In this document: in pieces, positions 1 to 64,000 of the stretch
Layout: the number at the start of each line of letters is the position of its first letter
Position numbering within the stretch: the stretch's first letter is position 1
NCBI RefSeq assembly: GCF_011745625.1
Contig: NW_027191479.1
Span: 62,001-126,000 of the forward strand
Direction of reading: 5' to 3'
Source of the DNA: Cladosporium halotolerans
Lineage: Eukaryota
Length of the DNA: 64,000 bases
The notes under the pieces: generated by a model
The model's database searches: none
What the model was told of the DNA's origin: nothing
Seen by the model: the letters and a program-made list of their open reading frames with translations, nothing else
Translations under genes and position numbers: made by a program

Positions 1-302
1 GACGACGGCAGGTGGAGGGATGAGTCGAAGTTCGTGACTTCATGTCTGTCTGTTATGTGAGGTTTGTGCGTGGTGGATTGATTGATTGCCAGGCGTGAGT
101 GTAGCAAGTGTATTGTATTAATAAATTGCGTTGCTTTTGTGTCGTTCGTACAGCGTGTTTGCTCGATTCCCGGTCAAAATCGCGGCAGAGCGCATTCCGC
201 ATCGCAGGCGGCGTTTGGTTCACGACCGCATCGCATTCCAAGATTTTCTCGAGCGAGCGAAATCTGAACCCAGACAAAAGATCTCGGAAGACCTTTCTGA
301 GC

Positions 303-3300
303 ATGGCAGAGAGCTTGACGCCGACCACGCCCGGCGGCCAATCGAAACCGCAAAAGAAACAAGTGTGTCGGTTTTTCACGAGCAAGGGTGCGTCCACGTT
401 CACATCGAATTCAGGATAGTCCGAAGGTGTAGAATATCTACTACAAAGTAGGCCCCAATGCTAAACTATTTTTAATAGGCTGCCGGGCAGGAGATGCTTG
501 CCCCTACGCCCATCCATCCGGAGCGGACAAGCCAGTTGTCCAACCAAAGCCAGCTCGACAAGCCAATAAGGAGACCGCAAACACGCCGACAAATCAGCAA
601 AGAAGGCAGTATCATCCACCGCCAGTTGACAGTTCGAAGGTGGTTCGACCACGACCGCAAGTTGAGGATCCGCGAGCTTTCCAAGTTGGGCAAATCCAGA
701 GGCGATTCAAGCCAGTGGTATCCGAGAACGACGATGGGAACACTTACGCATTCAAGATGTCACCATCGGACCCCGACTTTCCGTACGATATCGAAGCGCT
801 GGAGTGCGAGCTGGTTGTGCCGAAGAGCTTTCCCAAGGGATCCAAAGCCTTTCTCCGAGTCTTGAACAAGGACATTCCTCGTGGGTTCCAGATCAACATC
901 GAAAGAGGTTTTGACCTTGTTCGTGATGATGCTCCGGATGCCACACTACTTGGTCTGTTGAACAGGCTCGACAAGCGATTGGAGTCAATTCTTGCGGGTG
1001 AGATGGCGGAGACTATCAAATTGGTAGTTCACCGGAACGCTCCTTCATCAGCTACCGAAACTCAGGCAGCTCCTGTAGTCCAAACACCTCCGCCCTCGCC
1101 ACCCAGAGCCATATCAAAGCCTGTTCTACCAGTATTCACGTCTCAGCAAAAGGATGAAGCCAAGTCAAAGCGTCAAACAAACACCAGACAGCTGGAGGCA
1201 AGACTAGGCCGGCTGAGCTCCTTCGCCAAATCCCCCGATGGCTTTTCCTACACAATTCCACTCGACTCGCCGAAACGATCCACATGGCCACCAGAATTAC
1301 AACCCCTCCGGTCATTCACTCTGCTACTCCCTGAAATCTACCCGCTGGAACCCTCGACCATCATGCTTGACAGCGATAGTCCTTCCGCTAGGAATGTTGA
1401 AGAGGCATTCAAAGCACGGTCTGCCGCTGGCACTGACGCCACGCTCATGCAACAAGTCAACTATCTGGCTCTACACATCAAAGATATGGCGATAGCTCCT
1501 GTTGTGAATGAGAAGCCCGAACCATCTGTCGCTCATAAGATCTCCCCACCTCAAGCGATTTCTGCAATCGACCATGCTACCCCACAAACTCAGGCACCAG
1601 CAGCACCGCAGCCGTCTGACACACTGGATGATCGAAGTCATATCAAGATCATACCAAGGCCTCCTGAGTGGGACGTCAGCGGACCTGGCAGCGACAGCGA
1701 TTCATCAGACGAAGACGATTACTCGTACGACTCCGGCGACGAGACCGAAGATTCCGCGCCACCTGATGAAGTCAGCCAACCCACCGGAGCTCCAGTCGAG
1801 AAAGGCGTTCTCCTCTCATTCCCTCAACTCGAACTCCACTCCATCGAGCTCATGGAGCTGACCACCCTCAACTTGACCATCAAGTGCGAGCGGTGCAAAG
1901 ACACAATGGACGTTGAGCGTCTACGTAACAACGTCACTGGGGAAGCTTCTAACATGCGCGATGAAAGCTGCAAGAAGTGTGCGAATGGTCTGGCGATAGG
2001 GTTCCGTGCAGACCTCATGCACTCTGCTTCAGTCAGAGCAGGATATCTGGACTTAGACGGTTGTACCGTGGTTGATATGCTCCCAAGGTGAGATCGCAAG
2101 CGAAAAAAAGCTCACACTGCCAATCAGCGCTGATCGAGAGTGATACACAGTAACTTCGCGCCTACTTGCTCGGAGTGTTCGACGACCTACCCGGCCCCTG
2201 GCGTTGTATCTGTACGCGGCGAATCTACAATGGCGATCTGCCGCGAATGTCACAAGAAAATGAGTTCGTCCTTCTCCATCCTTCGCTGAAGATCTATGCA
2301 AGCTAATCAGTCTGCAGCCTTCCGGATTCCTGAAGTCAAGTTCCTCCAAGTCAGCGCAGCTGCGAGTATGTCCGATGGATTGAACCCTGTCTCGAGCACA
2401 TGTAAGGCTGACATGCTACAGTACGAGCAAGCAGAGCACCAGGTCGCAAGAAAGTACGTATAACATGTACTACCCATGAAAAGATCCATAGCGGCGCCTC
2501 GACCATTCGATCGGCGTCACTGCGTGCATCCGATCATCCACGACACCCTCAGCGCCATTGCACATGCCGGCTCGCACTACATCTGACCCATTTGATCAGA
2601 CAACATGCTGACTACTTGCACTGCGCAGGCGAAGGAGAACCTGGGCATCGTGGCCGGCACTGAGCTTCCCCGCCGCGGCCGCTGCACGCATTATGGCAAG
2701 TCCTATCGCTGGTTCCGGTACGTTACAGCCTCAGCCGAATGTGCATACATTGCGCAACAGGCCTCTACCCTGTCTTAATCGTCCCGATTGTTTGGAAGCG
2801 TGCTGACGCGTGTTTGTTTTGTTGTAGATTCTCTTGCTGCAGCAAGGTCTTCGCATGTGACAAGTGAGTCAACTGGTGTCTCCTTTCGTCCTTCCCTCGG
2901 GCGAACACGGGACTTGCGATGTTTCTCTTACTGACAACACATCAGATGCCACGATGCTTCGACCGACCATCCGAACGAGCACGCAAATCGCATGATATGG
3001 TACGTACCTCGTCGTCTCCCCTCAATCCCTCCCTCCTCCATCCCTGCACCAAGCATCCAGCCCAATACCTGGCCGCTGCAATGCACAAGCACAAGTCCAA
3101 ACACACATCACAACCCGCCCGCACACCCTCACGCACCTCAGCCCTCTCGTATCTTGTGCCCCTCAGCAGCCACAACGCTCAGACGTTGCAAGCCACTCGA
3201 CCCGACAGCTCGAGCGGCCGTCTGAGAGGCGGCTGCGGGCTGGCTGCAGATGAGCTGCACCCCGGCAGCCACCGAAGCAGCCACTTCCTTCCTGCACATC

Positions 3301-3707
3301 TTCACACGGATCACACCCACACACACCCATTGACTTTCCCTTCCCGTCCTCAAGCCTCAACCAAACATTCAGAACAGCCATAAAGCTAACCTATCCCACC
3401 CTCCACAGCGGCTTCTGTAAGCTCCCCCCCGATTCCCCCTTTGCCCGGACGGCCGTCACAACGCCACATCCAACAGCTCCACCCAACCCTCCAAACCTTT
3501 GAGATACTAACGAACCTCCAAGGCTCGCGCGAACAAAACTACCGCCCCGAAGACTGCGGCATCTGCCACGCCGGGCTTGTCGGCAAGAAAGGCCACGGGT
3601 TCTGGGAAGGCGGCAAAGGCACGCGGGACAGGACGCGCATGTCGCGGAAGGATCCCAGGAAGTTCAAGAGGTTGCCTGGTGGACAGGCGAGGAAAAAGGC
3701 GAATTGA
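303..3707 (+). CDS. CCCH + RWD-like + CHY zinc-finger protein (resembles the S. pombe SPAC18H10.09 family), 10 exons
   Basis: Inferred introns: 388-478, 2088-2150, 2264-2317, 2366-2421, 2454-2628, 2718-2827, 2864-2945, 3000-3408, 3417-3522 (all GT..AG with branch sites). Splicing gives the CCCH motif CRFFTSKGCRAGDACPYAH and the CHY motif CTHYGKSYRWFRFSCCSKVFACDKCHD...MICGFCSREQ...CGIC...GFWEGGKGTRD. Confidence 0.85.
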
Positions 3708-4021
3708 AATCTTGTAAAGTCGGAAAGACGTAGTCAGCGTAGTAGTGAGGAAAATCATATCATTGAACAAAACCTAAACTATCTCTCAATCCTTTTTGAC
3801 ACAAACTCGCTAATGCCGCGCAAGACATGATTACGTAGTAATGTACACAACATCCTCTCCTTCGCGATCCGATCCGAATCCGAATCCCCAAGTGCGCCGC
3901 TTTCAGAAAAGGCCTCACTTACACGATCCATTTAACCTCAAGCGGAACGACTCCGCTGACAGGCAGACTCGAAAGTCTTCGGATAATTTCCTTAGTTAGC
4001 ATCACCCTCCGTTCAACTCAT

Positions 4022-6620
4022 TCAGTTCTTGCCCTTCTTCTTGTTCTTCTTCTTATTCTTCTTCTTCCCCTGCCCCGGCGCCGACGCCGCGCCACTCCCA
4101 CTCGCACTGCCAGTCTTACTGGCGTCCGCCTCGCCCTCGGCCTCGCCCTCCTTGTGGCTGTTGTGGTCGTCCTCGCTGCGCTGCTGCGACCCATAACCCT
4201 GCCAAGGCTTGTGCGGCGAGCCCTTGTCGTCGTCGCTGCTGCTGTTGGTGTCGAGGACCATCTTCTTCATGCCGTTGATGTCGACGGTGGTCTCGGTGAT
4301 GGAGCCGGAGCGCGCGACGCGGCGGGAAGCGCTGCGGTCGCGGGAGGGCGCATCGTCGTCGCCGTTGCTGGCGCCGGCGCCGTTGGTCGTCACGGACAGG
4401 GCGTCCGCATCGTGGTGCGGGCCGATGATCAGCTTGCCGTTGCCGGAGTTCGTGCGCGGCGGGTGCTGGGGGCTGGCGGGCGTGCTGTTTTGGGCGGTTC
4501 CGGGGCGGCTGTCTTTCGCGGGGCTCGGGTCGCGCTTGAGCTGGATGCCGGTCGTGTTCCTGGGGCTGCGGGAGTGCTCGGTTTCGTTGGCTTCGTCGTC
4601 GTGGTTCTCGGCTTCCTTCGCAAGTTGCTCGTCGGAGATGTGGGCGTTGCGTTCGGCCTGCTTGCTGGCGGCGCGCGGCGACAGCTTCTGAGATCCGGTC
4701 TCAGGCGCTTCACTGGAGGACTCTCCATCCTTCGCAGGAGAGCGCGATTGAGATTGGGGACGGGACTGCGGTTCGATTGTGCCGTAGGACTGGAGAGCGC
4801 CAACGCCGCCAGAGGCATCGACGCCTGCATCCTTAAGCAGGCCAGCACCCTCACCGCCGCCGAGGATCGTGGGCTCCTCGGCGATCGGAGCGGGTCCATC
4901 CGTCTGCTTGTTGCCATTCACACCGACAGTCGTTGGCTGGCCTTCAGGAATAGTACCCACACCAGGCTTGATCTTGACAGAGGTGTATTTTGTAGATCTA
5001 GGCTTCGATGCCATGTTGCTAGGGCCAAGGTGAGACAGGTGCTTCATCATGTTCTGAGTATTACTGCGAACGGGCACAGCGCGGGAATTCTCCAGACCAG
5101 AGTCCGAGGCGTTGCTGCTCTTCCTGCGCATCATGAAAGTCGTACCGTGAGCGTTGCCAAAGCTGGGCTTCCTGGTGCTGACATCGCCATCTTCTTTGTT
5201 AAGAAGCGGCGTGTCCTCAGCGCCCTCGACGTCGCTTTCAGCAGTGCCGAGCAGCTTGCCGTAATTCTGACGGGGCGCGGGTGCAAGACGGCGAATGGCC
5301 TTGTGCACATCAACAAAAACGTCAGACTCGTCAATGATCTCCTCGCCAATCAGCTCCTCAATAACGTCCTCGAGAGTAACAACACCGAGAGCGCCCTTGT
5401 CCTGGCCAGGGTAATCGGAAACAAGAACCATGTGAGACTTCCCCTCCTGGAAGAAGTTGATGATATCCAAGCAAGACGTGTAAGGTCCGGTTTCAGGCAG
5501 GGTTGCGAGAGCAAAATCACGCACACGCTTGCAGTCTTCCGGATCGTAAGTGATGAGGATCTTCACCAGCAGCATACCAATGAAGTTCCTGGAGTTATCC
5601 GGAGCGTAGATGGGAATTCTCGAGTAGCCTTGGGAAAGGATGGTGTCCATCATCTTCTCATCCAACACGGTGTCGGCGCTCATGATGAACACGTCCTGCA
5701 TGGGTGTCATGATATCGCCGACGGGCTTGTCCTTCAAGTCCAGCACACTGCTGATGATCGTGACCTCATCTTCCATAAGTCTATCGGCGGGGGTAGTGCC
5801 CAGCGTCTTGTGCAGCTGGACAAGCGTCTTCAAGCCAGGCTTGTTGTACATTGTACCGTGATCCTCGCCGAGGAGCCAGTCAAGAAGCTTAGCAGTAGGC
5901 CATGCAACGGGTGCCATGATCCACATGAGCATCAACACAGCCGGGGACATAAACGCGCCGATAGATAGACCGTAACGAACGCAGACAGATTGAGGAGCGA
6001 TCTCGCCAAAGATGACTGCCATCTTGTTAGCCACAGCATCCAATGTACCTTCCTTGAAACAATCACTCACCAATGAGCACCGTACTGCTAACAACGGCCG
6101 GCCATCCACCACCCAAGCTCCTGTCCAACACAATTGGCAGCGTCTCGTTCGTAATGACATTGCTCAGCAAGAGCGTGACCAAAACCCAATGCTTGCCCTT
6201 ATTCAGCAGCCTCAGAACCCTCTTCGCATGCCTCCTCTCAGCACCCTCTCCGCTAGTCGCAATCACCTGCAAGTACGTCTCGTCCTGGCCCATCAACGCT
6301 ATCGTCAAGCCCGCAAAGGCACCACCCAGCAGCACCAACGCGACCGCGACGCCCAGGTAGACGTACAGGTCCGGGTCGCTGGCGTCCTTGGGCATGTCGT
6401 CGCCCTCGTCGCCGCCGTGCTTGAACGCGTGCAGGCCGCCGTTCTGCAGCAGCGGCGCGGCGCTCGCGAGCGGCAGGAACAGCAGCTTCGCCAGGCCCAG
6501 CACGGCCGGCCGCAGCGCTACCGCGCCGTATCCATTTCTTCTGGGGGAGGAGGCGCCGAAGGCCGCGGCGCCTCGTGTGACGGCTCGCGAGGACGAGCTG
6601 GCTGCTCGCATCGACGACAT
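4022..6620 (-). CDS. MAM3: CNNM/DUF21-CBS domain metal homeostasis membrane protein (Mam3-like)
   Basis: LVLLGGAFAGLTIALMGQD, HWVLVTLLLSNVITNETLPI, VIFGEIAPQSVC, CBS pair GYSRIPIY...GVVTLEDVIEELIGEEIIDESD; intron 6016-6070; start codon inferred. Confidence 0.9.
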
Positions 6621-7633
6621 ACGCGCCGTGGGGACGGAGGCCGCGTCGTTCGCTGTGCGGCGGGAGAGAGGAAACTTCGGGTTGCCCGAGAGGACGGTGG
6701 TGATGGAGGGGGATGGAGGTGGTAGTGACAACGGCGAGGTGGTGAGGCGCAGTGCCGCGGGCAGAGAGTGTTGCGTGCGTCGCAGACTGGCTGCTGTGAC
6801 GATGGAAAACGCAATTGAAGGACAGAAATGCCAATGGCGAAGTTGGTGAGGGCGGCGGGACAGTCGATGCTCTGGGCTTGTAGTGGCCCTGGCGCGGCTT
6901 GAGACTTTCGATGGCGCGGGTGGGCCGGGAGGAACGCACTTGGCCTTTGCTTTCACTTCGAGCACGTGGGGCGCTTTCTTCGCTTGTTGTGCAATGCGAC
7001 CGTGAAATCTCTTCTGGACAGTGAGGTGAGGTTAGATCGCACAAATACCACAGTGATTGCGCGTCTTCAGCTGCCCAGGCCCCAGAGGCACATACTAACG
7101 CTCTTAATCACGCACGCAATGCCGCTTATGTACCTTGATGCACGATCAAACATGGGGAAGGCGAACTTGGCATTGAATTTCGCGAGTAATGTGCTCATAT
7201 CGATTGACGATAACAGACAACGCTATCGAGTCGAAGAACTGTCTCAGGCAGTAAGAACAGTAATGCAAACTAGGTACCCATCGGCCATCCTTTCGCTCGG
7301 CTATGCTTTCGCAGGCGCTTCGCTTGAACCCAATCAATCAAACAAACATCCAACCTCTTCATGGGCGTTTCTTCTTGTCCATCGTTCCTCGTTCGTAATT
7401 GTCGTGCTTCGTGAGAACTCCCTCCTCGTCGAGCCCGTGCATTATCCAGTGTCGTATCCCGTGTTGCTTTGCTTTGCTTTACTTTGTCTTGCGGTGCCTC
7501 TCTCTCATCAATCCTCAGAATCGCCAAGAGCCTGTCACTTTACAGATAGGCGCCGATGTCATCCCTCCGACTTCGCCGAAACTACGCCCTCAGGTCAGCC
7601 CGCAGGGAAAGTCCGCTCGTCGCTTGCAGGTGA

Positions 7634-8605
7634 CTATACTTTCTTGGTGATGTCCGACGCGCGCTTGGCCTCACTTTCGGCGTGGTGCGCGGCCTCCTGG
7701 GCTGCGTGCGGCGACTCGGTGTGCTTCAGCTGCGTGGTTTCGTTGTGGTCCAGAGGTTTTGCAGATCTGCGCTTCAATGATTCGTCGGTCTCGAGCAGGT
7801 GCGCGGAGTAGGGTCTGCGACGGAAGTCAGTGAATCGCTCCATGAAGGCTGCCTACCTAGTGCGGGGTCATGTGTGCACACCTGGACTCGTCCCAGTGGT
7901 AGGACCGGAACTCGGTGTTGGCCCAGCCGGTTCCGGGGAACTTGTCGCTAGCACCCCAGTCCTCCGTTAGGTAGTGCAAAAGGCCGCCTAAGAGGTTACA
8001 TTAGCATTTCACCCTCAACCGACGCTCATCAAGTTCCAATCCATCCTCCAACAGCAGTAGCAGTGGCCGTGGCAGTGGCAGTGGCAGTGGCAATGACGGC
8101 ATCACGATAGGCAGTTCCTGGACAAACCGTGAGTAACAACGACGATTTCCTGCTCCGGCCTGCTCCTCAACCACTCGCGAGCCTCCTTGGCTCTCTCCGC
8201 GATCGCCTCGCGCGTCGCCGCCCACTTCCCAGCCTTCACATTCCAGCCTTCCTTTACGAGGCCGAGGTCGACGGGTTTGTCTGCGAATTCCTTTGCAAGC
8301 TCTTCTGGTGCGGAGCCTGTGTCGCACGGCAGGTCTGAGGTCTCCTGCAGCTCGGGGAGGGCGATGACCTTGAGGCCCTTGTTGTGGAGGTCCTTGTCGA
8401 ACCCGAGGAGTGAGGTGTAGATCGTCCTTCTTATGGGCGATGCTACGATGAGGTCGACCCCGCCGTGGTGCGGGAAGTCGTCCTGGAGGTCGGCGCATTG
8501 CTGCTTGCCGACGGGCGTGAGGAGAGGGTCGTGGATCTTGTGGTTCTCCTCGCAGAGGTTGTGGAACCCCTGCGCGTGGCGGACGAGGTGGATGGTTGGC
8601 GCCAT
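7634..8605 (-). CDS. Histidine phosphatase / phosphoglycerate mutase-like protein
   Basis: IHLVRHAQGFHN, ASPIRRT, LPELQETSDLPCDTG, VVVTHG|GLLHYLTEDW...GTGWANTEFRSY; introns about 7988-8127 and 7815-7881. Confidence 0.85.
8052..8092. repeat. Degenerate (GCAGTG)n hexamer microsatellite inside intron 1 of the PGM-like gene
   Basis: gcagtagcagtggccgtggcagtggcagtggcagtggcaa. Confidence 0.8.
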
Positions 8606-9690
8606 GGTTGATGTCGACGCGGATGAATGTGATGATGGTTTTTCGTGGAGTGATGAGTGATGAGAGTACTTAGGTGTGGTAGGATGGCGGGGTCGAGGTC
8701 GGCGCGGAAGAAAACAGCGGAGACATTGCGTGAGGGACGCCAGCTTTGCGTGCGGCTTCTGTATCCCACCGGCGAGGCCGAGGGGTCTGTGACGAGGTGC
8801 GAGGGAAGGTGCGGCGTTGACCTGGAGATGAGCGCGGAGGGGAGAGAGAAGGTCAACCATCGACCACGACGCGTCGGGCGATTGAGTTTTAGCACGCCTA
8901 CCTTGCCCAGATAACCTACATAACTTAGATATATATTAAGACGCGAGCGCGACGCCGCGGCGATGGCCGGCATGCAAAAGTGGAGCGTAGTTGTGTCTGG
9001 AGGGTAGGAAAGTCGTCAAGATCGGCACGTGGTGTTCTAGGTCTATGCAGGGCGACGCGGCGCGCTGGCAATCCTGCCGAGGTGAGGTCCGAGCAGCTTA
9101 GCCGAATGACCTCACCTCTTCACGTTTCACTTCACCGCTGCGGCGATGCTGGTAAACAGCATCGGAATTTTTCCGGTGGTCGGCAAAATACTCCAATACA
9201 TCTGAAGATCTCGAGGCAAGGTGCATCTTCAGGGCCAGGCACGACAGGGGCATTGCGGGTCCGCAGAGATCCTTATCTGTCATCGGCTGCTCGGCATCCC
9301 TCAATCAATCGAGGAAGACCATGTGCGGCATTCGACCATTACCTGCCCCAGTCGGGATTGCGGTGGCATGATGCTGCTATTGCTTCAATGCACCAGGCCG
9401 TGAAAATAATGGAAGGTGGAATGTATGCTCTGTCTGCATTGGAATGGGGACTGCGATCTACAAAAACAATCTACAAAAGCAATTTCGGGGTCACCTGGTA
9501 GGTACCGTATCAAAGAAGCATCGGTCGTGCTCAAACGCTTCTCCCGTTCAAACGCCAACAAATAAAAGCTGCATGGAAAGGCGGCAAGGAAAAGCAGTAA
9601 GGAAAAGAAAACACTATCAATCTCAAAGCGATGCATGCTTTAGCCGGACCTCCCTGTAAAGGCGAGGTATCCTTTTCACGCCTTGCGCTT

Positions 9691-11447
9691 CTACACATGA
9701 GTTGTAGAAGCCTTCATCGCCCTGATCATGTTCTCAAGACTCTTCGGGTCCATGGCTTTGACTTGCGCAGACGCGCTGTTGAATCTGCCGATTCTGTCGG
9801 TGACGGCCGAGACGCACTTGTCGAAAACTTTAATCTTCCTTGAGAGCCTTGGATTAGACGCTGACTTGTCGAGAAGTGAATCGAGACCCGATATGATGCG
9901 CCTGAACATCTGGCCTCCTTGTGCTGCCTCCTCCGTCCAAGCGCAGTCAATCTTGCTGATGTCGATCTTGCCATAGCGAACACTCGAGCAGCCCGCGGCA
10001 ATGTCGTCAGACTGGATCTTCTCGAATGCGAAATCGGCAATGTGTGCCCAGTGTACCATGAGTTTGGAGATGCGTGTGTATACATCGCGGCGTTCCAGGT
10101 CCGTTTCTCGGATGTTCTTCATTGCTTCCAGCTTCTCGGCGCTCTCGTTGATCATTCGAAGCATCTTGTGCTTGATCTGCTTCTTCGACATCTTCTGTTC
10201 CTCCCAGGGCGCTTTCTCGATTTCAACCTGCTCCGCATCACCAGCACCTTGAGTGCCGGTCCCGTGCGGAGAGGATGGCGAGTCGTCTGGGGGACCGATG
10301 TCGAGTCTTTGGAATAGCGGTTCGAAGTCGGAAAGCTTGGCCTGCACCTTCTTGTTGGCGTTTGACTGCGATGAGTCGTCGCTCTTCGTATCATCATCAG
10401 GCTGACTAGTACCGATCCTGCGTTCCTCTTGCATTTCATATTCGGCCTGGGTGTTGTGAGCGAGTTTTGCGGCAAGCATGGCTTTCTCAAGCGCCGTTGG
10501 AGCAGCATTTTGCTGCATGTGCGCTGATTCCATTGCGAGCGGCGGCGGAAGCTGTGTCAACTCATCGATGCCATCCATAATATCCGGATCAGCACCTGTC
10601 GGCTCCTTGGGCGAGAACTCAGGCGTCGAAGGCTCCGAGCCACAAGCATCGATAACTGCAGGCGGGTCGCGACAATGATACCAGTTCGGCCGCGAGATCT
10701 TCATGGGTCTCATATCATCCTCCCTCTGAGGCGCGTTCGCGCGGAGGCAGATGGCTTTATCCAAGTACCTCGCAGGCTTGTCCTTCATCGGTATGACATT
10801 TTGCGGCTGATACAAGGCCCAATCCTCGCAGCCAATCCACGAGTTGCATCGCGCGCTTTTCGAGGGCTCTTTTTCGGCTTCCTCGATGACCCGGGGCCGT
10901 TTCTCGCCGGGTTGGGGATTATGCTCGAGGGGGGGCGCATCGGCCAGTTCCACGTCGCCGTCCTTGTCCCGCGGCAACGGCACGTCCGACATGGTCACCT
11001 CCTCGCAGCCGTTCAAGGTCAGAACACCAACAGAGAGCGAAAGGCCGAATGCGGAGACCGCGTTCTCGACAGTCCAGTTCTTGTAATTGGACTCCCTGAT
11101 CCCGTCGATGTCTTCCATCTCAGCGCGCTTGCGCTTGAGCATCGCTGTCTTCTTCTCGATCGAGCTTATCGCGTTGATAACTTTTTGCCCTTTCTTGCGC
11201 TCGTAGACGACGCCCTTACGCGGCGGTGTTACCCGAGGCCTCGGGCATTGCGCGAGAGGGTTGATGGCGGAGGCATTGCTGCCGTTGTGTTTGACGGGCT
11301 GCAAGCATGTTAGACGAGCAAAGCGTGCAGTGGATCTCTTGGGGACCCTCTTACGGTGCTGGGCCTCGTCTCGGTCTTGCTCTTCAAAAAGTCGAATGTT
11401 GGCCCGCGAAGGAAGCGTTGCAGGGACTTGATCACGCGAGATGCCAT
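9691..11447 (-). CDS. Hypothetical protein, acidic/disordered middle with a helical C-terminus
   Basis: Long ORF 9691-11304 extended by an upstream exon MASRVIKSLQRFLRGPTFDFLKSKTETRPST through intron 11299-11354 (GTAAG..CTAAC..CAG); no recognised domain. Confidence 0.7.
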
Positions 11448-11454
11448 GGCTTCG

Positions 11455-11528
11455 CGTTGTGGTGGTGATGATGATGGTGATGGTGGTGGTGTTGTTGCTG
11501 TTGTTGTTGTTGTCGTTGCTGCTGCTGT
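11455..11528. repeat. Compound trinucleotide microsatellite (CAG/CAA/CAC/CAT on the minus strand) in the putative 5' leader
   Basis: gttgtggtggtgatgatgatggtgatggtggtggtgttgttgctgttgttgttgttgtcgttgctgctgctg. Confidence 0.85.
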
Positions 11529-12595
11529 TTCGTATAGCAGTTCGGTTGAGTGTCGTAGTCGTGGTTCGTCAGAGGAGTGACCGGTCGAAAGTAGGTGGGC
11601 GTTGGTGGCCTTTTCATTTCTGGTCGCGCGAGCTAAACGTGCATGTGACTCGTGCGGCGACTCCCGCCTATTGTCAGTGAAGTGAGGTCTTGGGGCGGAG
11701 CGCGGTCAGTAGTCTATTGATGCAGTCAATGCTGGGACTCGACAATACTAAAATCGACAGTGAAGCACTTCAATGCACCTCAGGCTCTCCATATTGCGGG
11801 ACTTTTTGTCACAGTCGTCAGTGATTGCATATTGATCGTACTATCACCTACCATCCAGGTCAAGTCAGCTCTATCAACCCTCAGGACACCTCGGCGGCTG
11901 GTCGAGTCACTTGAAACGGAAAACATGCTTGTAGCAATAGCTCGGCAATCCCATTGTGCCACGCTATTGTATCTCATTCTTGTGAATTGGAAGATGAGAT
12001 ATTCAGCTAGCTCATACATCTCCTATAATCTCCTGTACATTGACAACTACATGCTCCTAGGAACTCGTGACGAATTCGTCAAGAAAATGAGAGTGCATCC
12101 ATTATGTAGAAATACTTTCTTGCAACATGAATCGTTCGAGTCTCATGATTTCAAAGCCTCTGTTGAGCCCACATGATTTTCCAGACCTTACTGTGTGTGC
12201 ATGAGCTGGAAGGTAACAAAGCAAGTCAATCTGGCCAATCGGACTCGGAGTGTCGTAGTTTCATTTTAGAGCGACCAGAATAGGGTCGACATGAACAAGC
12301 GGAATGTGAGACGAACGGCGCAATTCATCATTGATCAATCGCGAAACAAAATCACTTTCAGTGGTAAACAGATGAGGTCAAGATCTCCACTTGCAAGAGG
12401 AGGAACGAAGGAAGCTGCCAAGACGGCGCAGCCCCACGCGCCGCGGTCCACTGCTCGGAACGTTGCGCTCTCCTGGGGAAATGACAGCGAGGCGAGAGGC
12501 GATGATATCAGAAGATAACGGGCGCCGAGCGGTATTTCGCTGCATCGCTGGCTGACTTCAACGTATCCGACACTCTGATAGCGACACCTGCAACC

Positions 12596-13192
12596 ATGCT
12601 GAACGTCAAGGGCCTCACTGAGCTCTTGACGCAAAACACAGACAACAAACTCTGCAAGCGATGGTGGCTCATGACGCCCAATGGCACCCTCCTCGCCTAT
12701 AGCCAGCCTGCAAACACGCGAGACCTGCGCAACCAGGCGGCCATGATTGCTCTATCATGGCAGGAGCACGAGCTGGCTAAAATCCATGAGGCACACGACG
12801 CTGAGGATGAGGATCATGATCCCGCCGACTTTGTCGACCACATCCGTGCACTCACCATCGAAGGGGAGAAGAACAACATCATCGCCACTAGATTGCAGTC
12901 GCATATGCTTCTGGTGCTAGAGGGCGGCGTACCTCCTCGTCGACAAGGCTTCGAGCCCAAGACCACTGTGGAGGGAACAGACGACGACCAGTATCCGCCA
13001 GATGATCCCAACTTGACCATCAGCAAGGACGCCACCATTTCCTCGAGAGCAAGCAGCACAATCAGCAGTGCTGCCATCAGCGTGCTGCGGCTGCATCGCA
13101 AAAAGCTCGAGACCTTGGCTAATGCAATCATTGACGAATTCGAGCGGACCGGCTTCGAGATGCCTGAGGAGGGCGTTTTGAAGTTCTTCTGA
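12596..13192 (+). CDS. Roadblock/LAMTOR2-like protein
   Basis: N-terminus MLNVKGLTELLTQN...LMTPNGTLLAY...AAMIALSWQEH follows the LAMTOR2 pattern (MLRPKALTQVLSQ...LLNNEGSLLAY); C-terminal helix KKLETLANAI. Confidence 0.65.
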   Translation: MLNVKGLTELLTQNTDNKLCKRWWLMTPNGTLLAYSQPANTRDLRNQAAMIALSWQEHELAKIHEAHDAEDEDHDPADFVDHIRALTIEGEKNNIIATRLQSHMLLVLEGGVPPRRQGFEPKTTVEGTDDDQYPPDDPNLTISKDATISSRASSTISSAAISVLRLHRKKLETLANAIIDEFERTGFEMPEEGVLKFF

Positions 13193-13580
13193 GGACTCGC
13201 TTACGAGGATGACATTTCTACTATTGCATCTCGAATAACTCCGCGGACCCTTCGACATACTTCCAGGCACAAGACAATCGCAACTGGAAGATCTGCTGCT
13301 CCGGAAACCTAAGATGGTCATCCGTGATCCGCGTGCTGCAGCTGGCGGGGTACGGATTGCGGGGTCCTATGCTCTGGAGGTACCTCCATGGTATTGGCAG
13401 GCACTCACGCCTCTGCCACCACATCATGCAAGCTAGCCATGTTTTGGCACGCACTGGAGCTTCCGGGCAAACATTCTTTTGCCAGCCGATTTCGCTTCTG
13501 ACTCCTCCCTCTTCTTCCTCTTTCCCAACCGCAGCCCTCAATCCGACAACACACGCCACGCTTCCATCTACACTCCAATC

Positions 13581-15506
13581 ATGCCTCAAGTACAACCTTC
13601 CACCAACGGCCATGGTGCCCGTCCTAAGGTCCTTATACCGGAGAAAGTCTCGCCAGATGGCCTCAAGATGTTGCAAGCCTCTCTAGAGGTGCACGAACGC
13701 AAAGGACTCAGCCCTGAAGAGCTCGAGAGTATAATAGGCGACTACGATGCACTCATTGTCCGCAGTGAGACGAAGGTCACCGCGTCCCTTATGAAGGCAG
13801 GCAAGAGATTGCGGGTGGTCGCTCGCGCTGGCGTGGGCGTCGACAACGTTGATTTGGAAGCAGCTACTAAGCTGGGTGTCATTGTAGTAAACAGCCCTCA
13901 AGGTAACATCAACGCTGCAGCTGAGCACACCATCGCCTTGCTCATGGCAGTTGCACGAAACATCGGCACAGCTTCCTCAAGCTTGAAAGATGGCAAGTGG
14001 GAGCGCAGCAAACTTGTAGGCGTGGAAGTCAAGGGCAAAACCCTCTCAATAATCGGTCTGGGTAAAGGTGAGAATAGCCCCAGGCTGTAATTCTACCGCC
14101 ACATGACTGATCAGGATATTAGTGGGCTTGACCGTTGCAAGAGCCGCCGGCGGCCTTGGGATGAACCTCCTAGCCTTCGATCCATACGCCAACCCGTCTC
14201 TGGCTGCGTCGGCAAATGTCGAGATCGTCGACACGGTGGACGAGCTGTTGGCTCAAGCAGACTTCCTGACACTCCACACGCCTCTCATCGCCTCCACAAA
14301 GGGTATGATCGGGGAAGCTGAACTGGCTAAGATGAAGCCCACTGCAAGGATATTGAACGTGGCCCGCGGCGGCATGATCGATGAAGCTGCCTTGCTGGCT
14401 GCACTGGATGCTGGAACAATCGCGGGAGCAGGTATTGACGTGTTCACTTCTGAACCGCCCAAGCCAGACGACCCAGCGAGCAGACTGATCGCTCATCCTA
14501 AGGTTGTTGCAACACCTCATCTTGGCGCCAGTACCGCTGAGGCTCAAGAAAACGTCTCCATCGATGTCTGCACCCAGGTGCTCTCGATCTTATCCGGCCA
14601 GTTGCCACGAAGTGCAGGTAAGCCAACAGCGCTTCCCACCTACAACCGACCCCCCACTAATACCTCCCAGTCAACGCCCCCGTCATCCTCCCCGAAGAAT
14701 ACCGCACCCTAGCCCCCTTCGTCTCGCTCCTCGAAAAAATGGGCTCCCTCTACACCCAACACTTCGCGCCACCCGGCAGCCCCACAGCCGGCGCCCGCCC
14801 CAGCTTCGACGTGACCTACGAAGGCGCGCTGGCCAGCGCCAACACCACCAAACCCCTCTTCGCCGCCCTCCTCAAGGGCCTCCTCTCCCCCATCACCTCC
14901 GCCGAATCCCTAAACATCAACCTCGTCAACGCCGAGATCCTCGCGCGCGAGCGCGGCATCCGCATCAACGAGTCCCGCTCCCGCGACAACGTCGAGCAGG
15001 AAGGCTACTCGAGCTCCGTGACGCTGCGCGCGCGGCGGGACCCGCGCTCGCCCTCCGCCAGCCGCGGCAGCGGCGCCCCGGACTACGTGCGCGCCGGCGG
15101 CGGCGGCGACGAGCTCGCGGACAAAGTGATCGCGGGCTTCGTGTCGGGCAACACGCCGTACATCTCTCGCCTCGGCCGATTCCGGACATCTTTCGTGCCG
15201 GCGGGCACGCTGTTGATTTGCAGGAACTACGACTCGCCGGGCAAGATTGGCGTTGTGGGCGGAAGGTTGGGCGAGGCGGGCGTGAACATTCGGTTCATGA
15301 GCGTGGCGCCGATTGGCAAGGCGGAGGACGAGGATGGGAGTGGGGAGGGGTTGGCGAAGGTGGATAGTCTGATGGAGCAGCGTGGAGGGGAGAAGGAGAA
15401 TGAGGCGCTGATGATTCTGGGGGTGGAGGGGGAGGTTGGCGAGGGGGTTAGGAAGAGCTTGATTGGTGTTGAGGGCGTTTTGGAGGCTGGTGTGGTTGTG
15501 CTGTGA
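13581..15506 (+). CDS. D-3-phosphoglycerate dehydrogenase, type I (long form with ASB and ACT domains)
   Basis: [83 protein letters not shown]; introns 14068-14122 and 14618-14670. Confidence 0.9.
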
Positions 15507-15690
15507 GGCTTTGATGGCAATGCCACGATTTTCGTAATACTGACCGAATCATGAATGGCTCTCCACATACTCTCTTCAGAAAGCACTTTGAAATTAGATT
15601 ACACTATCTGTGCGCTCTACAATGCTTTTGCTAATGCTATAATTAAATCATGCACAATCTTATCCAGAATGCATTACCCATACATTGTAA

Positions 15691-18600
15691 CTAGTACTCA
15701 TCGCTGTCGTACTCGTCCTCCGGTAGCAGAGCGCGGTACCTTCGGCTTGCAAGGTCCTGCTCCAGCCCGCCGTCGGTCTCCGGGTCTGCGTACTCTGTAG
15801 AGATTGTTAGCAGTGGACATCACAAACGCGAAGAGAAGTAGCAAGACTTACCCGTTCCACCAATAAAGCTCAGCGCCACCGGCAAGAAAACCAACGCGTG
15901 CAACGCCGCCCACACGACGAGCGACAGCCAGACGCGGAAGTAGTAGATTTCGAAAATCTTGCTGCGGGTGAAAGCGAGCACGAAGACGCCGAGCAGCTTC
16001 GTGACGGTGATGCCGGAGAAGACGGAAGCGCCGACGTTGACGAGCGCGGCCCAGGCGCGCGCCGTGCTGCCGCCACGAGCGAATTGGCCAGGGGCGCGCT
16101 CGAGGATCGAAGGCGAGGGAACGGTGAAGGCGCGCGCGATGTGGGCGCAGAATTCGACGGCGATGCCGACGCAGATGACGATGTTGACGAGCGAGACGGC
16201 GTTGAGGGAGACGCCGACAACGCTCATTGTGCCGACGATGTCGACGACGGTCATGAGGACGGTGAGGGTGACCGTGAAGCCTGTGGCGAAGGAGCCGAGG
16301 AGAACGGTGGTGAGGAGAAGGATGAACACCAGGGCAGCGCCGACGAGTTTCATTGACAGCTGCACGATGGTGGCGTATTGATCGAAGAAGATGTAGAACT
16401 TGCTGTACGGAAAGACTTCGATGTCGTTATCCGCAGAGATATCATCTGCGATGCGACGTGCGGAAGCATATGCGTCGATGAAGTCCTTCTGAGACTTGAG
16501 AGCTGTGTGCGCAGTGCGGAAGTGGCTGGCCGGGATTGTAAGGCGGTCTGCATCGTACACCACAGCGTCTGCGTAAGCAGCCTTGCCAGCAAGTGGGCAA
16601 TCCTCAATGCTGGTGTCATTGAGCCAGCGGCCAAGGTAGTGGATGAATTCGCTACCCTCCGGCATGCCCTCCATTGTGACGCTCCACGGAGGATTGTGGC
16701 CTTCGTAGCAGTTAGAGCTGCCGTCCACGCAGCAAGTGTCCAACTCTGGGTCCAGATACTTCAGGAAATCGTCAATCCAGCTTGCCGTGGCATCGGAGAT
16801 GTAAGAGACATCCTCGCGCTTACGCTCCTGCTCGAGAATGTTCGAGACAGAGAACTGATTGCAAGTGGAGAAGCGAGCACAAAGCTCACGCTGGTGCTTG
16901 CGCTCGGTGACGTTCAGCTCACGAGTGACGAAGTAAACAGGCGGACCAGCGTCGAAGTAGGCGTAAAGATCGTTGAAGTAGGGAATCAAGTAGCTGTCAC
17001 CAGGAATGGCAATCCTCTGGTCAAGGCCCAGTTCGACCTCGGGCAGCAGCGCAATGCCAGCTGCGAAGAAGCCGAGGAAGATTGTGATGATTCCAACGCG
17101 AGTCTTGTTGCCGAGGATGGCAGGCGCGTATTGCTTTCTAATGAATCGCGACAGCCAGCCTTCTTCGTCGACGCCGCTGAAAGGAGCTCCTCCGTAGCCA
17201 CCGGGCATACTGGACGGTGTTGCACCTGAGATTTTGGCACAAGGGAAACAGTCTGCCCGGCCAGCTTCCACGCGCTGCTGGTTCAGAGAAAGCACTGCAA
17301 CAAACATGGTAACTTGCAGCAGGGCATTGATGAAGACGGCACCAGCAGCGTAAGCAGCAAAATTGCGTACGGCAGGCATACCGACAGCCGCTCCGAGAGA
17401 AAACGCAACAGTTTCCGTCAGGGCAGAAAGCAGGATCGAGGGACCCATGCGACCCAAAGCGCGAGCAACACGCTCTTCCGATGGCTCATCGGCATGGCTG
17501 ATGTTCACTCGTTCGAACTCATGAACGATCAGGAAGATGTTGTCCACACCCACAGCCAGTACGAGGAAAGGAATAACTTCGGCAATTATGAGCGTAGCCT
17601 TCACGCCGACAGCGGCAAACAAGCCGACGCTGGCAGAGACGGACATGAGGACAATCAAAATGCCAACCACGCCGAGGAGGAACTTGCTCTGCACGAGAGC
17701 GGCAGACGGGTTTCGTAGAACGGTGCTGACGGTGACTGTCGTGCTACCGAGAGCGAGTGATGCGTAAATGAACATGACGATGTAGCTGATCACGACGATC
17801 TTAGCGTCGGTGTTGGTGTTCTTGTTGAGCTCCTGCTCCAGCGAGATCTCCGTGTTGAAGCTGAGGCGCAGACCGCGTTCCTTGGCCTCTTTTTGAACAT
17901 CCAACATGAGGCGATTCATGCTTTCCTCCCACTCCTCTGCTTTCTCCAGACCCGGGTCGCCAGGGTTGAAGCCCTTCACAACCCACGTGGTAATGAGAGC
18001 TTGCGCATCCGATACATGCTCACTGGTACGGTTGTATCCACCAAGCACACGCTCAACAGGAATAGGCTGTCCGAAATCAGGCCTGCAGTCCACAGGCTGG
18101 TCCGCGCAGTGTTGCAGATCCTCTTTCCAAGTCTTGGGATCGATGGCCGAGAAATCATCGCCCTGCGACTGGAAGTATCCAGTAATACTCTGGATCACAC
18201 AAGCGTCACCAGTAGGCTTGTAGCAGACATCTTGGAAGGTGTAGCCATGACCAAGACTCTTCTGCATGCGGACTCTTCGCTCTACATCGTACCACCAACC
18301 GATTGTGTCGTACGTCAGGACTGGGCCAGGGTGCTTGGGGTCTGTGTCATTGACAAGGAACACCTGCTCGGCGCGGAAGAAGGGACCAAAGTTCGTGTCG
18401 AAGAAGTGCTTCTCCTCGGCGGCAGCGGAATCCGGCGATACCCACAGCTTTACAGGATCCGTCTCGACTGCGAATCGCAGCCAGCCCAGGCTGAGCAAGC
18501 CGACAACAATGATGCTGGAGAAGATGGTGATAGCGGGAAACTGGGCGCACATCCGGGCCAGGCCACTGAATGCGCGATCACAGTATGTGTTCAGGATATA

Positions 18601-19587
18601 CTGCTTAGTCGGGCGTTCGGTGAAGCCAGCTTGGTGGACCATGTCGCCCTCATCCTCATCTTCGCTCGCGTTCGCATCCTGGAGCAGCTGCAGGCGCTCG
18701 TTCTTACTCTTTCGGTGCTTCGCCGCTGCGACGTGCCCAGTGACAGCAAGAATGAGCAAGGCGATTATCGCGGAGTATGCGACAATGATGCCGAAGCTCA
18801 GGCAGGGCAGTAGTCCGACATGGCACTCCTCCTTTGTTTCAAGCTCAGGTAGCTTTGGGCAGCTTCCAGGGCAATCGACACAGGCACACTTGTAGCGCTC
18901 ATCGGTGCTGTTGCAAGGCTTTGGGTCGTCCAACACGGGCTCCATGCCAGCAAAGTCATCCGGTGCCGGGAAGTTAATCTGGAACGGGCTGCCCAAGAAC
19001 GGCCTCTTGTCGCCCAGGAACTTCAACAGCTGAGCGTAGTTCTTCGCGCCGCCACCGATCAAGTCAATGGCCTTGCCGCCAGTAGCGCCAAACTTCACAT
19101 CCTTGCAGCTGTCGTAGAAACCCGTGCCATACTCCTTGCTGACCAATTGGTCAAGCTCCGTAACCAAGTATTTGTCGCCCTTCTCTTCCGTCTCGGTGAC
19201 GTTCACGAACAGAGACTGATCCGGCGAGCAGGTGAAAGTGCAGAAAAGATCGAAGAAATTCTTCTTGCAGGCAGGGCATGCGGAGATGATGTTCTGGGCG
19301 CGCTGCAGATTGCTTTGGAGCGCGTCGACCTGCTCCTCCGTACAGCAGACCTTGGTGTCCTTCCACTCATCGCCGCATACCGAGACGATCTTGTCTCTCA
19401 AATCGTTGTCCGGCGATTCGGCGAGTCCATTGTCGGGGCAGGGAAGTTCTGAGCCAAAGAGCGATTGCTTGCCACAGTGTCCGCGGATAGCGCAGCGGCC
19501 TGCTTCGTGTTTGTCGGTCGTCGGACTACCGCTCGCTGCCAAAGCCGAGCCCAGCAGCAGTGGCGCCGCCCATAATGGCGCCCTCAT
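15691..19587 (-). CDS. NCR1: Niemann-Pick C1-like sterol transporter
   Basis: Signal peptide, Cys-rich NTD (CPACKKNFFDLFCTFTCSPDQS), sterol-sensing domain EVIPFLVLAVGVDNIFLIV, GIAVEFCAHIARAF; last intron 15795-15851 gives the tail EYADPETDGGLEQDLASRRYRALLPEDEYDSDEY*. Confidence 0.95.
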
Positions 19588-20143
19588 CACACGTCGGTTG
19601 GTGCAGTAATCGCGAAGCACCCAGATGTAAAGTCCACTGTAGTTTTGCCGAAGGGGTGAAGGTGGGTGTAATGGACTGAGATGCTTGGTACAGCAAGGCG
19701 CGGAGTCAAGGCGACGGACCTCACGCGATAGCGGCAATCGCTCCCAGATGGAGCTTCCAATTCCAGGCTCTCACCATCGTCATCGGTGCTTGCCCCAGCC
19801 TCTCTCCGCACGCCGCCAGCCGAGCCGCTGCCGCCGAGCCTCAGGTACAAACGGGTGAGATGCTGGTCTGAAGAAACATGGATTATATGGCAGCACTGGC
19901 ACTTGGAATATCACATTTCCGCAGCGACTCAAGCAGAGTTCGTTGCGATTTATCGTGTGAAGCATGCCACGTACCCAGCATGAAGCTGCCTGCCAATTGG
20001 CATACACTCTTTGTCTGATGATATGGTAAGGACGAGACACTGCAATGTCAACTAATAAAAGAAGGTCATGACAACGCCCCTCCCCATTCTTCCGTACTAC
20101 TCTATCTCACAGCTTCGAGCCAAGGGAGTCACTCTTCAAATCC

Positions 20144-20788
20144 TCACAACTTCCCCGCCTGCCCTCCCTGCTCAAACCTCTTCTCCGCCTCCTCCCAGTT
20201 CACCACGCTCCAGAAAGCCTTAATGTAATCAGGCCTCTTGTTCCTGTACTTCAAGTAGTACGCATGCTCCCAGACATCGAGCCCCAGCACCGGCCAGCCC
20301 GCCGCCTCGCCCACAACCTCCTCGCCCATGAGCGGGCTATCCTGGTCCTTCGTCGTGACGACAGCCAGCTTGCCCCCGCGCAGCACAAGCCACGCCCACC
20401 CAGAACCAAACACGCTCGTCGCCTTCGCCTCGAACTCCTTCCTGAAGGCCTCCTCGGACCCGAACGTGCTCTCGATCGCAGCCCTCAGCCGACTGCCGGC
20501 CTTGAGCTCCGTGCCGACCTTCAGCCCGCGCCAGAAAAAGCTGTGGTTCGCGTGGCCGCCGCCCTGGTTGCGGACGGCGCGGCGGGCGGGTTCCGGGACG
20601 GAGGCGAGCTTGCCGACGAGATCGTCTACGGCGAGGGCGGAGAGGTCGGCGTGCGGCGCGAGGGCGGCGTTGAGGTTGTTGACGTAGGTCTGGTGGTGGC
20701 GCGAGTGGTGGATTTCCATCGTCTCGGCGTCGAAGTGGGGTTCGAGGGCGGCGTAGGAGTAGGGGAGGGGCGGGAGGGTGTAGGCCAT
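20144..20788 (-). CDS. Mn superoxide dismutase, bacterial SodA-like, 214 aa, intronless
   Basis: [70 protein letters not shown]; Mn-type GGG and QD residues. Confidence 0.95.
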   Translation of the reverse strand: [214 protein letters not shown]

Positions 20789-21316
20789 TGTTGCTTGTGT
20801 GATGGTTGTTTGGGACTTGGTGTGGCTGCGAGTGTGTGTGAGCTTTGGTGAGTGAGAGCTCGGGTTGATGATCGATTGACTACTGACCTTTTGGTTGTAG
20901 CTCTTCAATTTGTTTGTCTCACTACCGTCGATTGTGTTGTAGTGCCAGAGTGACTGCAATCGATTGAAAGAGGGGTAGGTTCCTGCGAAGTGGCGGCGCC
21001 ATCATGGTAGGACACCTGAAGCGCGCATTTGAGCAAGTTTGGCCCACCAGCGCACGAGCACGTCAGCATGGCGACAACCACACCTCTGCTGCCGAGGAGG
21101 TCGTCGAAGCACGTGGGATTGCCCTGTCATGATATGGCAATCAACTATACGGTGAAGGTAATCATTCATAGGAAGTATACACGCTAAAGGAGGTCATAAG
21201 AAAAGCCAGCCAGCCGCGGCTCACCCAAAACGCCCATAATCGTTCAAAAGAAAGCGAAATGCCATCTTCTCAGGTCTTATTCAGCACCAACCGCCCTTCG
21301 TCTTCTCCTCTCCCCT

Positions 21317-24181
21317 CTACTCCGTATCGCTCAAGCCCTCCCAGGGCAGCTCATCGCTCTCGTCCCCGCTGTACTCTTCCTGCAAGCCCTCCGGGACATC
21401 AGGAGCGCTGCGTCCGATCCTGCCAGCGACCTCAGCGGGCTCCATGCCGATGGACTGCAGCGTCTCCTCAATCTCCTGTTCGGCGTTGCTCTGCTCGGCT
21501 GCACCTGAAGTCTTCTGCTCCGCAGCAGCGCTGCCGAGGTTCGCCTTCTGGCCCTCGACGACGTCGTACAAACGGTAGACCATGTCGCTGCGCCTCTCAA
21601 CCTCGGCAGTCAGCTTAAGGATGTCCGCGTGCACACTGACGCGCCTGCGACGGCCGAAAGCCGGGTCGTGGGCGTCGTACTCGGCTTCCTTCTGCGCGAG
21701 CTGGAGTTTGAGGTGAGCGACTTCGTCTTGCAGCTGTTTGAGCACATGGGCCAGAGCGAGGTGTGGAGCCCAGTCCGGGCGGAGAGTGGCGTCTTCACCG
21801 AGCTCGCGGGTCGAGACGGGAACTGGGAGAGGGACGTCGATGTGTTTGCCGTTGGCTTCGGTGCAGATGGTGCATTCTCCGGTCTTGTGGTTGGACGAGG
21901 CGATGATCTTTGCGCCGGGCTGGGCGGAGGCGGAAGCGTGCATGGTGATGTCGGGGATGATGAAGGCGGACGTCTCGCCCTCTTCGTGCTCTTGTTCGGC
22001 ACGACGGCGACGGCGGGAAGCGGTGCTCATTACCGAGACGTCCTCATCTTCGACTTCAGCATGCTTGTTGGCAAGGTTGCCAGTATCCTCAGAGATCTGA
22101 GGCGATTGGACGCGGACAGTCTTCATGGCCTTCTGGATCTCGTTGTCCCCGTGAAGGCTCAGGCGCCCAGTAGCATCCATACGAAGGCCAGTAGTGATAT
22201 CCTTCAAGGATGACTTACGACGGACGCCAGACTGTGCAGCTTTCTGAGGTAGAGTCCGCTCACGCTCAGACTCCAAGGGCGCAGAAGAGTGCCTCTTCAG
22301 GCCGATCTTTCTCCGCGACTCCTCCAGGACCTTCCTAATGTCTCTTGCGCTGAAAGTCGCCTGGCTGAGCGAAGTCAAATCAGCGGTGTCATCCTCCTGT
22401 TGTTGTTGGCCCTGGGTAGTCGAAGGAAGAGTCATGTCGCGGATCGACTTGCGTGTCTTCGTGGCGTTCTCGAGCTCGTCTTCAGACTCAGCCTCGCTGG
22501 CGGAGTTCTCGGTAGGCGCAGACACAGCACGACGAGTGGTGCTGGACGCAGACATTCCTCGTCCATTCTTCGGCTTCGTTTGGCCACCGATGCTAGACCT
22601 TGGTCGGTCGATCTTGGAGGCAAGCGAAGATGCACGCTGGTGCCGCGAAAGCTGCGTCTTTGCTCTAGTAGTCTGGATCCTCTGGAGCTCGCGCTCAACC
22701 AGCTGAGCAATACTGTCGCGCGCCCTGTCGTCCAATTGAGAGAACGAGAAGTCCTTCGTCTGGACATCGGGCAGCTCTTGGGTCGACCCAGCCCTGCTTT
22801 GCTGAGTTGTGTCTTGCTGCAGCGAGCTGCGCTTCTTCTTCTGCTTCTTCTCTTTCATCTCAAGCGTGAGGTCCTGAAGTTCCTTCGTCGGCATCTGCAG
22901 CGTCGGATCACTCTTCTTCGCCTTCGCCACAAGAGCTTTCAACCCGCTGTTCTCCTCTCTCAAAATCGTCACAATCTCCTCCAGCTCCTCATTCTCCTCC
23001 CGCAGAGTCGTGTAGCCCTCCCGGAAAACCTCATTCTCCGCCTTGACCTCCTCAAGCTGCGCCTGAACATCCGCCCTCTCCTGCGTCACCCTCCTCACCG
23101 CGATCTCCTGAACACTCGCCTGGCGCTCGGCCTTGGCAAGACGCTCCTGGAGGGCCTTCGCCTGCGTCTGCAGCTGCGCCCGCTCCCTGCGCCACTTCTC
23201 CTTCGCGCCCTCGTCCTCGGACCCAAGCCCGCTGTCCGGGCGCCGCATGCGCTGCTCGACTTCCAGCTGCGAGCGCAGCTCCGTGATGTATGCCTCGTAG
23301 TCTTCGGCGTTGCGAGCCGATTCCGCCTGCTCGGCTTCAAGCTGTGCGATCTTCTCCAGCGCCTGCTGCAGGCCGGCGTAGACTTGCTTTGCGTCTTCGG
23401 GGACGGGGACGCCGTCCAGCGTCAGGTGGGCGGGAGCGGTGCTCCGCGAGGGCATTCTATAGGTCGCGGAGGGCGTGAAGCGCGAGCTCTTCTTCGACGA
23501 GCGAGGCATGGCTGGCGTGCCGCCGATGAGCGCGGTCATGCCGTCGATGTCCGGGATGAGGAAGGAGTCTGTCGGGTGCGAGCCGGTGTTCTTCTGTGCG
23601 TACTTGGTGCGCGCTGGATCTTTGCTCTCCTGGTTGGAGCCTTCGAGGGTGGAGCCCGAGAGGATGCGGGCGCCGTTGTTGGCTGTGGGTTGCTTGAAGC
23701 GCGTGAAGCGCGTGTTCCTCGCGGGGACTGTGACCGTGGGTTGTGTGATGTCGCCGATGGTGCTGTCGTTGTTTGCGTGTCCCTTTAGGGCGTCCGCGAG
23801 GGTCCCCTGCTTCCTGCCGCCGAAACTGGCCGAGCGCTTTACGCTCTCGTTGGCTCTGGCGGCCTCAGATGCTTTCCTGGCCGTCGCGTCTTTCCTCAGC
23901 AGACTATCGTTTTTGCGGATGCTCGCGTCGCGCGGTCTCAAGGGGGGCGTGCCGGTCATCTCGTATTGCTGGTCGCTGCCGAAGGTAAAGATCCCGTCCT
24001 CGCTGAGTTCCTCCTCTCTGGCGACGCGCTTGACGCCGCGGCCGACCTCGATGCTCATGTCGGCGCTGCCCTGCGTGTTCTCATCGAAGGTGACGGTGGA
24101 GTGAAGGGCCTCGTTGTGCGGGTCGAAGCTTGAAGCTGTGTGGTATTCGCTGCTGAAGCGGCCACTGGCAGAGAACGCCAT
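21317..24181 (-). CDS. Spindle pole body coiled-coil protein, Ppc89/Cep57-like
   Basis: Central coiled coil; C-terminal DATLRP..P..ALAHVLKQLQDEVAHLK...HDPAFGRRRR...SDMVYRLYDVVEGQK and ELPWEGL; start codon inferred. Confidence 0.75.
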   Translation of the reverse strand: MAFSASGRFSSEYHTASSFDPHNEALHSTVTFDENTQGSADMSIEVGRGVKRVAREEELSEDGIFTFGSDQQYEMTGTPPLRPRDASIRKNDSLLRKDATARKASEAARANESVKRSASFGGRKQGTLADALKGHANNDSTIGDITQPTVTVPARNTRFTRFKQPTANNGARILSGSTLEGSNQESKDPARTKYAQKNTGSHPTDSFLIPDIDGMTALIGGTPAMPRSSKKSSRFTPSATYRMPSRSTAPAHLTLDGVPVPEDAKQVYAGLQQALEKIAQLEAEQAESARNAEDYEAYITELRSQLEVEQRMRRPDSGLGSEDEGAKEKWRRERAQLQTQAKALQERLAKAERQASVQEIAVRRVTQERADVQAQLEEVKAENEVFREGYTTLREENEELEEIVTILREENSGLKALVAKAKKSDPTLQMPTKELQDLTLEMKEKKQKKKRSSLQQDTTQQSRAGSTQELPDVQTKDFSFSQLDDRARDSIAQLVERELQRIQTTRAKTQLSRHQRASSLASKIDRPRSSIGGQTKPKNGRGMSASSTTRRAVSAPTENSASEAESEDELENATKTRKSIRDMTLPSTTQGQQQQEDDTADLTSLSQATFSARDIRKVLEESRRKIGLKRHSSAPLESERERTLPQKAAQSGVRRKSSLKDITTGLRMDATGRLSLHGDNEIQKAMKTVRVQSPQISEDTGNLANKHAEVEDEDVSVMSTASRRRRRAEQEHEEGETSAFIIPDITMHASASAQPGAKIIASSNHKTGECTICTEANGKHIDVPLPVPVSTRELGEDATLRPDWAPHLALAHVLKQLQDEVAHLKLQLAQKEAEYDAHDPAFGRRRRVSVHADILKLTAEVERRSDMVYRLYDVVEGQKANLGSAAAEQKTSGAAEQSNAEQEIEETLQSIGMEPAEVAGRIGRSAPDVPEGLQEEYSGDESDELPWEGLSDTE

Positions 24182-24343
24182 CTCGGCGGCTGTTGAGTGA
24201 TATTCGCCGGTTGCAGCCAGAGTGTGTAGATGCTGCGAGCCAGTCGATATGCTGCTGTTAGTACTGTTGTGTTTGCCGGAAGAGTGCGGTCGGAGCACGA
24301 ATGGTTGTAAGTTCAGTCGGCAGCGACTTCCGTCGTTGTTGTT

Positions 24344-24361
24344 GATCGCGTCTAGTAAACA
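24344..24361. promoter_or_regulatory. MCB-like (ACGCGA on minus) plus forkhead (GTAAACA) motif upstream of the Ppc89-like gene
   Basis: gatcgcgtctagtaaacaaa about 170 bp upstream of the ATG. Confidence 0.4.
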
Positions 24362-25009
24362 AATAATAAGCCCAGCTCCGAAGTTCCGAAGCTTTGCCGA
24401 CACCACCAAACAGCTCTCCGGCTTGTCACGTTTGAGCAAGTCGATGCACGTATGAAGTACAAATACGCAACGACTAAATCTAAGAAATACAGTCTGGACA
24501 ATTGATAGAAAGTCTTATGATCGTGTCAACACCTGACTTACTACTTGTGAAACAAACACGCCGAAAACCGCATACCAGTAGATCAGACACTAAAGAACGT
24601 TCATTCAGGGCGTCCAAAAGCCCTCATACCAAGATTGATCGTAATGTAATGTAAGGCACCTCTAGAAGCTGAAGAAAAAAGAGCAGAGATAATCTCGCAG
24701 CCACATCTACCATCGTGATGCCGCAATGAACGCCAGGCCTCGATAATCAAAAAAAAATCCAACCATCGCTATGCTCCGGAGCGCGCCTCAAACAAACGCA
24801 AATCGCCAGCCAAATGCTCAAAATGTGATACCATTCCCCTCCCGTTATTCTCCCACGTCTACTGTCCCCATCGGACACCCCGTTCTCTCGATCGACATCA
24901 AATCTCAGCTCGCGAGAGCGCCCATCTACACCCATATAGCCAGCCAAATCCGATCCAAAACCCAAATCCGAATCCAAATCGTCACATCCTTATTACCGAT
25001 TTCAGCCTC

Positions 25010-26968
25010 TCAAGTCCTCGCCCTCAACATCCTCAGCCGCGCATCCTCCTCCGTCCCACTCCCACTCCTAGCCGGCGGACTGCCCACACCCGCTCCCTGC
25101 AAAGGACTCATGCTCAGCCCCGCAAACGCCACGGCGGGCGCGCTCGTCGGCGGAGGCGCGCCGCGCACATGCGCCTGCCCGGGCCTCTGCAGCTGGAAGG
25201 GCGGCGCCAGCTGCGCGCCTCCTGCTCCGCCGCCGGGCTGCGGCGAGGGCGGGCGCGACGTCGCGTCGAGGTAGCTGGGCGGGCCCTCGGTGTAGGGCGT
25301 CATGGTGCCCGAGGTGCGGAGGGCGGCGCCGTAGGAGGGCACGCGGCTGAGGTTGTTGACGTCGTAGTCGGACTGGTGGATTTGGTCTGCATGGTCGTCG
25401 TCGGAGGCGCGGCGGGAGAGCGGGGCGGAGTGGTTGGGGGATTGGCCGACGGAGGCGAAGTAGGAGCCTGGGTGGGAGTTGGGGATGGAGCGGGAGAGGG
25501 GGGAGGGGGCGTCGAGGGGGGCCGGCGAGGTGCCGCCTGAGGGGGAGTGGCGGTTGGAGAGGTTGCTTTGCTGGTATTGGAAGTTGGAGGGCCCGCGTTC
25601 TTGCAGGTCTGCGAGGCGGGAGTGGAGGATGGAGGGGAGGGCGGAGCCGTGGTTGTGCGGGCTGGAGGCGCCTGAGGGGCCGGGAGGGGAGGTGTGGCCG
25701 TCGACGACGCCGTTGAGGGAGGCGATGTTGTCGTGTGAGCCGCGGCGGGAGCCGGCGTAGATGCCTGCTGGGGTGGCGGAGCCGGAGCCCGCGCGGGTGA
25801 TGTAGCCTGCTGGGTCGATGCCGGAGAAGATCTGGTCGAGCTGGTGGCGGCCGTATTCGGGTGGTGCGGTGAGGGAGGTCTCGTTGGTGTTGATTTCGGC
25901 GTCGCTGATGCCGTTGATCGTGCCGCGGACTTCGTTGGATTCGTCCACGGGGAGGTTGGGTGATATGAAGAGCTTGACGGGCAGTCTGCAGACCAGCTGC
26001 GAGACGTGGCCTTCTGGGTTGTGAATGTTGACCATCAGCTTGAAGCGATGTGTGACGTTGATCTGGTGCGAGTCGACGTCTTGTCGACACTGGTTCAGCG
26101 ACTTCGGCAAAGGCAGCGTCGCCTGGAACCTGTACATCTCGTCCGCCATCATAGGGTTGTCGACCGTCTCGTCTTCGTACGTCACCCGCGAGTGCTCGGG
26201 GAACTCCATGTCCGTCTTCGCGACCTCCGTCTCTTCAGACTTTGACCTGTCGCCTCGTATATCCGGCACCTCGCTGGCCTGTATCCGCTTCACCACCGTC
26301 TCCATCAACCTCAGCTCCACCTTCCCCAGCCTGATCCCCTTCTTAATCGGACTCAACTCCACGTCCGCAGTAATCGACGTGCCGAACACAATCGCATCCG
26401 ACGGGATCGAAATGCTATAACTGATCTTGTTCGCCCAGATATCCGCATTGACCCTACTCCTCGTCATCTCCATGCTGTCCTGGCCCAGCGTGCGCACAAT
26501 GCGAATGTGCTCCTGCGCGACGATGTCCTTCGCATTCCAGCCCGGCCGCGACACGCTGGCGTGCAAGTGGTAGACGATGAAGGTCTCGCGCAGGCCCTCG
26601 ACGCTCTCGGGCATGGAGGGGTCGAGCTCGAACTCGAAGGGCCACTCGATGACGCCCGCCTTCACTTTGTGCGTGCTCTCGATGCCCATCTTGTGCTCCT
26701 GGTTCCAGAAGACGCGCTTGTCGACGACCTCGCCGGCGCTCATGCCGCCCATGAACCACCAGCTGATCTTGCGCTTGCCCTCGAGGCGCACCTTGGGCTT
26801 GAGGATGCTCATGGCCTCGGGCGCGGTGAAGCGCACGGTTCCCGTCAGCTTGACGGTTTGCGCCTCGTGCTCGCTGCCGTTGAAGACGATGAACTGCGAG
26901 TCCGGCAGGATCTCCAGCGTCGCTTTGGGCTTGCTGCTGCCGATGTGGGGTCGCGGTGTGTGCACCAT
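25010..26968 (-). CDS. Alpha-arrestin (CreD/Rod1-like Rsp5 adaptor)
   Basis: Arrestin N/C domains (WPFEFELDPSMPESVEG, NADIWANKISYSISIP, HNPEGHVSQLVCRLPVKLFISP); PY motifs PPEY, VPSY, PPSY. Confidence 0.9.
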   Translation of the reverse strand: MVHTPRPHIGSSKPKATLEILPDSQFIVFNGSEHEAQTVKLTGTVRFTAPEAMSILKPKVRLEGKRKISWWFMGGMSAGEVVDKRVFWNQEHKMGIESTHKVKAGVIEWPFEFELDPSMPESVEGLRETFIVYHLHASVSRPGWNAKDIVAQEHIRIVRTLGQDSMEMTRSRVNADIWANKISYSISIPSDAIVFGTSITADVELSPIKKGIRLGKVELRLMETVVKRIQASEVPDIRGDRSKSEETEVAKTDMEFPEHSRVTYEDETVDNPMMADEMYRFQATLPLPKSLNQCRQDVDSHQINVTHRFKLMVNIHNPEGHVSQLVCRLPVKLFISPNLPVDESNEVRGTINGISDAEINTNETSLTAPPEYGRHQLDQIFSGIDPAGYITRAGSGSATPAGIYAGSRRGSHDNIASLNGVVDGHTSPPGPSGASSPHNHGSALPSILHSRLADLQERGPSNFQYQQSNLSNRHSPSGGTSPAPLDAPSPLSRSIPNSHPGSYFASVGQSPNHSAPLSRRASDDDHADQIHQSDYDVNNLSRVPSYGAALRTSGTMTPYTEGPPSYLDATSRPPSPQPGGGAGGAQLAPPFQLQRPGQAHVRGAPPPTSAPAVAFAGLSMSPLQGAGVGSPPARSGSGTEEDARLRMLRART

Positions 26969-29756
26969 GGTGGGCGGTGTTGGAGGGCCTGTTTTGGGCG
27001 CGGAAGAATATGGGACACGCCCTCGGAGGGGCGAGGATGCTCAGCACCGGCCAATGCCGGTCGTGTGTGTCGTGAGGTACGTCTAGAGAATGCGAAAGGA
27101 TGGAGTGGCGGCGAGGCGCGACAGGCGGGGTCGGCGTCGCACAGCGGTATCGGCGGTGGGCAGGTAGGTAGGTCGTGGTATAGCAAGGATGAGCAGGTAG
27201 ATCGGTAGTGGGTAGGCAGGTGTGTCAAGGCAAGCACTTCAGGCTAAGCACAGCACAGTAAGGTATACAAAGGTGAGGTACTTCGGGCAGGCTGGACCTG
27301 GAAGTTTTCCATAGGGCAGAGGGCAGTGCTGCTACTGGGCGGATCTCATGGGCAGGCGAGCGCTGGCGCCAAACAGTCATGAGCTTATCGCGCGGACGAG
27401 TTTCTTCGGCCAGGATGACGTGCCGCGCAAGCCCTCAACGCGAGCGCAGCGCCCGACCTCGATGGCGCAAGCCGACGTCCATGCTCGCGAGCCTGCGACT
27501 GCTGAGACATCCCGCGGGCGAAGAACGGCTAGCAGCACCGACTACCTGCTCCCGACACGCACTCGCCCGGCGCCGACGGTGCCGCGTATCTCCTGCTGCT
27601 GCAGGTCCATCCGCAGCACGCCGCGACGAGAGCGTCGATACAGCGCATGGTGCCGTCACAGCAGCGCCCCAAGGTTTGCGCAGACAGCACGGCGAGCCAG
27701 AGATGGTGGATGGCCCGGGTGGAGCCTGGCAGCAGTGGGCCGGGTCGCAGGAGGCTGCACGACTAGCAAGCAGCGCAGACCTGCGAAGCACAACCGGTCG
27801 CTCGCTGGCCGGCGATCTGGTCGCGCAGTAGAATCTCAGACGGACCCTGGACCGCAGCGGGCCGCGGGCAGTGCAGGTTCTGCCGTGGAGTCGCCGCCGG
27901 TCGCGAGACGCCACAATCTGCAGCCCGGTCGGTTGTGTGTATCCCTCGCCGGGCGAGTAGGTACTCCTGCCGCAGCTCGGGTAGCAGAAATCATGTGAAC
28001 GTGATACACAACTGCAGAGAAGCAGCCGGGCGAATCCTGTAGCTTACACGTGCAACAAGACACCTTCACATGCTCGGCAAGATCCGACCACACAGAACAA
28101 CCACCGTTCAGCCCAGCCCAGCCCCTCCCTCGTACATACATACATGCACGCAGCGAGGAAAAAATTCCCGCGCAAACCATTGCGCGTCCCGCCAACACGT
28201 TCACACGCCCACCCCGTCAACATCACGTACACACGCCCACCAACAGATCCGGCAAGCGCAAGTCCCCCCTATGTAGCGTACATACCTAGCCCATCTCCAA
28301 TTTTCTCCCGATCCGCCACACCCACACCCGAGTCGCAAAGCAGCGCCGCAGAGAGACCGGCCCACCGAAACCAAGCTCGTCGTCCACGAGGAAAGCAGTT
28401 CGGCTTTCGGCGGGCACGTGCCAAACGGCAGCGTCTCTTGCACCCCTACTTTTTTTCGCGTTGTAAGATATTATGGGTCTTGAGATTTTTCCGCCCATGT
28501 TCCCAAAACACCTGTGCGCAAGTGTTGGGCTTTGGCGATGTGCGTTGGTGATGAATGGATGGGACGTCTAGACGCTGCTGTCGACGGAGTCGGGCGAGAT
28601 TCTCGTCAGGGTGATAGCGGCGGTGTGGATGCGCTTTTTTCTTTTTCTCCTCCCTTGCGAGTGATTGCCGCAAGGATGCCAGACAACGGCAGGCAGAGTT
28701 TCAAGATAGATAGCTGCTGGCCGACGGCGACGCGAGGGAGGCCGACGACGTTGGCTGCAGCCGGCCTACACAAGCGTGTTCCTGTCCTCGTCCCGCAACG
28801 CACGCGTCGACCACATACAGTGTAGCCTTCGCGCCGAACGAGACTGCCGTCTCGCAATCTCTTTCCTTCTAAGCGGCGAAACGCCCTGTCGCGAAGCACT
28901 AGGTACTCACCTCTCATCAAGCTTTCTGCACACTGGGATGCAACCACCACTCCAGCCACCTTACCCAGCCGAAGTATCGTCCCTCCAACACCCGAAGGCA
29001 ACGTATTCCCCCGTCGAAGAGCTCTCCAATTCTCCCGACCGTACAGTAGACTTTGCCTGTCTCTCTGTCTCCCAGACCCTCACAACCGCGGAAGGAAAGC
29101 AGCACCGCCAACAGCTTACTGTACCTAGCAAAAGTGGGTCGAACAAGCAGCCAGCCAGCCAGCCGTGCCAGCTACCGATCGAAACGAACGGCCCACCGAC
29201 TTCACCTCACCTCATCTCACCTCCCTAGCATAACAACATGTTCTACCGTACACCCACCAATCTCAAACAAAAACCAAGTGACTCCGTGAACAGACTGGAA
29301 GGTTTAGGAAATCAATCTTCAGAAGTCTATTGATCTATCAAAAATAAAGCCATCTTAGGAGGGGTATCAGGGTATGTGAAGCTGCAGCAAAACCCGCTCT
29401 GCTGCCGTAACCCTGTTCCTGTTCCGTGTTCGTGTCTTAAAACCCCGTTGTGCCATTTCGCATTCCGCGCGCCGCCGCATCACCTGTCTGTGGCCCAGGG
29501 AAGTCGAGGGCAGGTAGAGGAAAGTCCGCATGATGAGAGTGGTTTAGCCCGAGCCAAAAAGCAGCAAAAGCAAAAGCAGCAAAGTTGGAGCAAGCGAGCA
29601 GGGGGAGGACGTGAGGGACCTGGAGCGCCGTTGGTGGTGTAGGCTCTAGGTTTCGTGTGTCGGTCCCCGCTGTTGCTCGACTGGTTGTGGTAGGAACAAC
29701 TGCCTGTGGCGAGAGTGTAGCTCGTCCGGAGACGAGTGAGTCCCGGCCGCAGCTGT

Positions 29757-30919
29757 TTACCAAATGCTGTAGCCGCCGTCGATGAGGCAGTTGTTGCCGG
29801 TCATGAAGGCAGAGCCATCAGAGGCAAGGTAGACGGCGAGGTTGTTGAGGTCATCAACAGAGCCGAGACGCTTCTGCGGGGTCTGGTCGATCCAGATGCG
29901 CTTCTGGGCGTCGAGGGCGGGGACGCGGTTGAGGGCCGTGTCCATGTAGCCCGGGGAGATGGAGTTGACGCGAATATTGTAGCGGGCCCACTCGGCGGCG
30001 AGAGACTTGGTCAGCTGGACGACGCCGGCCTTGGAGGCGTTGTAGCAGGATTGCTCCTGCGGGTAGTTGACGACGGTGCCGGACATGGAGGCGATGTTGA
30101 TGATGGAGCCGCCCTTCTTGGACTTGATCATCTGCTGGCCGACGGCCTGGGCGACGAGGAAGGTGCCGGTGATGTTGATGTCAATGAGGCGGCGGAACTT
30201 CTCGTGGTCGTAGACCTCGGCCTTGATGTTGGAGCTGGTGGGAAAGTCAGTGGTTGGTCAATTGTTTCAATGACGATGTACGACTTACTCGGCGATACCA
30301 GCGGCGTTGATGAGGATATCAACCTGGCCGTAGTGATCGACGACATCCTGGATGGTCTGACCCATAGCCTGGCCATCGCGGACATCGATGCGGTAGAAGC
30401 GGACGTCGACGCCAGTCTGGTCGCTAAGATCACGGGCAGCCTTGTCTCCGAGCTCCTGTTGCACATCCATAATGGCAATGCCTCGGACACCGACCTCAGT
30501 GAGCGCCTGCGCCATGTTGTAGCCAAGGCCACGGCCACCGCTGTGAAGCATTGTCAGTGAGCTGGAAATGATTGAAGCAAGTGATGTCGGAACACCTACC
30601 CAGTGACGACGGCAACCTTGCCCTGAAGGCAAAACTTCTGCAGAGTGGGAGTGAGCTGCTGGTAGACGCCTCCCTTGAGCGGGACGGCCTTAGTCTCGAT
30701 GTCGCCAACAGGCGAAGAGACCGGCTTGCTCTCGTCGACCTGGATATCCTGAGTGACACGCTGGCCCTTCTCGTAGTGGACAACGGGGATATGATCCTCC
30801 GAGGCATCGTCCTTGCGGATGACGGTGCTCTTGAAGGTGCGGATGGGCATGGAGGTGACTGCGGGACGGATGCCAGCGCCAGCGCGGCTCGCGACGCGGA
30901 ACGAGGAGCGAGCGAACAT
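29757..30919 (-). CDS. Short-chain dehydrogenase, D-arabinitol 2-dehydrogenase/sorbose reductase-like, with a predicted mitochondrial presequence
   Basis: VTG|GGRGLG, NAAGIAD, IASMSG..VNYPQEQSCYNASKAGV, NSISPGYMDT; introns 30541-30599 and 30235-30288. Confidence 0.9.
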
Positions 30920-32682
30920 GGTAATGAGAATGGGTGTTGTGTAGGTTGTAGAGGGTTGTGAGTCGATTGGTGAGTTGCTGTTGCTGTGTAGCTTGTGGTT
31001 GGTGTGGGTGGTTGTAGGTTTGTATGTCGGTGGGAGGTTGTCAAAAGGTGAAGTGGCGGATCAGGAGAAGGAAGGAAGGAGCCAGTCTTTGCAAGGTCAA
31101 GTGACGAGGTCCAAACGGAAGCGCACGTGCAATGACCGCCGTTTGGCAAGGGTCAGGTGGTATTTGGAGGGAAAGGAGGAGTGAGGTGAGGCAGATTGGG
31201 AAGGAGGAGACGAGACGCGGCGGCGCAGTGAAAGAAGAGGAAGTCGCAGATGAGACGAGAGTGAGCACGGCAGCAGGTGATCGGCTCAGGTCAGTAAACA
31301 AAGCGGGAGACGACTCTCACATGAAAATAATAGGACCGATCGGCCGTCGGTGTAGGAGAGGCTCTCGTGGCAGGCCTGACAGGGAAGGCCAGGGATTGAC
31401 AGTGATGGCGGCTCGGTCTCGCGCAGAGCACGCTGATCGCACGCGGCTCGCTCGCTCGCGCTCTATCGCCATTTCGCCTCGTGTCGCCGTCACCGCGCAT
31501 GGCGCTGCGTGGCCCTGCGCAGCTCCAGGGTGGGCATGGGCAGTGGCGACCCAGCCCAGGCCGGCATTGATAGAGTGCCTGAGCACAAGCAATGATACCT
31601 TAGAGCGCCTGAGCACGAGTGCGCTGCTGCCCTGACGCGCCTCCGCGAAACGCCTGTCGACTCGCGCCGGACTAGCAGCTCTAGCGGACTGGAGCTGATA
31701 CCGGGGAAGGGCGCGCGAGGTGTCGGCGGTGGCCCCGGCGAGCAGCGCGTCTGGGGGCGGTGTGGGCCAGACCTGGGGATGGTGGAGTGGAGAGTGGGAA
31801 AGAAGGCAGGTGCAATCAACGCGGCAGCCATCACTCTCGGTATCACTCCGACTCAGACGACGTTCGACTCGCGGGCGGCGTTGCAGGAAACGGCACCGCC
31901 ATTGGCTGCCGGCATGTCGGTGTGATCGGCTCGTCCTTTCCGCTGCACCGGCGATCCGCCCTTCGCGTGCCGCGGGAGCCAATCTGGCATGCCGCGCGGG
32001 AGGGCGTTCAGGAACCCGGCCGCCGGCGTGTGGTTTGGGGGAGATGTCTGTTTTACCAAGAAACTTACAGACACGCGGCTCTGCCGGGGAAGCCTTCCCT
32101 GTTATTAGCCGGGCGTTGGCGTAATCGCATGAACTTCGTTAAGCCCGCATTCGCTCCTCCTGCCCGGTATTGAGTCCGCCGAAGCCGGAGGGGTGTAGCG
32201 AAGGGGTGGGGGATCGTATCAAAAAGCTCGGAACCTGGAAGGTAAGGCTGAGTTGCTGTCTCGACTGGGCCCTGGAAAGGAGGCATGGCGTGGGTTTGGT
32301 GGATATTAGATCATCTTTCACTCGAACGCCCACACGTCAGCATAGCCATGGCTTCCGATGCAGTGAATAATGAAGTCGATTTTGGTCTGTCAGGCAAGTC
32401 TGCAAATGGGCTGCCGACCCATGCGCCATGTTCACAATGCCAAAGGTCACCCATCACGACGAAGTTCAGTTGATGGCAGACGACGTCATGATCAAGCATC
32501 ACCGGTCTCTCACAGCAGATCCACAGCAGTAGGTCAACGGCTTGCTTTCACCCACCACCAAAAAATCACGAGCTCCTACATCTGAGGCTGAAAGCTTACA
32601 AAGCTTACCTCCTACTTCAATCACCAACTACACCTCGTTACCCCTCACCACACCCACCGCAACCCACAACCCACAACCAGCC

Positions 32683-33483
32683 ATGGCCTCCTCAGTCGAC
32701 CCCTCCCTCCCCCCTCTAAAGCCCACCTACCCCCCCTCCAAACCCTCCCTCGACACCGAATCCCCGCAAACCCGCGCCCTGATCTCCCACCTCAACCTCC
32801 AACCCCACATCGAAGGCGGCTACTTCGTCGAAACCGACCGCGACGCCCGCCGCGTCCCCAACCCCTTCAGTACGTCCTCTCCTCTCCCCTCCCTCCCCCG
32901 CCCAACCCAAATTAACCCTCTCCTCACAGCTCACTCCCTCACCGGCAAAACCCCCACCGCAGACACCGACATCCTCGTCTCCTCGCGCGCCGCCAGCACC
33001 ACAATCCACTACCTCCTGACCCCCTCGTCCCCGCTCGGCGCCTTCCACCGCAACCACGGCCGCACCGTGCACACGCTGCACCGCGGCCGCGCGCGCTACG
33101 TCATCATCCACGCCGACGAGGTCGCGCCCTCCGACCGGCCTGGTGGATACGGCTCCGAAGAAGAGGACAGCGTGCCGGAGAAGAGACTCTGGACGGGCAA
33201 GGCGCGCGTGGAGACGTTCGTCGTCGGCCCGGACGTGCTGGGCGGGGAGCGCGTGCAGTGGATTGTCGAGGGGGGGAAGTACAAGTGCTCGTTTTTGCTG
33301 GAGGATTTGGATGCTGAGGGGGGGAAAGGGAAGGGGAGGGAGAGCGGCGGGTGTTTGATTAGCGAGACGGTTGTGCCGGGGTTTGAGTTTGCGGATCACG
33401 ATTTTATGAAGGTTGGGAGGGCGGAGGCGCTGTTGACGCAGGAGCAGGTTGAGGAGATGGGGTGGATGGTTAGGAAGGAGTGA
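32683..33483 (+). CDS. DUF985 (Cupin_5) family protein
   Basis: LNLQPHIEGGYFVETDRD, ASTTIHYLLT, FHRN, VQWIVEGGKYK, LISETVVPGFEFADHDF. Confidence 0.88.
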   Translation: MASSVDPSLPPLKPTYPPSKPSLDTESPQTRALISHLNLQPHIEGGYFVETDRDARRVPNPFSTSSPLPSLPRPTQINPLLTAHSLTGKTPTADTDILVSSRAASTTIHYLLTPSSPLGAFHRNHGRTVHTLHRGRARYVIIHADEVAPSDRPGGYGSEEEDSVPEKRLWTGKARVETFVVGPDVLGGERVQWIVEGGKYKCSFLLEDLDAEGGKGKGRESGGCLISETVVPGFEFADHDFMKVGRAEALLTQEQVEEMGWMVRKE

Positions 33484-33938
33484 GGTGAGGAGAGGAGGGT
33501 GGGTGGATGGGCTCTTTGGTTGTGAAGAGGCTATTGATGGTGATTACACGGCCGCTGCTGCGAATGCGCGCGCGGTTTGGTATAGTGCGGTATGTGTGTG
33601 ATGAAATACAAAAATTGACGACCCGGTGCGCCTCCGCTTATGCATCTTTGCGGTGTGAAAGCCTTCTCGGCTGTGTCCCAGACTCTTGTAACGCCGAAAG
33701 TGAGATATAACTCCATCTTTGCACGACCTTCTCTTTCCCTGGTCGGTTCTTTCCTTGTATCCGTTAGAGTCGTCCATCTTGTTTCCCGCGTATTGTACGC
33801 GCAGCTTCAAGTGGCTGTTCGTCCGCCCATCCCTTCAACAGGCTGTGCTTGGAGCACTTTGCGAACAGCTTCGCTCTCAGCTGTGTTTGCTGTCGATCGC
33901 CTAAAGTCTCCCAGATGTTGCTTGTCAACGCGCATCGT

Positions 33939-34082
33939 CTAAGCTTCCTCTCCGCTAGTGGAAGAACCGCCGCCGCGGCCTCTGCTGAATCCCGACTGAA
34001 GGCGGTAGATGAGGTAGCCGATGATTGCGAGAACGAGCAGAAGAACGATCACGATGATCGCGATGACGATGTTGCCTGACAT
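33939..34082 (-). CDS. Putative 47-aa single-pass membrane microprotein
   Basis: acagccATG context; MSGNIVIAIIVIVLLLVLAIIGYLIYRLQSGFSRGRGGGSSTSGEEA*; mostly C/G-ending codons as in neighbouring genes; too short for the ORF track. Confidence 0.65.
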   Translation of the reverse strand: MSGNIVIAIIVIVLLLVLAIIGYLIYRLQSGFSRGRGGGSSTSGEEA

Positions 34083-35122
34083 GGCTGTGAAGGTATGTGG
34101 TGGTGACGTCTGCTAGGGAGGAGAAGATCGGGTTCGAGGATGCGAGGATGCGAGGGCTGGCTTGGAGGGTCTTTGGTTGCGTTGCTGGGCTTTGGATGTG
34201 ATTGTTGGATTTTTGCTCTTCCACTGATTGTGATACAGAGTGTCCCTTTGAATTCAGTCTTGTGCAGTGCTACAAGCTCGCGAGCTGTCGGTGTGTATTC
34301 GTAGCTGGCGTGATCCAAGAGCCCAGCTTCAAAGCGTTCAGTCGAGCTTGCGTCGGACCTCGATTCCCGCAATTGCGAGCAAAGAACTATGGCTTTATTT
34401 CGTGATATTCGTAACGATAGCTGTGATGTGGAGTAAGGGTTCGGTGACAGAGACAGGAACGCAAACAGAAGAAGGCGCCATTTTGTTCGGGGTGGAGTGC
34501 GTGGCGGGCGCTGGCTGGTGGCTGGTCTTGCAACTCGATGGCTGGGCTCGCTTGCGCTCGAGCACCAACACCGCCGCGTCACGGTGTGATAGCTGCGAGT
34601 CATTGCATAGTAATACTTACCTACTCTCTATACTCATAAAAGAATGAGAGTAGTAGATGATACGTCAGGCATAATATTCGTCTGGAATCATGGATGTTGC
34701 TCGTCTGTTGACATGTGAAGAAGACTGTCGCGTCAAGGTTCATGTGGCGCTCGGGCATTCCCTCGCAGGGCTGCTGCCTGAACCCCACACGCGCGGATCC
34801 ACCCCCGGGCTTTGGTCGCGATCGTCGTCAACTAACATCATCAACTTTACATCCACCAACGCCGGCAAACCATCGCTGTCTATGTGTCTCGCTTGCATTA
34901 TTGTTGCGCTGAACGGCCGACAAATTCATTCAAAAAGTCTTTGAGATCCGAAGGATGGTCGTAAGCGACTCCCAGTCCGACAACCGATCAGGAAGTTCTA
35001 TCGACTTCTTTGATTGCCTGTCGAAGTGGACAGCTCCACCAGAACAAAACGATCGATCCCTTATCCCGGGTAGTTTCTTGCTTAGTACATGATTGCTGAA
35101 ATCATATTATCAGACCGCGGAC

Positions 35123-36043
35123 ATGAATAGCTCAAACTCCCACCGGTTGCCAATACCGGTGGAGACGTCGCATGTGGTCCATCGTAACCCACCAGCGCAA
35201 AATCCGCAAGAGCCGCAGAAACTGCCTCTGGCGATCCATACTTGTGACCGTAGTGACGGATGTGCTGCGAGAAAGGTTTTCGAGACCAATGAGCTTCTCG
35301 AGGGCGTGCTTGGATACGTCTCAACTACTGACATCCTATCCCTGCGCCTGGTTAACAAGCAATGGGCTTCCTTGGTCCAGGCCTCACCAACCCTCCGCCT
35401 ACACCTGTTCGCCGATGCTCAGTGGCCATATCCTGCAATGGACTTCGAGCTGCTCCCAGTGAGCATTCGCGGCCTGGAGATCCGCCGAGGCGATCCCGTT
35501 CATCTTGGTCACTGGATAGAAGTGAAAATTGACGTGAACGCGGCCGATCACATTTTGAACGACTCCTGCTCACCCCACAAGACTGTGGATACGATCAGAT
35601 GCACTAGCATGGGTATACTCAGTCCACCACAAGAGAGGCCCAAACTGCAACCAAATCAGGTCCAACCGCGCTACCACGACCTCCAAATCACACAACCGCC
35701 CATAACCAGCATCCAGGTCCAGACCTTCCTCGTCAGAAACACCAACAGCGCGTCACCATCAACCTCCGCAGGTTCCAACCGCAGAACGCACGACCCTCCA
35801 CGAGGGGCCGCGAAACTTCACTGCGACGCAGGCATCACTCTCGGCTTCCTCGCACGTACCGCTACGAATCTTCTGATCGCAGGCCCTTCACCCCTCGGCT
35901 CTAGCAGACTTTCCTTCCACACAGGCTCGCATGTTCTATTCCGCGCCATCGTCTCTTACTGTCAAACCGACATTGCGCCTAGGGAGCGCAGCCGGGCCGA
36001 GACAGTAACACAATTGCCAAGCGTACTTAGTGCATTTGAGTGA
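35123..36043 (+). CDS. F-box-like domain protein
   Basis: KVFETNELLEGVLGYVSTTDILSLRLVNKQWASLVQASPTLRLHLF; start codon inferred. Confidence 0.7.
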   Translation: MNSSNSHRLPIPVETSHVVHRNPPAQNPQEPQKLPLAIHTCDRSDGCAARKVFETNELLEGVLGYVSTTDILSLRLVNKQWASLVQASPTLRLHLFADAQWPYPAMDFELLPVSIRGLEIRRGDPVHLGHWIEVKIDVNAADHILNDSCSPHKTVDTIRCTSMGILSPPQERPKLQPNQVQPRYHDLQITQPPITSIQVQTFLVRNTNSASPSTSAGSNRRTHDPPRGAAKLHCDAGITLGFLARTATNLLIAGPSPLGSSRLSFHTGSHVLFRAIVSYCQTDIAPRERSRAETVTQLPSVLSAFE

Positions 36044-36635
36044 CGCTTAGTCATTCCATCCCTCGAAACATGCAGCTTTAGCTCACATGGGAGAGCGCCA
36101 GACTGAAGTTCACTTCATGTCACTACAAGCATTCTGTGCGGTATCTGGAGGTACTGTGTTCGATCCACAGAAGCTGCAATTTCTTTTGGAGTTTTTTGGC
36201 GGCAATTGGGATTTGGCTTTCTCTGGTCTGGGGAAGATGATGGCGGAGCTGGAGAACGGTACTTGGACCACTTTTTGTCCGGATGGGCAGGATTCATTCT
36301 GGCGGACGAAAATGTATATGGACGTCTTACCATTTTGCCTAGACTATCAAGACCAAATGTCTTTTCGGGGATTCTCGCAGATCCGATAGACTAGAACGCG
36401 TCGTAGTCTTCCAAAGCCTACAAATCTTTGGGTGAGCGATACATGTAGGGCCATATAGCGTTTGCCTCTCTTCCTTGTATCTCGTCATAGCCGTAGTCTG
36501 GCTTCACTCACAGTTCTTCTTCTATCTCGCAATCCTTCCTCATTTACATTGCTGCTGGCTGCGCCTCAGACAGGGCCGTCATTATTCCAAAGCCTCTCTT
36601 CCATATCGTACACATTATCATACACCCCCTCCCCC

Positions 36636-37681
36636 TCACCTCGAGCCCCTCCTATACTCCTCCCCCTCCGCCCCAATACTAAACCTCCCCGCCTCCAACG
36701 CCCCATACCCCTCCTCAACATCCCTCGCCCTCTTCGGGCTCCCGCTCCTACTACCCCTGCCCCCTCCCAGCGCCTCATACGGCTCATCGCAATCCGCCGC
36801 CCACAGACTCGGATAGTACCTCCGCCAATTGAACACGCACACCACAGCCCCCAGCACGCTCCCGCTCACGACGTCGAACACGTCGTGCCGGTAGTCCTCC
36901 AGCCGGCTGATCGCTATCAGCGCCGCGCCGACCAGCGGCGCGAGGCACAGCAGGACCGTCGCGTGCGAGGCGCGCGGCCGCAGGCAGTGCGTTTGCGCCG
37001 CGAGGAAGAGCGCCAGCCAGCCGAGGCCCGCGAAGGCGAAGGATGAGTGGCCCGAGGGGTAGGAGCGCCAGCCGTCTTGCAGGAGGTGGGTGTTGGCTTT
37101 TTCCGTGCAGACGGCGATCGTCACGAGGGTGTTGGTTGGCGTGGAGGAGGCGGGTTTGCAGCGCGCAAGGAGGTCGGGGCGCGGGCGCCCGATGGCGTTT
37201 TTGAAGATGTCGGTTAGGAAGGAGGTGGTGAGGATTGTGAGGGCGAGGCCGAGGAGGGTCACGTGGGTTTTGTGCGTGGAGCGGTTGGGGAGGATGAGCG
37301 TGCTGGCTAGGAGGAGCAAGGCGGGGATGCCGGCGGCGTAGACGAAGAGCATGGCTGAGAGGGGGAGGTGTTAGTGTTTGGTGGACTGTGAAGGAGGTTG
37401 GTTTGGGAGCCATTGGGGTGCTTGTTTGACGTACGGACTGGCACGCGTTCTATTTCCGCGTGCGGGTGTTGGATCCGAGGGTCGTCTACTGTGAACATTT
37501 GGTGGAATGGCTCGCCGGTGAACTCGAAGAAGGAGAGTAAGAGGATTAATATCATCAGGCCCAGATAGTCTCCAGCATAGCTTTTGGCCCAGAAGCGTTG
37601 CGCTGTTTCCCATAGGCCAGACTGAGGCGGGGAGGAGGAGCGCATCCTGCGGTTATCATGATGGCTCTCCGAGCCAGGCAT
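36636..37681 (-). CDS. PAP2 lipid phosphate phosphatase (DPP1-like)
   Basis: KNAIGRPRPDLLARC, SYPSGHSS, SRLEDYRHDVFDV; intron 37355-37434. Confidence 0.92.
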
Positions 37682-37950
37682 CGTTCGAAGTGGAAAAGGA
37701 AACAAAGAAATACAAGGAATGTTTACATCGAAAGTAGAGTGGAGAGATCCTCACGTGCGACTCTCAAGGGGATGTGACGACTTGTGGATCGCGGACCCCA
37801 GATCGTCGAAAGCTTGAGGGCGGAGCCGCAGCGCGCGATCCGTCAACCGAACTCGAACCCTTTGCGCGCGAGCTCTAACCACACTCCACTCTCCTATGGG
37901 CCCCGGACTTCCTCCCTGACCACTTGGATACCTCGAGGCTGTCACACAAC

Positions 37951-38712
37951 ATGGCCGAGAAACCGCAGACCAAGGCCAACTTCCCAACCCCGCCGCCGTT
38001 CTACAAGCACTTCACAAAAGACAACATCGCAAAGCTTCGCGAGATCCGGAAGGAAAATGGCGTTTCCCAGCCAGACTCCGATGACTCGCGCTCAGCAGAC
38101 GCCAAAGATGTCGATACCGCAACGCTCCCCTCCGAACTCCGCTACCTCATCCCACCACCCCTCCCCGCCGACGGCAAATGGCGCACCTTTGGCGCCCAGC
38201 ACGACCTGAACGCGCCAGACCCGTCGCTCGAAGACGCCGGCATCGAAACTCTCTTCCCCAATGACCCTTCGGTGAAACTCAACCCGCAGCCATATCTGCT
38301 CAGCCTCGCGCGCTCGCTCTTGACAACCTTCCTCGCGCTCACGGGAACGTTGAGCGAAGACCCGACGCAGTACCTGGAAAGAGTCACGGACCTTAAGACG
38401 ATCGTGACGAATATGCACCATCTTATCAATCAGTATCGGCCGCACCAAGCGAGGGAGACGCTCATATTGATGATGGAGGAGAGGATTGAGAAGCTGAGAG
38501 GGGAAATCAAGGCGGTTGGTGAAGCTGAAGAGAAGATGGATGGGATTTTTAAGGGCTTGCAGGATAAGGGTGCAGCACAGGCTACTGAGCAAGAAGACGG
38601 GCACGCGGAGCAGCATAAGACGGCTAATGTCGGTGACGCGGAAAAGCAACGACAGCGAAGCGCGTGGGATGCGCTGCAAGCCGCTGATCTGGACGACGAG
38701 GAGGAAACGTGA
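37951..38712 (+). CDS. MED7: Mediator subunit 7
   Basis: FPTPPPFYKHFT, LRYLIPPP, NMHHLINQYRPHQARETLILMMEE. Confidence 0.93.
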   Translation: MAEKPQTKANFPTPPPFYKHFTKDNIAKLREIRKENGVSQPDSDDSRSADAKDVDTATLPSELRYLIPPPLPADGKWRTFGAQHDLNAPDPSLEDAGIETLFPNDPSVKLNPQPYLLSLARSLLTTFLALTGTLSEDPTQYLERVTDLKTIVTNMHHLINQYRPHQARETLILMMEERIEKLRGEIKAVGEAEEKMDGIFKGLQDKGAAQATEQEDGHAEQHKTANVGDAEKQRQRSAWDALQAADLDDEEET

Positions 38713-38858
38713 TTGCCAAAACTACAGTCGGATATCAAAGTCCAACTGAGGCGCTGCCATCGAATGTCGCGAGCATTGCCGGGATATATCCATTCAGACG
38801 CCTTCCTTCAGCGATTACTGCTGAGGAAATTCCAAGACTCAGCCCTGCTCAGTCAATC

Positions 38859-39281
38859 TCACTTGTCCTCGATCTGGGCACGCTGCGATTTCTTATTATC
38901 AGAGGCAGCAGCTGCTCCGGCTGCGCTGAGGTTGCCCTTGCCGGCACCTGCAAGGAAAGTCAGCCTCACTTCACAGACCAATCACGGACACAACGAACCT
39001 TTCATCGCCGCCTTGTCGTCGCGATGCTCGACGGAGCTACCATCAGCGGCTGTCTCCTTCGTCGACTTGCCGGAGAAGACGCCTGAAAGAGCGCCGAAAA
39101 TGTTGAGGTTAAGTCCAGCCTAAACAAGTCAGCTCCTCGAAGAGAACTCTCTGCGCATCGGACCCTTGGCGCCACTCACACTGGCGCTAGCTTTCGCGCT
39201 CTCCTCATGAGTCTCTACCTGGCCGGTTCGCGACGGAGCAACCTGCTGGTCGGCCTTCTTGGACACAGCGTTGGACGACAT
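38859..39281 (-). CDS. Small hydrophilic Ala/Ser/Lys/Gly-rich protein (about 103 aa), 3 exons
   Basis: Introns 39120-39179 (GTGAGT..GCTGAC..TAG) and 38948-38998 (GTTCGT..GCTGAC..CAG) join an uninterrupted frame MSSNAVSKKADQQ...AGLNLNIFGALSGVFSGK...QRAQIEDK*. Confidence 0.75.
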
Positions 39282-40193
39282 GCTTGGATAGGTCTTAAGG
39301 GTACAGCTCACGAGTTGGAGATCGAGCGTGGGGTCTATAGACGATCGAGGCTTTGTAGATCTGGAATTTAAGGGTCTAGGTATGAGGAGGACGGCCTGGC
39401 TGTGGCTGAGGCTTCACTTTGTATCCTCGAGATATGCGAGGTGTGGTTGAGCTCAGCTCTCAGCCCTGTCGTCACAAACCGGTTTCGACGCCGAGGTGAC
39501 TTCCTCTTTGGGAGCTGAGGAGCTTGGGCGGCATTGCGTCACCGCGCTTCTTGGGCTTCGTCTTCGCGTCTGTATGGCTGTATGAGATGCGTTTACGACG
39601 GAGGAGAATCAATTGAGATGGTTTTGAGGCTACAAAGTCCACGCATTATGCGAGTTCGATGCATCATCCATGCATTTTCGACGTCAGATGAGTTATCCAT
39701 TCACCGTTCCACAGCTAAGCGAGCGCCAGTGAACGAACCAATGTATAAAATCCAGGCACTCCTCACCATTGACTGAAAAAGTCTTGAAACACGCATCCAT
39801 TGAACGGTGCTTCGACTGCAGCAACCCCATGTCCACCTTTCTCACGGCGGAAGTGTCGTGAATCATGGACGCGTAGCGATCAGGACCCGTCAAACATGGA
39901 GCGTTTGACAAGCATCAAGACTGGTCAAAAGCTTGGAACCCTAGGTAGAGCTTGGCAATTTGATGACAGTCGAAAGATGTCTGTTCAAACTCTCAGACAG
40001 AATCACGCAAATGATGCCGTAGTCATGACAGTCCCAGTGCCCCTTCGTTCCAATCGCTTGTTAGTCGTATGACGTCACGCCTGTCAGCACGTCCTGACCA
40101 ACACTCTCGCGCTGTCTCGACGCGCCGGAGATTCGCCCTGCATACAACCGACATGTTTTCCTAATCGTTGCTTTGAGAGTCAACACGCTCAAG

Positions 40194-42330
40194 ATGTCTG
40201 CGAGCGACCTCAACAGGTACGCTCAGTATGTCACAGCCACAAGTTCGCTAGTCTTGCGGGCGGCGGCATTTGTGTTCCTGAGATGGGTATGTTCTGACAC
40301 GACATCAACCATGTCGTGTTTACGGCAGCTAAAAAAGATGATGAAGGACTGACGATTTCATAGATTCCTGGTCATGTGCGTAACTCGAACTTCTACCAAC
40401 CACAACACCTTGAATCTAACTACCGCAGCCATTTCCGCCGATTATTTACACTTGTCTCGCTGCCTACATTCCGGCGTTCGTCTACAACCTGACACATACG
40501 AGCTCTTACAACATCATCTCCGATGACATCGATATTGTCACACGTGAGGTTAATGACGAAGATGCTGCCGAAGATGTCGATCCTCGTTATGCAGACAGTA
40601 AAGCAGCGGAGCACCCCGGTGCCGAGTTGGACGTTCAGGAAACCGTTATCCTTGACGAACGAGGCCCGGAGGCATTCAACACTATTGTGACCGGCCTGCC
40701 TAGCCCTACAAGTCTATTCTGGACGACTCTCACTTTTCTCGTCAACGTCGCCTTGGTGCTTATGACAGTCGACCTCGTCTACCGCGGAGTGACATTCTAC
40801 CCTGCGCAGGACCTGTCCATGGCACGTGTTGGATACGTGTCCGATCGCGATGCAAGACTACTGGTCCGAGAGGCAGATGCTCATAAGTATCCAATCTCAG
40901 CATCCTTCAGGAACGTCGACCCTCCGCTGGCTGGAGGCGCTGATACTACCTGGAAATCTTCTGGTCGCATTGACTGGCTTGATGACACCACGGACTTCAC
41001 CGGAACATTCACACTCTCCGGACTGAGGCCAGACACGAGATATCAGTGGGCCTTGTCAAACAACCACACTGGCCATTTCACTACGGCACCCAGGACTGGT
41101 CGAACCTCCAACCGTGTTGGCGCTGCTGGATCGTTCACATTCGTCCACTCATCATGCCTGAAGAACAACTTTCCCTACGTGCCTTTCAGACATCCGCTCA
41201 GCAACCCAGGGCTCAAGCACTTTTCGCAAGCCGTCCAGAACCTGAAGGCGCAATTCATGGTCTTCCTGGGCGACTTCATCTACATCGACGTACCCTGGCG
41301 AATTGGCTCCACGGCCGAAAACTATCGACAGGAATACCGCCGCGTATATGCCAGCCCGGACTGGAACGACGCGACGAAGGACCTGCCATGGATCCACGTC
41401 TACGATGACCATGAAGTCGCCAATGACTGGGATGGCAATACGACTGGTGTGTTCGGCGCCGCCTACGATCCGTACGCCCATTACCACACTTCTGTCAACC
41501 CACCCGCTGTTCGCCCGCACGAGAGCTGGTTCTCATTCACCCAGGGACCTGCATCGTTCTTCATGATCGACACACGGCGCTATCGATCTCCCAACGATAA
41601 TACCAACGGCTCTGACCCTATCACCGGTGAGCCGACGAAGACCATGCTCGGTGAAGCACAACTGGCCGATCTACTCGCCTGGCTTAAGAAGCCAGAGCCC
41701 TCCGGCGTCCGCTGGAAGATTCTGATCAGCTCAATACCTTTCACGAAAAACTGGTGGTTCGGCGCTCAAGACACCTGGCGTGGCTACCTCGGCGAGCGCC
41801 AGATCATCCTTGAAGCGATGTGGGACGTCGGTCTCCGCAGCGACGGCGTCGGCGTCGTCGTGCTCTCCGGCGACCGTCACGAGTTCGCCGCAACAGCATT
41901 CCCGCCGCCTCCGGACGGCAAAGAAGAAGCGGTCGGCCTCGCCGCGCACCCCGCCGTCGAGAACCCGTTCCGTCCCAAAGACCCCGCCAGCTACGCCCAC
42001 ATCCCCGTGCAGACCAAGCGTAAGCGCTGGCCGCTGAGCGCCACCGTTCACGAGTTCTCCGCCTCGCCGCTGAACATGTTCTACCTGCCCGTGCGCACGT
42101 ACAGGGAGTCGTCGACTTCGCCGGACTACGTCTCGGATGTCTGCATTAAGTATCTGCCTGACGGGAACAGCAAGTTCGGCGCCGTTTCGATTTCCAGCCC
42201 GCGGACGAGCGAGCAGAGTCTTCTGCACTACCGCTTGTTCATCGATGGGCAGGAGGCATGGAGCTACACGATTACGACGCCTCCTGCGGTTGGTGGTGGC
42301 GGAAGGAGCAAGGATGCGATTTGGGGATGA
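40194..42330 (+). CDS. PhoD-like alkaline phosphatase D family membrane protein
   Basis: SSC, FLGDFIYID, YDDHEVANDW, DTRRYRS, QDTW.GY..ER, LSGDRHE; introns 40287-40363 and 40376-40428 flank a 12-nt exon. Confidence 0.88.
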
Positions 42331-43352
42331 CGCAGGTAGCTTGAAGGCTTCGTGTCTACTTTGTAAGAGTAGAGTGGTGATGCTATTGGAGGATCGAAGA
42401 GCTCATTGTCCTAGCGTTGCTCTCATTGTGAGGCAACCATGCAGCCTACTTCGTTGCTTGCAGCTGTCATGCTGTGAGCTGTCAACTGACAGCTGACAGC
42501 GCCGGTAAGATTGTCGCACCTAAATTGCATGGTCCGCTGTACAACCTAAGTAACAATGGAGAACAAAGTACTTGGTCAATGCTTGCTCGCGCTGTTGTGG
42601 ACTGCATATCCTGGTAGCTCGAGCACTGTGGCATTCAAAGATCTAGCTACATCCCGCCGATTAAAGAGGACGGCGCGTTGCCAATACTTCAATACCCTAA
42701 GCGATTCGCATGTGAAATTCATCTGATGTCGGCAGCCGCCTAGCGCATGCGCTAGGTTACCACTCCCCACGTCCATCGGACGCAATGCCGCGTTGCCGCG
42801 GTTATTGTCTGCTGCAACGGGGTTGGTCGAGATCGAGTTGACGGAGCTTACACTCGGTGCTAATGGCATAGCTGTGCCATAGATGCATCTATCCGCAGCT
42901 CGCCGTGCAATTTGCTCTACTGACGTCTCTCCAGGGCCGAGCACGCAAGATGCGCATAATGTCAAAGCCAGGCGGAATGCTTGGAAAGGCAACTCCGTCC
43001 AGCATGTGGCACGTGCCACTATCAAACCGAATAAAGTTGGCGCGTCGCGAACTCTAGAATCGTCGATAGCGGCCGGCTGGCCTGCTTGCGTGCGGCACTT
43101 TGCTGCAAAGCCTGCTTTCCCACCACCAGCGCCGCCTCCTCTCTCCTCCCACTGTCACGCGACGTGGACGTTGTGCTCTCCTGTGAATTTCCTTGTCGCC
43201 ACTCGCGAGCCCTTTCAACAGACGCTCGAGTCGGATAATTGGTACCCTTGTTTTCTTCCCTTGCTTTTCTCGCCGCCTCGCGCTTCCTTCTTCCCTGTCA
43301 AACTTTCGCGACTGCGCGACTGGCCCCGACATCCTAGCAGGACCAGCGCCAC

Positions 43353-45247
43353 ATGTCCCTCATTCAGCGTGTCACTTCCATCGACGGTCAGGATCGCGAG
43401 TCTAATTATGGCGGCACGGTACGGTCTGTCCGCCGTGTGATTTCGTACGATGCCTTCCATCCGACGGAGGAAACTCCTCAGCAGGACCACGCGCATCACC
43501 CGCTCCACACTGTGACGGCGTACAAGGTCGCGACGGCGAAGCGTTTGGGTAAGTCTTCTTGATACTGACTTTGATTTCTTCGTGTGCTGACAGCGATTCA
43601 CAGCTCAGGTGGTTTTCACTGTTTTGGCATGTTGGCTGGCTTCGGGTATCGTCTTCGGTTTCGCGGCGTTGAAGCCGGTGTTGGTGGATGCGGGCGTTTA
43701 TCGGGAGATGTGTACGGCCGACGAGATCGCGGAGGGCGTTGATGTGTGCTATGAGCAAGATTTGAGGTGAGTCCCGGATGCGAATGGGATCAACATGCCG
43801 TGCCGCTTGCTGACATGCCCACCAGACTCAACTTCTTCTTTGCCATCGCATCTACGACGTGCAACGTCTCCGCGCTCCCCGTCGGCACCATCTTGGACAG
43901 GTACGGGCCTCGTGTGTGCGCAGTTCTCGGTAGCTTCTTCCTCGCAGCCGGTTCGCTGCTGATGGGGTACGCATTCCAAATCCCTGAATTCGACGGGTTC
44001 GTGCCAGCCAACATCTGCTTCGCGCTCGGCGGCACCTTCATCTTCCTGCCTTCCTTCCAGATCGCCAATGCGTTCCCTAAGTACTCCGGCACCATTGTCG
44101 CAACGGTCACGGGAGCCTTCGACGCGTCGGCTGCCGTGTTCCTTTTCTACCGCCTTGCGTACCAGAGCTCTGGCGGCTCCCTCACGCCCCAGAAGTTCTT
44201 CTTCGGGTACCTGGCGGTGCCGGTGCTGATCTTTATCGCGCAGTTCACTATCATGAGCCCAGATAACTATAAGACCAGGCCAGAGCTTGAACAGAAGCTT
44301 GAAAAGGCTGAGGATGTCCATGGCGATGTAAGCTTTTTTCCTTCTTAATTGATCTGAGAATCTTTGCTGACAGTGATTAGGTACATTCCTCAGACGACGA
44401 TCTCAGCGATGACGAGGTCAGACGCTTGCGTAGGGGCCGTCGCGAGCATCGCGAGTCCAAGATCGCAGAGTTGGACAAGCTCATCGGCGACAAGGACGAG
44501 CGTGCTCAGCGCGAGGAGCAGGAACAGGCTCGCCACCAGGCATCCGGTGTCTGGGGTGCCCTCCACGGCAAAACTGCTGTCGAGCAAATGCTGACCCCTT
44601 GGTTCATCCTGATGACCGGACTGACAGTTCTGCAAATGCTTCGCATGAACTACTTCATCGCCACCATCCGCGGCCAGTACGAGTACATGCTCGGCTCCGA
44701 AGCCGCATCGATCCAGATCAACACTTTCTTCGACATCGTTCTGCCGCTCGGTGGTGTTCTCGCGACCCCGGTCATTGGCATCCTGCTCGACAGCGTCAGC
44801 ACCGCCACCCTGCTCGCCATCCTCGTCGCCTTCATCACCACGATCGGCATCTTCGGCTCCCTGCCTTTCATGTGGGCCGGCTACATCAATGTCATCCTCT
44901 TCTGCCTGCTCCGCCCGCTCTATTACTCCGCAATGAGCGACTACGCCGCCAAGGTCTTCGGCTTCGCCACCTTTGGCCGCGTCTACGGCACGATCATCTG
45001 CTTCAGCGGTCTGGTGAACCTGTTCCAGCCCGCCATCGACGCCATGAGCCACGATGTCTTCCACAACAACCCGACGCCCGTCAACGCCTTCCTCGCCGGC
45101 CTGGCCTTCGTCATCGGCACCGTGCTCGTCGTCTACGTCCGCGTCCAGGGCCGCAAGGTCATGAAGGAGCACGCGATCGAGGACGCTGAGACGGAGAGCA
45201 TCCTGCAATCGATCGCGGAGGACGAGTCGGAGTACGGCACTTTCTGA
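43353..45247 (+). CDS. MFS transporter, FMP42/SLC43-like
   Basis: SGIVFGFAALKPVL, CYEQDLRLN, ALPVGTILDRYGPR, GAFDASA, RMNYFIATI, RPLYYSAMSDYAAKVFGFATFGRVYG; introns 43549-43603, 43767-43825, 44328-44380. Confidence 0.9.
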
Positions 45248-46227
45248 TGAGTTTTGCGAAGCGAGCAGCTCGTTGTTTGGTCTCCTCCCGTTCTTCCGAA
45301 GCGTTTCAGCGAGCGCGCTTTTTGTGTCTTCATTGTCGTTGTTGATGTTGTTCGTCGCGTTGCGCTGTTGCTCCCGTACATCATCGCGTTTTTGGAGCGA
45401 TTCTTGCGTTGCTTGCCTTCACACAGCCTTTGCTGATCGATCGTTGCGATTTATTTGGCGAATGTAGCGGTTCGGTTGTTACTGTTGTCGATAGAGATAC
45501 AAATTTACGCAGCGTAATATAGACACTTCATGTTCGAAAAACAAAACAAACATTGCGACGGTCACATGCAGGATACAAGGAAGGTCATGCGTGTACTTGT
45601 ATGCAGCATCCCTACGGCTGCACGTCTTGCAGACGTGGAATGGCGTGCTTGGGCGCCGAAGCGCGCTAGGCGATTGGAGGGAGTTGGTGGTGTGACCCTT
45701 GCTGAGACGAGACTTATCTTATCTTGGAGAGGGAGAGAAACAGAAGTGGATAGCTTGGCTTGATACATTCGTGACCCGGCCGGATTGCTTGCACTAATTC
45801 ATGCGTTTGTTGCTACGAACGTCGAAGCATCAGGTCTGTAAATGACTGCTCTGGATACGCTGAAAGACGTCCAGTGGCATAGGATTGACATTCTTCCGAG
45901 CTTCGTCCGAAGAAGATTTTGTCAGGTTGCTTTCGGTTGTCGTCGCAGAGACGAATGTCATATCTGCTCCTTCTCTCCGAAGTGAAGTCGTTCGGATAAT
46001 CAAAGGAGCGAGATCGGTAATGCCTCAGGAGTTAAGGTTGTCACGGTTGTTATAGCTGGGGACAAAGTGTGGGTCTCGGTCTTGGTTGGAAGCGGAATGT
46101 GGAGGTCGAAACCACGAGAACTTGATGTCACCGAATCCCCGAAACATTATTCAACCACGACACAATCTGCTGGCCTCTGCGGGATGGGCGACGACCACGA
46201 CAAGAGTCAAGACCGCAGCGATCCACC

Positions 46228-46926
46228 ATGAACACCAACGTCAAGCTTCTCGAGCCAACACAGCAAGTCTTCGCGATCCCCGAACTTCTTGAATGGATCC
46301 TCCTCCACCTCGGCCAAATATCACCACTCCCGGGGCTCCAACTATACATCCTACAGCGCCTGAACCGCACCTTCGAGGAAACGATCAAGCGCTCAATCGG
46401 CATCCAGCAACGCATGCAGCAGGCGCACATCAGCGAGACGAATCCCTACCAGCACGCCGAGAACTTGGACTCCATCCGCTGGTTGTCGGGTCACGTGGCC
46501 AACACAATACCGCCCATCAAGACGATTGACGCTTTCTGGCCGAACCACATCGGCGCCACATTGCAGCAGCTCTCCATTGACGTCCCCAAGGCAGGCCAGC
46601 CACGGCCGAATGAAGATGTGATCAAGGCTTTCAAGCGCCCCGACGCGCCGTGGCGGACGATGAAGCTGGCGAGCTTGCCACTGAAGGGCGAAATCTTCCT
46701 GGACGTGCAGCTGAACGATGCGCAGGCGAGGCTGACGGACGGGCGAGACTCTTCTATCACGCGGCTGCAGATTAGTGCGGAGACGCTGGGGGAGTTGTTC
46801 GATGTTATTGAGGAGATTCGGGCGAGGACGCCGGAGCAGCATCTTCATTGGGAGAGGAGGCCGAAGATGGGGGTTGTTAATCCACCTAATGTTAGGGAGA
46901 TATTTATTATGGAAGAGTTGTTCTGA
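46228..46926 (+). CDS. F-box-like domain protein, lineage-specific type
   Basis: QQVFAIPELLEWILLHL...LYILQRLNRTFEETIKRS..IQQRM; APWRTMKL. Confidence 0.65.
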   Translation: MNTNVKLLEPTQQVFAIPELLEWILLHLGQISPLPGLQLYILQRLNRTFEETIKRSIGIQQRMQQAHISETNPYQHAENLDSIRWLSGHVANTIPPIKTIDAFWPNHIGATLQQLSIDVPKAGQPRPNEDVIKAFKRPDAPWRTMKLASLPLKGEIFLDVQLNDAQARLTDGRDSSITRLQISAETLGELFDVIEEIRARTPEQHLHWERRPKMGVVNPPNVREIFIMEELF

Positions 46927-47266
46927 ATGATTTTGTCGAGTGATTTAATTGTCGTGTTTCACGTGGGACAGTGAGTTGCCAAAAATGTACATTTTTAGCG
47001 AGGCTCGGATCATTTGACGCCTGTCACGGCGATGCACAGAGAGACTGCCACTACTATACTTACACTGCATTGATTCAATCGCGAATGGCATCATCATTTA
47101 CAGAGGTCTTCAAAGCATACCGTCAGCGTGTATCATTGCCCTCCACTTCATGGTAGGCGAGAGAAATGAACAAGAGTGAGATCAACCAGGTGTTGGTAGG
47201 GTTAGGGTTGGGGTTGATCCGCAAGCTTATCAGATCGCGGGCGTTTCGCTTTGGATCTCCGCGCTT

Positions 47267-47298
47267 TGTTTACGCCTCCGCGCGCAAGTCTGTAAACA
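47267..47298. promoter_or_regulatory. Inverted pair of forkhead sites upstream of YCG1
   Basis: TGTTTAC 47267-47273 and GTAAACA 47292-47298 flanking CGCG elements, about 115-145 bp before the ATG. Confidence 0.5.
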
Positions 47299-47410
47299 CC
47301 GCCAATCGGCAACGGCGGCTACGACAAACCTCTGCAACGAATGAAGAGACGACTGACGACAGATACGCGATCACGAAAACTACCGATCAAAACATAGCGA
47401 ACACGCCAAC

Positions 47411-50400
47411 ATGCCTGGCCGTGTCGCTCGCGGCGGCACTCGCTCGACCAGAACATCCACACGCAACAGCTCTCCAACCACGGAAGTACCAGATGAGGGC
47501 GCCGACACAAGCCTCAGACGTGCGATCTGCGCGGTCTTTGGCGACTCGCAGAAGTCAACTGCTGGCCACAGGAAATGCGTGATCAGCTTGCGCAAGATCC
47601 AAGAGGCGTGCTGCTACGAGCCAATAAACCAAAAGCAAGGGAAGCAGGACGAGGAGTTCGAAGAGGAGGATTTCAACAATGAGTTCGTGAGGTGTACTCT
47701 ACGCATCATGGCTGTCAAGAAGTCGGAGCCTGCGGGAGACCGCGTCGTTCGCTTTCTGGGAACGTTCCTGAACGTCGCGAGCCAGAAAGACAATGAGCTG
47801 ATGAGCCAGGATGACCCGGAAGAGACGAGTGTGCCAGAGACACCAACGAGCAGACTCACGACGAAAATGCTGAGCACACTTCTGCCACTGCTACAGGTGA
47901 AGGATAAGACGATTCGCTTCCGCGCGACTCAAATGACGAGCCACATCATCAACAGCTTGGACTCGCTGGACGACAACCTGTTTCACCAACTGAGGCTGAA
48001 CCTCCTTAAGCGCATTCATGACAAGGAAGCACCCGTCAGGCTTCAAGCCGTCTACGGACTTGGACGGCTTGCAGCAGAGGTGGAAGACGACGAGCAAGAT
48101 GAGGACAGCGACTCCGACAACGAGAGCGGCCACGGAGTCCTGGTGAAGCTGCTTGATATCCTTCAGAACGACCCTGCTGCGGAAGTGCGACGAAACCTCT
48201 TGCTCAATCTTCCCTTGACGAAGGAAGTGCTGCCTTATCTACTGGAGAGGGCACGAGATCTGGACGGCGCGACTCGTAGAGCGCTCTATGCGCGGTTGCT
48301 ACCCGCCTTGGGTGATTTCAGACACCTCAGCTTGACACACCGCGAGAAACTGCTACGGTGGGGTCTGCGTGACCGTGATGAAAAAGTGCGAGAGGCGACT
48401 GCGCGATTGTTCAGAGAGCGCTGGATTGAAGACTGCGCGGCTCTTCCTGCCGACCAAGCTGCTGAGGGTGAGGAGGCGCAAGGACAGAAGGACAACCAAG
48501 CTGCCGATCCGTCGCTTGATGCTCTACTGGAGTTGCTCGAGCGTATCGACATCATCAACTCAGGTGGTGAGAACGGCATTGCACAGATCGCCATGAAGCA
48601 CTTCTGGGAGGGCAGGCCCGACTACGTCGATTATGTCAGCTTTCCCGACTCGTTCTGGGAGGACCTCACGCCTGAGCTGGCGTTCGTCGCACGCACGTTC
48701 AACGATTTCTGCAGATCATCCGGCAAGGAGGATGGCTACAATGGTCCCCGCGCTCTCGATGTGCTGGTCGAGGAGAAGCTGCCTGAAGTCACCAAATTTG
48801 GGTTTCTTCTTGAGCGCGAGCTGAACAAGCTTACCGAAACGATTAGGGAGGCGGCGACAGAGCAAGACGAGGAGGCAGACGAAGACTCAGTACAGAGAGA
48901 GTTCATTGTCGAGCAAATGCTGCACATGGCTCTGACATTTGACTACTCTGACGAAGTTGGCCGTCGCAAGATGTTCAGTCTTATGCGCGAAGCACTCGCT
49001 TTGCCAGAGCTGCCCGAAGAATCAACAAGGATGGTCGTCGAGGTATTACGACTTGTATGCGGCGAAGACGCGAAAGGCCAGAAAGAATTCTGTCAAATCG
49101 TGCTTGAGGCCGTTGCCGACGTCCATGACACGATCATGGGCGATGGAGACGCAAACGACGACCCTGACAGCACCGAAGAATCCTTCCACTCGGCTACCTC
49201 GCATTTCGATGGCGAGGACGGTACTCCCCAACAGAAGAGATCTAAGAAGTCTAAGAAGTCTACAGAGGAGGATGTTGAGGCGAGCGAAGAGGCAGACGAG
49301 GACAAAGCGGTCCGTGAGATCATGGTCAACATGAAGTGTTTGCACATTGCTCAGTGCATGCTTCAGAACGTCCATTGCGATCTTGAAGACAACGCGCACC
49401 TCGTGATGATGCTGAACAACCTCGTTGTCCCAGCCGTGAGGAGTCAGGAAGCGCCAATTCGCGAGAGAGGGCTGGTTTGTTTGGGTCTTTGCTGCGTCCT
49501 TGGAAAGGTGAGTCTCGCAATAACCCTACGCAAGCTGCGTGAATCAACAAAACCTGACGACATTCAGAACCTGGCAGAGGAGAACCTGACCCTTTTCCTG
49601 CACTGCTTTCTCAAGGGCCACCCTGCCTTGCAGACCATTGCTTTGCAGATCATTACTGATATTGTCATCACACATCCAACACTGCTTGCGGAGCCGGCCA
49701 ACGAGGAAGAGGAGAATCCACTGATCAAGCCAATCCTCAAGGCGTACTCCCGATCGATCAAGTCTGGTGACCCTGCGGTGCAGTCGACAGGCGCCACTGC
49801 TTTGTCGAAAGCCATGCTCAGCCGCCTGATCACGGATACTGATCTCCTCAAACAGCTTGTTGTCGCTTACTTCGACCCGGACACCGCTGACAATGCGCAC
49901 CTTCGCCAAAGTCTCAGCTACTTCATACCAGTGTACTGCCACTCTCGAGCTGATAACGCCACCCGCATGGTTTCGGTTGCGTGCTCTGCGATTGCCAAGC
50001 TGGCGACTATCAGAGAAGCTTTCCTTGAAGAAGTGGCTGATGCCGAAGAAGAGGAAGATGGCATGGTTAAGCTGAGTGCCGTCGGCAACATGCTTCTCGA
50101 CTGGACCGATCCAAGGAAGATCTTTGGTTTCGCAGAGGCTGCGGGGGCTGCTGGTGCCGCGGACGGCGCAGGCGAGACGCACTACCTGTTTGCCGAGTCA
50201 ATCCTCGAGCGCCTCGTTACCAGCCAGGTGTCTAAGGAGGAGAAGAAGGTTCTGTTCTCCGTTCTTGGCCGTCTACACATGCCCCAGGGAGGTTGTGATG
50301 GCGAACGTCTGAAGTCGATTCTGGAGCTGTTGACAGAGGCTGTGGACACGAAGGTCGCGACAGATGCGACAAGTCGCAATGTGCTTTCGAAGCTACAGAC

Positions 50401-50770
50401 ACAGCTTCTCAAGCTTATGCACGATGTCATGACTCTCGAGCGTGGTGGCGGTGGCGCAGAGGAGACGGTAGTTGAGTCTACTGAAGTCGCCCCTGCAGAG
50501 ATGGAGGACGAGACAGATACCACAACTGCCGGCGCTCGAGCTGGTGCAGAAGCGACAGAGGTTGAGAGCTCGGTCGCGGACGGTACCGCTAATGATGAAG
50601 ACGAGGATGATACCGAATCGGAAGACGCGGATGTTACCCAATTGCGGACGGAGATGCGAGACACTACCCTGGGTATTGGTGGCACTGCCATCGGCGCGCC
50701 CGACGCTGAGGGTACCAGGGTAATGGACGAGGACTCGGAGATGATGGATGCGATGGACACGACGGACTAA
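47411..50770 (+). CDS. YCG1: Condensin non-SMC HEAT subunit G (Ycg1/Cnd3)
   Basis: QKSTAGHRK, KDKTIRFRATQ, NDPAAEVRR, LLERARD, WGLRDRD, DYSDEVGRRKM, LRQSLSYFIPVYCHS; 60-nt in-frame intron 49508-49567. Confidence 0.93.
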   Translation: MPGRVARGGTRSTRTSTRNSSPTTEVPDEGADTSLRRAICAVFGDSQKSTAGHRKCVISLRKIQEACCYEPINQKQGKQDEEFEEEDFNNEFVRCTLRIMAVKKSEPAGDRVVRFLGTFLNVASQKDNELMSQDDPEETSVPETPTSRLTTKMLSTLLPLLQVKDKTIRFRATQMTSHIINSLDSLDDNLFHQLRLNLLKRIHDKEAPVRLQAVYGLGRLAAEVEDDEQDEDSDSDNESGHGVLVKLLDILQNDPAAEVRRNLLLNLPLTKEVLPYLLERARDLDGATRRALYARLLPALGDFRHLSLTHREKLLRWGLRDRDEKVREATARLFRERWIEDCAALPADQAAEGEEAQGQKDNQAADPSLDALLELLERIDIINSGGENGIAQIAMKHFWEGRPDYVDYVSFPDSFWEDLTPELAFVARTFNDFCRSSGKEDGYNGPRALDVLVEEKLPEVTKFGFLLERELNKLTETIREAATEQDEEADEDSVQREFIVEQMLHMALTFDYSDEVGRRKMFSLMREALALPELPEESTRMVVEVLRLVCGEDAKGQKEFCQIVLEAVADVHDTIMGDGDANDDPDSTEESFHSATSHFDGEDGTPQQKRSKKSKKSTEEDVEASEEADEDKAVREIMVNMKCLHIAQCMLQNVHCDLEDNAHLVMMLNNLVVPAVRSQEAPIRERGLVCLGLCCVLGKVSLAITLRKLRESTKPDDIQNLAEENLTLFLHCFLKGHPALQTIALQIITDIVITHPTLLAEPANEEEENPLIKPILKAYSRSIKSGDPAVQSTGATALSKAMLSRLITDTDLLKQLVVAYFDPDTADNAHLRQSLSYFIPVYCHSRADNATRMVSVACSAIAKLATIREAFLEEVADAEEEEDGMVKLSAVGNMLLDWTDPRKIFGFAEAAGAAGAADGAGETHYLFAESILERLVTSQVSKEEKKVLFSVLGRLHMPQGGCDGERLKSILELLTEAVDTKVATDATSRNVLSKLQTQLLKLMHDVMTLERGGGGAEETVVESTEVAPAEMEDETDTTTAGARAGAEATEVESSVADGTANDEDEDDTESEDADVTQLRTEMRDTTLGIGGTAIGAPDAEGTRVMDEDSEMMDAMDTTD

Positions 50771-51359
50771 GATGGTGGTCGAATCGGCGTTCGGTGGGCT
50801 CCGCGAGTTTCCTCTTTCCCTCGCACTTTTTCTTGTTCTTCTTTACTTTTATGTTGATACCAGAATCTCGTAGTTCTTCATGTCTCTAATTGACCTGTCA
50901 TCTCGTTCCTCGGCGTGTTTCTTGATCGGGGTGCTTGGTCTCAGTACCCATGCTCACTACGAAGGGCCAAGCCTCGCCTAATAGATGCATGGTTAGGGTT
51001 GGAGATCAACTCTGGCGGGCCCGGCGGGGCCTCAGTTACATAACTCGACATGATTGTCGATATACTCCCATTCGTGGAACTTAGAGTGCAGTTGTCAATC
51101 CTTAGCGGTCGAGACCAGCGGCCACACCGGACATGGCCCTAATGGGAGGGGTATTCCAGCAATTGCATGGAATATCGAGGCCGCCGTTTCATTTATAAGA
51201 CGCTCGGCTACTCTGTACTTGGACGCCGGCAGATACTCAAGCGGGAACTGCATATTGCGAGCGAGCTTCAACATCAAATATACTGTGTGCCAGCTCAAAC
51301 AGAATGGTAGGTCCCCGCTCGTCGTACACAACGGCTTCTATCGACAGTGCCCAAGCACA

Positions 51360-53412
51360 ATGTTCTCATCCTTTCCAAGAGCGTTCTTAACGTTGCTACC
51401 AATCATTGGACTATCCGTCGCTCTTGAGAAGCATGATTTGAGAGCCGTGAATGCAGAATATGACTACATTGTTGTGGGTGGCGGTGTGAGCGGCCTCGTG
51501 GTCGCAAACAGGCTGAGTGAAGACTCGAAAAGTAGGGATACCTCAGTCGAGGCATATCGCAGTCCTGCTAACGAAGAGTGATCAGAGACTGTCCTGGTTG
51601 TCGAGTATGGTGAAGTGCCCAATAGCCTCAATACTTCGGTACCCGGCCTCGTCTTGCGAACCGACCAATCTGCCCGAACATGGGCGTATCCTTCGACGCC
51701 GCAAGTGCACCTCGCCAACCGTTCGATTGCTTTGCCAGTTGGTAGTGCTGTTGGCGGAGGATCTGTCATCAATGGCATGGCATATACTCGAGGTTCGGCA
51801 GCTGACTACGACTTGTGGGAATCCCTGGGTAATTTTGGCTGGAACTGGAATAAGTTGTTCGGATACTTTCGCAAGTCGACGAAGTTTACGCCTCCTGCAC
51901 AAGAGTTCATCGACCGCTACGGATATGAGTGGACGCCTGATGTCTATGAGGATGGTCCCTTGCAGGTGGGATTCGCCTCATGGCAATGGCCTGCCGCGAG
52001 TAAATTCTCTCATTGAAATCGTTCTTTGTTGTGCACAAGATGGCTGACGATCAGAATAGAGCTTGAAGCAAAAGCCTGGATGTCGGACCTGAACGCGCCT
52101 AGTCCACGGGAGGGCGCAGATGGCAACCACAATGGCCTCATCTGGGTAGCCCAGACCGTCAGTGGCATTACTGGAAACCGGTCGTCGGCGACGGCAGCTT
52201 ACTACCAGCCTATCGCTAATCGCACGAACTTGCATCTCCTTGTCAGGCACTTCGGACATAAGATCATGTTCGAAGGTAACAGCACGTCCGCCAAGGGCGT
52301 AATAGTCGGCTCTCGAGACTCGGCCAACGACACTGGATTCATCGCTTCGCACAACGTGATACTCGCAGCAGGGGCTGTGAATACGCCGCGCTTGCTGCAA
52401 CTGAGTGGCATTGGCCCGTCCAAGCTACTCAGTTCTCTTGGTATTAACGTTGTTGCTGATGCACCAGGTGTTGGTGCAAACTTTCAAGATCATCCGGCCC
52501 TCTATACAAGCTTCACGTGTAAGTCCGTCCCCGAAGAAGATATTCAAAGAGAAGACGTCGGAAGCCGTAATAGTCGCATCGAGTAACAATCAGCCTACAG
52601 ATCAAAATGAAACAGGTGTGACGCCCGCGGCCATGAATGACCAGGACTTCTATGACGCCGCTTGGGAGGAGTATACCGTCAACCGAACTGGACCATTCAC
52701 CTTCGGAATGTCCAGCCGCGTCGTTTTCGAATCCTTGAAAGATCTCGATCCAGATTTTGAGACGCTCGCGGGAAGTCTGTCATCGTTCGATCACTTGGAT
52801 CACCTGCCTCCAATATACAAGGAGAGCGAAGTCTTGAGTGAAGGCTACAAGCTGCAGCTCGAAGCTCTCCAGCAACAATTTCGGGATCCGAGCGCTGCTG
52901 TGGTGGAAATTGCCTTTGGCGGCGGCGGCGCTGTCACTGTTGCTTTGCAGAAGCCATTGTCCAGAGGCACGATTATGATCAACAGCACCGACCCAGATCC
53001 TTCTCGACCACCGTTACTCAACTTCAATGCTGGAGCCAACCCCGTCGATATAAAGATCGCTATTCTCGCCATACGTAAGGTGCGAGATTTCATGAGTGCG
53101 GAGAGTCTTAGTTCGCTGCAGCCTGTAGAGGTCGTTCCAGGAGCAGATATACAGACAGACGAGGAGTTGGAGGCGACCATGCGTGCATCTCTGTACCTTC
53201 CTAGTTTTGCACACCCTGTTGGTACAGCAGCGATGATGCCACGAGAACTGGGCGGCGTTGTTGACACTGACTTGCGAGTGTACGGTACTGAAGGACTCTT
53301 CGTGGTGGATGCGAGTATTATGCCGATTCTCCCGGCTGGCCATACTCAAGCCACTGTGTATGCCGTCGCTGAGGCGGCAGCAGATATCATCAAGCAAGTT
53401 GCTGATGTCTGA
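51360..53412 (+). CDS. Secreted GMC oxidoreductase (AA3_2, aryl-alcohol/glucose oxidase-like)
   Basis: Signal peptide, YDYIVVGGGVSGLVVANRLSE, GGGSVINGMAYTRG, AAGAVNTPRLLQLSGIG, NFQDH, HPVGTAAM, VVDASIMP..GHTQATVY; introns 51532-51585, 52000-52059 and one from 52519 (acceptor ambiguous). Confidence 0.92.
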
Positions 53413-53875
53413 GTGTTCATGATTGGAAAAGATCGAGTCAGAATCAGCTTCCAAGTTGGATGACCCTACTTTTCGTATAGCTGTGTCAATCCAAAATACT
53501 ATAGCTTGACATATCGTTGATACTATGAACATGGTACCGGAATTGACGCACGATGTACTTCCGGCCAGATGGTCCAGTGCCATTCGGCTCTGTAGATTTA
53601 AAGAAGAAAGATAAATACTCACCTCTGCCGATTAACAGTACGATTGTCTGCGTAGATTGCATCCCATCTGACTGATGCCTGAGGTGAGAATATGCACAAA
53701 TATGCTGATACACAGACTTTGCTCAAAGCCTAATGTTTAATGAGTATGCATCCTCGTAAGGCTTGCAAACCACGTCCCCCGTTGCCCAAAACGAAGAGCT
53801 TCCCACCAAAAACGCCATCGCTATGATCCAAAATCAAACATGTCAGGTGCCACTTATTTTAGAGAAGTCAGCGTA

Positions 53876-55465
53876 CTACCTCCTTCCGCCGGGGGCTCCA
53901 CCACCGCCAAACATGTTCATCATCTGGCTCATGTCGGGCATGCCGCCGCCTCCTCTTCCACCGCCGCCCATCATGTTCATAAGCGAGCTCATGTCGGGCA
54001 TACCTCCACCTCCGCCACCTCCCATCATGTTCATCAGACTGCTCATGTCGGGCATGCCGCCACGACCAGCACCACCCATGCTCTGCATCTTCTTCTGCAA
54101 GGCGGCCATCTGTTGCTGCTTGTTGCCACCGCCCATCGCAGCCTTGGCCTTCTGTGCGTTGCCGGCCATGCCCTTCATGTTCTTGGCCATGTGGGCCATC
54201 GTCCTCTGCTGGGTCAGGAGCTCCTCGACTTCGCGAACTGATGTGCCGGAACCGCGGGCGACTCTCGTCATGCGCGTGGGCTGCTCGACGAAGATCTTTC
54301 CATCCGAGTCAAGTTCCTTGAGGGTCATGGAGTCGCAGATGTAGACCATGCGCTTGAGTTTGCCACTGGCGTCATCGTCATCCATGCCTGCCATCATGCC
54401 GCTGAGACCGGGGATCATGCCTGCCATCTTCGACAAAGGACCCATCTTCATGATGTTCTGCAGCTGATCCCTCAAGTCGCGAACGGTGAATTTGCCTTCG
54501 GTGATGTTCTTCATGGTTTCCTTTTGGTCAAGCTTCAAGCTCTGTACGTGATCGACCAGGCCTTGCATGTCGCCCATGCCGAGAAGCTTCGAGACGAAAG
54601 ACTCAGGGTTGAATTTCTCCATGTCCAGCAGGTGCTCACCAGTACCGATGAAGACAATGGGAGTGTGCGTGGCTGCTACTGCAGAGATGGCACCACCACC
54701 TGCTGCCGCACCGTCGGTCTTTGTGATGATGATGGCTCCGAAGTCTGCGGCGTCCTTGAAAGCCCTACTTTGCGCCTCAGCAGCCTGACCGATCGACGCG
54801 TCCAGAACCATGACCGTCTGCTGCGGCTTGACAGCAGCCTGAATATCCTGCATCTCTGAGAACAGAGCCTCCTCCTGGTGATGCCTACCAGAGGTATCAA
54901 CAATAATAATCTCGAACTTCTCCTTCTTGAACTTCTCCACACCATCTCTAGCCACAACCACAGGATCCGTCTGTGTAAGCGAACCATAGTAGGGAATCTT
55001 CGCTTTCGTGGCGTTCTGCTTCAGCTGGTCAAAAGCACCAGCTCGGAAGGTATCCGCGCAAACCAAGCAAGTCTTGAATCCTCGCGCCTGGTACCACCTC
55101 GCCAGCTTCGTACACGTCGTTGTCTTACCCGCACCCTGCAGACCGACGAACATGATGACATTGCTCTTGCCCTTCTTGGGGTTGTACGGCGTCTGGTGTG
55201 GGTTGACGATGTCGACGAGCGCGTCGAAGACGGCCTTTTGAATTATGCGCTTCTTGTTCACGTGCGCCGGCAGTTCGTTGAACTTCACCGCTGTCTTGAT
55301 CTGTTTCCGCAGCGAGCTGACAAGCTTGATGTTTACGTCGGCTTCCACGAGCGCGTTGCTGATCTCCTTGATCATGCCATCGAAGGCTTTCTCGTCGAGC
55401 GTGGCGGAGCGGGTGAGGTCGTTGACGGCGGAATTGATGCGCCGCCCTAGATCGGAGAGCACCAT
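53876..55465 (-). CDS. SRP54: Signal recognition particle 54 kDa subunit
   Basis: [31 protein letters not shown], Met-rich M domain with RVARGSG. Confidence 0.97.
53905..54060 (-). repeat. Three tandem GMPDMS(S/Q)(L/M)MNM(M/F)GGGG repeats in the SRP54 C-terminus
   Basis: Three copies of ctcatgtcgggcat with catgttcat. Confidence 0.85.
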
Positions 55466-55773
55466 GGTTGCGGTTTGCGAAAGTTGTCCAGGGAGAAGGG
55501 CGCAGGCGTAGCAGTTGGAGGGTTTGGGTCAGTCAGACAAGTCCCAGGTCTGTGTCCAACAGTCGCGCAATCGAGACCAGCCAGCAATTGACAGCAAGTG
55601 AATTAACGAACCCCACAGCGCGGGGAATGGTGGCAGACGGGAATGGCCGACGGAAAGCTTCCGCGTTGCCGACCTAATTTTTGGTCTGCAGAAGTCCAAA
55701 TGCGCTGCTTTGCGGGTGGAAGCCCGACATTTTCCAACAAATACTTGCATACATTTGCAAAACACAGCTCATA

Positions 55774-56799
55774 ATGGCACCGGCACCGCCAAAGCGAAGG
55801 AGGATCGAAGACGAAGTGCGACCCAAAAAGAAAAAGATTCGCGTCTCGAAGCACAAACTCGACCAATATCACAGTTCCTCTGAGGACGAAGGCGAGGACG
55901 CCGCGACAACATCTAATGCCACACCACTCGGAGCGCGAGGATCTTCGAAGGCCAGCAAAGCAGCTGCGCAACCGGAGAAGGAGACTGCGCAACCTAGCAA
56001 GTCGGCAAAACCCAAAGGCACACCCGTGAAGCCTATCTTGAAGCACACTCTTCCCGCCAAGTCGCAAAAGGCAGCGCCCGCGAGCGACAGCGAAGATGAA
56101 GAGGAAGACGACGAGGATGATGTCAATGACACAGCGACCAACACAGCGCTGAACGCAGCACCATTAGTAGAGGAGAGCGACGCAGACGAGGACATGGATA
56201 TGGACGAGCCTGAAACGGGCGAGAGCAGCGAAGACGAGGACGAGAACGATGAGCCGGAGCTTGACTCGGATCTGGAGTCAGAGACCTCCATGAGCTCGAG
56301 TAATGCGGCCGCGGAAAAGAAGAAGCGCAATGACCCCAATGCTTTCGCAACGAGCATGTCGAAGATTCTCGACACGAAACTCAGTACAGCAAAGCGATCC
56401 GACCCGGTTCTGAGTAGATCAAAATCGGCTGCGGACGCGAACAAATCACTGGCGGACTCAAAGCTGGAGTCAAAGGCTCGCGCACAGATCAAGACTGAGA
56501 AGAGGGCTTTGCTCGAGAAGGGCCGCGTGAAGGACGTGCTTGGACTGGAGAACGAGAATGTGGCTACCGGTGCAGTAATGGAAGAGGAGAAGAGGCTGAA
56601 GAAGACGGCACAGAGAGGTGTGGTCAAGCTTTTCAACGCCGTCAGAGCTGCCCAGGTCAAGGCCGAGGGCGCTATGAAGGCGGCGAAGCAGGAGGGTGTC
56701 GTGGGACTGGGCAAGAGAGAGGAAAGGATGAATGAGATGAGCAAGCAGGGTTTCTTGGATCTGATCTCGAGTGGCGGCAAGCCCACTGCGGCAGCATAG
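55774..56799 (+). CDS. RRP15: Ribosomal RNA-processing protein 15
   Basis: Acidic N-terminal half; AFATSMSKIL..KL...DPVLSRSK, EKRLKKTAQRGVVKLFNAVRAAQ, SKQGFLDLI. Confidence 0.9.
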   Translation: MAPAPPKRRRIEDEVRPKKKKIRVSKHKLDQYHSSSEDEGEDAATTSNATPLGARGSSKASKAAAQPEKETAQPSKSAKPKGTPVKPILKHTLPAKSQKAAPASDSEDEEEDDEDDVNDTATNTALNAAPLVEESDADEDMDMDEPETGESSEDEDENDEPELDSDLESETSMSSSNAAAEKKKRNDPNAFATSMSKILDTKLSTAKRSDPVLSRSKSAADANKSLADSKLESKARAQIKTEKRALLEKGRVKDVLGLENENVATGAVMEEEKRLKKTAQRGVVKLFNAVRAAQVKAEGAMKAAKQEGVVGLGKREERMNEMSKQGFLDLISSGGKPTAAA

Positions 56800-57047
56800 A
56801 AGCGTTATCATCGCTAAACCGAAAGGCACACTGTATATTGGAAGGCAAAGCGCCTCAGGAGTCTGGTGTAAGAATTCAAGGCCGTATTCACATTCTGTCA
56901 AAATTCGACGCGATCGCTATGCATCATAAAGCGAAGGTGCTCCCAAAATAATATCCCAAATCCAAAATCGCTCGCTGTGATCAAGCACGCTATCATACAA
57001 AAAGATGCTCCCATCTGGCTCATAAATCAAAGCCTATCGCAGTCTGC

Positions 57048-57393
57048 TTAAAGTCCAAGAGGGTTGTCGGCAGTCTGCCTGTTCCCACCGATTCTCTCGC
57101 CACCGGGAAGATCCTTGTCTTTCACGTTTTCCTTGTTGCCCTCCCATTTGTGGGCATTTTTTGCGACATTCTGAACGCGCTCCGCAGCCTCGCCGTGCGG
57201 CCCTCCGATGGCTCCTGTTACATGGCCGACGGTTGGTTTGAGACTCTTATCGAGGACTTGACCGATGGGGTCGCCGATGGTGCTCAAAAGACCCTGCAAT
57301 ATGGCGTTAGTAAGCCGTGTGCAAGGGAGCAGCTGAAACAGTCTTCCCTACCTTGTTCTGGTCGAGCGGACCGTCTGGGGCAATATCAGGCAT
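57048..57393 (-). CDS. Small Gly-rich hypothetical protein (95 aa)
   Basis: Exon 1 MPDIAPDGPLDQNK, intron 57294-57351 (GTAGGG..CTAAC..CAG), exon 2 GLLSTIGDPIGQVL...IGGNRQTADNPLGL*. Confidence 0.75.
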
Positions 57394-58581
57394 CTTGGTG
57401 GCGAACTATTTGTGCCGTGGTTTGGCCTGAGGGAAAGTTTCGTCTTCGAATAAGCCTTATCGGAGTGCAGCTTTTCTGGTATGTATGGACACTGCATAGG
57501 AACAACAGAGTTGCGGGCAGAATAAATACGTACTGCTGGCAGATCTACATAGCCGCCGCTTTCCCATCCCCCTTCTCCGTATGTACCTTACATTCGTACC
57601 GTCCGCGTGCCACAAATGACGAAACTTGAAGGCTTGGGGGGAAAACAAAGCCCCACTTCGCGCGAGGAATGAAGTCACCTGAACACAAATATAACATCAA
57701 GCTCATGCCCTAACAAGAGGTTCGCGGCCTTCTCTTTTAAACGTCCCTACTCGTCGGCGACTTTTGGGAGAGGACGAGTCCTTGCTCCTTATCAGAACAT
57801 GCACCGATGCATGTTTTCGAAAGGGTTATCGATTGAAATTCTGTCACGGGCAATCGGCACGCGGGGTGACGGGGTGTCTGCCGAGTGGGCTGTTTTGTCT
57901 AGACAGACCGGGGTGCCTTGTTTTTGAGTGACACAGACTGGCGATCACAACTCCTTTGCAAGCGAGGCGATTGCGAACTGATGGGTAACCATCGTCCAGG
58001 TGAGCATTCATCATTTCGCATTCTGCTGGCCCACGATGAGATCGACTCGACTTTGCCACTTGCCGAGCGGAGTAACCATGTTGGCCGACACATGACGTTT
58101 CGGATGTATTAATTGAGTCTACAGGACACATGCATTCCTTCAGCTTCATGTGGCACTTGACAAGCTGCTGGATTCTCCAATGAAAGACTACTATACCACA
58201 TGAGGCCAATCGACACTTGAGATTCGGATCATGACCGGAGCTCGAAGCAGTCTGCCGTTACATCCCTGCTTTTCGGGTTCGGCTGCTTAGTCGTGCAAGC
58301 ACTTCCATGGTAACACACAGCTGTTGAAGCTGTAGCTTCAGCCCGAGCTATGGTCTGATATATGGAGGAAGCCGGAATACGCCGCGCGGCGAGGGCACAT
58401 GATCTGGGCGATCGTCTTTGCAGTCTTGCGGACGCAGCCGCATGGGTGAATGTCACAAAATCAGTCAAACGAAGGTGGTGAGATGTATCCAATGCCAGAA
58501 TGATGTTGATGCTCATCTAGTCACATCTCTTCGAGCCCCAGGCGATCGGATCAGTCCTTTGGCTTGCATGTGAGAGTCGTC

Positions 58582-59459
58582 TCACTTCAAACCTCCCGAT
58601 AACAGTAAGCTTTGACCTGTCATGTAGCCAGTACGGCATAACATTGTCACCGCGTTTGCACACTCTTGCGTGCTGCCACTGCGTCCGACTGGGATGTTCG
58701 ATACATCTCCTGGCGTGCCTTTCAGCTGCTCTTCGGTCGCGATCATGCCTGTTCCAGTGATCATAGCTGGTGCAACATCATTGAATGTGATGCCGCTCTT
58801 GCCCATTTTGTTGGCGAGGTTCTTTGACAAACCTTGCACACCGGCTGCGATAATAGTAAGTGGCGGAGCATGATTTCTGAATTTCAGACGAACTTCACCT
58901 TTCGATGCACTGTAATGGCATCCATTGATGCTGGTTCCTCCAGCAGCAATCGATGAGATGTAGATCACCCTTCCCCAATGCTGTTCTTGCATGTGAGAAA
59001 CGGCAAGTTTGGTGATGATGAACGAGCTTCGAAGGTTGACATTGATCGTGTAATCCCATTCTTCGATGCTAATGTCCAGGATATTGCTTGTCCGTTTGCC
59101 GTAGCCTGCGTTGACTACCAGGATATCGGGATGCTGGCCATGCTGCTGTTTGACTTCATCGAACAGACGGCGAAGGTCTCCTTCCTTGCTGACGTCGCAT
59201 TGATGAGACGATATCTTCTTGCCCTCGGCTTGAGGTGTAAGCTCTTCCACCAGCTGATCTAGACTGGCTTTGTTGCTGCTGTATGTGAGGGCCAGGGAGG
59301 TGCCATTGGCAAATAAGTCTCTAGCACAGGCTGCACCGATGCTAAAATCACTGGTAAGGACGTATTCATATGCTCTTGTTGATGGGTGCTCTTATCTTAC
59401 CCACCTGAGGCACCAGTGATCAGTGCCAGCCTGCCTTTGATTTCGTTGTCGACCACCAT
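58582..59459 (-). CDS. Short-chain dehydrogenase/reductase (FabG-like)
   Basis: LITGASG|GIG, VNAG, YSASK|AG, NDVAPAMI..TGM; introns 59342-59400 and 58845-58898. Confidence 0.9.
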
Positions 59460-59968
59460 GATTGCTGCATCGGTCTTGCAAGAATGATCTCTCCCATTGT
59501 GTTTGTGCCATCGGCAACACCATGACCCCGCAAACAGTCCCCGAACTCGGCATGCCTGGCTCGGTGTTTGAAGCCCCGATGAATGCCCCAGGCATCAAAC
59601 CAGCGATTTATTCTTAGCAGCGAGCCGACGGCTCAAGCCGCGAGGCTGTGCAAACATAGCTCTGTCTTTCGCCCACTAAACGCCCAAACACCCCTCCATA
59701 CCATTCTGCAGTAACTACTTCGGCCTCAGGCACTTCTTTTATGTCGTGCAACACGCCGGTGGACTCGCAGAGGTTACAGATAATGTACAGTCATCACGGT
59801 GCATCGCCGGCAAGCTCTGCCGCGGCCGTGTCGGGCTAGCCAAGACCCAAGTGCCAGCCCTGAGGACTCGCACGGTTAGTGTTCGTGGGAGGACGCGTTG
59901 TCATCGTCCGCGACTGAAAACTCGTGCATTCCCTCTGCGCGCATCCCCTGCGCAGCGCGATACCAACC

Positions 59969-61888
59969 ATGCCCAGCGACAGCGAACACAAGAGGTCGAG
60001 ATCGGGTACGCCGGAAGGCGACCACCAAGGCCGCCAACGCTCGCGCGCCGCTTGCGCTCCATGTACGTTCTCCAGCCCGTCCGTCAGGTTCAGCCCTACA
60101 GGAGGCCCAAGTGGTCGGCAAGCTCACAACCATCCCAGGCCGCCAGCGAAAGCGCAAGTGCGATGGCAAAATGCCCTGCGGCACATGCGTGCGCTATGAA
60201 TACCAATGCGAATATGCCCCTGGCAAGCGCCAATCGACTCACCACATGAACGGCGACAACCCGCCCGAGCTCGTCCACCAGCAACAGAGCTGGCCAGAAA
60301 CTCACGATGTCAAACCAAGTGTCATCCAGCTGCAGGCCCACCCTCTCACGGCTCCTGGTGCACGATTCCATCACCGTAGCATCCTCGATCCCGTCAAGAC
60401 TCGCTTCGTCCGCGCCAACTCCGCCATCGCCTTCCCTCGCATCCTTGGCATGGACATGGAGTCTGAAACCATCCCACGTCTGCACAGCTTCGGATGGTGC
60501 ATGGGCATCCGACCGGAAGAACAAGACCCCATCATCGATATCAGCACCATCGTCTCGTGGACCGACATGCAGCGCCTCGCTGCCGTCTACTTCGCCATCG
60601 TGAAGCCGGAGCTCGGCCTGCTGGAGGAAGCGGATTTTCTTGAGCGGGCCAGCGCTCGGTATGCAGACACCAATGGATTCAACGAGCTCGATCCGATCTT
60701 GCTCATGGTGGCTGCCTTGGGCTCGTTCTTTTCGAAAAATCCCCATCCGAAGGAAGCCGAGTGCGTGCGCATGACCAAAACGATCATGACTTGGCGCAGA
60801 CTCAGTATAAACCCTTCGCCGAATACTACTGCGACCTGGATCCTGATCACAATCTACATGCGCTGCACCGGACGGTATGTATCACTGAAAGTGATCGGCG
60901 GATACGTGAATGCTAACCCGATCGCAGACCCCACGGCTCATGGCTGGCAAGTTCGATCGCAATGCACCAAGCCGAAGCGAGTGGATTGCACAAGGAGATG
61001 CAAACGATCGCTGTCGTCTACCCTGCAGCCAGTGCCGCAGACCACCGACTGGTGAAGACGAGGAGAAAGCTCTTCTGGATTGCACGCGCTCTGAACATTG
61101 TCTTTTCGTTCGAGTATGGGCGCTCCAGGGTCAACTTCGATGTCATTACGACCAAGAAGCCGGCGCCGGATATCAATGGACATGCGCATCAGTTCGTGGA
61201 ATTGGCAGATCTGCTACCTAGTGACTTTGTCGATCGCGAACGAGAGCCCGACCCGCCGGCGGCTCTAGGCAATGCCTTGACTCGCATCGAGGAGATGCCG
61301 ACTGAGTCCTCGTTCATGACGCTCTTGAAGGCTGATCTGGCATTCGCCATCTACCGACGACTCTGGCTTATGAGCTTGACCGACGCAAAAGACCGCGCCG
61401 AAACAATCTTGAACATCGGAAGGTCCGCGCTCGAGGCTTCGAAGACTTTACTTGACAGCCGGACGCCATGGTGGAACGTGCTGCATGTTCCCTTTCAATT
61501 CGTCAATGTTGCTCTCGCGGTGTCCACGCCCAAATCACTCAACCACATCTCCGAAGCTATGGCCCTGCTACAGCAGATCGCCGAAGCCTACCCTACCCAC
61601 ATGGTGCGTGAAGCGAACAACCAGGCAATTGCCATGGTGCGCATGAGCCGTTCGCGTAAAGAGAAGGAATTGGAGGCTCTGCAAGCCCTACCTGATGCGC
61701 CCCCATTTGAGAACCCTCCGAGCATTGGCTCCACAAGCGGCATGACCGATGCGCCCAACGTGGACTGGAACATGGACATGCCCTTCGAATGGGATATGTT
61801 CCTTAACCCTAATCTGGTCATGTCGGCGCAGCAAAACCAGTTCGCTAATGTCCCGGACCCTGCATTCAACAATACCTTCGGCTTCTGA
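59969..61888 (+). CDS. Zn(II)2Cys6 transcription factor with fungal-specific TF domain (Rdr1-like)
   Basis: Spliced ACAP|CRQRKRKCDGKMPCGTCVRYEYQC; introns 60063-60138 and 60875-60927; MHQAEASGLH, SFEYGRSRV. Confidence 0.9.
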
Positions 61889-62586
61889 CAAGGTTTGTGA
61901 GGACAGGCCAATATGCCCACCTTAAAGCCGGGCAGTACGTTGCGTCCGCTATGCGCCCCAATTTCTTGAACGACATCCGCAACCACCAGGTAATACTGCG
62001 TTGCATCGGTAGCGGGGCCTCGCTCAACAGCGACGCGGACATTCCTCGGCACGCAAGCCGGAGGAGCGTCTTCAACCAGCCAAGTCGGCATGTCCGCCTA
62101 TCTCTGGCTTTGAAGCGCCCACGGCGTCCTGCGAGATTGCTGATCCTTGTGCTACTTTCCTGGCACTCTCGGCACCATTGGCCAAAGGCATCGCCGAGGC
62201 ATGACTTTCTAGCGAGGATCGGCATTCTCACAGTCCTTGGCTGCTTTATGCCCTCGAACCAATGCAAGTTGTATCGTTAGCTAAAACGCGACAGCAAGCA
62301 ACGATGCAGCCCAAACACACGTGCATGGCCTAAGGTTCACCACCTTCCGCAAATGTTCATCGCTGCTCTATTAGACGCGGTGCTACCACCTTGCTAGACC
62401 TCAGGCAAACCGGCAAGGCTGGCGCCCTGGTACGTATATAATACCGCGATGTATCGCATACACCAGCGGTCAGACTGGCACTTCGTCAACAGTCGCGCGG
62501 TGAAGTAGTTGTTGATAAGGCAAAGGGGATTGCAGGCCCTCAATCTATTTACATTCGTTCACATCAAAGTCAATCGCTTCGCAACC

Positions 62587-63328
62587 ATGGCCGTCACCAC
62601 TGCCCTCGCCCTCCTCTTCGCCGCCAACGCCGCCTTCGCTGCGCCTGTCGACCCTGCCCTTGTCCGCCGCGGAAACCTCCCTACTCCTATCGCCGCCTCT
62701 ACTGCCCGCTCGTACCTCTCCCAGTTGACCGTCGAGGCTGAGAGCAACAGCCCGGCTTACGACCGTGACCTTTTCAACCACTGGATTACCATCAGCGGCA
62801 GCTGCAATGCCCGCGAGACTGTCCTGAAGCGTGACGGTACCAACGTCCAGCAAGACAGCGCCTGCGCTGCTACTTCTGGCAACTGGTACAGCGACTACGA
62901 CGGCGAGACTTTCACCGTGTCGAGCGAGCTTGACATTGACCACATGGTTCCTCTTGTAAGACATCACGCAGACGCTATCAGTCAAGCCGCATCTCTAACA
63001 ACTCAACAGAAAGAGGCCTGGGTCTCCGGTGCCAAGGACTGGACTGATGCCCGCCGTGAGCAGTTCGCCAATGAGTGAGTGCCGTCGGGACATATCTTTG
63101 ATACACCCATTGCTAACGAGAATCAGCTTGACCCGTCCCCAGCTCATCGCCGTCAGCGCCAGTAGCAACCGCGGCAAGGGCGACCAGGACCCTGCCGAGT
63201 GGCTGCCGGAGCGCGAGGCCTACCACTGCACGTACGTCCGCGCTTGGGTCCAGGTCAAGTACTACTACGACCTGAGCGTGGATTCTCTGGAGAAGGCTGC
63301 GCTTAGCGATATCCTTAGTGGCTGCTAG
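62587..63328 (+). CDS. Secreted DUF1524/HNH-type nuclease
   Basis: Signal peptide, YDRDLFNHW, CNARETVLKRDG, LDIDHMVPL|KEAW.SGA, FAND, SNRGKGDQDPAEWLP, CTYVRAWVQVK; introns 62956-63009 and 63075-63126. Confidence 0.9.
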
Positions 63329-63546
63329 ATTGGTACTGAGGTCTTTTGGTAGTGCGCAAAAGTTTTGCTATGATACACGATGTTGATTGGCATTGTTCCT
63401 CCGGCGTGCTGTTCGTATGATTTGTATGTTGTATGCGCGGCTCCTTCGCGTTTCGTGTTTGTACATTTTGCCCGTGTTCTGGCATTATCGTGGCCGTCCA
63501 CAAGCCATTGTGCTCGTGACATCAACCGGTCTCTCATTACCTTACC

Positions 63547-64000
63547 TCACTCTTCCCTCGCCCTCTCAGCCCGCTTAATCGCAACCAAATCCGCACCACT
63601 CCCAGCCTTCTCACCCAACACGCCCGCCTTCTTCAAAATCCCCACCGTCTTATCCACAACCCCCGGATCTACACCCCTCACGTCCTGCGTGAATTCCACC
63701 GTCTTCATCCACTCCCTCGCGTCCGCCTCCGAGTACTCCATCGTACCCGTGATGTGCTTCACCGCCTCCTCCTCGTTGTCCATGTAGTACTGCACGCCTG
63801 CGTTCAGCTTCTCCGCCAGGTCCTGCAGCGCAGGATCCGTCGGCTCACGCGCCGCGATCATCCAGCTCGGCCAGGGCGTGTAGATCTCGCCGATCCGTTT
63901 GAGCTCGCCGTTGTCCCAGTATGCTTTCGTCGTGAAATGCTCCCACATGAAGAAGTCGGCTTTCGTAGGCTCGCTGCGCACCGCTTGGCGGAGAGCTGCG
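63547..64000 (-). CDS. Periplasmic-binding-protein-like (Ca3427/NMT1-like fold) protein, 3' part only
   Basis: ADFFMWEHFTTK...GELKRIGEIYTPWPSWMI; gene runs off the window end. Confidence 0.75.
   Translation of the reverse strand, partial: AALRQAVRSEPTKADFFMWEHFTTKAYWDNGELKRIGEIYTPWPSWMIAAREPTDPALQDLAEKLNAGVQYYMDNEEEAVKHITGTMEYSEADAREWMKTVEFTQDVRGVDPGVVDKTVGILKKAGVLGEKAGSGADLVAIKRAERAREE

Follow-up and report, generated by a model that had tools for sequence, protein, structure and literature searches.

The window analysed here, a stretch of 64,000 nucleotides of Cladosporium halotolerans DNA (contig NW_027191479.1, positions 62,001 to 126,000), carries on its minus strand a gene for a SodA-type Mn superoxide dismutase (SOD). 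Its coding sequence (20144..20788), delimited by the open reading frame, its translation and Pfam, is free of introns and encodes 214 amino acids plus a stop codon, which directly follows the C-terminal residues GGQAGKL. Both Pfam domains score far over their cut-offs, with Sod_Fe_N (PF00081) at residues 3-89 (101.7 bits, E 3.2e-29) and Sod_Fe_C (PF02777) at residues 100-204 (134.1 bits, E 2.1e-39), and the AF2 model of the protein has a pLDDT of 90.9. The catalytic residues are intact. The metal ligands H27, H82, D171 and H175 and the second-sphere residues Y35 and Q149 are invariant in all 35 aligned sequences, and the ligands align with those of the E. coli chain. The matching residues of E. 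coli SodA are, we assume, the ligands H26, H81, D167 and H171 and, in the second sphere, Tyr34 and Q146, the latter presumably being the Gln from the C-terminal domain that is typical of Mn enzymes. The window enzyme is a putative manganese enzyme; one study states that metal usage of Fe/Mn SODs cannot be predicted from sequence (PMC7264356).

RNA contigs reveal the structure of the transcript, all parts of which lie on the minus strand. The ATG is preceded by 37 nt of a second 5'UTR exon (20789..20825, RNA contigs of two runs), a 62-nt spliceosomal GT..AG intron (20826..20887) and a first exon that extends at least as far as 20950 and holds no usable upstream ATG (20888..20950, RNA contig X16). 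The joint that skips the intron was found in RNA contigs of two runs, which come from close relatives with about 98% identity, with a side of 63 in X16 and of 20 in X15; the 62 nt are retained in DNA contigs X6 and X7. An RNA contig covering 20002..20825 adds a 3'UTR of at least 142 nt (20002..20143). No ATG was found in the spliced leader from 20950 onward, and the sole in-frame ATG farther upstream (21069) hits a stop codon ahead of the splice junction. The spliced leader thus has no usable in-frame ATG, so that an N-terminal extension or presequence is not possible for the window SOD. The RNA contigs of relatives part from the window just upstream of 20788/20789. The GC3 of the SOD is 0.89 compared to 0.68 +/- 0.09 in 13 long open reading frames of the window, which suggests a highly expressed gene. 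Reading this value as a sign of recent transfer was rejected, since one neighbouring fungal reading frame reaches 0.87, and it is taken here as codon bias.

The downstream neighbour (15820..19587, minus strand) is NCR1, a Niemann-Pick C1-related sterol transporter with the Pfam domains NPC1_N, Sterol-sensing, Patched and NPC1_MLD, to which named NCR1 relatives in Dothideomycetes are 65-78% identical. The upstream neighbour (21317..24439, minus strand) encodes a Ppc89/Cep57-like spindle-pole-body protein, in which Pfam places Cep57_MT_bd above cut-off (76 bits) and the PPC89 centrosome-localisation domain below it (20.7 bits). Positions 18500-22500 of the window are spanned unbroken by the DNA contigs X6 (11.7 kb) and X7 (15.4 kb) of two other studies, each of which carries the SOD along with both of its neighbours; they share an identical set of 95 differences and may represent one strain. 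In a synteny scan of 80 metagenome loci, the only close relative was L001, a 2-kb locus with the C-terminus of the Ppc89-like gene upstream of the SOD (74% identity over 229 amino acids). A more distant, fungal-type locus was L003, and the others examined among the 80 (L002 and L004-L020) were bacterial in appearance. The SOD locus is a genuine, genomically integrated, transcribed and spliced fungal gene.

An earlier note on this DNA, made from its letters alone, had described an intronless, bacterial-like Mn-type SOD of 214 amino acids that has no mitochondrial presequence and sits between NCR1 and a Ppc89-like gene. The reading frame, Pfam and the scores against solved structures given below bear out the type and length of the protein, the spliced leader the missing presequence, and Pfam on both flanks the position. 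The word intronless holds for the coding sequence and fails for the gene, which has its 5'UTR intron. Continuity across both flanks, which the note had named as a check, is found in the DNA contigs of two studies, and of the synteny in relatives that it had also named, the Ppc89 side is kept in L001.

The best solved chains for the window SOD are enterobacterial-type Mn-SODs, namely 8kb3_A (296 bits) and E. coli 1d5n_A (292 bits, E 2e-86, aligned end to end), while PDB chains labelled 'mitochondrial' reach at most 175 bits. Identity to Enterobacterales SodA is 63-66%, and neither of the features of mitochondrial SOD2, a presequence and a mitochondrial-type sequence score, is present. In a careful maximum-likelihood tree of 78 rows, a fungal clade of 44 rows (100/99), many of them metagenome proteins, lies inside a SodA clade of Enterobacterales, Neisseriales and Pasteurellales (63 rows, 100/97), and a quick tree of 122 rows gave the same picture. 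The tree contains no canonical eukaryotic SOD2, so that the exclusion of the SOD2 family rests on the PDB scores. Named members of the fungal clade are Teratosphaeriaceae, Mycosphaerellaceae (Zasmidium and Lecanosticta), Polychaeton, Cladosporium and two Xylariales, and the xenolog is present in at least 15 named fungal genera. The Polychaeton member is less diverged, being 72-73% identical to the SodA of Morganella, Xenorhabdus and Erwinia. The window SOD has its closest relatives in fungi of many genera (63-85% identity) and falls in a Cladosporium subclade (100/100) with a long stem branch (0.28). Support for the grouping of the fungal proteins with Neisseriales and Actinobacillus is only 91/88.

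As judged from these sequence comparisons, the fungal SOD clade is of bacterial ancestry and goes back to an old transfer, and the occurrence of the xenolog in at least 15 fungal genera indicates that the window copy was inherited vertically afterwards. The window protein is very probably a functional, expressed Mn-type SOD of the bacterial SodA kind with an old bacterial origin. The donor would have been a gamma- or beta-proteobacterium with a SodA similar to those of Enterobacterales, Pasteurellales or Neisseriales, and the recipient an ancestor of several Dothideomycete lineages. After the transfer, sodA would have become an ordinary fungal gene; it would have acquired a 5' intron and the codon usage of fungi and taken up a stable position beside the Ppc89-like gene, and vertical descent would have brought it to the window fungus. 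The capture of a proteobacterial sodA proposed in the earlier note thus stands with respect to bacterial origin and falls as an event particular to this genome. Nesting in a vertically inherited fungal clade, which the note had counted against capture, was found in form, yet the whole fungal clade is itself bacterial in origin.

Other accounts of the origin fare poorly against these data. Only the bacteria-like sequence of the protein speaks for bacterial contamination or a chimeric assembly, either of which is scarcely conceivable given single DNA contigs with all three genes in two studies and the spliced form in RNA contigs. If this organism alone had recently taken up an enterobacterial sodA, the high similarity to Enterobacterales SodA would be accounted for, but such a capture is extremely improbable for a protein that has its nearest relatives in many fungal genera and is nested deep within the fungal clade, and whose gene combines a spliced intron, a fungal-style GC3 and the synteny conserved in L001. 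It is also very unlikely that no transfer took place and that the gene is instead an old MnSOD paralogue of eukaryotic or mitochondrial descent, which survived in a few fungal lineages and disappeared from the rest. The lack of canonical eukaryotic SOD2 in the tree and a donor grouping supported at only 91/88 leave some room for such a paralogue; against it stand the identity of up to 73% to Enterobacterales SodA, the gap between mitochondrial chains and the E. coli chain, the restriction of named carriers to Dothideomycetes and two Xylariales, and the nesting of the fungal clade within a single subclade of proteobacteria (100/97) that excludes Bacillota, Verrucomicrobiota and another gammaproteobacterium.

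The second distinctive feature of the protein is its C-terminal extension QGGQAGKL (residues 207-214; 20147..20170, minus strand), which consists of a Gly-rich linker and a terminal -GKL, a candidate non-canonical PTS1. In the alignment, the window SOD extends 5-6 residues beyond the end of bacterial SodA, as the earlier note had claimed, and also beyond that of most fungal relatives. The -GKL tail is conserved in the Cladosporium subclade. All of the 31 distinct tails, from 45 sequences, end in -KL and 29 of them in -GKL, the remaining two being -VKL and -WKL, and the 5-7 residues ahead of -KL form a Gly/Lys linker that varies in sequence and length. In the window protein, the linker QGGQA lacks the basic residue that many relatives have at -4 to -6. 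A canonical [SAC][KRH][LM] end, which -GKL does not fit, was found in none of 203 related SODs, so that the SKL, AKL or SRL ends that the earlier note had looked to in orthologues did not turn up. The broad microbody pattern of PROSITE is [STAGCN]-[RKH]-[LIVMAFY] at the very C-terminus. It fits the window -GKL and 46 of the 203 SODs, which are 44 sequences of the Cladosporium subclade, Polychaeton and one bacterial protein ending in -SKA; apart from Polychaeton (-GKL) and this one chance -SKA, no such end occurs in the other fungal and bacterial relatives examined among the 203. The nearest relative of Polychaeton, P0272 (79%), lacks the tail. It was considered whether Polychaeton and Cladosporium had gained -GKL independently, and no convergence is claimed, given that an AU test does not reject one clade (p 0.52). 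In the AF2 model, the last three residues of the SOD have a pLDDT below 50, yet the final helix is drawn to residue 211, so that only three residues are clearly free.

It is plausible that the -GKL end sends at least part of the SOD into peroxisomes, with Pex5 binding and the compartment both putative. Within the Cladosporium lineage, the exon upstream would have lost its coding role, translation would begin at the bacterial-type Met, and the C-terminus would have acquired a short linker rich in Gly and Lys that ends in -GKL. The SOD would fold, bind Mn and dimerise in the cytosol, and Pex5 may bind its exposed -GKL end, which would act as a weak non-canonical PTS1, and bring part of the pool into peroxisomes. 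This share would remove superoxide beside catalase, and the remaining share would stay cytosolic. There are precedents for the tripeptide, which experiments have established as a PTS1 in a filamentous ascomycete. In one study, GFP-MpaH' co-localises with RFP-SKL in Aspergillus and a form without GKL does not (10.1101/524025), and GALK-2 of T. cruzi is listed with the PTS1 GKL (PMC7082770). We regard PTS1-dependent peroxisomal or dual cytosolic and peroxisomal targeting of the window SOD as somewhat probable, and the explanation as a whole, which joins the old transfer, the functional SOD and the targeting, as moderately probable.

The main rival is an enzyme from the same old transfer that is purely cytosolic, its -GKL tail serving stability or solubility or being too weak to have a targeting role. 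Several observations are in keeping with such an enzyme: a presequence is impossible in the spliced mRNA, the tail variants VKL and WKL exist, and the window linker is free of upstream basic residues. Moreover, a change of SKL to GKL in human EHHADH lowered the apparent PEX5 affinity from 6.4 to 1.4 in the data excerpted from PMC6770196, which makes Gly at -3 weak as a PTS1. Cytosolic MnSODs are known in fungi, according to the section cited of PMC3261187, and the Mn-SODs of leech and rotifer that derive from horizontal transfer are predicted to be cytoplasmic or extracellular in the part cited of PMC7730656. The high GC3, which suggests high expression, also sits against the peroxisomal reading, because non-canonical PTS1s are said to be mostly on low-abundance proteins in an excerpt of PMC8886021. 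An inert tail should drift, however, but -KL is kept in every distinct tail while the linker varies, and in Aspergillus -GKL is required for the peroxisomal import of MpaH'. A purely cytosolic enzyme seems possible but rather unlikely. The retargeting by a PTS1-like tail that the earlier note suggested gains from the conserved -KL and from MpaH' and is weakened by Gly at -3; peroxisomal targeting is still putative.

Among known systems, the window SOD shares with the SodA of E. coli and other Enterobacterales (1d5n, 8kb3) the two-domain fold family, a similar core length, the ligands, the Mn-type Gln and the start Met, but its gene belongs to a fungal chromosome, contains the spliced 5'UTR intron and has a GC3 of 0.89. 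Proteins of the Cladosporium subclade differ further by an insert of one residue (GEAxG) and by the C-terminal extension of 5-6 residues ending in -GKL. Fungal cytosolic MnSODs such as BbSod2 are presumably paralogues of the eukaryotic mitochondrial type, whereas the window SOD is bacterial-type; chain 1kkc, which we take to be the A. fumigatus MnSOD, scores 181 bits against it compared to 292 for the E. coli chain. Like BbSod2 of Beauveria bassiana (PMC3261187, in the section cited), it is an MnSOD without mitochondrial presequence that would give a copper-independent superoxide defence outside mitochondria; that section reports no PTS1-like end on fungal cytosolic MnSODs. MpaH', the peroxisomal acyl-CoA hydrolase of mycophenolic acid biosynthesis, is likewise a filamentous-ascomycete protein with a C-terminal -GKL that is needed for its peroxisomal localisation, but it is an unrelated enzyme and the precedent shows only that the tripeptide can work (excerpts of 10.1101/524025 and PMC10816013).

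Dismutases in peroxisome-related compartments are also on record. The glycosomal Fe-SODs of trypanosomatids are Fe/Mn-family enzymes in a peroxisome-derived organelle, but they are protist iron enzymes unrelated to the fungal transfer, and the portion cited states no targeting signal for them (PMC7082770). In Histoplasma, proximity labelling during macrophage infection found the SOD G217B_8545 enriched in peroxisomes; it differs in being unenriched in culture, and the part cited lists no PTS1 or PTS2 and does not give the SOD type (PMC13343957). The Mn-SODs of Helobdella and Adineta resemble the window SOD as putative transfers from prokaryotes to eukaryotes with products predicted to be non-mitochondrial, but they concern other recipients and separate events, and the excerpt reports no peroxisomal signal (PMC7730656). 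In the literature searched, we found no description of this fungal SodA xenolog family. Among the rows listed from supplement 3 of one transfer catalogue (PMC11708051), there are two SODs, one Streptomyces-like (41%) and one a Microbulbifer Fe-SOD, neither of which is the fungal SodA xenolog.

Relatives outside the Cladosporium subclade carry an exon-encoded, signal-like N-terminal extension instead of the tail. It is conceivable, if somewhat doubtful, that one SodA was gained once by a Capnodiales-type Dothideomycete ancestor and was later sent to different compartments. In Teratosphaeriaceae and others, an upstream exon with a signal-like peptide and a conserved N-glycosylation sequon would yield a secreted or luminal MnSOD, and in Cladosporium and Polychaeton the -GKL tail would yield a peroxisomal one. 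If this is true, no PTS1-targeted MnSOD would have been described in fungi before, and the family would offer a clear example from nature of a xenolog redirected by the gain of an exon and of a tail.

Because superoxide cannot pass through membranes, a separate dismutase is needed in every compartment, and to our knowledge superoxide handling in fungal peroxisomes is poorly defined. Cladosporium is a ubiquitous airborne, stress-tolerant mould, and the genus is noted for its tolerance of radiation and oxidative stress. The conserved PTS1-like end on a bacterial-type MnSOD offers a direct and cheap test of fungal peroxisomal superoxide handling. The SodA xenolog family as a whole illustrates how a bacterial enzyme, once transferred, can be adapted to the sorting routes of eukaryotes, because sister lineages carry the exon-encoded signal-like N-terminus in place of the tail.

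The superoxide dismutase (SOD) gene of the window (20144..20788, minus strand) consists of 214 codons in one open frame and a stop; its product begins with [10 protein letters not shown], and its last residues are GGQAGKL. The Pfam domains Sod_Fe_N (residues 3-89) and Sod_Fe_C (residues 100-204) are both well over their cut-offs. Comparison with all solved structures returned 157 distinct matching sequences, headed by enterobacterial-type Mn-SODs (8kb3_A, 296 bits; E. coli 1d5n_A, 292 bits, E 2e-86, aligned over residues 2 to 206), whereas chains labelled 'mitochondrial' each reached at most 175 bits, which supports the likeness to E. coli SodA claimed in the earlier note. H27, H82, D171 and H175, which correspond to the E. 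coli SodA ligands H26, H81, D167 and H171, are unchanged across an alignment of 35 relatives, as are Y35 and Q149, and an AlphaFold model built with this alignment has a mean pLDDT of 90.9. Judged from these invariant residues and the model, the enzyme appears to be intact and to belong to the Mn type; which metal it actually uses is beyond what sequence tells. The GC3 of the gene (0.89, compared to 0.68 +/- 0.09 in 13 long ORFs of the window) is taken to reflect the codon bias of a fungus rather than a signature of foreign DNA. One of these ORFs, encoding an arrestin-domain protein (Arrestin_N and Arrestin_C; 25010..26968, minus strand), is as high as 0.87, so that a high GC3 is not peculiar to the transferred gene.

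Relatives were searched among 5.8 billion proteins. Among the best 120 matches listed, the 15 nearest clusters lie at 76-85% identity, and two of them include proteins of Cladosporium fusiforme and Cladosporium allicinum (exact look-up). Next, at 63-74%, come Hortaea, Baudoinia, Meristemomyces, Neohortaea, Teratosphaeria, Extremus, Saxophila, Elasticomyces and Polychaeton as well as two Xylariales, Anthostomella and Apiospora, followed by the SodA of Enterobacterales at 63-65% (Hafnia, Yersinia, Serratia, Acerihabitans and Sodalis). When the Polychaeton protein served as query in a further search, Zasmidium, Acrodontium and Lecanosticta joined the list. This protein is a less diverged member of the fungal set and shares 72-73% identity with the SodA of Morganella, Xenorhabdus, Photorhabdus, Erwinia and Hafnia. 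Scanning prokaryotes at one genome per species yielded 80 loci, 39 from Enterobacterales and 6 from Neisseriales at 62-66%, the others at 61% or less.

For the phylogeny, 200 pooled sequences were reduced to 125 at 93% identity, and three odd or fragmentary ones (P0063, P0070, P0077) were removed. On 202 core columns, with the tail left out, a quick tree of 122 rows was calculated, and a careful one (IQ-TREE, LG+C20, ultrafast bootstrap/SH-aLRT) from 78 of these rows picked to cover every group. A single clade of 44 rows (100/99) unites the fungal-type sequences in the careful tree; its 14 named rows are all fungi and, among the unnamed ones, the metagenome contig L003 has a fungal-type intron. 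This clade lies inside a 63-row clade with Enterobacterales, Neisseriales and one Pasteurellales member (100/97), apart from Bacillota, Verrucomicrobiota, Planctomycetota and another gammaproteobacterium, and the window SOD falls into a Cladosporium subclade of 11 rows (100/100, stem length 0.28). The tree covers bacterial and fungal-type sequences, and the contrast with canonical eukaryotic SOD2 comes from the structure-chain bit scores. We conclude that an old bacterium-to-fungus transfer took place, common to several Dothideomycetes orders, and that the window copy was inherited vertically. The proposed capture of a proteobacterial sodA is upheld as to its bacterial origin by the nesting in proteobacterial SodA, but the transfer is ancient and widely inherited. 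We regard a functional SOD of old bacterial origin as very highly probable.

Grouping of the fungal clade with Neisseriales and Actinobacillus has a support of only 91/88, so the donor would belong somewhere in the Enterobacterales/Neisseriales/Pasteurellales set, this value not settling a finer placement. The SodA of Neisseriales (P0102 and the loci L097, L102 and L105; Conchiformibius, Neisseria) begins with MAYTLPELGY, which the start of the fungal clade, [10 protein letters not shown], resembles, unlike the MSY.LPSLPY of Enterobacterales; together with the 91/88 grouping this gives a hint to the donor.

Prokaryote-derived Mn-SODs have been suggested for a leech and a rotifer (PMC7730656), and a large catalogue of horizontal gene transfers lists 'superoxide dismutase activity' as enriched among transferred genes (PMC11708051); the examined part of its table contains only two SOD rows, both for other SODs, and the SodA-type family may be listed in the remainder of the table. 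Our literature search found no description of a SodA-type xenolog in Dothideomycetes, and none is mentioned in the matching passages of reviews on Hortaea oxidative-stress genes (PMC5867864) and on fungal SOD and catalase evolution (PMC7712995).

The Pfam domains of both flanking ORFs confirm that the gene lies between NCR1 (15820..19587, minus strand; NPC1_N, sterol-sensing, Patched and NPC1_MLD domains) and a Ppc89/Cep57-like gene (21317..24439, minus strand; Cep57_MT_bd over and 'centrosome localisation domain of PPC89' under cut-off). All named NCR1 relatives are Dothideomycete, with Oleoguttula nearest (78%) and Hortaea, Baudoinia, Meristemomyces and Pseudocercospora at about 74-75%, and the remaining window ORFs are usual fungal genes (MED7, SRP54, condensin Cnd3, Rrp15, the arrestin-domain protein and others). 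Contigs from four public runs were compared with window positions 18500-22500. Single DNA contigs from two different studies, X6 record 11 (11.7 kb) and X7 record 13 (15.4 kb), span the full 4 kb unbroken, with 95 differences and 3 gaps relative to the window; they carry identical differences and may be one strain, so together they are counted as a minimum of one assembly that does not depend on the window. Contamination and chimerism of the SOD locus are excluded. On the 2-kb metagenome locus L001, the SOD is 79% identical to that of the window and belongs to the C. allicinum-like cluster; the DNA upstream of it codes for the C-terminal part of this Ppc89-like protein (74% identity across 229 residues), a synteny that supports old transfer and vertical inheritance. 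Dust, air and urban metagenome runs (X4, X5, X10-X13) contain about half of the sampled words from 18500..22500, which fits a common airborne mould and is a lead only.

A metatranscriptome RNA contig of 888 nt (X16 record 9; 19 differences and one gap over 825 nt) covers 20002-20825 and resumes at 20888-20950, skipping 62 nt, and the same joint occurs in a second RNA run (X15 record 3). The skipped piece begins with GT and ends with AG on the minus strand and is retained by both DNA contigs. Close relatives therefore transcribe the gene, whose 5'UTR contains a spliceosomal intron 37 nt ahead of the ATG. The description of the gene as intronless holds for its uninterrupted coding frame but not for this leader. 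From 20950 onward the spliced leader contains no ATG, the sole in-frame ATG farther upstream (21069) meets a stop ahead of the junction, and contigs of more distant relatives part from the window exactly upstream of 20788/20789. Translation therefore begins at the bacterial-type Met and a presequence is impossible, in agreement with the claimed lack of a mitochondrial one. A GTCAGT...CTAAC...CAG element, found by eye in the DNA of the L001 leader (1090-1200, SOD start at 1253), resembles the window's 5'UTR intron.

In the 35-sequence alignment, bacterial SodA and most fungal relatives stop a few residues past the last helix (...RF.QAK), and the Cladosporium subclade has 5-6 extra C-terminal residues. 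The 45 subclade sequences with a readable end have 31 distinct tails, all ending in -KL (29 -GKL, one -VKL, one -WKL); the preceding 5-7 residues are Gly/Lys-rich and vary in sequence and length. An end that stays constant after a linker free to change is what one expects of a C-terminal sorting signal. A check for PTS1-like ends revealed no SKL/AKL/SRL-type end (canonical [SAC][KRH][LM]) in any of 203 related SODs, but did reveal the recurrent -GKL. The broad microbody pattern of PROSITE fits 46 of the 203: 44 belong to the subclade, one is the -GKL of Polychaeton citri, and the last is a bacterial-like -SKA, taken for chance. The nearest relative of the Polychaeton SOD lacks a tail, and joining Polychaeton to the subclade was not rejected by the AU test (p 0.52), so one or two tail gains are both possible. 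In many relatives a basic residue occurs at -4 to -6, whereas the window linker lacks one there, and in the AF2 model the last three residues have pLDDT <50, yet a helix is drawn to residue 211.

Several sources deal with GKL as a targeting signal. In Aspergillus, GFP-MpaH' co-localises with RFP-SKL and a construct without GKL does not (10.1101/524025, a preprint on mycophenolic acid biosynthesis; restated in a review, PMC10816013), and GKL is given as the PTS1 of T. cruzi galactokinase-2 (PMC7082770). Changing SKL of human EHHADH to GKL reduces the apparent affinity for PEX5 from 6.4 to 1.4, still within the working-signal range of that table (PMC6770196), and an Arabidopsis study lists GKL among non-canonical tripeptides, which are described as characteristic of low-abundance proteins and as dependent on upstream enhancers (PMC8886021). 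By these sources, -GKL can act as a PTS1 in filamentous ascomycetes, but it is a weak one.

Most likely, the window SOD would be made in the cytosol from its bacterial-type start and would then bind Mn and dimerise, as SodA does. Since peroxisomes take in folded oligomers, Pex5 could carry the folded SOD into them via an exposed -GKL, and the weak signal combined with a probably high expression level would lead to a split between cytosol and peroxisomes. A purely cytosolic SOD would resemble the cytosolic MnSODs that exist in fungi (PMC3261187), but appears less likely given the -KL shared by all distinct subclade tails and the MpaH' precedent. These two observations place the earlier peroxisomal proposal on a better footing; the tail is still a plausible candidate signal, and we lean slightly towards a PTS1-dependent peroxisomal share. 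Trypanosomatid glycosomes contain Fe-SODs (PMC7082770, section 3.10), and a Histoplasma SOD without PTS is peroxisome-enriched during infection (PMC13343957, Table S5); our literature search found no PTS1-bearing MnSOD in fungi.

Many annotated proteins of Hortaea, Baudoinia, Meristemomyces and Anthostomella have about 43 extra N-terminal residues, starting MQLxNFT.PLGL; P0017, P0018, P0021, P0030, P0039 and P0050 are non-Cladosporium proteins with this extension. In L003, with a SOD at 77% identity to fungal-type proteins, the extension is encoded by an upstream exon (395-543); across a 58-nt intron (544-601, GTAAGT..CAG) this exon joins in frame the stretch just ahead of the bacterial-type Met (602 onward). 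The extension is nearly uncharged. It contains a single stretch of moderate hydrophobicity (Kyte-Doolittle 1.4-1.9 over 11 residues) and, at position 35, an N-x-S/T sequon that four genera retain despite differing residues. It may be a signal-like peptide for the secretory pathway, giving a putative secreted or luminal MnSOD. Two Hortaea werneckii proteins (P0017 and P0069) have an insert of 19-21 residues directly after the exon-1 peptide, absent from other Hortaea copies; as it is located where L003 has its intron, these annotations have probably kept an unspliced intron as coding sequence. The two Xylariales (Sordariomycetes) carry the same xenolog: the SOD of Anthostomella pinea (P0039), placed among Teratosphaeriaceae sequences, shares this extension, a combination that suggests transfer between fungi or contamination; that of Apiospora arundinis (P0075) lies on a long branch, and its N-terminus differs, looking transmembrane-like and preceding a sequon.

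The introns of the window and of L003 lie at nearly the same place, 37 nt and 46 nt from the ATG, and are probably the same intron; in the window the upstream exon has lost any coding use. With a signal-like exon in sister lineages and a non-coding upstream exon in the window, the SodA-type family of fungi seems to have tried several addresses after its transfer.
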